DNA of 43,354 nucleotides from Chiloscyllium plagiosum (lineage: Eukaryota), in contig NC_057752.1 of NCBI RefSeq assembly GCF_004010195.1, positions 3,289,223 to 3,332,576 on the forward strand, in the 5' to 3' direction. Shown here piece after piece: positions 1 to 43,354 of the stretch; the stretch's first letter is position 1, and the number at the start of each line of letters is the position of its first letter. The translations under genes were made by a program, and so were the position numbers. Under the pieces are notes generated by a model. The model had not been told where the DNA came from, did no database searches, and worked only from the letters and a program-made list of their open reading frames with translations.

Positions 1-7
1 CACTGAC

Positions 8-115
8 ATTCTCACACACACACGCACACACAAACACACACACATTCTCACACATACACACACACTCTTACACACACTCTCTCTCATACACCCACACATA
101 CTCACACACACACTC
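8..115. repeat. Imperfect (CA)n/(CT)n microsatellite
   Basis: Runs of cacacaca interleaved with ctctct. Confidence 0.9.
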
Positions 116-469
116 AGCATGCCCTATCCATGCCCTTCCACCCACACTCTCCATGCTAAGCTGTGCCCCTCTGCACACCTCATGGCTCTGCATATCCTCG
201 ATGCCAACCCATGAGCTCCTATATCTCCAAGCTCTGATACCAACTTAATGCCAACTCCCCTTTGCCTCCCCGAGCACCATCAATTGTTATTACTCACTGT
301 CTACCATAGGTTGTCCTCAGAAACCATATTGGAACGAAATGGAATAAAGTTTTAAGTATCTATTACAGACTTCACTGGATACAGCACATGTAAATCCTTT
401 CGAGTACTTAATTTTGTCCACAGAATCGCAGATTTGTGACAGCGCATAAGCCCCATCATGCCTGAGTTG

Positions 470-1075
470 GTTCTAACACGTAATGCCAACCTCCTGCCTG
501 TACCCCATTTCTATTCCAATAACCATCCAATGCCCTTCTTGAATGCCTCAATGGAACCTGCCTCCCCCACATTCCCAGGCAGTACATTCCAGACCCTAAC
601 TACTCGCTGGGGGAGAAAGGTTTTCCTCACCTCCCCCTCACTTCATCCCCTTCAATCTCTGATCCTCTCGTTGCTGTTCCTTTTCCATGTGGGAACAGCT
701 TGTCCCGATCTACTCTGTCCAGCCCCCTCTCCCCATGATGTTGGAACCCTCTCTCAGATCTCCCTCTCAGCCTCCTTCTCCCCAAGGAGAACAGTCCCAA
801 TGTCTTCAATCTCTCCTCCTCACTGAAGTTTCTCATCCCTGGAACCATTCTGGTAAATCCCTTCTGCCCTCTCTCTCCAATGTGTTCACATCGTTCCGAT
901 AGTGTGGGGCCCACAACTGGACACAACCGTCCAGCTGAGGTCTAACAAGGGTCTTGTACAAGTTCAACATCACTTCCCTGCTCTTGTTCTCTATGTCCCT
1001 ATTAATAAAGCTGAGGACACTGTGTGCTTTATTATCTGCTCTCTCCATCTGTCCTGCCACCTTCGATGATCTGTA
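470..1075 (-). mobile_element. Degraded CR1-clade LINE, ORF2 C-terminal region
   Basis: Minus-strand frames read LNLYKTLVRPQLDGCVQLWAPHYRNDV and EERLKTLGLFSLGRRRLRG, typical CR1 RT C-terminus; frameshifted. Confidence 0.9.
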
Positions 1076-1358
1076 TATATATTAATCCATAAAATCAAAT
1101 AGTTATTTCATAACAAAGACAGATATTCCTGACATAACTACTTGGAGATGTCAATAAAATTATGAACCCGTATGCACCCACTGTTTTGGTGTAGCAGTAC
1201 TAACTCTACAAAGATACCCCCTCAGGCTTATGTCAACAGACCTGTTGAAACTGCAGCTGAGCAATACAGCAGGATGTGCTTTGTCCTATCACCTTTAAAC
1301 AGCAGGGGATTTAAATTACTCAACAGCTTGACGGCTCAACAGAAGCTACCTAATTGTA

Positions 1359-1646
1359 GGTGGCATGGTGGCTCAGTGGTTAGCACTGCTGCCTCACAGC
1401 ACCAGGAACCCAGGTTCAATTCCAGCCTCGGGCAACTGTCTCTGTGGAGTTTGCACATTCTTCCCGTGTCTGGGTGGGGTTCCTCCCACAGTCCAAAGAT
1501 GTGCAGGTTAGGGTGGATTGGCCGTGCTAAAATTGCCCATAGTGTTAGGTGCGTTAGTCAGAGGGAAGTGAATTACTCTTCGGAGGGTTGGTGTGGACAT
1601 ATTGGGCCGAAGAGCCTGTTTCCACTCTGTAGGCAATCTAATGCAT
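1359..1646 (+). mobile_element. HE1-type V-SINE (tRNA-derived)
   Basis: tRNA-like head GGTGGCATGGTGGCTCAGTGGTTAGCACTGCTGCCTCACAG, B box GGTTCAATTCC, core TGTGGAGTTTGCACATTCT, LINE-like tail GGGCCGAAGAGCCTGTTTCCAC. Confidence 0.9.
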
Positions 1647-1952
1647 GACTACTTTTAACAAAACCTAACAGGGTACTTGACTTCTCCAAAGAACTGCAAT
1701 AGGTTTGCACCTTTACTCCAGCTTGTGAAATCCTCATGTCATGTTTCAGAATCTTAAGCGGCAAGCATCGCTCGAGAACCTCCAGGAAACCTCCAGGAAA
1801 TGAGGAAGAGCACTTCTGATTCTGGCTTTTATTTGCTGTAACATCAGAAAATGTTCCAGGCACAATCGGGTAGATAATGTGGCCCCTGGAGCAGAGGCCG
1901 GAACCATACTTATAGCTCTGCTGTTACTCTTGAAGCTGTCTTAAGATTAAAA

Positions 1953-2550
1953 GAGTCATAGAGCTGTACCGCACAGACTCAGACCCTTCGGTCCGACTGC
2001 TGACCAGATGTCCCAACCTAATCTCGTCCTGTTTGCCAGCACTTGGCCCATATTCCTCCAAACCCTTCCTATTCATATACCCATCCAGATGCCTTTTAAA
2101 TGTTGCAATTGTACCAGCCTCCACCACTTCCTCTGGCAGCTCATTCCATACATGTACCACCCTCTGTGTGAAAAAGTTGCCCCTTACATCCCTTTTATAT
2201 CTTTCCCCTCTCACCCTAAACCTATGCTGTCTAGTTCTGGACTCCCCCACCCCAGGGAGAAGACCTTGTCTATTTACCCTATCCATGCCTCTCATGATTT
2301 TATAAACTTCTATAAGGTCACCCCCTCTGCCTCTGACACTCCAGGGAAAACAGCCCCAGCCTATTCAGCCTCTCCCTGTAGCTCAAATCCTCCAACCCTG
2401 GCAACATCTTTTCTGAACCCTTTCAAGTTTCACAACATCCTTCCTGTAGCAGGGTGACCAGAATTGCACACACAGTGTTCCAAAAGTGGCCTAACCAATG
2501 TCCTGTACAGCTGCAACATGACCTCCCAACTCCTGTACCTAATGCTCTGA
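1953..2550 (-). mobile_element. HER1/CR1 LINE 3' end (5'-truncated)
   Basis: ORF 1924..2295 MRGMDRVNRQGLLPGVGESRTRQHRFRVRGERYKRDVRGNFFTQRVVHVWNELPEEVV; 3' UTR ending CTCTATGACTC on minus strand. Confidence 0.95.
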
Positions 2551-2689
2551 CTCTCCTATGAGTTTGTTCATATTCACTTCAGCATTTCACTACCTTTGCA
2601 AAGAATGACACTCAAAGTGAGAAGCTCTAATTAAAACTGAATGGGTGATGGTCCTGCAAAAGCAAATTGCAAAGAGGTGTGTTAATAAA

Positions 2690-3005
2690 GGATTTTATCC
2701 GGCCGAGATACAGACAATTTTTCCACTTGTCAGGGATTCTAAAACTAGCAGCCATACATATAAGGTACTAATAAATCCAACTGGGACTTCAACGTATACA
2801 TCTTTACTCAGAGAGTGGTTCAAACGTACCTCGGGGAGTCGTCTGGTCAATAATATATTTGCATTTAAGGGAAAACGAGATAAGTGTGAGGGAGGAAGGA
2901 TTTGAAGGATTTGTGGATAGGAAGCAGAGCAGGACGAGACTTCTGAAGGTTATAAACTGTAGTACAGAACAATTGGGACAAATGGTTTGCTTCTGTGGTG
3001 TAAAC
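2690..3005 (+). mobile_element. Old degraded CR1-like 3' end
   Basis: Residual TTTCCACTTG..TCTAAAACTAG..CTTTACTCAGAGAGTGGTT..GCATTTAAGGG pattern. Confidence 0.55.
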
Positions 3006-3569
3006 ACGACACACTATTAATTAAGCAGCAACAATATACTACATAGTGATCACAGTCCTTTTGTGTTTGACATTAGACAGCCGTTATAGAGAGAAATTTG
3101 TCCCTGCACATTTTTATGAAGATTATAGGGGTCCTCCTTCTCGGGAACCAGATCAGACCACTCCAAAGTATATTATGGAGATGGCTGAGTCTTTAACTTT
3201 TATATTATTTGTAAAGGCAAGTCTCAGGAGCTGCGTTCCAGACATGGTTCGGTTGGTCCACCACGAAGCTTTAATCCAAACACACTTTATTCTTCAAATA
3301 CAACCAAAGGAAGGATTGGCATGTCGTCACCCTATGGGAAATACGAAACAGGGTGATGCATTATATAACCACAAACATCACTCGTTTCCAAAGCAGGTAG
3401 CATCCCATAAACACACCCTTGACAAAGGCAATTTAGCAACACAGCTATTATTCTCCCACGCTGTCTCTCTCCAGTCCAGTAGAAAGAAGCATCAAAAGAA
3501 GCGATCTGCCACTTTTGATTTTTGAGAGGTAGCCTCATTGTCTAAACAGCTTTTAACTCCAACGGCCAC

Positions 3570-3647
3570 CATAGAGTCGTAGAGGTGTACAGCACAGAAA
3601 CAGACCCTTCAGTCCAACTTGTCCATGCCGACCAGATATCCCAACCA
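3570..3647 (-). mobile_element. HER1/CR1 3' terminal fragment
   Basis: CATAGAGTCGTAGAGGTGTACAGCACAGAAACAGACCCTTC matches the 3' ends at 1953, 4815 and 30376. Confidence 0.85.
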
Positions 3648-4654
3648 GAATTTTTCTCACTCATTAAGAGCAAAATTAAAGCCTTCTGAGTCTGTGTGAG
3701 CCTGACTCTGCCCACTCACGATTCTTCTGCCTTAGTTCAAATAACATCACTCAGGGAGAACTCAAAACTGCTTACCAAGGAATACTGCACTCAATCCTGG
3801 TCTCCCTCCTGTAGGAACAGAGTTTTACATGGATTCATGCAGTTTTTGAGCAAAATAAAATGTAATTCCGTAAATAAGGTGGGGTGGGGAATTAGGGGAG
3901 GGGGAAATACAGCTTGTAGCTCCCTCTGTTGTACCTCTCGGTGATGAAACACCAACTGGGAGAAAGAACCGTGGACCTACTCTCACCACGATATCGCCTT
4001 TCCCATTGCGTTTAACACCGAGCAAGCTGTTGCCTGAAGTAGGAAGATAACTGGCGAACACTGCAATCTCTAACACCTTTATTATCCGGGCAAAGACGTC
4101 CACAGTTATAAAATAAGGCTCAACCGTGGCCCCGGGGATGTACACCTGTTCCCTGCGCAATTAGATTCGGAATGCAGACCCTGAGCTGTAGAATTCTGCC
4201 TGCTTCCCTCCAGGTCTACTGGGAAATAAATGGCAACTGTCCGAATTTATCTCCTCACTAACTGTTCCTGGTCGCTGCTTGGACTATTTATTAACAACTT
4301 GCCCCTGAGCAAAACATGCTGCTTGATAATCGTTCTGCCCTTCCAAATGGCATTAGAATTTAGGTTCGCTTCAGCGGGATTTTTTTTTTTGGAAAGACAG
4401 CCTGGGAACTGACAGAAGGAATTCATGGTGAGCTTTGCATGCTGAGAAAGTCCGTCAGGAATTCTGAGGCCCTCGGTGGGGGGAGCGGTTTAGCGTACTG
4501 TCACGGTTTCGATTTGCTGGGAATTTTGAGGGTGGGATTTGCGTGGGAGGAGGTGCCTTATTCTCGATATCTGAATATCTACTCCAGTCTGACGAGGAAG
4601 CACTCATTCATAAGGCTGGTGTGGCGGTACTGTGCCTTTAAGAGATGTGGTCAC

Positions 4655-4735
4655 AAGTCACGTGACACCAAGTTATAGTCCCACAGGTTTATTTGAAATC
4701 ACAAGCTTTCGGAGCGCTGCTCCTTCGTCAGGTGA
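4655..4735 (-). mobile_element. PLE family B terminal fragment
   Basis: Same sequence as 5632-5727 and 30950-30990 (CACCAGGTTATAGTCCAACAGGTTT). Confidence 0.8.
4699..4735 (-). ncRNA. Minimal hammerhead ribozyme, core intact
   Basis: Minus strand: UCAC-CUGACGA-A-GGAGC(agc)GCUCC-GAAA-GCUU/GUGA; stem I UCAC:GUGA, palindromic AGCU stem III. Confidence 0.8.
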
Positions 4736-4814
4736 CATGATCTGTTCTGACCTGCTTCTCCTGCAGAGGGGGGTTGTCACACTGGTGCTAAAGCGTCTCC
4801 ATGAGACAGGCCTT

Positions 4815-5551
4815 CATAGAGTCATTGAGATGTACAACACGGAAACAGACCCTTCGGTCCAACACGTCCATGCTGACTAGATATCCCAACTCAATCTCGT
4901 CCCATTTGCCAGCACTTGGCCCATATCCCTCCAAACCCTTCCTATTCATGTCTCCATCCTGATGCCTTTTAAATGCTGTAACTGTACCAGCCTACACCAC
5001 TTCCTCTGGCAGCTCATTCCATACACGTACCACCCTCTGCGTGAAAAAGTTGCCCCTTAGGTCCCTTTTATATCTTTCCCCTCTCATCCTAAATCTATGC
5101 CCTCTAGTTCTGGACTCCCCCACCCCAGGGAAAAGACTTTGCCTATTTACCCTATCCATGCCCCTCATAATTTTGTAAACCTCTATAAGGTCACCCCTCA
5201 GCCTCCGATGCTCCAGGGAAAACAGCCCCAGCCTGTTCAGCCTCTCCCTGTAGCTCAAATCCTCCAACCCTGGCAACATCCTTGCAAATCTTTTCTGAAC
5301 CCTTTCAAGTTTCACAACATCTTTCCGACAGGAAGGAGACCAGAATTGCACACAATATTCCAACAGTGGCCTAACCAATGTCCTGTACAGCCGCAACATG
5401 ACCTCCCAACTCCTGTACCCAATACTCTGACCGATAAAAGAAAGCATACCAAACGCCTTCTTCACTATTCTATCTACCTGTGACTCCACTTTCAAGGAGC
5501 TATGAACCTGCACTTCAAGGTCTCTTTGTTCAGCAACACTCCCCAGGACCT
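4815..5551 (-). mobile_element. HER1/CR1 LINE, well-preserved RT C-terminus plus 3' UTR
   Basis: Open frame VLGSVAEQRDLEVQVHSSLKVESQVDRIVKKAFGMLSFI..LYRTLVRPLLEYCVQFWSP..ERVQKRFARMLPGL..RRLRGDLIEVYKIM..VWNELPEEVV. Confidence 0.97.
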
Positions 5552-5638
5552 TACAAAGATTACTCACTATATCACATCTCCATGACACTGGGCTCCTTTG
5601 GCTGTAAGTTCGGTGATCATGATCTGAACCTCCACAAC

Positions 5639-5673
5639 CACCTGATGAAGGAGCAGCGCTCCGAAAGCTAGTG
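5639..5673 (+). ncRNA. Minimal hammerhead ribozyme, core intact
   Basis: CAC-CUGAUGA-A-GGAGC(agc)GCUCC-GAAA-GCUA/GUG. Confidence 0.8.
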
Positions 5674-5727
5674 CTTCCCAATGAACCTGTTGGACTATAA
5701 CCTGGTATTGTGTGATTTTTAACTTTG

Positions 5728-5991
5728 CAAAAGTGAGGACTGCAGATGCTGGAAACCAGAGTGGTGCTGGAAAAGCACAGCAGGTCAGGCAGCATCCGAG
5801 GAGCAGGAAAATCGGTGTTGCGGGCAAAAGCCCTTCATCAGGACTGGTTTAACAAACTGTGCAGTCTATTTGGTGGGTTAACAAACTGGGTAGTCTATGT
5901 GGTGATTCCTGATGAAGGGCTTTTGCCCGAAACGTCAATTTTCCTGCTCCTTGGATGCTGCCTGACCTGCTGTGCTTTTCCAGCACCACTC
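5728..5991. mobile_element. Inverted PLE family A cassette with 15-bp TSD
   Basis: Arms ~5757-5843 and ~5907-5993 are reverse complements; flanked by TGATTTTTAACTTTG at 5713-5727 and 5992-6006. Confidence 0.85.
5905..5940 (+). ncRNA. Hammerhead motif, intact core, weakened stem I
   Basis: CUGAUGA-A-GGGC(uuuu)GCCC-GAAA-CGUC; the opposite-strand copy at ~5810-5843 has GAAA>GCAA. Confidence 0.7.
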
Positions 5992-6452
5992 TGATTTTTA
6001 ACTTTGTCCATTCCAGTCCAACACCGGCATCTCCACATCGTCTCCCCCTCCTGTGCTACACCCCGGGTCAATGTGGCTGGAGAGTCTCACGAAGCGAGAG
6101 CTCAGCGTGCTGCTCGCAAAATGTCAGACGTGTCCACAGATCGAGGTGTGAGCAAATGCAACCAAGCCTAAGCAGAACAGAGAACGGATGGGGGGGGGGG
6201 TGTCAAACATCCTTGGCTGCATGAAGTGCTGCAGTGGTTTGGTCACCCTGCCTGTAACCTAAAGACCCAAGCATGCTCTGACAACAAACGCCAGCATTTT
6301 GAATCCCACCAGGGCAGCTGACAAATCTGGAATTAAAAGCTAATCTTCACGCTGGTGATCAAGGAAACCATGAATAGTCATAAAAACCCATCTTGTTCAC
6401 TCATGGGAACTAAGTCTGCCGTCGTGCCTCGGTCTGGCTCATGCAGTTGACT

Positions 6453-6693
6453 AGGCGAAAGTGAGGACTGCAGATGCTGGAGATCAGAGTCAAGATTCAA
6501 GCAGTGCTGGAAAAGCCCAGCAGGTCAGGCAGCATCCGAGTCGCAGGAAAATCAACATTTCGGGCAGGAGCCCTTCATCAGGGATGAGGCGAAGGAACTA
6601 GTCTCATTCCTGATGAGGGCTCCTGCCCGAAACATCGATTTTCCTGCTCCTTGGATGCTGCCTGACCTGCTGTGCTTTTCCAGCACCACTCTA
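6453..6693. mobile_element. Inverted PLE family A cassette with 12-bp TSD and two hammerhead motifs
   Basis: Arms ~6503-6588 and ~6604-6690 are reverse complements; ATGCAGTTGACT at 6441-6452 and 6694-6705; cores at ~6553-6581 (-) and 6610-6636 (+). Confidence 0.85.
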
Positions 6694-6719
6694 ATGCAGT
6701 TGACTCTTGGCTGTAAATA

Positions 6720-7048
6720 GGGCGGCATGGTGGCTCAGTGATTAACACCGCTGCCTCACAGCACCAGGGGTCTGGGTTCGAATCCAGCCTTGGGCGACTG
6801 CCTGTGTGGAGTTTGCGCATTCTCCCCGTGTCTGCGTGGGTTTCCTCCCACAATCCAAAGATGTGCAGGTTAGGGAGAATTGGCCACACTAAATTGCCCA
6901 GAGTGTTCAGGGATGTGTAGGTTAGGTGTATTAGTCTGGGGTAAATGTAGGGTAATAGGGGAACAAGTCTGGGTTGATTACTCTTTGCTGGGTTGGTGTG
7001 AACTTGTTGGGCCGAAGGGCCTGTTGCCACCCTGTAGGGATTCTATGA
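6720..7048 (+). mobile_element. HE1-type V-SINE, full length
   Basis: Head GGGCGGCATGGTGGCTCAGTG, B box GGTTCGAATCC, tail CTGTAGGGATTCTATGA. Confidence 0.92.
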
Positions 7049-7065
7049 CAAAAATAACAAAACAG

Positions 7066-7382
7066 TGGGTCAGGCAGCATCCATGTGGAGAGAGCAAGCT
7101 AACATGTTGAGCCTAGATGACTCTTTATCAGAACTGATGGGAAGGGGGCATATATGCAATAGTAGGGGTGGGGGGTGGAGTGCTGGGGGAGAAAGGATGT
7201 TGACAGTTCAGATTAAGTGATGGGAATGTGAGAATGGCTGAACAATGGTGTGTCCAACTACCAGATTGGAAAGTACAGACAGTCCCACTGGGGTGGGAGA
7301 GGGGAGAGAGGACACAGTGACAGAGAATGGAACAGGTAAAGCTAAAAGAGAGGGGAGGAATGGGAGTGGGTTCACAATTTGA
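7066..7382 (-). mobile_element. PLE 3' region with decayed hammerhead
   Basis: GGTCAGGCAGCATCC shared with family A; minus strand TTCTGATAAAGAGTCATCTAGGCTCAACATGTT is a mutated CUGAUGA..GAAACGUU motif. Confidence 0.55.
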
Positions 7383-7428
7383 ACTGCCCTCTGAAATGGC
7401 CTGGCAAACCACTCAGTTCAAGGGCAAG

Positions 7429-7607
7429 GTTAGATTAGATTACATTACATTACAGTGTGAAAACAGGCCCTTCGGCCCAACAAGTCCACACTGACCCGCC
7501 AAAGCGCAACCCACCCATACCCCTAACCTAACACTACAGGCAATTTAGCATGGCCAATTCACCTGACCTGCACATCTAGCAGTGCTAACCACTGTGCCAC
7601 CGTGCCC
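7429..7607 (-). mobile_element. Internally deleted HE1-type SINE
   Basis: Tail (TTAGA/TTACA)n..AACAGGCCCTTCGGCCCAACAAGTCC joined to head GCAGTGCTAACCACTGTGCCACCGTGCCC. Confidence 0.85.
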
Positions 7608-8779
7608 ACAACTGGAGAAAGGGAACACAAGCCAATCTCGCCAGTAATGCCCACAAAGAATACCAAATCAAAGACTGCTTTGTTGGCTTGGAAAGGCACT
7701 GCAGAAATGAAGCCTTTCTTTCAGGTATGGAAGGTTAAAACAAAACATTTTTTTTAAAAAAACAGCTGGACTTTCCTCTTCCGATGGGAAGATCCGAATG
7801 GACAAGCATGCGGGTGAGTACTTCAGGTGAGAGTGTGATGGTAATGCCCGCTGTTGGTAACCCCTATGTTGGCACACATGCGAAGGGTGGCTGGCACTTG
7901 ACCAACTGCACCCACCAGCCTTCGCAGCTTGATGGATCAGCATAGGGCTGTCTGAGGAGGGCTGTGGGGGGGTGGGGGGATTGGTGTGGTGAAGGGGGAT
8001 GGTGTGATGAGGGTGGGGGGAGTAGTGAGTCAGAACAGTAGTTGTGCAGCAAGGAATAGTGCCTTAGCAAACCCTCCAATGCTGCCAACACAAAAATAAT
8101 AGGGCACAAAGCTGATGCCAGATTAAAACCAAAACAATACACATTACAGAAAATACCCGGACATTATTAAGTGGCTGCAATCGAATCTTGAGGATTCCAA
8201 TGGCCATTAGAATCCACTCGAGATTTCTAATGGTTTATGGTGTAATCTGGATTTTTCAAATTGCATTACAGCCTTTGCAATCACTCCTGAGTGTCCATTA
8301 TACTGCATTTAATATTCGTATGGATCGCTGTGCGCTGTCAAATGCGAGATAGCATGATTTATTTGTCTAATTGATGCTTAAATGGAGAAATGCCACTGAG
8401 ATTTTATTATCTTGTCCCTGAATGCTGGTTCTCAAGCTCCAAGAATTTCTCCCCACAACAGGCAGCTCGACAGAAGGCCGTGACTCCCAGAACCGTGCCC
8501 GATCCATTCCGTTGTTGACGCTTCCCATCTTGTCCTACCCTCTCCCTGTGAGTGAGCTTGGGCACCAGCTAATTGGCTATGATGGCATTGCCCTCAAGGA
8601 CCCAGTCACCAGCCCCAATATCAACTGAACTCAAGATAAAAAGGAAGAAGCAGAGGAAAGGGAAACAATAAGCAGAATTTTGGTCTTTTGAGACTCAGTG
8701 TAGAGGCAGGTCTGCCATTGGGAGTGACATGGTCTTGAGGCTGGGTGGTTTTTTTCTCCTGCAACCACATACAACCTTG

Positions 8780-9185
8780 AAGTGCAGGTTCATAGCTCCT
8801 TGAAAGTGGAGTGGCAGGTAGATAGGATAGTGAAGAAGGCGTTTGGTATGCTTTNNNNNNNNNNNNNNNNNNNNNNNNNNNNNNNNNNNNNNNNNNNNNN
8901 NNNNNNNNGAGGGGTGACCTTATAGAGGTTTACAAAATTATGAGGGGCATGGATAGGGTAAATAGACAAGGTTATTTTCCATGGGGTGTGGGAGTCCAGA
9001 ACTAGAGGGCATAGGTTTAGGGTGAGAAGGGAAAGATATAAAAGGGACCCAAGGGGCAACTTTTTCACACAGAGGATGGTACGAGCTGCCAGAAGAAGTG
9101 GTGGAGGCTGGTACAATGACAACGTTTAAAAGGCATCTGGATGGGTATATGAATAGCAAGGGTTTGGAGGGATATGGGCCAAGTG
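8780..9185 (+). mobile_element. HER1/CR1 LINE fragment spanning an assembly gap (N 8855-8908)
   Basis: Reverse complement of 4900-5510. Confidence 0.92.
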
Positions 9186-9189
9186 CATC

Positions 9190-9449
9190 CCATCCAGACT
9201 CACCTCCATATCCTATACTATAACCCTGTACTCCCCATGGCTAATCCATCTAATCTGCACATCCCCAGACACAATGGGCAATTTCCCATGGCCAATCCAC
9301 CTAGCCTACACATCTTTGGACTGTGGGAGGAAACCCACAGGGGGAGAATGTGCCAAATCCACACAGACAGTCACCCAAGGCTGGAATCGAACTTGGGTCC
9401 CTGGCGCTATGAGGCAGCAGTGCTAACCACTGAGCCACCGTGCCACCCC
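9190..9449 (-). mobile_element. HE1-type V-SINE
   Basis: GAGGCAGCAGTGCTAACCACTGAGCCACCGTGCCACCC head on minus strand. Confidence 0.9.
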
Positions 9450-9624
9450 ATTGGCATTACTTCTCCCAAATCACCCTGCCGGGAGGTGTGATGACAGTAC
9501 AGCCGACAGTGGGACTGGAACCCAACATAGATGATGGACCTCTGGACCCATCTATTCCTGAGCTGATAAAGAAGTGTCTGCAAGCAAGGGATCATTGGCT
9601 AGAGGTGCTCAAGGTCAAGATTAG

Positions 9625-11720
9625 GTTTACGGAAAACATCCATCCTTTCAAGGCACAAAAACCCAAAAGGTCAGTCAAAAGGTACCAAAGCATTGTATAA
9701 GATTAAAAGAGAAGGCTGATAAAGTTGCGAGAACTAGCAAGCAACCTGAGGATTGGGAGGATTTTAGAATACAGCAAAGGAGCATCAAGATATTGATAAA
9801 GAAATGGAGAATAGAATATGAAAACATATGAGCAAAAAACACATACAAACCGACTGTAAAAGCTTCTAGTTATGTAAAAAGGAGCCTTTGGGCTCAGTCA
9901 AATGTGGGTCCATTGCAGACAGAGTCAGGGGAATAGAGAAATAGCAGACGATATAATGATTAATTTGTGTCTTAAGATATCTCCCAAAATTAGAGAGCCA
10001 AGGGATTAGGGAACATGAGGAATTGATGGAAATTATTATTAGTAGGAAGGTTATGCTACAGAAATGAATCAGACTGAAGGTTGATAAGTCCCTGAGGCCT
10101 GATATTTGACACTGCAGTGCATTGAGAGATGTAACTGCGAAGATAGTGAATGAACTGGTGATCTCCTTTCAAATTTCCACTGATTCTGGAATGATTCTTG
10201 TCGACTGGAAGATAGCAAATGTCACCTCCCTCTTTCAGAAAGGAGGGCATGAGGAAATGGTGAAGCACAGACCTACTAGACGACATCGTCAGGGGGGAAA
10301 TGCTAGAATCTCTTAGAAAGGATGCGGTTAACGGGCTGTTGGACAGTAGTGAGTCAATTGGGAATCGTCAGCATGGATTCGCAGATGGGAAGCCTGTTTG
10401 AATTTTTTTCTGAGGACATAACGAACAGAATTGATAAAGAGGAGTCGGTGGATTTATTGGATATTCTGAAGGCTGCAGTCCTTCTGAGGAGGTTGCCCTG
10501 AACACTAAAAGCATATGGTGAGGAAATGATATGTTGACATGGACTAAAGATTCACCAACGCTCATGCATTGGCAGGCCATGACGAGTGGGGTGAGCAAGG
10601 ATCAGAATATGGGCCCCAGCTACCAACAGTCCAGATTTAGTGGTGGGGACCAATTATGATACCCCCAGTTTGTGAACGAGCCAAAAATGAGGTGGGAACG
10701 TGAATTGTGAGGAGAATGCCAAGAAGCTTCAAGAGGTTTTGGACACAGATACTGAGTGGGCAAGAACATGGCAGATCAAATATAATGTGGGGAAATGTGA
10801 GGTTATCCACTTTGGTCCAAAGAACATTGAGCATATTTAAGATGGAGATAGATAGGTTCTTGAGTATCAAAGGGATCAAGGGTCACGGGGAGAAAGCAGG
10901 AGAATAGAGTTTGAGAAACTTATCAGCCATGATTGAATCGCAGAGCAGACTCAATAGGCTGAATGGCTTAATTTCTGCTCCGATGTCTTATGGTCTTAAC
11001 AAATGTGGAGAGTAAGTGGTAAGAGGTTGGAAAGTACAGATGCACAAAGGGACCTGGGTGTTCTTGTCAGTTAATCACTGATGGCTAACCAAGCAGATGT
11101 AGCAAGTCTTAGGAAGGCTAATGATTTGATTTACTGTCACATGTACCTAAGTACAGTGAAAAGCTTTGTTTTGTGAGCAGTGCAGGCAGATCATGGCAAG
11201 TAAGGACATACTGATCATGGAGTGAAAAAATCTTGGACAGAGTGAGGAATACAGGTTACACCGCACAGGACATGAGCAAAGCATGATTGACATGAACAAG
11301 ACTGACATTATTTAAAGTTAGACAGTCCATTCATCAGTCTAATAACAGCAGCATTTATTGGAGGAAGACTGGAGTACAGGAGTAGTGATGTCTTGCTTCA
11401 ATTGCACAGAACCTCGGTTAGACTGCAACTGAACCCCTGTGTGAAGGTTTGATCTCCTTATTTTAGAAAAGAGGGAGTTAATCCCTGGAGTCCAGGACTG
11501 ATCTGTGAAAGTGGGATTGGGAAAAAGACTGGGCCTTTCTTCTCAAGCTTCAAGGAAGGAGAGGAGCTCTTATTGAAAATGTCAAATCACTTGCAGAGGA
11601 GATGCAGACAAGTTGTTTCCCTGAGTGGGAAATCGAAATCCAAGAGGCACAATTTTTAAAAAAAATAATTGCAATAAAATGAGAGCTTGTTATTAACTCA
11701 GAGGGTTGTGAATCTTATGA
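9625..11720 (+). mobile_element. Old fragmented CR1 ORF2, with a younger CR1 3' end inserted at ~10830-10998
   Basis: Remnants KSLRPD, LRDVTAKIVNELVISFQISTDSGMILVDWKIANVTSLFQKG, RQHGF; inner 3' end GTCTTATGGTCTT at ~10985. Confidence 0.8.
11122..11350 (-). mobile_element. Rex1/Babar-like (CR1/L2 group) LINE 3' end
   Basis: Reverse complement of 42195-42388 (GTACCTAAGTACAGTGAAAAGCTTTGTTT). Confidence 0.7.
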
Positions 11721-12167
11721 GTTCTGTTCTTCTATGAGCAATATTTTGGAAGTTGGCGTCTCCTGGGGACAGGAGGAAGGGTGGGGGACGCAATGAACAC
11801 GAAAGTATGTGCAAACTCCAAACTGAGCTCTGCTCTTGTTGTCAATAATGTTGCAGAGTGGCCTGTTTCCAGTTCACAGAGCGCGGGTGGTAACTAGAAA
11901 CGTCAGCACAGACCGTGCATCATTTCAGGTGACAGCACTGGGTCACTTTAAAAATACCAGGAAAGTGCTTATTGATTGGTAAGTTACAACTTCTGCAGAA
12001 TCACTGTTTTAGATTCACAGTGTATTCCAGGATGATTAATGATGGAAAAAGTGAGGGCCTTCAGTCTTGCTTTTGAAAGCAACGTTCAGAAGCTGAAACC
12101 ATTGTCATGATTGTGTCTAACAGAGGAATTTTCCCTCATAACCTAGAGCTTTTGAAAGTTCGACATT

Positions 12168-12282
12168 GAGTCATAGAGTTGTACAGCACGAAAACAGACC
12201 CTTCGGTCCAACTCGTTCAGGTATCCCAACCCAATCTAGCCCCAACTGCCAACACCCGGCCTGTAACCCTCCAAACCTATTC
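12168..12282 (-). mobile_element. HER1/CR1 3' terminal fragment
   Basis: GAGTCATAGAGTTGTACAGCACGAAAACAGACCCTTCGGTCCAAC. Confidence 0.85.
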
Positions 12283-12748
12283 GACGTCCTTGGGAAAAGG
12301 ATCTGGGAGGAAATTATTCTGAAGATTACCAAATGCAAACCTTTCAACACTCCATTGAGTAGACTCAAATTCTTTGAATGAATTATTCAATACACAGCCT
12401 CTCCTGCAGGTATTTTGACCATGTTTAGAGGTTTGTTCAGTGTTAAATGTCCACTGAAACTCTGTCGGTGATGCGTTAACTCCTGAGTCACGAGGTTCTG
12501 GGTTTAAGCCCCACTCCGTGACTCAAACACGTAAAGAAATGCTGGCTCCCCGAATCAGAACTGAAGGAGTGTCAGACTACCCTACCTGGTGGAGGAGACT
12601 GAAGACTTGTTTGCCCTCTCACGCGGATGTGCAAGATCCCTTTTCCGCATGCGTGAAGGAGAGCAGGGGAATTTCTGCTGGTGCCTGGCCAATATTTATC
12701 CCCCATTCAACATCAGCAAAACAGATTATCTAGTCATGATCACATTAA

Positions 12749-13484
12749 GTGGCTCAGTGGTTAGCGCCGCTGCCTCACAGCGCTAGCGACCCATATTCGA
12801 TTCCACCATCGACTGTCTGTGTGGGGTTTGTACGTTCTCCCTGCATCTGCACGGGTTTCCTCCCACAGTCCAAAGATGTGTAGGTTAGGGTGGATTGGCC
12901 ATGCTAAATTGTCCCGTAGTGTCCCAGGGATGTACAGGTTAGGGTGGATTGGCTGTGCTAAATTGTCCCGTAGTGTCCCAGGGATGTGCAGGTTAGGGTG
13001 GATTGGCTGTGCTAAATTGTCCCGTAGTGTCCCAGGGATGTGCAGGTTAGAGTGGATTGGCCATGCTAAATTGTTCTATAGTGCCCAGGTATGTGCAGGT
13101 TAGGGTGGATTGGCCATGCTAAATTGTCCCATAGTGTCCAGAGACGTGCAGGTTAGGGTGGATCAGCCATGCTAAATTGTCCCATAGTCTCCAGGGATGT
13201 GCAGGTTAGGGTGGATCAGCCATGCTAAATTTTCCCATAGTCTCCAGGGATGTGCAGGTTAGGGTGGATTGCCCATGCTAAATTGTCCCATAGTGTTCAG
13301 GGATGTGCAGGTTAGGGTGGATTGGCCATGCTAAATTGCCCCATAGTGTCCAGGGATGTGCAGGTTTGGGTGGATTGGCCGTGCTAAATTGTCCATAATG
13401 TGCAGGCTCGGTGGGTTAGCTGTGGGTCACTCTTTGGAGGATCAGTGTGGACTTGATGGGCTGAACAGCCCATAGGGATTCTAC
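12749..13484 (+). mobile_element. HE1-type V-SINE with expanded internal tandem array
   Basis: Head GTGGCTCAGTGGTTAGCGCCGCTGCCTCACAG; tail CATAGGGATTCTA. Confidence 0.9.
12875..13410 (+). repeat. 53-54 bp minisatellite, ~10 units
   Basis: Unit GATGTGCAGGTTAGGGTGGATTGGCCATGCTAAATTGTCCCATAGTGTCCAGG starting at 12875, 12929, 12983, 13037, 13090, 13143, 13196, 13249, 13302, 13355. Confidence 0.97.
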
Positions 13485-14649
13485 TCTGCTGTTTGTGGGC
13501 ACTTGCTGAGTACAAAATGGCTGCTGCGTTTTCTGTATTACAACACCGTTGACATTTCAAAAGGTACTTCATGGGTTGTGATGTGTTGGAGGCTTCCAGT
13601 AGTTGCAGAAGGTGCTTTGTCAATGTAAGTCTTACGTTTGTCAATGTCGACTGGAATTACTGAGCCGACAGCATTCTGCTCTCACCAACAAAGATAAATA
13701 AGCAGGTTATCTGTTTGTTTGAGGTGCCGGTTGAGGGGTAAATAATTGGTGAGGCCATCCATGCTGTACGATAGGATGTGGACATGAGATCGCTTATATT
13801 CCCCTGAAAGGTCACTGATTTTTCCGCTTCATCTGGGAACAGCCATTCCAGCAATAAAGTTTTCACTTAAATGATACTCTTCGGTTTTCCAAATCATACA
13901 CTGGGAAAATGGTATTAGTAAGTTGCCCCACTGATTTATCTGATCGCTGTGTTTAGATCTCTTCCTCCGCTCCTCACAGACACACACACACGGCTTTGTT
14001 AGTGAGACAATTCTGGACTGCTAAGCAGCCACCTGATTTGAAAGTACAGCATGAGGAAACTCTGAAACAGTTTCACATCAGCTCGCTCCACTGCGGCTCC
14101 AAGGGACCGTGGAGAGAATTAACAGGAGCTCAGAGACATGGAAGGTGGCTGCATGCAGGGATAATAATCGGGCTCACATCTTGAAAAGGCTTTATAGCCA
14201 GCACCTGCCTCAAGGTTCTTACTATCTTCCCATCTTTTCACTCATTTACCAGAATGTGGGAGGAACCTATTCATGGCTACCCCCCTGCAGTGCTTACTTT
14301 AGTCAATTGCAACAACTGAGGAAACAACAGTGAACTTATGAGCAATTAATTGGTGTCTGAGGAAATATTTGCTTTAAACGAACATTGGCATTAACGAGAC
14401 AGCCATTAAATTAGTGTGTACAGTAATCAGATTCAGAATCATAATGCCCTCAATAAAATGACACTGTTATCCATACAACACAGGCTTGATTTATGGAGGA
14501 GACAGTGACAGGACAAACTCCACTCCTTTGCCTGGACTCAGTGGAACCTCCCCTGCCCTTCTGTTGAGCTTCTATCAGCCTTTGTGAGGCACAAATCAAA
14601 AATGAGTAGGCTTTCCTCCTGAGGTCCAGGCCAGCACACCTTCCTCGAC

Positions 14650-15780
14650 TGTGAGAGGAAGGATGTTATTAAACTGGAGAGAGTTGGGTAAAGATTGACC
14701 AAGTGTTGACGGGAATGGAGTGCTTGAGATAGAAAAATAGGGCGGAAAGGCTGGAGTGGAGGAGGTTGAGAGGTGACTTTATTGAGGTTTATAAAATCAA
14801 GGTGGGCGTGGTGAGGGGGTAAAGATGATCGTGGGATGGCACGGTGGCTTAGTGGTGAGCACTGCTGCCTCACAGCGCCAGGGACCTGAGTTTGATTCCA
14901 GCCTCAGGATGACTATCTGTGTGGAGTTTGCACATTCTCCCCGTGTCTGTGTGGGTTTCCTCCGGGTGCTCTGGTTTTCTCCCACAGTCCAAAGATGTGC
15001 AGGTCAGGTGGATTGGCCATGCTAAATTGTCCCATAGTGCCCAGGGATGTGCAGGTTAGGGTGGATTGGCCGTGCTAAATTGCCCCATAGTGTCCAGGGA
15101 TGTGCAGGTTAGGGTGGATTGGCCATGCTAAATTGTCCCATAGTACCCAGGGATGTGCAGGTTAGGGTGGATTGGCCATGCTAAATTGTCCCATAGTACC
15201 CAGGGATGAGAAGGTTAGGATGGATTGGCCATGCTAAATTGCCCCATAGTGCCCATGGATGTGCAGGTTAGGGTGGATTGCCATGCTAAATTGTCCCATA
15301 GTGTCCAGGGATGTGCAGGTTAGGGTGGATTGGCCATGGGAAATATGGGGTTACAGGATAGACGGGGTGAGGCTGGGTCGGATGCTCTTCAGAGGGTCAG
15401 TATGGACTTGTTGGGCTGAACGGCCTGTTTCCACACTGCACGGCTTCTATCGATAAGGTGAACAACAAAGGTCTTTTCCCCAGGTTGAGGGAGCACAAAA
15501 CTGGAGGGTATTTTTGAAGGTGAGAGGAGAAAGATTTAAGAAGGGCATGAGGGACAACGTTTTTACACAGAGGATGGTTCGTGTGTGGAAATAACTTCCA
15601 GGGGAAGTGGTGGATGTGGGTGCAGTTACAACGTTTAAAAGACATTTGGATAAATACAAGAAGAGGAAAGGTTTCGAGGGATATGGGTCAGGAGCAGGCA
15701 GGTGGGACGAGGTTAGTTTGGGGATTGCGGTCTGCATGGACTGGTTGGACCGAAGGGTCTGTTTCCGTGCTGTATGACCA
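14650..15780 (+). mobile_element. CR1 LINE 3' region interrupted by a SINE
   Basis: AGGAAGGATGTTATTAAACTGGAGAG..AGAGGTGACTTTATTGAGGTTTATAAAATC, resuming at ~15451 and running to GGGTCTGTTTCCGTGCTGTATGAC. Confidence 0.88.
14833..15450 (+). mobile_element. HE1-type V-SINE with ~6.5 copies of the 53-bp unit (14994-15338)
   Basis: Head GGATGGCACGGTGGCTTAGTGG; same unit as the 12875 array. Confidence 0.92.
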
Positions 15781-16049
15781 AGACTGCCAGGAGAATGGAC
15801 CATCCTGCTGGCCACCTCCTTGCGGTCCGTGAAATTGTTTGCCTGCATTAGCAGAGTCACCACACAACCGCGCAAACCACTCTGTGGTGCTCGAGCAATG
15901 TGCAGCAGAAAGATACATCCTTATGGGCTCCTCATATTCTTCCAAGCAGCGTCTTTGATCGCAGAACCCAAGAACAAAGGCTCAGCTATTTGGACCCTGC
16001 CCCTTCAGGAATTCTTGCCTAAGCCCGAAGACTCAGACTCTGTTCCATG

Positions 16050-16405
16050 ATCTAGGCTGGCCCTGCAGTAGTGAGCGAGTGCAACACTGCCAGCGATGCT
16101 AACTTTCAGGTCAGGCATTAAAGCAGGGCCCTGTTTAGCCTCTCAAGAGGATACGAAGGATCCTAAGACACTGCGTGAAGAAGAGGCAGTCACCGTCAGC
16201 ATTCTGGCCAATATTAATCCCTCAAACTAGCATTACCAAAGCCAGATTATTCTGATCCGTACCATACTGGGAGCTTGCTGTGTGCAAATTGGCTCTCCCA
16301 CTTCCTCCACAACAACAGCAGAAGTACCGCACTGACTGTAAAAGCACTGTGGGGCTTTCTCGGAGGCCGTGAGAGTTGCTATAGAAATGCACGCGTTTCC
16401 TTTCG
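16050..16405 (+). mobile_element. DeuSINE (SacSINE1-like)
   Basis: CTGGCCAATATTAATCCCTCAA..CAGATTAT..GGGAGCTTGCTGTGTGCAAATTGGCT..GCTATAGAAATGCA. Confidence 0.75.
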
Positions 16406-17159
16406 CCTGTCACTTCTGAGGAAAGCCTCTAACCACGGACTAAGTTGAGGTAATCCAGAATCAGAAATGGCTGAATACAATACCCACTCCTTTCAAGACC
16501 ACTATGACATGGCACTTTCAAAAGAAAACAAAAGATTACAGCTTTGATGATCCCACTGGAATTGTGAGGGCAGATGTCTGAAAGATTGAGCCTCTCGTGG
16601 TCTCTCCACACTGTACCACACTGAGTGGATTACTGTCAGTGGATTTGAATGCTGCAATTCTATTTTGTGGTTCTCTTTGATGATGTTATCTTCTGAGAAG
16701 TGATGGTGGACTGTGTCACTGGATTGCAGTCGAAAAGCCAAATGTTAAGGGGTCCACATGTCACACCGGAGGTTAAGAAAGGTGGAGTAGAGCTTTTTGC
16801 AAGATATGGTTCCTTCAGGCACTTTAGAAAGGTACAGTTAGTAAGTTTGCAGGTGACACCAAGATTGGCTTCCATCTCTCCTGGGTATTCTCAATGGTCT
16901 CCTGCTGCAGTGTAAGTTAATCTTCCTGCCCCAAGTCTGCAGGCCACTTCCCTTAACAGTGAAATATGGATCACTGAGAGGACACCAGTATCCAATAAGT
17001 ACACTACACATTGACTACACATGCTCGACTCAACTGGTTCCATTTATTGCAGGTTAGATTCTTAAAAATGATAGCGCCTTCATCTATTACCGGCCTGTAC
17101 TGTCGAATCCTCCACTTTATTATAGTCCTTCACACGTTCAAAAGCTTCCTTTACAGAAA

Positions 17160-17800
17160 GAACTCGGATTTATCTCACGCTGTTCACCACTTCAAGGTGC
17201 CCCAGAGCGTTTTACAATGGATTCCGCTTCTTTTTTAAGTGTAGTCACTGCTCCTACATAAGAAACAGGAACAGGAGTAGGCCATCTGGCCCCTCCGCCA
17301 TTCACCCAGATCATGGCTGATCTTTTCATGGACTCAGCTCCACTTACTCACCCTCTCACCATAACCCTTAATTCCTTTACGCTTCACAAATCTATCTCTC
17401 TTCACCTTCAAACCATTCAGTGAGGAAGCCTCAACTGCTTCACTGGGCAGGGAGCTCCACAGATTCACAACCCTTTGGGGAAAGAGTTTCCTCCTTAACT
17501 CAGTCCTAAACCTGTTCCCCCTCCCCCGTAATTTGAGGCTATGCCCCCTCGTTCTAGTTACACCCGCCGGTGGAAACAACCTCCCTGCTTCGATCTTATC
17601 TATTCCCTTCATCATTTGATATGTTTCTCTAAGATTCCCCCCCTCGTTCTTTCGAAAGAGGCAAATACATCATTCAGTTTCTGTGCAGCAAGCTCCTGTA
17701 GTGGTTAAATGAATGAGTGGATAGTCGGTTTTAGCAACACTGGTTGAGGGATCGAGGCACCTCGGAGAACTGCCTTGCCCTTCTTCACATCACGGCATGG
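17160..17800 (-). mobile_element. DeuSINE remnant split by a CR1 3' end
   Basis: CAGAGCGTTTTACA..TTAAGTGTAGTCACTG before 17255; CAGCAAGCTCC..TGGTTGAGGGAT after 17670. Confidence 0.55.
17255..17652 (-). mobile_element. CR1 LINE 3' end
   Basis: ORF MMKGIDKIEAGRLFP..TRTRGHSLKLRG..RFRTELRRKLFPQRVVNLWSSLP. Confidence 0.93.
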
Positions 17801-17944
17801 TATCGTTTGCAATTGCCTTCACCACCTTATCAGTTTGGGAGTTATTTACTGAACTGATCAAGAGCAAGCAAAGTCGTTTAATCACTGTCGATGGAGTCTC
17901 TCTTTGAGTTCCTTTTAAAAGGGCTGCATTCAAACAGCAGGACG

Positions 17945-18203
17945 GCCAGTGGGACGATTCCAGCCTCGGGTGACTATGTGGAGTTTGTATGTTCTCCTCC
18001 GGATCCTCCAGTTTCCTCCCACAGTCCTGAAGATGAGCAGGTTGGGGGTGGATTGGCCACGCTCAATTGCCCCACACTATCCAGGGATGTGTGGACTCGA
18101 TGGGTTAGCTGTGGGGCAATGCGAGGAATGAGGTGGGGGCCTAGGTGGGATGCTCTTCAGACTTGGTGGGCTGAATGGTCTCTTTTACATACTGTAGGGA
18201 ATC
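17945..18203 (+). mobile_element. Degraded HE1-type SINE
   Basis: GATTCCAGCCTCGGGTGACTATGTGGAGTTTG..ACTGTAGGGAATC. Confidence 0.8.
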
Positions 18204-19413
18204 TCAATCCTTTCCCTTCGTTTACTAGCCTTTTGTGCTCCTGGATGCCCTGGGATACAATGTCCTAATCTCATCTTTAATTTCTAGCATGGCATCCTGG
18301 CCTTTCGAGCAGGACATGCCCGTTCGAGCAGGAACGTCAAGGGCACGCGGCGGCCATGATGGGGGCTGCAGTGCCTTACATGAGAGGTCGCACATTGCCG
18401 TCTGAAAGGCTCTGAGAGCTGGCCAACTGGTACCACGCCCACAGCTAATCCCTAGGGGGCAAAAGCATTTCCAGCTTTTCAATTGTGCATCGCAGCTCCC
18501 TGCATCCAACCTAATGGTGACTCGCTCCTGATTTCAAAATGGCCTCCTGGCCCTCGTGAGTCCAGTTACAAGCAAACGCCAGCCTCCAGGAAGGCTCGAT
18601 GTGTCCCCTGTAACCCACCAGCAATTCCAAAATTCCTTCTCGTGTTAATACAAAAACTGAATTCGCTCATCTCTGGCATGCAACAGCTGCCTGAGGGATT
18701 CTAGACTGTGCTATCATTATTCCTCAGAGGAGCAAAATGTACTTGGGAAGATTGGACCAGTGGTCACCTGACGGTCTCCCAGAGCGAGCGGACGATGGTA
18801 TACAGCGAAGATTATTGGGGTTCAGGCGGCAGCTCCAGGGAAGCTGCCCAGCTGCTACTTGCTGATGTCGGTTGCAAGAAATGAGAAGGTTTGTTTCGTG
18901 AGCTGAAACTCCTAGCAGGCTCACACAATGACACTCAGGGAATGTTGAGCCATTGTTATAATTTGAAGCGAGTGCACGCTGAATGTTGCATGTCCCAACG
19001 ATTATCAAAGTGGACCCAAGGCCCTAACTGAATGTTCAGATGTATAAAGTACTGTGAGGACTCGCAGCTCTGTATTCCCAAGGGCGTGCCTTTGTACTTG
19101 AAAACCCAATGAAGGCGCCAACAAGCATGCCACCATAGCATCAGATACCAAGGTTAATAGCAGGTATTCTCAAGCGTGCCCACAAGGATTGAAATGAACA
19201 GAAAGGAAGTGGGCATCACAAGCTGTTCGCTACCAGCCTGATGGATTTCTCTGTTTGAAAGCAAAAGCTGGAAGCATTTTCTCAAGTGGAGCAATTGTCA
19301 AAAAGCCAAGCCAATTGATGTCCATCTTCACACTGTGGAAGGGACACACTCAGCTGGCATCTGCACGAGAATGGATAGGACATTTGACCCACCAAGGGAA
19401 TTTCAGCTCTCTG

Positions 19414-19487
19414 GACAATCAATGCATCGACAATCAAAACACCGACAATCAGTGTGCCGACAATCAACGCGCCAATGATCAACGCAC
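19414..19487 (+). repeat. 15-bp tandem repeat x5
   Basis: GACAATCA plus 7 variable nt at 19414, 19429, 19444, 19459, 19474 (last degenerate). Confidence 0.85.
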
Positions 19488-19640
19488 TCCTTGCCTTTTC
19501 CCTTGAGCCCAGGAATTTTCTTTCTTTTTAGCAAATTATCCATTTCCCTTTGGAAAGCCTGAATTAATCCAGCCTCCCCCACGATCTCAAGCAGCTCGTT
19601 CTGAGTCCTGACCACGAGCTGTGGAAAACAACGTGAGGCC

Positions 19641-19742
19641 TGAAGTCACACAGCACCAGGTTACAGTCCAACGGCTTTATTCGGAATCACAAACTTACAG
19701 AGCGCTGCTCCTTCTGACTTTACCCACCTGAGTCCAATACCA
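19641..19742. mobile_element. Degraded PLE family B fragment
   Basis: CACCAGGTTACAGTCCAAC..GAGCGCTGCTCCTTC followed by AGTCCAATACC. Confidence 0.65.
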
Positions 19743-20052
19743 TGTGTAACAACACGTTTCGCTCGTGGATTTGTTCACCTCCTTAACTCAGGCGCCTCTG
19801 GCTCAGGATCCTTGCCCGGACCCAGTTTTGAGCTTCAACCTCTTCTTCCTTCGTCAGGTGGATGCAGGAGGGCACCATCAAGCAGCTTATGGTTTCAACT
19901 GGCATCTGACTGACAATGATCTAAGCTTTCGTTGTGCGAGAGTCGATTTCCTGACTCGGGGACATGAGACTTAGCCATGGGACCACAAACACTTGCAGCG
20001 AAGGCTCAGAAGTCAGGCTCCGGTGAAAACCCGTTCCTCTGATTTGATTTGG

Positions 20053-20575
20053 CTTGCGGAACGTTACATGGAACATCTCTGGGACAAACGCACCAAACAA
20101 CCCCACCGCCCTGTGGCCGAACACTTCAACTCCCCCTCCCACTCTGCCAAGGACATGCAAGTCCTGTGCCTCCTCCACTGCCAAATCCTCGCCACCCGAT
20201 GCCTGGAAGAAGAACGCCTCATCTTCCACGTCAGGACCCTCCAACCACATGGCATCAAATGTGGATTTCACCAGTTTCCTCATCTCCCCTCCCTCCCAGA
20301 TCCAACCTTCCAACTCGGCACCGTCCTCTTGAATGGTCCTACCTGTCCATCTTCCTTCCTACCTTTCCACTCCAGCCTCCCCTCTGACCTATCAACATCA
20401 CCCAGATCCCATTTCTCTCTCAGCCGCCCCTGGGTGACCCCCGCATTCCTGATGAAGGCCTCATGCCCAAAACATCGATTCTCCTGCCTCTTGGATGCTG
20501 CCTGATCGGCTGTGCTTTTCCAGCACCACACTCTCGACTTTACTCTCCAGCATCTGCAGTCCTCACTTTCTCCTC
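20053..20575 (+). mobile_element. Penelope-like element 3' end: GIY-YIG endonuclease C-terminal remnant plus family A terminal repeat
   Basis: LAERYMEHL..HRPVAEHFNSPSHSAKDMQVLCLLHC..RCLEEERLIFHVRTLQPHGI, frameshift to NVDFTSF; decayed hammerhead 20449-20476; ends CAGCATCTGCAGTCCTCACTTTCTCC. Confidence 0.9.
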
Positions 20576-21184
20576 ACCCTCAGGGTCTGACCTGTTTCGG
20601 GAAGATTACCTCCCATTTGTCCTTCCCGGACTCCGCTGGATACAGACCCCAACCTGTTCAACCTTTCCTCTTCATCCCAGAAATTAGTTGGGAGAGCCTT
20701 TTCTGATTCCAATGCAACAATCTTCCTTTTTCCTTCATTATGTAAGGAGACCCAAACTGTCCACAGTACACAGATGTGGTCTCCCCAACGTCCTGGACAG
20801 CAGCAGCCAAATTTCTCTCTGTGTTTCATTCCATTCCCCTTGCAATAAACACCAACATGTCCCTTCCCAATCACTGCAGACTAATGTTTCTGTGATTCAT
20901 GCAGCAGGACTCCCAGATCCCTCTGCACCAAGACCGCTTTCCTACAGCTCCTGTCAAAGGGGGGACCCACTCACATTGTCCCAAACTATATTCCAATCCT
21001 TTAACCTATCCACAACCCTTTGTCACCCTTTTATGTCCACTGTGCAGCAGGTAAGACAAAATAAAAACAAAGAACATTCAAGAATGTGGCCAGCCTCAGT
21101 CTCAGAAGGTTCATGAAGCCTGGTGTGGTTCACAATGGTCTCCTGAATCTGTTAAAGCAAGTGAAGATTCAGTGGGGGTCAGCA

Positions 21185-21657
21185 ACTTGCCCTGGATGGG
21201 GGCAGCCCCAACAACACTCAAGAAGCTTGACACCATCCAGGAGAAAGCAGCCCCCGCTTGATTGGCCCCACATCCACAAACATCCCCTCCCTTCACCACC
21301 GACGCTCAGTAGCAGCAGTGTGTACTATCTACAAGATGCACTGCAGAAATTCACCAAAGATCCTCAGACAGCACCTTCCAAACCCACAACCACTTCCACC
21401 TAGAAGAACAAGGGCAGCAGATACATGGGAACACCACCACCTTCAAGTTCCCCGCCAAGCCACTCACCATCCTGACTTGGAAATATATCGCTGTCCCTTC
21501 AGTGTTGCTGGGTCAAAATCCTGGAATTCCCTAACAGCATTGTGGGTCACCCTCACAGCACATGGACTACAGCAGTCCAACATAGTAGCTCACCCTCACC
21601 TTCTCAAGGGGCAATAGATGCTGGGCCCAGCCAGTGATGCCCACGTACCACAAGTGA
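21185..21657 (+). mobile_element. CR1/L2-group LINE (second family), ORF2 C-terminus and 3' end
   Basis: LAWMGAAPTTLKKLDTIQ..SLHHRRSVAAVCTIYKMHCRNSPKILRQHLPNP. Confidence 0.88.
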
Positions 21658-22213
21658 TTAAAAAAAAAGCAGCACAGCTCGGAAAAAAAAATGTGAAGCC
21701 CCAAGGAAAATAGTTGAGGGAATCAAGGTCAGGGCGTAAGATACAGAGACGGCCTGATGTAATGGATCCAGCCTTTCTCTCCCCGCTTCCTCCTCAAAGG
21801 GAAGTCTCTTGTTTGGGCGGGAACAAGTTTGTCCGAAATACATCCACCTCAGCTTTGGGAAGCAAAACCAAAACCCGACATGGCAGCTGTCTGGAGTTGC
21901 CCTGGCTGGGATAGCCCATCTGTATGAGTCTGAAGCGAGGCGGCTGAAGTGTTTTAGTGATGGGTGGGTGGCTGGGACAACTCCAGAGCGCACGTGGGAT
22001 GGGACCTCAGAGCAGGAGGACACCATTTGGCCCCTTCAATGTATTCCATCACGCGGTGCCTATGCCCGTGTCGGTGCTCTGTCCCCCACTGCAAACTCTC
22101 ACCCACCCAACCTTCGAGGTCTGTCAGCCAAAGAATGGTTACATTTCACAAGGATGATATCCACACAATTCGGGTGTTCTGACATGTGCAAAAAGCATCG
22201 AGACTGTCAGTAA

Positions 22214-22449
22214 CGTAATAGCTGAAAGAGCTGCCCAGAGGGCGCTATCCCATCACCGAGTTCCCCTTTATTTAAATGTGGAGAGACCTTGACACTGATC
22301 CAGCTCCCTCACAGCCAGCTCTCAGAGTGAACAGAATCTCTGACCCTCTTGTTTATATCTGTCAGCCAGGGCTCCCTGTTTGGACCTGGTTAACAGCCCC
22401 AATCAGGGAACTCGGCTTCCACGCTGTCCACCTAGCTGACTTTGTTACA
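22214..22449 (-). mobile_element. Solo LTR with 4-bp TSD
   Basis: Ends (T>C)GTAA...TTACA; GTAA at 22210-22213 and 22450-22453; minus strand order CTGATTGG (~22400), GATATAAAC (~22355), AATAAA (~22270). Confidence 0.75.
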
Positions 22450-22639
22450 GTAATAATTAAATGCTTGTGGTGAGCTGCTCATGTTGCTTTGAAACCTACA
22501 CACAGGATTTAAGACGTTTTTGAGTGGAATGATCTAACCAATTTGCAAAGCAAGCAAACTCCTGCTCTTTATTAGCACGTGAAAAAGGGGAGCAAAAGCA
22601 GGTTATATAGTCCCCTTGCACCAATTTCACCTTTCACCA

Positions 22640-22930
22640 TTCTACATCAACTCCACTCACCCAGCCTTGATTCCCTTGCCCCATAAAAGTCTATTCGTTT
22701 CAATCTTTCAACAAATTTAATGATGGCACAGCCACATCCCTCTGGGGCAGAAAGTTCTGAAGATTTACCACCATCTGAAGGAAGAGATTTCTCCTCATCC
22801 CAGTTCAAAATGGCCGACCCTCCTATCCTGAGGTGGTGAACCTTAAGCTTGAGATTTTCCAGCCCGGGGTAAAAAAAAACTCTCAACATCCAGCCTGTTG
22901 AGCCCTCTGAGAATTTTACACTGTCACGTC
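22640..22930 (-). mobile_element. Degraded CR1 3' region
   Basis: Resembles 17340-17640 (GATTTACCACCATCTGA..TTTCTCCTCATC). Confidence 0.75.
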
Positions 22931-23387
22931 TCATTCTTTTTATTTGCAGAGACTTCAGGCCAATTCCATTGTATCTTTTAAGAGTACTGTATTTGTATGG
23001 GAGGATCTGAAATCTGAATACAGGCTGAAGTAACTAGTTGTAGCCAGGAACAACCATTTAATACATGCTCTTCCTAACATAGGCAGCAATAAAATGGCTT
23101 CTTGAAAATAACATGACAAAATGGCTTCGAGGCTGCAAACTGACAATTCTGCTCAAAGCTGCATAAAATGGCTTTCAACCCTACTAAAAGCTGCATACTT
23201 GAACTAACCATAGTCTGTCTCAACAAAGACTAGCAGACAATTCTTCTTTTACAGCATAGAAATAACTAGACTGGATAAGACATTACTAGTCTTACTGACC
23301 TTGCAAGTGCAGGTGCAGAGACTAGGTTCGCAAGATAGGAGTAATTGAATGCTGGAGAACAAGGTTGGTTCCCAGGAAATATCATTG

Positions 23388-23635
23388 GTTTGGAGGGATA
23401 TGGGCCTTCTGATGAAGGGCTTTTGCCTGAAACATCAATTCTCCTGCTCCTTGAATGCTTTTCCAACACCACACTGTCGACTCTGATCTCCAGCATCTGC
23501 AGTCTGCACTTTCTCCTTGAAGGGATATGGGCCAGGAAGTGACGCGTGGGACTAGTTCAGTTTGGGATTATATTAGGCACGGAATGGTTGGACCAAAGGG
23601 TCTGTTTACGTGCTGTATGTCTCTAGGACTCTATA
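23388..23635 (+). mobile_element. CR1 3' end containing a PLE family A insertion (23407-23520) with 13-bp TSD
   Basis: AGGGATATGGGCC at 23394-23406 and 23521-23533; insert begins TTCTGATGAAGGGCTTTTGCCTGAAACATC. Confidence 0.85.
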
Positions 23636-23699
23636 ACTGAGTTTCTGGATTAATAGTCTTGCGATAATACCACAGAGCCATTGCCTCCCCCAGCAAAGG

Positions 23700-23865
23700 A
23701 AAGGTATTATATTTCCAAGTCAGGATGGCGAGTGACTAGGAGGGGATCTTGAAGATGATGGTGTACCTGTTGCCCTTGCCCTCCGAGGTGCTAGTAGTTG
23801 ATGGTTTGGAGAGTGATGTAAGCGGAGCCGTGGAGAGTTGCTGCAGTGCACCTTGTAGAGTAGAA
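23700..23865 (-). mobile_element. Fragment of the 21185 LINE family
   Basis: ATATTTCCAAGTCAGGATGG..TGCAGTGCACCTTGTAGA. Confidence 0.8.
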
Positions 23866-24238
23866 TCATTGGGGGAACTTGAAACATAACGTGTAGGAGC
23901 ATCACAGAAAACCAGTCCACTAAAACCAGGGCTGCTTTGCACTGTGGCAGCTCCAGTATCTGTGCTGAAACAAGAATTTCCGCACAATTTAATTTATTTG
24001 TTTATTGGTTTTACAGAAGTGCTGTCAGACAAAACCCGTCTGCTGGGCTGGAAGTGATGGATGACCTGCCTTTTACACCACAACAATTCCTGTGATTTTG
24101 TAAATTTGACACTGAGCCATATGAAGAAATATCAGGATACGTGACGAAAGACATACCTGAAAAGAGGAAAGTAAGGCAGAGAGGTTTAAGGAGGGAATTC
24201 CAAAGCCTGAGGCCTAAGCAGCTGAAGGTGTGGCCGCC

Positions 24239-24474
24239 ATTACAATGGGGATGGTGATAATTAACTATTAAAATGGTGATAGTGATAATTAACGATTAAA
24301 GTGGGGAATGGTGATAATTAATGATTAAAATAGTGATAGTGATAATTAATGATTAAAGTGGGAATGGTGATAATTAATGATTACAATGGGGTTGATGAAA
24401 ATTAACGATTAAAATGGGGATGGTGATAATTAATTATTAAAATGGGAATGGTGATAATTAATGATTAAAATGGG
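24239..24474. repeat. 28-bp AT-rich minisatellite, ~8.5 units
   Basis: ATTAAAATGGGGATGGTGATAATTAATG consensus. Confidence 0.92.
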
Positions 24475-25303
24475 CATGTTCAGGAATTGGAATGGGGCAG
24501 GAATTTTGAAGGAAATTGAGAAATTACAGAGAATAGGAAAGCCTCAGATGACTGGTGGGATTTGACGGATATTAAAATCGAGGCCTTGGTGGATTCAGAG
24601 TCCATGCTGGGACATGGAATGTGTTAGGTCCCACCCAGCAGAGTTTGAAAGAAGCTCAGGTTTCCAGAGGGTGGAAGTGGGGGGATAGCACTGGTACGGT
24701 TATGTGCGGAACTAGCAAAGACAACTCCAAACAGAGCCTGCCATTATTCTGCCATACTTCCTGTCTGCTGAGGCCTAATCCCTGGGCTCAAAGTGCAGAA
24801 TCCATCTTATTACTGGAAAACCAATCTCTCGAGATCTTTGGGCAAAATTGCTTCCCGTTCCAAAGCAGTGCACGTGCACCAAAATGCGGACGATTCGATG
24901 GAAGTGGAGAAAGCCATGTCACTCTGGAGACAGTGGCCTTCCCTGAGGCTCTGGTTTCAAACTCCATGCCAGGACACACTTCTGGCCACAATAAGGAACG
25001 TTCGTGAAATGGTTCAGTCGGTTGATAGGGGAGCTGCCACTTCCCCAAAGGAGGATAAATGTGTGTGTGCCAAGATACCAAACAAACTGCACAGGGGCGG
25101 AACCAAGCGATGGATTCTTCAAGGTAACAACTCTGTGACTGCGCTAAAGCTTTCTGCTGCATTTCAAGGCAGTCCTTGCTTCCCCACTATCGAATGTGCT
25201 CAACGTGCTGCACTATTTTGAAAGGTAGTCTGGAATTAGCTGATGAATATCCATGAGTTCTGTCCCCCTCGGTTCCTTTCCTCACAGGCTAAGGCATTAT
25301 GGA

Positions 25304-25626
25304 TCATAGAATCCCCACAGTGTGGAACCAGGCCCTTCGGCCCAACAAGTCAATACTGACCCTCCAAGGAGTAACCCACCCAGACCCATTCCCCTACTAC
25401 GTCTACATTTACTCCTGACAAATGCACCTAACCTACACATCCCTGAACACTATGGACAATTTCAGCATGGCCAATTCACCCTAACCTAGGTATCTTTGGA
25501 CTGTGGGAGGGAAACCCACACAGACACAGGGGAGAACATGCAAACTCCACACAGACAGTCACCGAAGGCTGGAACCGAACCCGGGTCCTGGCGCTGTGAG
25601 GCAGCAGTGCTAATTACTGAGCCACA
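25304..25626 (-). mobile_element. HE1-type V-SINE
   Basis: Tail TCATAGAATCCCCACAGTGTGGAACCAGGCC; head GAGGCAGCAGTGCTAATTACTGAGCCAC. Confidence 0.92.
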
Positions 25627-26009
25627 ATCAAAGCTGCACTTTCTGGGCATCTACCACATCCACATGACTTTGAAGTGACAGAACTACAGGAGTTTACATT
25701 TCTCTATTTGTAGAATGTGTAGTATCCCTGCCTGCTGTGTCGGAGGACAGACTTCAATTCAAGGAATGTAGAGTGGACGTACACTATTATGCGGGGATGG
25801 GAAGGAATTTAATGGAGGGATCAGTGACTGGGGTTGGGCATCGATTTAAGGCGAGGGGCTGGAGGATTAGAGGAACTCATACAATCCCCACAGTGTGGGC
25901 GCAGGCCGTTCAACCCATTGGAACTTCTCCTCCCACCTTAAAAATATATCCCTGAGTTTTGAACTCCCACAACCTGGGGGAAAGACCTTTGCTACTCACC
26001 TTATCCACA

Positions 26010-26736
26010 GAATAGAACAGAATCCATACCGAGTGGAAATAGGCTATTCGGCCCAACACGTCCACACCAACTCTTCGGAGAACATCCTACCCAGACACAC
26101 CTGCCCTCCGAACCTCATTCCTGCATTTCCCATGGCCAATCCACCATAACCTGCACATCCCTGAACACGATGGGACAAGTTAGCACGGCCAATCCACCCT
26201 AACCTGCACATCCCTGGACACTATGGGACAATTTAGCATGGCCAATCCACCATAACCTCCACATCCTTGGACACTATGGGACAATTTAGCATGGGCAATC
26301 CACCTTAACCTGCACATCCCTGAACACGATGGGACAAGTTAGCATGGCCAATCCACCCTAACCTGCATATCCCTGGACACTATGGGATAACTTAGCATGG
26401 CCGATCCACCCTAACCTGCACATCCCTGGACACTATGGGGCAATTTAGCATGGCCAATCCACCCTAACCTGCACATCCCTGGACACTGTGGGGCAACGTA
26501 GCACAGCAATCCACCCTAACCTGCACATCCCTGGACACTGTGGGCACTTTAGCATGGCCAATCCACACTAACCTGCACATGTTTGGACACTGGGATGAAA
26601 CCAGAGCACCCGGAGGAAACCCACAAAGACACGGCGAGAATGTGCAAACTCCACACAGAGAGTTGCTCGAGGGTGGTATCGAACCCGGGTCCCTGGCACT
26701 GTGAGGCAGTAGCGCTAACCACTGAGCCACGAGGGC
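26010..26736 (-). mobile_element. HE1-type V-SINE with ~9 copies of the 53-bp unit (26127-26582)
   Basis: Repeated CCAATCCACCCTAACCTGCACATCCCTGGACACTATGGGACAATTTAGCATGG. Confidence 0.93.
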
Positions 26737-27178
26737 CGTGAGAAAAATTTGTTTTCACCCAGAGGGTGGTGAGAAATCTGGAACTCAGTACCTGAAAGGG
26801 TGGGAGAGGCCGAAACCCTCATCACATTTGAGGAATTTCGATGTGCCCTTGTCATGCCAAGGCAGCAAAGGCTACAAGCCAAGGACTGGGAAACAGGTTG
26901 GTTATTTTTGACTGGCGTAGACTCAATGGGCCATTTGATGTGCCGTAGCCCTCCATGATCTACAGGATGCCTTTCTGACCATTTCAAGCTGTTTGATTTC
27001 TGATTGGTTGTGTGGGATGCAAAAGGCGGTTGAGAGGGCTCAAGGGAGGAAGGCAAAAAGGCAGGAGAAAAGGAGAGAAAGGGAGAGAGGGGAGAATGTT
27101 AGGCAGAGAGAAGGAAAGGAAGTAAGAGTGAGAGATCGAAGTGAGAGTGTGAAAAGAGAGAGAGAGAAGGATGAAGAA

Positions 27179-27456
27179 GGGTGGCATGGTGGCTCAGTGG
27201 CTAGCACTGTTGCCTCACAGCACCAGCGACCCAGGTTCGATTGCTGTCTGTGTGGAGTTTGCACATTTTCCCTGTGTCTGTGTGGGTTTCCTCCCACAGT
27301 CCAAAGATATGCAGGTTAGGGTGAATTGGCCATGCTAAATTGCCCATAGTGTCAGGGGTAAATATAGGGCAGGGAAATGGGTCTGGGTGGGTTACTACTT
27401 GGAGGGTCGGTGTGGACTTGTTGGGCTGAAGAGCCTGTTTCCACACTGAAGGGATT
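27179..27456 (+). mobile_element. HE1-type V-SINE within a purine-rich tract (27030-27620)
   Basis: GGGTGGCATGGTGGCTCAGTGGCTAGCAC..CCTGTTTCCACACTG. Confidence 0.92.
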
Positions 27457-28569
27457 GAGAAGGAGCGTGAGGAAGCGAGAGTTAGAAAAGCACAAAAGAG
27501 AGAAAATGAGGCCGTGAGTTGAGCAGGGACAGAAAAGGGGAGCAAGGCAAAGGAAGGGTGAAGATACAGGGGAGGGGGAAGGGCAAAAGAAAAATGCAGG
27601 ATGAATATAAAAGAAAATTGGCCAAAGCAATGAACTGGTCTCAAATGAAGTCAGTCATCAGCTCTACTCCCTTGCCACTATGTCCTTTTCTGAATCTTGC
27701 TCCTCAGGAGTGTTTGAGACCAGCAACTGCTGCTGGATTCTTATTAAATTTGTAAAACTCTCTGAAAAACCACTAAACCTGGTACTTTCCCCAAAGACGA
27801 TCGATAAATAGCCACCTCAATTTCCTTTCTATTAACTTCTTTATCCTGCTGTTCGATAGAAGGAAAGGCTTTCCTTGGAGGGTTGGTGGTGGGTGGGTGG
27901 AGGTGGACAATCCACAAGCTCTCTCATTTTAATGAAGTAACACTCTGAGAATAAACGTTCAGAAGTTTCAGAGTCGCATCCCCAGGGAAATATGTTTGCT
28001 TCGCTCATCCCTCATTCCCCACCAATTGCACAGACTGCTGGCAGAACTGCAGCAATACACAGGCCTTCTCTGTTACGGCAACCTACTGTAAAGGTGAAGC
28101 CCTGTCCACACTGAGAATAATCACAGCAGTCCCTCTCTTTACATCCTCACGAGAGGACATGACACTGTGGCTAAGTTATATGACAAAAGAAAGACTTGTT
28201 CACCATGGGCTTTCACGTGACTTCATTCACTGGCTGTCCCTTAAACCAGCATGTTCCCTTTTGTGTAGTGTTCAGGCTCAAGTGTACTTTATTAGAGGTC
28301 AGGTATATTACAATGGGCATGTAACAAAGTGTATTAAAGCCCATCTGTACCGGTCTACTCGCCTCAGTCACTGATTCAGTGACCTTTCACTTTAATGAGC
28401 CAAGTGTCTGGTACAATGCAGATATCTCCAGTGCTGATGGGATGAGGTGAAAGGGCAGAGAATATGATGGCCCTGCATGAAGCTTATGGCTGTCATGGTA
28501 ACCGTGCAATGTCGAGTGTTCTTTTTTGGTATAATGAAATTATTATACGGCTTTTTGCTGAGATAGATA

Positions 28570-28651
28570 CAGGGAATTACCGGAGGAACTCAGCAGGTCT
28601 GTCAGCATCTGTGGGGAGGGGGAGGGGTTAAGGCGGTGAGAGGGTGAGAGT

Positions 28652-28683
<32 letters not shown>

Positions 28684-28720
28684 TACCATTTTGGATCGAT
28701 TGACCCTCCTTCAGAACAGA
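28570..28720 (-). mobile_element. Degraded PLE terminal fragment containing (GA)n
   Basis: GGAACTCAGCAGGTCTGTCAGCATCTGTGG..TGACCCTCCTTCAGAAC (decayed CUGAAGA motif); (GA)n ~28650-28684. Confidence 0.5.
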
Positions 28721-28754
28721 GCTGCTCACTGTCTCTTTTCACCCGGCTGAAGGG

Positions 28755-29312
28755 CAAGTGGCCAACTCAAGTAGGCCAATCCAATGGCCAACTCAAGTAG
28801 GCCAATCCAAGTGGGCCAATCCAAGGGAAACAACCCGAGTAGGCCAATCCAAGTGGGCCAATCCAAGGGGAACAACCCAAGTGGGCCTATCCAAGTGGGC
28901 CAATCCAAGTGGACCAATCCAAGTGGACCCCAATCCAAGTTGGGTCAATCCAAGTAGGCCAATCCAAGTGGGCCACTCCAAGTGGGCCAATCCAAGTGGA
29001 CTAACCTAAGTGGGCCAATCCAAGTGGGCCAATCCAAGTGGACCAATCCAAGTGGGCCAACCCAAGTGGGCCCATCCAAGTGCACCAAACCAAGTGGAAC
29101 AACCCAAGTGGGCCAACCCAAGTGGGGGCCAACCCAATTGGGCCATTCCAATTGGGCCAATCCAAGTGGAACAACCCAAGTGGGCCAATCCAAGTGAGCC
29201 AATCCAAGTGGGCCAACCCAAGTGGGCCAACCCAAGTGGGCCAATCCACGTGGACCAACCCAAGTGGGCCAATCCAAGTGAGCCAATCCAAGTGGGCAAA
29301 CCTAAGTGGGCC
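28755..29312. repeat. 14-bp minisatellite CCAATCCAAGTGGG, ~40 units
   Basis: Direct reading; produces the GQSKWANPSGPIQV repetitive ORFs. Confidence 0.97.
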
Positions 29313-29399
29313 CTGTTCAGGTTGGCCCCTTTGCCAGAAGTCACACATCGCCCAGTGCAAGCGCGTGCAGAACAGCTCAGGAACGGCACTCTTTTCGGT

Positions 29400-29830
29400 T
29401 GAAGAAAGAAAGACTTGCATTTGTGTAGCACCTTTCACTGCCACCAGCTGTCACGAAAGCCCCATACAACCAATGAAGTACGTTTTGAAGTGTTGCCCTA
29501 TCGTAGGAAATGGGGCAGCCATTTTGTGCGTACCTTCTGACCAACAGCACAGTGGTAATAACAAGCCCAGCTACATGTGTGAGTGAGGGATAAACGTGGA
29601 CGCAGGAGAACATCCCTGCTCTTCCTGCTGGGGTCTTTTCCATCCACTCAAGAGCACAGACTTGGTCCAGCACATTGTGAGTGACAGTGTGAGCGGCAGT
29701 GCAGCACTCCCTCAGTACTGCACGAATGTGTCAGCCTGGATACTTCCTTCCCCAACTCTGAAATGGCGCTTGAACTCACTGTCTTATGGCTCAGAGGCAT
29801 GAGTGCTCCTAACAGAGCCACAGCACATTA
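29400..29830 (-). mobile_element. DeuSINE (SacSINE1-like)
   Basis: AAGAAAGACTTGCATTTGTGTAGCACCTTTCA..CAACCAATGAAGTACGTTTTGAAGTG..GCAGCCATTTTG..GCAGCACTCCCTCAGTACTGCAC. Confidence 0.78.
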
Positions 29831-29899
29831 AAGATCAACTCGCTAGAATGTGGGAATGCAATGTGAGGGAATAGACCAGATCTGATAGATGCAGCTAAA

Positions 29900-30050
29900 T
29901 TTAGAACATAGAAAAGTACAGCACAGAACAGGCCCCTTCGGCCCACGATGTTGTGCCGAGGATTAATCTGAATCAAAAGTAAAATAATCAAACCTACGCA
30001 CTCCTCAATTCACTGCTGCCCATGTGCATGTCCAGCAGTTGCTTACATTT
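29900..30050 (-). mobile_element. CR1 3' terminal fragment
   Basis: TAGAACATAGAAAAGTACAGCACAGAACAGGCCCCTTCGGCCCACGATGTTGTGCCGA, same as 43084. Confidence 0.85.
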
Positions 30051-30147
30051 CCAGAGATGCTGGAGTTTATAGGATGAGGCTGTAAGATTAGATGCAAGAG
30101 ACCTAGGACAGAGACTTATTCACACAGAAAATGGTGCAGAGTGTCCA

Positions 30148-30660
30148 GGAGTCATAGAATCATACAGCACGGAACCGAACCTTCGGTCCTACCCTCTGTC
30201 CATGCCGACCAGATATCCTAAATTAATCTAGTCCCGTTTGCCAGCATTTGGCCCTTATCCCTTTCTATACATGTCCCCATCCAGATGCCTTTGAAATGTT
30301 GCATTCGTGCCAGCCTCCACCACTTCCTCTGGCAGCTCGTTCCATACACGTACCACCCTCTGCGTGAAAAAGTTGTCATAGAGTCATACAGATGTACAGC
30401 ATGGAAACAGACCCTTTGGTCCAACCCGTCCATGCCGACCAGATATCCCAACCCAATCTAGTCCCACCTGCCAGCACCCGGCCCATATCCCTCTAAACCT
30501 TTCCTATTCATATACCCATCCAGATGCCTTTTAAATTGTACCAGCCTCCACCACTTCCTCTGGCAGCTCATTCCATACACGTACCACCCTCTGCGTGGAA
30601 AAAGCTTCCTTTAGGTCCCTTTGAAATCTTTTCCCTCTCACCCTGAACCTGTGCCCTCTA
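30148..30660 (-). mobile_element. Two nested or tandem HER1/CR1 3' ends (30148-30375, 30376-30660)
   Basis: Both begin GTCATAG/CATACAG and contain CCAGCCTCCACCACTTCCTCTGGCAGCTC. Confidence 0.92.
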
Positions 30661-30905
30661 CGTAAAGGGTGGGCATTAGAATGACTGTTATTGTGGGGAA
30701 GGGGTGACTGGTTTGGCCGAACTTGGCTCTCTCTCTGTTGATAAATTCAGTACCCCCTTTCGCGAAATAAGGAGGCTGAAATCCTATAAAGTGCCAGGAT
30801 AGGAAGAGAGCAGGAAGCATGAAACGGTGTGCAGGGAGTGAAATAAAGAGAGAAAGCCCAGAAGGTGCTGGAAACAGAAAGCAGTGTGAGAACACAGGCG
30901 AGTAT

Positions 30906-31219
30906 TCATGATTTGGAGATGCTGGTGTTGGACTGGGGTGTACAAAGTTAAAAATCACACAACACCAGGTTATAGTCCAACAGGTTTCAACGCTGCTCTG
31001 AAACAAACATGGTCATTCTAAAAGATGAGAGACTTAACAAACAATCCAGGTCTTGTTCAATATATAATTTTGGTTTCTTCACACTGTACACTTTTGCTAT
31101 AAATTCAGTGTCCTACGATCTTATACTCCACCACCACCTGATGAGGGAGCAACGCTCCAAAAGCTAGTGTGCTTCTAATTAAACCTGTTGGACCATAACC
31201 TGGTGTTGTGTGATTTTTA
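30906..31219. mobile_element. Inverted PLE family B cassette with 12-bp TSD
   Basis: ACAGGCGAGTAT at 30894-30905 and 31220-31231; 30948-30987 is the reverse complement of 31181-31220; hammerhead at 31135-31169 with GAAA>AAAA. Confidence 0.85.
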
Positions 31220-31845
31220 ACAGGCGAGTATGTTTGAAGGAGCAGAAATAGCAAAGGGAATAGCCCTTTTGGCAAGACCATTACCTGCAAATGGACCCAT
31301 GTTCAGGCATCCTTTTCTGCATCGCAGTTTGAAAGCACAAATTATATGGAAGAGATCCATTCAGTGCTCGGAGCAAGTTGGATATCAACGGGTATCTTTG
31401 TGAACTCTTGATTCTGAGTGCATGAAAATTCATATTGAACAGAATTTCTGCTTTCTCAAGCACGGAGCTGATAATCTCAACATCAACGGCTTAACTGAAC
31501 TCCTTTCCCATGAGCGTTGTCTGTGCAGTTTCTCTCTTTTCCATGCTACTTTTCTGCTTCATATCTTGCCTTCCTATTATCTTACATTCCAGCGTTTAAT
31601 CACGCTGTGGCAACTCCCACTCTTTCAGGTCCAGATCACTGACAACGAGCAATAAGCCAAGGGAAACACAAGTCAAAGAGAGAACCAATCCCTGAACAAT
31701 GTCAAGAAACAATGCTTTCAAATCTGGGTAATCATCTGAAAATATCCAAAAAAAACTCCCTTTAGACCCCACATGAAAGACAGCTAATCCTTTAATAGCC
31801 TTGTTAAACTGTCAATCAAACTGAGCTTGGAACCACCCTCCCGTT

Positions 31846-31887
31846 GAGAATCCTGATGAAGAGCTTTTGCTCGAAACGTCGATTCTC
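31846..31887 (+). ncRNA. Minimal type I hammerhead ribozyme, best-preserved copy
   Basis: GAGAAUC-CUGAUGA-A-GAGC(uuuu)GCUC-GAAA-CGUC/GAUUCUC; 7-bp stem I, GUC cleavage triplet, palindromic ACGU stem III. Confidence 0.88.
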
Positions 31888-31976
31888 CTGCTCCTCCAAA
31901 GCTGCCTGACCTGCTGTGCTTTCCCAGCACCACACTCTCGGCCCTGATCTCCACCATCTGCAGTCCTCAGTTTCTC
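31846..31976 (+). mobile_element. PLE family A terminal repeat
   Basis: Hammerhead followed by GCTGCCTGACCTGCTGTGCTTT..CATCTGCAGTCCTCAGTTTCTC. Confidence 0.85.
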
Positions 31977-32179
31977 ATAACTGTAGTGTTTAAACTCAGA
32001 TGAATATGCATAAGAACTCAATGGACACTGTACGGACAGGCATTTTTTTTTTCCCTAGCCTGACAACCATAGCAGTCAGCAGAGTTTTATTTAAGACCCA
32101 TTGACAGCTGTAGCCTGTTATTAAGTTAAAAAATTTCAGATTATGACAGTTCGACAATCGTTATTCACCATTTTCCTTT

Positions 32180-32670
32180 GACAGCATCTTCCAAACCCTC
32201 AACTTCTTCCATCTGGAAAGACAAGGGCAGCAGATACATGGGAACACCATCCCCTGCAAATTCCCCTCCAAGCCACACACCCTTCCTGACCTGGAAATGG
32301 ATCACTTTTCCTACACGGTCGCTGGGTCAAAATCCTGGAACTCCCTCCCGAAGGGCATTGTGGGGGTTCTGACACCCCAAACACTGAAGCAGTTTTGGTA
32401 CGTGTATGGAATGAGCTGCCAGATGGAGTGGTGGAGGCTGGTACAATTATAATTAAAAAGCATCTGGATAGGTATATGAAGAGGAAGGGTTTAGAGGGAT
32501 ATGGGCTAAATGCTGGCTAAATGCTGGCAATCTAGTTCAGATTGGGATGTTGGGTCAGTGCAGATAAATCGGACCGAAGAGTCTATTTCCGTGCTGCACG
32601 GCTCTCAATGACGGTTAGGGATGGACAATTTGTGCTGGCCTAGCCAGCGTCATTCCATCCTGTGAAGGAA
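32180..32670 (+). mobile_element. 21185-family LINE 3' end with inserted CR1 3' fragment (32396-32605)
   Basis: GACAAGGGCAGCAGATACATGGGAACACCA; GTACGTGTATGGAATGAGCTGCCAGA. Confidence 0.85.
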
Positions 32671-32881
32671 TGTTGTTTTCAAAGCTGTTTATATCCATTG
32701 CATCAACTCGTGATCTCCACACTGCTGTCGCAATGTTCAAATGATAAACTCTACATCAAGTTCAAATTTCCCTGCTGTGTGAATCAGACCTGCCCACTTT
32801 CTCCCAGTCAGCGATAGTTGGAGCTGTTAGAAATGAGGACAGGGCCAGGAAGCCTGCCCTCCCACCAACGCCATCTTTAAA

Positions 32882-33134
32882 TTCTATCAACAAACACATT
32901 GACTTGGACCCAATTTACCACGCCCTGAGAAAAACAGTAGGAATTGACATCGACATCAGAAATGACGTCACCACAGGAAATTACATCATGGACCGAAAGA
33001 AACCCAAACATATAAATAGAAAGCAGGAATCATCAGCAGTGCTTCACCTGAGGCTCACTGAAGATGTTACCGAGTAGGGTGACAAAACGTCTGAAAATGA
33101 ACCTTCCAGCTCAGTGAGCAAACCTACATCCAGA
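32882..33134 (+). mobile_element. Third PLE family 3' end with hammerhead and ~12-bp TSD
   Basis: Frame (N)SINKHIDLDPIYHALRK resembles a PLE ORF end; UCA-CUGAAGA-U-GUUACC(gaguag)GGUGAC-AAAA-CGUC/UGA at 33055-33094; GCCATCTTTAAA 32870-32881 vs GCCATTTTTAAA 33135-33146. Confidence 0.75.
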
Positions 33135-33377
33135 GCCATTTTTAAAGTTCGAACGATTCCTCCTGACTCGGTGAAAATCCCGCCCATTGTCTCAGGTTAA
33201 TTTTAGCTCTTAATAAGGACTGGTCGGCAAGACAGGCTAATTATAATTGGACACAAGCTGACAATCGCGCACACAAAATGAAGCATCATTCCTTCTACGC
33301 ATGCAAATAAGACTCTTTTATTTTCAAACCACACCTAAGGGTTTATGCCTCAGCTTAAACGTGCTTATTAAGGCCTT

Positions 33378-33520
33378 GATCAAGATCGAGAGTGTGGTGC
33401 TGGAAAAGCACAGCAGGTCAGGCAGCATCCGAGGAGCAGGAGAATCGACATTTTGGGCATAAGCCCTTCATCAGGAATGAGGCTTGTGGGTCGGGGCTGA
33501 GAGATAAATGGGAGGGGGTT
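33378..33520 (-). mobile_element. PLE family A terminal repeat, decayed hammerhead (33440-33478)
   Basis: Minus strand CTGATGAAGGGCTTATGCCCAAAATGTCGATTCTCC. Confidence 0.8.
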
Positions 33521-33851
33521 GGTGGGTACTTCAAGTAGAACAGCACAGGAGGAGTAAAAAAAAAACAGAATTTAAAGCAGCCCTATTCACATACAGCCCT
33601 ATTAGATGATGGGAAAGACTTTAATAGCTGTGTATTTCATATTTAAATGAAGTGCTTTTATGAAATATTAATAACTGTTATGCCGTAACATGACAGACAG
33701 GTGATCGATAATTAACGATGTGAAACTGACTGCACAGAACACTTGCCTTTCTAAGTACAGCTGGCCTTAGAGCCAACCAAGCAAGTGGAGTCCAAGTTCC
33801 TGTGGTCAAGGGTCAGCGATGCAGGAGATATAAGAGGACAATGCAAATGCA

Positions 33852-34180
33852 TGCATGGCTTGGTGGCTCAGTGGTTAACACTGCTGCCTCACAGTGCTAG
33901 GGACCTGGGTTCAATTCCAGCCTCAAGTGACTGTATGGAGTTTGCACATTCTCCCCGTGTCTGTGTGGGTTTCCTCCGGGTGCTCCAGTTTCCTTCCACA
34001 GTCCAAAGATGTGCAGGTCAGGTGAATTGGCCATGCTAATTTGCCCCATACCGTTCAGGGATATGTAGATTGGTGCATTAGTCAGAGGTGAATGGGTCTG
34101 GGTGGGATACTCTTTGCAGGGTCAGTGTGGACTTGTTGGGCTGAAGGACCTGTTTCCACACTGTAGGGATTCTATGATTC
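33852..34180 (+). mobile_element. HE1-type V-SINE
   Basis: TGGTGGCTCAGTGGTTAACACTGCTGCCTCACAG..CTGTAGGGATTCTATGATTC. Confidence 0.92.
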
Positions 34181-34389
34181 ACTTTGCCACACTTCAAAGC
34201 GCTGGTAGCAAAAGGCTTAGGAATATCGTGAGCTCATTCTTTTCCCATGGTGAAATCACAGGACATCTCTGAGGGGAAGGAAGCAGTTTATTTGTCTTCA
34301 CTTGAAGGATTTAGTGATCATCCATAATGGCCTTTGAGAATGTGGTGGTGAACAAGCCATTCAGAAAGAAATACCCAAGAAAATATATT

Positions 34390-35565
34390 CACTCCTGGGA
34401 TGTGGCTGTCACTGGCTGAGCCATTTATTGCCCTGTCCCTAGTTGCCCCTTGAGAAGGTGGGGGTGAGCTGCCTTCTTGAACCGCTGCAGTCCACCTGCT
34501 CTGGGTTGACCCACAATGCCCTGAGGCAGGGAATTCCAGGATTTTGACCCAGCCACACTGAAGGAACTGCAATGGATTTCCAAGTCAGGATGGTGTGTGG
34601 CTTGGAGGGGAACTTGAAGGTGGTGGTGTTCCCATGTATCTGCTGCCCTTGTCCTTCCAGGTGGAAGTGGTCATGGGTTTGGAAGGTGCTGTCTGAGGAT
34701 CTTTGGTGAATTTCTGCAGTGCATCTTGTAGATGGTACACAATGCTGCTATTGAGGGAGGGGATGCTTGTGGATGTGGTGCCAAACAAGCGGGGGCTGCT
34801 TTGTCCTGGTTGGTGTCGAGCTTCTTGAGTGTTGTAGGAGCTGCCCCCATCCAGGCAAGTGGGGAGTGTTCCATCACACTCCTGACTTGTGCCTTGTAGA
34901 TGGTGGACAGGTTTTGGGGAGTCAGGAGGTGAGTTACTTGCTGCAATAGTCCTAGCCTCCAACCTGCTCTTGGAGCCACTGTGTTTATATGGTGAGTCCA
35001 GTTGAGTTTCTGGTCAATGGTAATCCTCAGAATGTTCTTAGTGGTGGTGGTGGTGGGGGGGGGGGGGGTGGAATTCAGTGACGATAACACCATTGAATGT
35101 TGAGGGGAAGTGGTTACAGTGTCTTTTATTGGTGATGGTCATACCCTGGTGTTTGTGTGGCATGAATGTTACTTGCCACTTGTCAGCCCAAGCCTGGGTA
35201 TTGTCCAGATCTTGTTGCATGTGAACATGGACTGCTTCACTATCTGAGGAGTTGCAACTGGTGCTGAACATTGTGCAACCACCTGTGAACACACCCACTT
35301 CTGACCTTACGATGGAGGAAAGGTCATTGATGAAGCAGCTGGAGATGGTTGGGCCTATCGTAAGCATCTCTTGCAGAGATGTCCTGGAGCTGAGATGACC
35401 GACCTCCAACAACCATGAACATCTTCCTCTGTGCCAGGTATGACTCCAACCAGCGGAGAGTTTACCCCCTGATACGCATTGACTCCAGTTTTTCTCAGGG
35501 CTCCTTGACGCCACACTCAGTCAAATGCAGTCTTGATGTCAGGGGCTGTTACTCTCCCCTCAGTT
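34390..35565 (-). mobile_element. 21185-family LINE, RT domain to 3' end
   Basis: GPTISSCFINDLSSIVRSEVGVFTGGCTMF (decayed FADD motif)..QQDLDNTQAWADKWQVTF..LSTIYKAQVRSVMEHSPLAW. Confidence 0.92.
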
Positions 35566-36146
35566 GTAAGCAGTGCATACTGGTCAAAGTTGCTTTATGT
35601 GCCACACAGCAGTGCTCCAGTGTCACCAGTACATACATTTCCAAGTGTTGTTGTTCTCTTACGGGTTTGCTCCTCTGGGGTCCTCGAACCACAGCAGTCC
35701 TTGTGGTGGTTGGGAGGGAGCTCTGTGGTTGTGACTTAGCAATCTGAAGCTTCATTCAATTGTCTCAAAAGATAAATTATATCTCGAAATACTTACACGA
35801 CTGCCTTCAAATTCAAGTATACTTGAAGCAGGCTACTCTCGTTGATTGTAGAGAGAGGAACAGAGTTAATGTTTCAGCTACTCTTGCACCTTGATGTGAT
35901 TGGTATCCTCCTAACTATGTAAGATAAAGGATATGCAGCAAATGCATTGAAGATGGGGCGTTTAAGAGTCAGTGGAGGCCGGGCCAGGTAGGAATGGACA
36001 GTGGAAGGTAGTTTAGTCGATTTTGACATGAAAAGGTAGCAAATTAAGTCATATTCATCAGCAAAGATCGAACAGACTGGGACTCTTTTCTCTATAAGTA
36101 GGAAGACTGATGGGTGGCCTGCAAAATGCCCCCTTTTGGTGTGGAG

Positions 36147-36975
36147 TGTTATGATCCAAGCTGACGTTAATACAGGGCAAGTCATGATCTTGACATTTTG
36201 GTTTTTATTTTGGCTTTACTGAGCTGGGTCTTTCACTAAGACACAAGCACACAATGCTACACAATCCAGCCTGACTAGTAAACCAGAGGTTTATTATACC
36301 AAAGAGGTGAAGGTAAACCAGAATAAACCAAACTACTTGCAGAGAACATAAATATAATGATTATGAAACACATGGTAAAATACAATCCCCATTAATCACA
36401 AAAGCACTCCTTCAGAGTACAAACACCAAAGAGAGTCCTTTCTCTTTCACATCTATCGGGCTTAATTCCCCATGTTCCGAAACTGATATCCTCTTCCTGG
36501 AGCCTTCATACAACTGAGCTTAGACTTGCTTTGCTTCAGGGCTGTAACCAAATACTTCTGGCCTGGAACTTTCAAACTAAATGCTTTAGACTGAGGCAAT
36601 GTAATTCTTAAAACTCCTAGTCTACCTTCCTTTTTCAGAAGTAAATGTTTTATATATCCAGCTTCAGTCAAAACACCTAAAAAACTGCCCAAATGGAAAG
36701 TAAAAGCTTTTTCAGTCAAGCTGTGGCTGTCTGCCCTAAGCCCAAAAAAGTCCTGCATCTTCTATCTGTTTTCTCACAAAAACCTCGCAATGTAAACAAA
36801 TTCCCTTCAGCCTCCCAAACTATCTCCCTGACTATTCTTTTTTTAAAAAATCACCCTGTCTACAGAAATACCTTGCAGGTCAAGCATTAAACACCTTCAG
36901 AAAACCCATATGCCACTAGTTCTAAAATGCAAAATCTATTATCTCAAAATATATATAAATTGCACATCTTACATC
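36147..36975. mobile_element. Possible LTR-like repeat
   Basis: Starts TGTTATGA, internal TTTATT, LTR-like composition; no right end or TSD identified. Confidence 0.3.
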
Positions 36976-38033
36976 ATGTTAGATTTCGAGATGCTTCCAC
37001 ACGTGGGGAATTAAATCTCGAGGGCATCAATACAGGTTACTCATTAATAAATCCAACAGGAAATTCAAGAGATAAATCTTTACCCAGAAAATGGAACTTA
37101 CTACCATAATGAGTGGTTAAAGCGAAGAACACGGATAAGGAAGCTGGATAGACAGATTCGGGAAAAAGAAACAGGATATATCATGGGCTCGGAGACCAGA
37201 ACACCAGTAACGTTGAGTCTGTTTCTGAGCTGTGAATGCAGAGTAATTTCTGATCACCTTGCACAAGTCAACCTTCCTGATGGAATCTATCCCCTGAGAT
37301 TCCCTTTTCTATATTAGCTGAAGGATGCTTGTGCCGTTACTCATCGAATAGTAAATGTCTTGACATTTATTGCAGTAGATTTGAAGTCATTAAACATCTC
37401 AAATATGTGTACCACCTGGCCAGCAGAGGTTTGATTGACAAGTGGCATGCAGCCTGGGAAGCTCTTCTGAGTGGGAGAGTGTGTGATTTACTTCAGACGA
37501 GGAAATTCCTTCCTTTTCACCACTCACTAGCACAATCAGAGTCTCGGTTACTTTGTACAAGAATTTGCATGCTTTTGGCACTGGATTATGCAAATGTTGA
37601 TCAATTGTAACAGGTAAACGGCTGTCAAACTTAAGTAGTGCAAAGGGGTAGTGCATTGTTACCATCCTATGCCAACTAACAATTTTGTTCATTCATCCAC
37701 ATATCGCTGTATGTCTGGATTGATAGGACCCCTACAGTGCAGAAAGAAGCTATTCAGCCAATCAAGTCCACACTGACCCTCCGAAGAGAATCTCTTCCCA
37801 TCTCCAGCACCACTCTAACCTTGATTCTCATCTGCAAATAGCTTCAGTTGAATGACCTTGTGTAGAAAATCAGTGTGTGGGGCGTGCCAGTGAACTGAGG
37901 ACCATTCCTGAAGGAATGGGATATTACACAAAGCAGGCTCCAAGTTTCATAAACTCTCTGCCGATCCTTTAATCTGCAAACAAATACATTTCTATTATTT
38001 ACTGTGTGTTTTTGTATCGATTATGGGGACCTC

Positions 38034-38350
38034 AGAGAATCCTTACAGTGGGGAAATAGGCCATTTGGCCCAACAAGTGCCCACCAACTCACTGAAGAGC
38101 GTCCCACTCAGACTCACCCCTCTATAACCCTGCATCTCCCCTGGCTAATCCACCCTAACCTACACAGCCCTGGACACCATGGGGTAATTTAGCATGGCCA
38201 ATCCACCCTAATCTGCATGTTGTCCGCCTGTGGGAGGAATCTCACGGGAGGAATGCGCAAACTCCACACAGTCACCTGAGGGTGGAATTGAACCTGGATC
38301 CCTGGTGCTGTGAGGCAGCCATGCTAACCACTGAGCCACCGTGCCACCCC
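38034..38350 (-). mobile_element. HE1-type V-SINE
   Basis: GAGGCAGCCATGCTAACCACTGAGCCACCGTGCCACCCC head; AGAATCCTTACAGTG tail. Confidence 0.9.
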
Positions 38351-38619
38351 ATAAGTTTGCACGCTTATGCCAGTGACCACTGGAAATGATAACAACATTC
38401 CTCTTTTCCAGCACTTCCAAGTTATCGATAGATATGGAATTTTCTTATGTCCCTGCAGAATTCTTCACCCGGAACAAAAATGAGAATGTGCCAATCAACG
38501 AACTGATGTTTGAATACAGAACTAATCGGTTGCATTACTTAACATTCTGTGTTCCTGCGTTCAATTAACGGATTGAATTTGAACTTGGACTGTCTCAGAG
38601 GTGCCATGAATAGTTCCAA

Positions 38620-38900
38620 AGAGTACGCAGGGACAGTGGGACCATGTGCACAGAACTTTAAAGGTGGTTGGACATACTGAGAGAGTGGTCAACAAGGCAT
38701 CTCAGGATTTACAAATAGAGATACCAAGTACAAAAGCCAGGGATGTTATGCTGAGCCAGTATAAATCGAGGGTTAGGCCCCAATGGAACTGTTGCGTCCA
38801 GTTTCAGAGACCACACTTTTGTGAGGATGTGAGGGTTCCTGACAGGGTGCAGAGATTGACCACAACAATTCCAGGGACGAGAGCACAAAGGTTATGTTGG
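38620..38900 (+). mobile_element. Old CR1 fragment
   Basis: VHRTLKVVGHTERVVNKA..VMLSQYKSRVRPQWNCCVQFQRPHF..RVQR. Confidence 0.8.
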
Positions 38901-39014
38901 ACAATCCGGGGTGATTCCTTTTGGATCAAAGGAAGCCGAGGGGAAATTATCACAGGTTGAGATAAGGCAGACCAAGAAAAACCGCTTCCATGGTGTAAGG
39001 ACTAGCAGACTAGG

Positions 39015-39918
39015 CTTGAAAATTTGGAGGGATAGGTAGCATTGAGGAGGCGGGGAGGCTGCAGAAGGATTTGGACAGGTTAGGAGAGCGGGCAAAGAAG
39101 TGGCCGATGGAGTACAACATGGGAAGGTGTGAGGTCATGTGCTTTGGTAGAAAGAATACAGGCATGGACTATTTTCCAAATGGGGAGAGAATTCAGAAAT
39201 CTGAAGTGCAAAGAGACTTAAGGGTCCTAGTCCAGGTTTCTCTCAAGGTAAACTTGCAGGTTGAGTTGATAGTTAGGAAGGCCAAACGCAATGTTGTCAT
39301 TCATTTCGAGAAGACTAGAGTATAAAAGCAAGGGTGTACTTCTGAGGCTCTATAAGGCTCAGGTCATACCACATTTAGAGAATTGAGAGCAGTTTTGACC
39401 CCCATATCTCAGGAAGGATGTATTGGCCCTGGAGCGGGTCCAGAGGAGGTTCATGGGAATGATCCCAGGAATGAAAGGATTAACATATGAGGAATGTTTG
39501 AAGACTCTGGAACTATACTCGATGGAGTTTAGAAGGACGAGGGGGGATCTGATTGAAACTTTTAGAATACTGAACGGCCTGGACAGAGTGGATATTGGGA
39601 AGATGTTTCCATTGGCAGGAGAGATGAGGACCCAAGGGCACAGCCTTAGAGTAAAGGGAAGTCCCTTTAGAACGGAGATAAGATAAACTTCTTTTGCCAG
39701 AGAATGGTAAATCTGTGGAATTCTTGCCACAGAAGGCTGTGGAGGCCAGGCCATTGGGTATATTTAAAACAAAGATATGCAAGTTCTTGACTGCCAAGGG
39801 GATTGAAGGTTATGGGGAGAAAATGTGAAAATAGGATTGAAAAACTTATCAGGCATGATTGAATGGCGGAGCAGACTCGATGGCCTAATTTCTGCTCCTT
39901 TGTCTTATGGTCTCATGG
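39015..39918 (+). mobile_element. CR1 LINE, RT C-terminus to 3' end
   Basis: LQKDLDRLGERAKKWPMEYNMGRCEVMCFG..ALERVQRRFMGMIPGMKGLTYEECL..RGDLIETFRILNGLDRVD; tail TCTTATGGTCTCATGG. Confidence 0.95.
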
Positions 39919-40183
39919 CAAGAGGTGCAAGGGATGGTGTGAAGAAGAAATATCTTTTATGCAGTGAGTGGAAACAACCTGCTGTCTATGAGGACTGTGG
40001 CCACAAACACCATGAATGACTTCAAAAGGAAATGGGACAGCCACTTGAGGGAGATAAACCTACAGGGTGACAGGGATAGAGCGGGGTGGGAGTGGAATCG
40101 GAGTGACTGGGGAGAGGTGACATGGACTCCATTGGCATAATGGCCTCTTCCTGTGCAGTTATGACAAATACTAGTTGCTCAGT

Positions 40184-40536
40184 AGGGGTGGCATGGTGAC
40201 CCAGTAGTTAACACTGCTGCCTCACAATGCCAGGGACCTGGGCTTGATTTCACGCTCAGGCAACTGTCTGTGTGGAGTTTGCACATTTTCCCTGTGTCTG
40301 TGTGGGTTTCCTCTGGGTGCTCCGGTTTCCTCCCACAATCCAAAGGTGTGCAGGTTTAGGGTGGATTGGCCATGTTAAATTGCATCATAGTGTTCAGGAA
40401 TATGTAGGTTAGGGTGTGTTAATCAGGGTTAAATGGAGGATAATAGAGTAGGGGAATGGTTCTGGGTGGGTTACTTTTTGGAGAGTCGGAGCTGGGCCGA
40501 ACAGCCTGTTTCCACACTGTAGGGATTCTATGATTC
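40184..40536 (+). mobile_element. HE1-type V-SINE
   Basis: GGGGTGGCATGGTGACCCAGTAGTTAACAC..CTGTAGGGATTCTATGATTC. Confidence 0.92.
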
Positions 40537-41375
40537 AGTCAACAAAATCATGATTGCCAGCTCTCTCTCCCCATTTCCCCTTCTCCTTTTATACTCCTCT
40601 CTCCACTTGGATCTCTCATCCAAGTATTTATCCTCAATTTCTGTGTTCAAGTGAGATTGGGGTTCCCAACTCCACTGGGGCATATTCCTGAAGATTTCGT
40701 CACGGAGACTTCTGTCTCCAGTCAACAGGTTTTCGTTCCCACAACTGTCTGATTCAGCGTTCTCAGAATGCAAGCATTGAAAGCAAACGAAAGCAAGCTG
40801 CTTTTCATGCCGCTGTGGTTTTTGTCCCAAGTTTGGCTTGTAGCAATGCCCGGGAGATTCATCTTGGAATCTCTCAGAGAATCCACGAGTAATCCTGGAG
40901 GGTTTCGCAAGCTTCAGAAAGATTCTGCATTGTCAAAGGAGCGTCCGGATGTGAGCTTCATCGTTGCTCGCTTTGTCAGACTAATCAAAATCAAACCCCC
41001 CTCCGCCAGGAGAGCCGACTGTGCTCCAGTTCAGACATCATCTGAAATTGTCTCAAAGTGGTCATCAACACCTCCATGAAATGTCTGCCCCATTTCAATC
41101 AACCATTTCTGATTGCAGATTGCTCACTCGTTCTGTCTCTCCTTTGTACTACTTTCAAGAGAGGTGAGGAAAAGATAGCAGTCAAGTCTAAAGGAGCAAG
41201 TGCGGGCTCGTCACTTTCCAACCTTGGAGAGGAGCGCTGGGCAGGCATCCAGGAGGAACCTGTTGGACGGACATGCGGTTTTGTCCGGTCTGGGAAACGC
41301 ACACCCCACTTTGGCAAACCATGTGAGAGCTGGTATCATTCAGTCGCTACCAGTTTACAGATTCCCGGTGGTGCA

Positions 41376-41594
41376 CAGTAGAACCTCGATTATCCGAATG
41401 AGAGTAAACAAGCGAAAATGTTTGAGTTCCGGTTATCCAAACATCTCTTGGTTATTGGGAAATGCACACCATAATGTTATTGAACCAATAACTGAATGCT
41501 GAGTTGCCTAATACCGTTTTTACGGGATCGAGAGATCTTGCTCGGACGGTCCAAGATTTGGACAATTGATGTCCGGATAATCGAGGTTGTACCG
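41376..41594. mobile_element. Tigger/pogo-type MITE
   Basis: TIRs CAGTAGAACCTCGATTATCCG and CGGATAATCGAGGTTGTACCG (19/21 match); TA follows the right end, CA precedes the left. Confidence 0.85.
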
Positions 41595-42149
41595 TACACC
41601 AGACATGAGAGTCACTCAACAAGAGCGGGACGGAATGACAAAAGGGAGCTAAAATCCTCCTGAATTAATACAAGACACAAGGGAAAACTACCTGGGCTTG
41701 ATCTGTAATCCTGATGAGGAGATTAATCCTGGGAGAGGAGGCATGCGGTGTTGGAGAGAGAGACAGCACAATTCCCTGGATCATCTTTGGCGGGGCAGAG
41801 GGAGGGCGAAGGGTCACCAGGGATCATTCAAGCCAACTGAAAGGGGGCAGTCTAGGCTGCATGGATAGGTCTCCCAGCAGGAGATCAGGAAGGGGGCATC
41901 GAGGCAGAAGAGTGGGGATGACAGAGGGGAGAGGTTGAGAGCGAGAGCCAGCACTCCAGGCTGGTGCTGAGGTCCTCTCTGCCTGTGAGTGCAGGAGCAG
42001 GCTGGCCCCTGCTCACCCCTCCTCAACACTGATGGCCCACTTGCAAAGGTTATTGCTTTCATTTAAAGTTTTAGATCGTTGGAGAGCAATTACCTCTGTT
42101 CGGAAGTGCCCTCTCCCTTTCATACCCTCTCCGTCCACTTCAGAAGTGC

Positions 42150-42388
42150 CCTACACACTCACCAACAGGTTCAGGAACAGCTTCTTCCCAGTCGTTATTA
42201 GACCGATGAATGGACTCTCTCACTTCAAATAATGTTGATCTTCCTTTGCGCACCTGCTGTGCAGTGTAACCTTGTCTGCCTCACTCTGTCTAAGCACCCG
42301 ATGATCTGTATGTCCTTGCTTGCCATGATCTGCCTGTACTGCTCACAAACAAAGCTTTTCACTGTACTTAGGTACAATAAATCAAATC
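42150..42388 (+). mobile_element. Rex1/Babar-like LINE 3' end
   Basis: TLTNRFRNSFFPVVIRPMN ORF terminus; tail AATAAATCAAATC. Confidence 0.75.
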
Positions 42389-42694
42389 ATTATCAGCCCT
42401 GAGGTGCACTCTCAAATGGCCTGCTACTCTTTTCAAGATGGAAGGCTTGATTTGAGCTTTGGTCAAAGGGTCCTGAGTTAGACACAAAGCCTGGTCTCTG
42501 CCTGGTCATTGGCCAGTGTGGGGAATGTGGCTAGCTCCCTACCCACTGTGGGAGCCCCATTTTGATTGATATTGGGCGTCCAATGACTGTCCTTTGACAG
42601 AACAAGGGGTGGGGACTTGGAATATACTGCCTGCTTGGGCAGTCAATATAAATTCAGTCATTCCCCTTAATACTGGAAGGAGCAAAATTACTGT

Positions 42695-43083
42695 GATAAA
42701 AGGCATCTGGATGGGGACATGGGTCGGAAGGGTTTAGAGGGATATGGGCCAAGTGCTGGCAAATGGGACTGGATTAATTTAGGGCATCCAAGGTGAATAT
42801 AGGAGGTATAGTAAGTAAGTTTGCAGACTGACACCAAAATTGGAGGTGTAGTGGACAGAGAAGAAGGTTACCTCAAATTACAACGAGATCTTGATCAGAT
42901 GGGCCAATGGGTGGCAGATAGAGTTTAATTTAGATAAATGCGAGGAGTTGCATTTGGGAAAGCAAATCTTAGCAGGTAAGGTCCTAGGGACTGTTGCTAA
43001 ACAAAGACAACTTGGAGTGCAGGTTCATAGTTCCTTGAAAGTAGAGTCGCGGGTAGACAGGATAGTGAAGAAGGCGTTTGGTA
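42695..43083 (+). mobile_element. Two CR1 fragments (3' piece, then RT piece)
   Basis: AAAAGGCATCTGGATGGG..; SKFADDTK-like AGTAAGTTTGCAGACTGACACCAAAAT; WQIEFNLDKCEELHLG. Confidence 0.88.
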
Positions 43084-43354
43084 TAGAACATAGAACATAG
43101 AACAATACAGCACAGAACAGGCCCTTCGGCCCACGATGTTGTGCCGAACATTTGTCCTAGCTTAAGCACCCATCCATGTACCTATCCAATTGTCGCTTAA
43201 AGGTCACCAAAGATTCTGACTCTACCACTCCCACAGGCCCCATGCCCCCACCACTCTCTGGGTAAAGAACCCACCCCTGACATCTCCCCTATACCTTCCA
43301 CCCTTCACCTTAAATTTATGTCCCCTTGTAAAACTCTGTTGCACCCGGGGAAAA
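43084..43354 (-). mobile_element. CR1 3' end with (TGTTCTA)3 tail, continuing past the window
   Basis: TAGAACATAGAACATAGAACAATACAGCACAGAACAGGCCCTTCGG. Confidence 0.9.

Follow-up and report, generated by a model that had tools for sequence, protein, structure and literature searches.

The window, that is, the whole 43,354-nucleotide stretch of DNA analysed, contains at 31846–31887 on the + strand a compact motif in which CUGANGA, GAAA and NUH elements occur in type I order together with stems I and II. The initial annotation had described it as an intact minimal hammerhead ribozyme with all core nucleotides, a 4-bp stem II (GAGC:GCUC), a 7-bp stem I (GAGAAUC:GAUUCUC) and a helix III consisting of the ACGU palindrome alone. 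These elements are borne out, as every listed base is present, both stems are as claimed, and the palindrome has no loop. The motif spans the left end of a repeat insertion, and its parts are as follows, read directly from the sequence unless another basis is given in brackets.

31846–31852, +: stem I 5′ arm GAGAATC, in which family sequence is limited to the final UC
31846–31850, +: GAGAA, non-family junction or flank bases forming stem I pairs 3–7 (copy comparison and family reads)
31853–31859, +: core C3–A9, CTGATGA
31860, +: extra A between positions 9 and 10.1
31861–31864 and 31869–31872, +: stem II, GAGC and GCTC around the loop TTTT, with G10.1–C11.1 as G31861–C31872
31873–31875, +: G12 A13 A14
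31876–31879, +: loopless palindrome A15.1 C15.2 G16.2 U16.1 (ACGU)
31880, +: C17, with the predicted scissile bond at 31880/31881
31881–31887, +: stem I 3′ arm GATTCTC, family sequence GATT[C/T]TC (copy alignment)
31851–31976, +: the whole insertion, a putative 5′-truncated PLE pseudo-LTR stub of family A, about 126 nt, whose 3′ end may reach about 31979

By every sequence feature tested, 31846–31887 is a PLE minimal hammerhead, a known kind of motif. There is no loop 3, positions 15.1–16.1 are palindromic, and the extra nucleotide at 9/10.1 is accompanied by the G10.1–C11.1 pair. The metazoan PLE pseudo-LTR hammerheads described in PMC4209133 share the type I order, the full core, the loopless palindromic 15.2–16.2, the extra base at 9/10.1 and the G10.1–C11.1 pair, and they too are mostly solitary truncated copies. 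The extra A after A9 (A31860), which had been regarded as tolerated, is in that account a usual feature of the class, and the proposed association with PLEs agrees with the type I order, the loopless palindromic stem III and the ties of the family to PLEs set out below. The predicted cut on the + strand likewise falls where it had been placed, after C17 at 31880. The motif departs from the same account in stem I, which is 4–5 bp in Schistosoma and 7 bp at 31846, and in stem II, which is 7–8 bp there and 4 bp here. Among the examples drawn on from PMC4209133 there is none from a shark, although the supplements may list fish or shark motifs, and a literature search for Penelope hammerheads in shark genomes, with subscription papers and bioRxiv supplements mostly outside its range, found none.

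The motif at 31846 is far beyond chance. The fold of 31830–31900 has z = −3.77, with 0 of 200 shuffles equally good, and a strict descriptor for loopless hammerheads, requiring the full core and a stem II of at least 4 bp, finds 7 sites in the window versus 19 in 1000 shuffled windows whose dinucleotide counts were kept approximately. Stem I reaches at least 3 bp in 3 of these 7 sites and at least 7 bp in one, against 0 in the 1000 shuffled windows. A hammerhead model search, which had been proposed as a check, did not recover the motif: across the whole window 0 Rfam matches reach the gathering score, and over 31500–32200 the sole match is unrelated (E = 4.3). The degenerate motif pattern was found in 0 viral contigs and 0 metagenome contigs. 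Another 29 metagenome loci with a 19-nt family pattern were taken as chance matches, as none of them extends beyond 30 matching bases or takes in the hammerhead core.

The 31846 copy is one of several intact sites and has the longest stem I among the 10 motif sites listed for the window. Full cores are also held at 5642+ and 4731−, which together with 31138+ belong to a second family of hammerhead stubs, CTGAYGA-AGGAGCAGCGCTCC-GAAA-GCT, with an AGCU palindrome; a third family is seen at 33058+.

4731, −: second-family copy, full core, 4 Watson-Crick stem I pairs
5642, +: second-family copy, full core, 3 Watson-Crick stem I pairs
31138, +: second-family copy, G12>A, AGCU palindrome
33058, +: third hammerhead family, CTGAAGA core, 6-bp stem II, ACGU palindrome, 3-bp stem I, G12>A

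Family A and Penelope-like elements

The insertion at 31851–31976 belongs to a multi-copy family, referred to as family A, of which eight copies lie in the 43-kb window, with cores at 5841−, 5909+, 6581−, 6610+, 20449+, 23409+, 31853+ and 33474−. The stems covary among the eight (GGGC:GCCC vs GAGC:GCUC), and two of the six insertions are head-to-head pairs. The other family-A insertions, and the coding remnant that precedes one of them, are listed here.

5730–5992, both strands: head-to-head pair, cores 5841− and 5909+, 15-bp TSD at 5713/5992
6455–6693, both strands: head-to-head pair, cores 6581− and 6610+, 12-bp TSD at 6441/6694
20053–20268, +: putative PLE GIY-YIG endonuclease remnant covering the C-terminal half, some 180 bases before the family copy at 20449
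20446–20575, +: copy behind the endonuclease remnant, core 20449 decayed (G12>A, G16.2>A)
23407–23520, +: closest same-strand copy, 8.4 kb upstream of the 31846 copy, palindrome broken, 13-bp TSD at 23394/23521
33377–33520, −: closest copy, 1.5 kb downstream of the 31846 copy, G12>A, C15.2>U

The copy at 5909+ keeps the core and ACGU and has lost the first stem I pair. In the 5730–5992 pair the spacer is a 29-bp tandem duplication (5845–5904). At 33474− and 6581− the family 5′ arm is kept, and in the predicted fold its UCAU(U/C) pairs with the core GAUGA; this hairpin, at the edge where 5′ truncation usually falls (31851), could if formed silence the ribozyme or favour cDNA fold-back.

Read depth over the motif is 0.9–2.6 × 10^5 times that of the unique flank in 3/3 DNA runs, a rough measure that is not a copy number, and it suggests about 10^5 family copies genome-wide. 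PMC4209133 describes thousands of PLE minimal hammerheads per genome in fish, coelacanth and frog, and the abundance of family A looks 10-fold or more above those counts by this rough depth estimate.

We assign family A, on sequence grounds, to the pseudo-LTRs of an endonuclease-bearing PLE, because a GIY-YIG remnant precedes copy 20449 and because relatives of that remnant carry GIY-YIG and RT in PLE order. The head-to-head pairs and the 12–15-bp TSDs of three other inserts speak for the same link to PLEs. The frame at 20053–20268 has 269 relatives at E ≤ 0.001, the named ones coming from two skates, the whale shark and a sea urchin. A GIY-YIG match is present in 8/11 scanned relatives, mostly near or below the curated cut-off, with RVT_1 alongside it in 3 of the 8; in one relative of 503 aa, RT is followed by a cysteine linker and then by GIY-YIG, which is the PLE order. 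Direct Pfam, PDB and word-based searches did not detect the remnant itself, the atlas lead on it is weak (GIY-YIG makes up 15% of one cluster), and no RT remnant of family A was identified within the window. The position expected of a PLE terminal repeat, downstream of an RT and GIY-YIG ORF, is found for the family and not for the 31846 copy.

The endonuclease relatives carry a CxxxxCxxC linker of the kind described for Neptune and Nematis PLEs (PMC8557442), and the family A element is probably Neptune-type. This linker sets family A apart from the Poseidon PLE of Anolis carolinensis, which otherwise provides a vertebrate parallel as a PLE pseudo-LTR hammerhead (Frangieh et al. 2024, PMC11167929); Poseidon is moreover an intact element with an ORF starting at the motif, and the 31846 copy is a 126-nt stub only. 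Three annotated proteins, P0029 (skate neuromedin-U receptor 1), P0088 (NYAP-family) and P0002 (skate DUF4518), contain a stretch resembling the PLE endonuclease C-terminus, probably through gene-model capture of repeat sequence.

Stem I, the core and the age of the insertion

The 7-bp stem I is peculiar to the 31846 copy. The family 5′ arm, CUCAUUC, gives C–G, U–A and then a U·U mismatch, that is, 2 pairs, and the seven other copies have 2, 0, 2, 2, 1, 2 and 2 contiguous Watson-Crick pairs versus 7 at 31846. GAGAA occurs in 0/7 of them, CTCAT, CGCAT, GTGAT and the like standing in its place, and family reads depart from the reference before 31851, with the consensus end CCTCAT. Because the other copies have 0–2 pairs and family reads leave before 31851, GAGAA is junction or flank sequence, and five of the seven stem I pairs thus come from the insertion junction or flank and not from the element.

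Assembly of the DNA reads points the same way. Locus-specific contigs are unbranched through 31846–31850 and all end at 31880 in 3/3 DNA runs, and from this 31-mer assembly we infer that the string of stem I plus core is single-copy and that 31851–31880 is repeated elsewhere. The contig ends at 31880 are rejected as a sign of cleavage: the runs that show them include DNA runs, and a 31-mer starting at 31851 turns repetitive at 31880.

How readily could a junction supply such a stem? By base composition GAGAA has a frequency of 0.0015 per position, so that among 10^5 copies about 150 stems of 7 bp are expected, and about 12 with all three motif CpGs intact as well. If only this window is counted, such a stem I has a probability of 0.012 (about 1%), falling to about 0.001 when an intact core is required as well. 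Chance at the junction is therefore locally disfavoured as the source of stem I and draws its plausibility from the many copies scanned. Among some 10^5 copies truncated at the ribozyme edge, perfect-looking stems by junction accident are to be expected, and because such accidents occur, stem quality in one copy is no sign of activity.

A different origin for the same bases, which we consider unlikely though worth keeping in view, is that GAGAA(TC) is the last trace of the inverted arm of a once head-to-head insertion. An inverted copy truncated just past the cut site would by itself give a perfect stem I, and most of the arm, together with the left TSD, would later have been deleted. The stub at 31851–31976 indeed has no adjacent TSD, a search giving only distant 6–7-bp matches, while three other family inserts have TSDs of 12–15 bp; two of the six family-A insertions in the window are head-to-head; and one contig from run X3 joins 31851 to 31884 on opposite strands, which is the geometry required. 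Inverted pseudo-LTRs with junction palindromes are described as typical of PLEs in PMC3846280 and PMC8557442. However, only five bases of the arm remain, indistinguishable from flank, two further events are required, and PMC3846280 also describes 5′ junctions that lack a TSD and arise by microhomology. TGAGAA moreover mirrors the 3′ end of the element, TTCTCA, which provides a third possible source. This origin is compatible with inactivity of the motif.

Stem II, GAGC:GCUC, differs from the family majority GGGC:GCCC by a compensatory pair of changes, and because the 31-mer contigs end at 31880, as if 31851–31880 were repeated elsewhere, it is likely a sub-variant common to other family copies. 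All three motif CpGs are kept at 31846 while the other seven copies keep 9/21, and from the CpG decay rates the probability that at least one of eight copies keeps all three is 0.48; the core at 31846 is likely to have stayed intact by chance.

Joint inheritance of the 7-bp stem I and the GAGC:GCUC stem II, from a separate PLE or retrozyme subfamily of greater activity, is highly improbable. The break at 31880 does imply other exact copies of 31851–31880, so that the compensatory stem II looks shared, and 14–49% of the depth at 31862/31871 carries a non-family letter, a proportion inflated by the 88% likeness filter. Against this, contigs do not branch at 31845–31850 in any of the three DNA runs, the loose end that prevails before 31851 is that of the family, CCTCAT, the 31846 copy is old and diverged, and no tandem repeat is present at 31846, so that it is not a retrozyme array. 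The animal non-LTR retrozymes described in bioRxiv 10.64898/2026.07.22.740005, and reported there in the one cartilaginous fish sampled, resemble the motif in having a type I hammerhead of PLE origin, but in them the hammerhead recurs from one unit of a tandem repeat to the next, whereas the 31846 copy is solitary.

The insertion is old and predates the split of two related species that are about 4% diverged. The stub 31851–31976 departs from the family majority letter at 11 of the 126 listed positions. In run X3, from a second individual of organism A, record 10 is identical over 31594–31880, and hence over 31846–31880 of the motif, with two differences at 31544 and 31593; record 16 is identical over 31924–32170, and 31881–31923 lies outside the locus-specific contigs listed. 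Runs X9 and X13 come from organism B, a second species, which has the insertion at the same place: both contigs align up to 31880, X13 record 1 (31230–31880) with 25 other letters (3.8%) and X9 record 18 (31505–31880) with 19, and the downstream contigs show 11 other letters (4.9% in X13). Of the 25 differences in X13, 20 are listed, all upstream of 31757, and five are unplaced. Repeat-family depth masks single-copy changes within the motif, and the organism B motif letters were therefore not read off. Full identity over 30 bases at 3.8% divergence would have P = 0.31 under drift, and the locus provides neither decay of the motif since the split nor demonstrable constraint. In X3 the locus contig at 31525–31880 has a depth of 10.7 vs about 21 in its neighbours, with a second haplotype unplaced there that may be structurally different or filtered out.

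Predicted folding and cleavage

In the parent element the motif would be expected, from its geometry and from PMC4209133, to act as a double hammerhead, with two copies in one tandem transcript. The ACGU palindromes of the two copies would pair to form a 4-bp helix III and the stem I arms would be exchanged, so that each core would cut the other copy after GUC; cleavage would probably be slow, perhaps with help from the element's protein. Because both the palindrome and the stem I arms are exchanged, a heterodimer partner must match both. In the experiments drawn on from PMC4209133 (Cervera & De la Pena 2014), a single minimal hammerhead gave no cleavage and dimers and trimers gave low cleavage, and PLE hammerhead variants with a short palindromic stem III, which the 31846 motif resembles, cleave as dimers (Lunse, Weinberg & Breaker 2016, as summarized in PMC6765202). 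The anole PLE hammerhead cleaved only with the element's protein, and in that account no RNA-seq read started or stopped at the cut position (PMC11167929).

The 31846 copy by itself is predicted to fold otherwise. Only C15.2 and G16.2 stand between A15.1 and U16.1, so that helix III is unable to close within one molecule, and it formed in no computed fold. The predicted monomer is instead a rod of −15.9 kcal/mol, by nearest-neighbour energies that omit core tertiary contacts and Mg2+ and understate the active form here and below, in which G5–G8 (GAUG) pairs with C15.2–C17 (CGUC), stacked on the 7-bp stem I, at a probability of 0.95–0.97. This pairing of core and cut site holds for the motif alone and in 4/4 wider contexts of up to 642 nt, and the open monomer has a probability of 0.02. 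The active homodimer scores −26.3 kcal/mol, whereas a pair of rods scores −31.8 and an inactive duplex −33.6. The rods are thus predicted to be favoured over the active form by 5.5 kcal/mol, and active-like heterodimers with six of the seven other copies (copy 6610 left out) lie +8.7 to +18.9 kcal/mol above the monomers.

Two sites were considered as cis partners and rejected, 31138+, which lies 715 bases upstream and has an AGCU palindrome and G12>A, and 33058+, which has ACGU but also G12>A and stem I arms that do not match. The U–A contact between stem I and loop II that speeds minimal hammerheads (PMC9217987), formed by an unpaired U seven nucleotides after the cut and a loop II A, has no counterpart here, as position 1.7 is the paired C31887 and the loop is UUUU.

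The lone 31846 copy is predicted not to self-cleave, because it has no helix III as a monomer, is expected to fold into a rod that buries the core, and has neither a compatible cis partner nor a sign of the loop II contact. Of the proposal that this is the best candidate for an active self-cleaving RNA, what stands is that no other copy in the window has as good a stem I; activity itself is not supported, given the predicted rod, the disfavoured dimer and the solitary state of the copy. We therefore regard it as very probable that 31846–31887 belongs to a fossil PLE stub in which the core likely survived by chance and the 7-bp stem I was likely born at the junction, with a lone copy predicted not to cleave. 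Neutrality of the locus, a junction origin of stem I, whether by chance or as the remnant of an inverted arm, and inactivity of the copy are what we infer.

The motif is one more copy of a described kind and of little importance by itself. It could nonetheless serve as a natural reagent for studying dimer cleavage by a loopless hammerhead that combines a 4-bp palindrome with a strong stem I. If the motif were engineered into a tandem dimer, slow cleavage at high Mg2+ may well be seen, which would be no proof of activity at the locus.

Transcripts, host context and neighbouring features

RNA run X21 is one poly(A) single-cell library from organism A, of which 12.96 million reads, about 2% of the run, were used. 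The 997 placed reads all fall within 5 of 30 bins, over the repeat, with a depth of 0 in the other 25; 99% of them continue into unlike sequence, and 0/997 match the 31846 copy at a likeness of at least 99%. Mapping of RNA ends at 31880/31881, which had been suggested as a check, shows no pile-up in this one shallow library, and in this respect the motif is like the Poseidon hammerhead, whose presumed cleavage position was also free of RNA-seq ends (PMC11167929). Family A is thus present in RNA, and the 31846 locus is unseen in X21, a single shallow library unable to show silence. At E ≤ 0.001 Pfam found no family in 147 of the 329 unmasked frames of at least 45 aa (all from 19.6 kb onward) and none in 23 long frames, and there is no host exon among the frames scanned.

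The arm made by the junction invites two further readings, of which the first would cast it as an enzyme strand. Trans cleavage would be possible if the locus were transcribed, because the 5′ arm pairs over 7 bp with the post-cut sequence of every family copy, where the family arm pairs over 2. The second supposes that the junction gave a full stem I and that a host transcript then retained the motif as a dimer-dependent or protein-assisted self-cleaving element, which would be the beginning of the route by which the conserved amniote intronic hammerheads are proposed to have arisen. In amniote intronic hammerheads a true helix III is present along with tertiary contacts, and the 31846 copy has neither.

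We hold both a trans-cleaving strand directed at family RNAs and an early domesticated hammerhead fixed in two shark species to be exceedingly improbable. Recruitment into a host transcript, as little to be expected, would fit the intact core, the perfect stems, the three retained motif CpGs and the presence of the insertion in two species, and the domestication of a retroelement hammerhead has been proposed for RECK-type introns (PMC6155905), but the motif has no helix III, unlike canonical amniote motifs, an unchanged stretch of 30 bases at 3.8% divergence has P = 0.31, so that the two species are uninformative, the stub is off the majority letter at 11 of the 126 listed positions, and X21 has no reads from the unique flanks and the scanned frames no host exon. 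The RECK and DTNB intronic hammerheads described in that paper are, like the 31846 copy, of type I, thought to be retroelement-derived and fixed at one locus; they are conserved across classes. The 31846 copy has no Rfam match. If cleavage or cross-species conservation were true, the locus would represent a retroelement ribozyme caught during recruitment.

Several other features lie in the flanks and elsewhere in the window. On either side of the insertion (31785–31818 and 32102–32184) lie TAATCC, CTGTCAATCA and, in a span of 85 bases, three TGACAG, where 0.35 are expected per 450 bases, and CTGTCAATCA is what we take to be the reverse of a Pbx-Meis-type site. The segment 31742–31837 has extra contig depth, part of it being a lower-copy repeat. 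Arrays with a 53-bp unit in 6.5–10 copies occupy 12868–13406, 14994–15338 and 26131–26591, within elements that are presumably tRNA-like SINE copies. A 14/42-bp minisatellite of about 40 units spans 28755–29312, and a 28-bp AT-rich array is found at 24239–24478.
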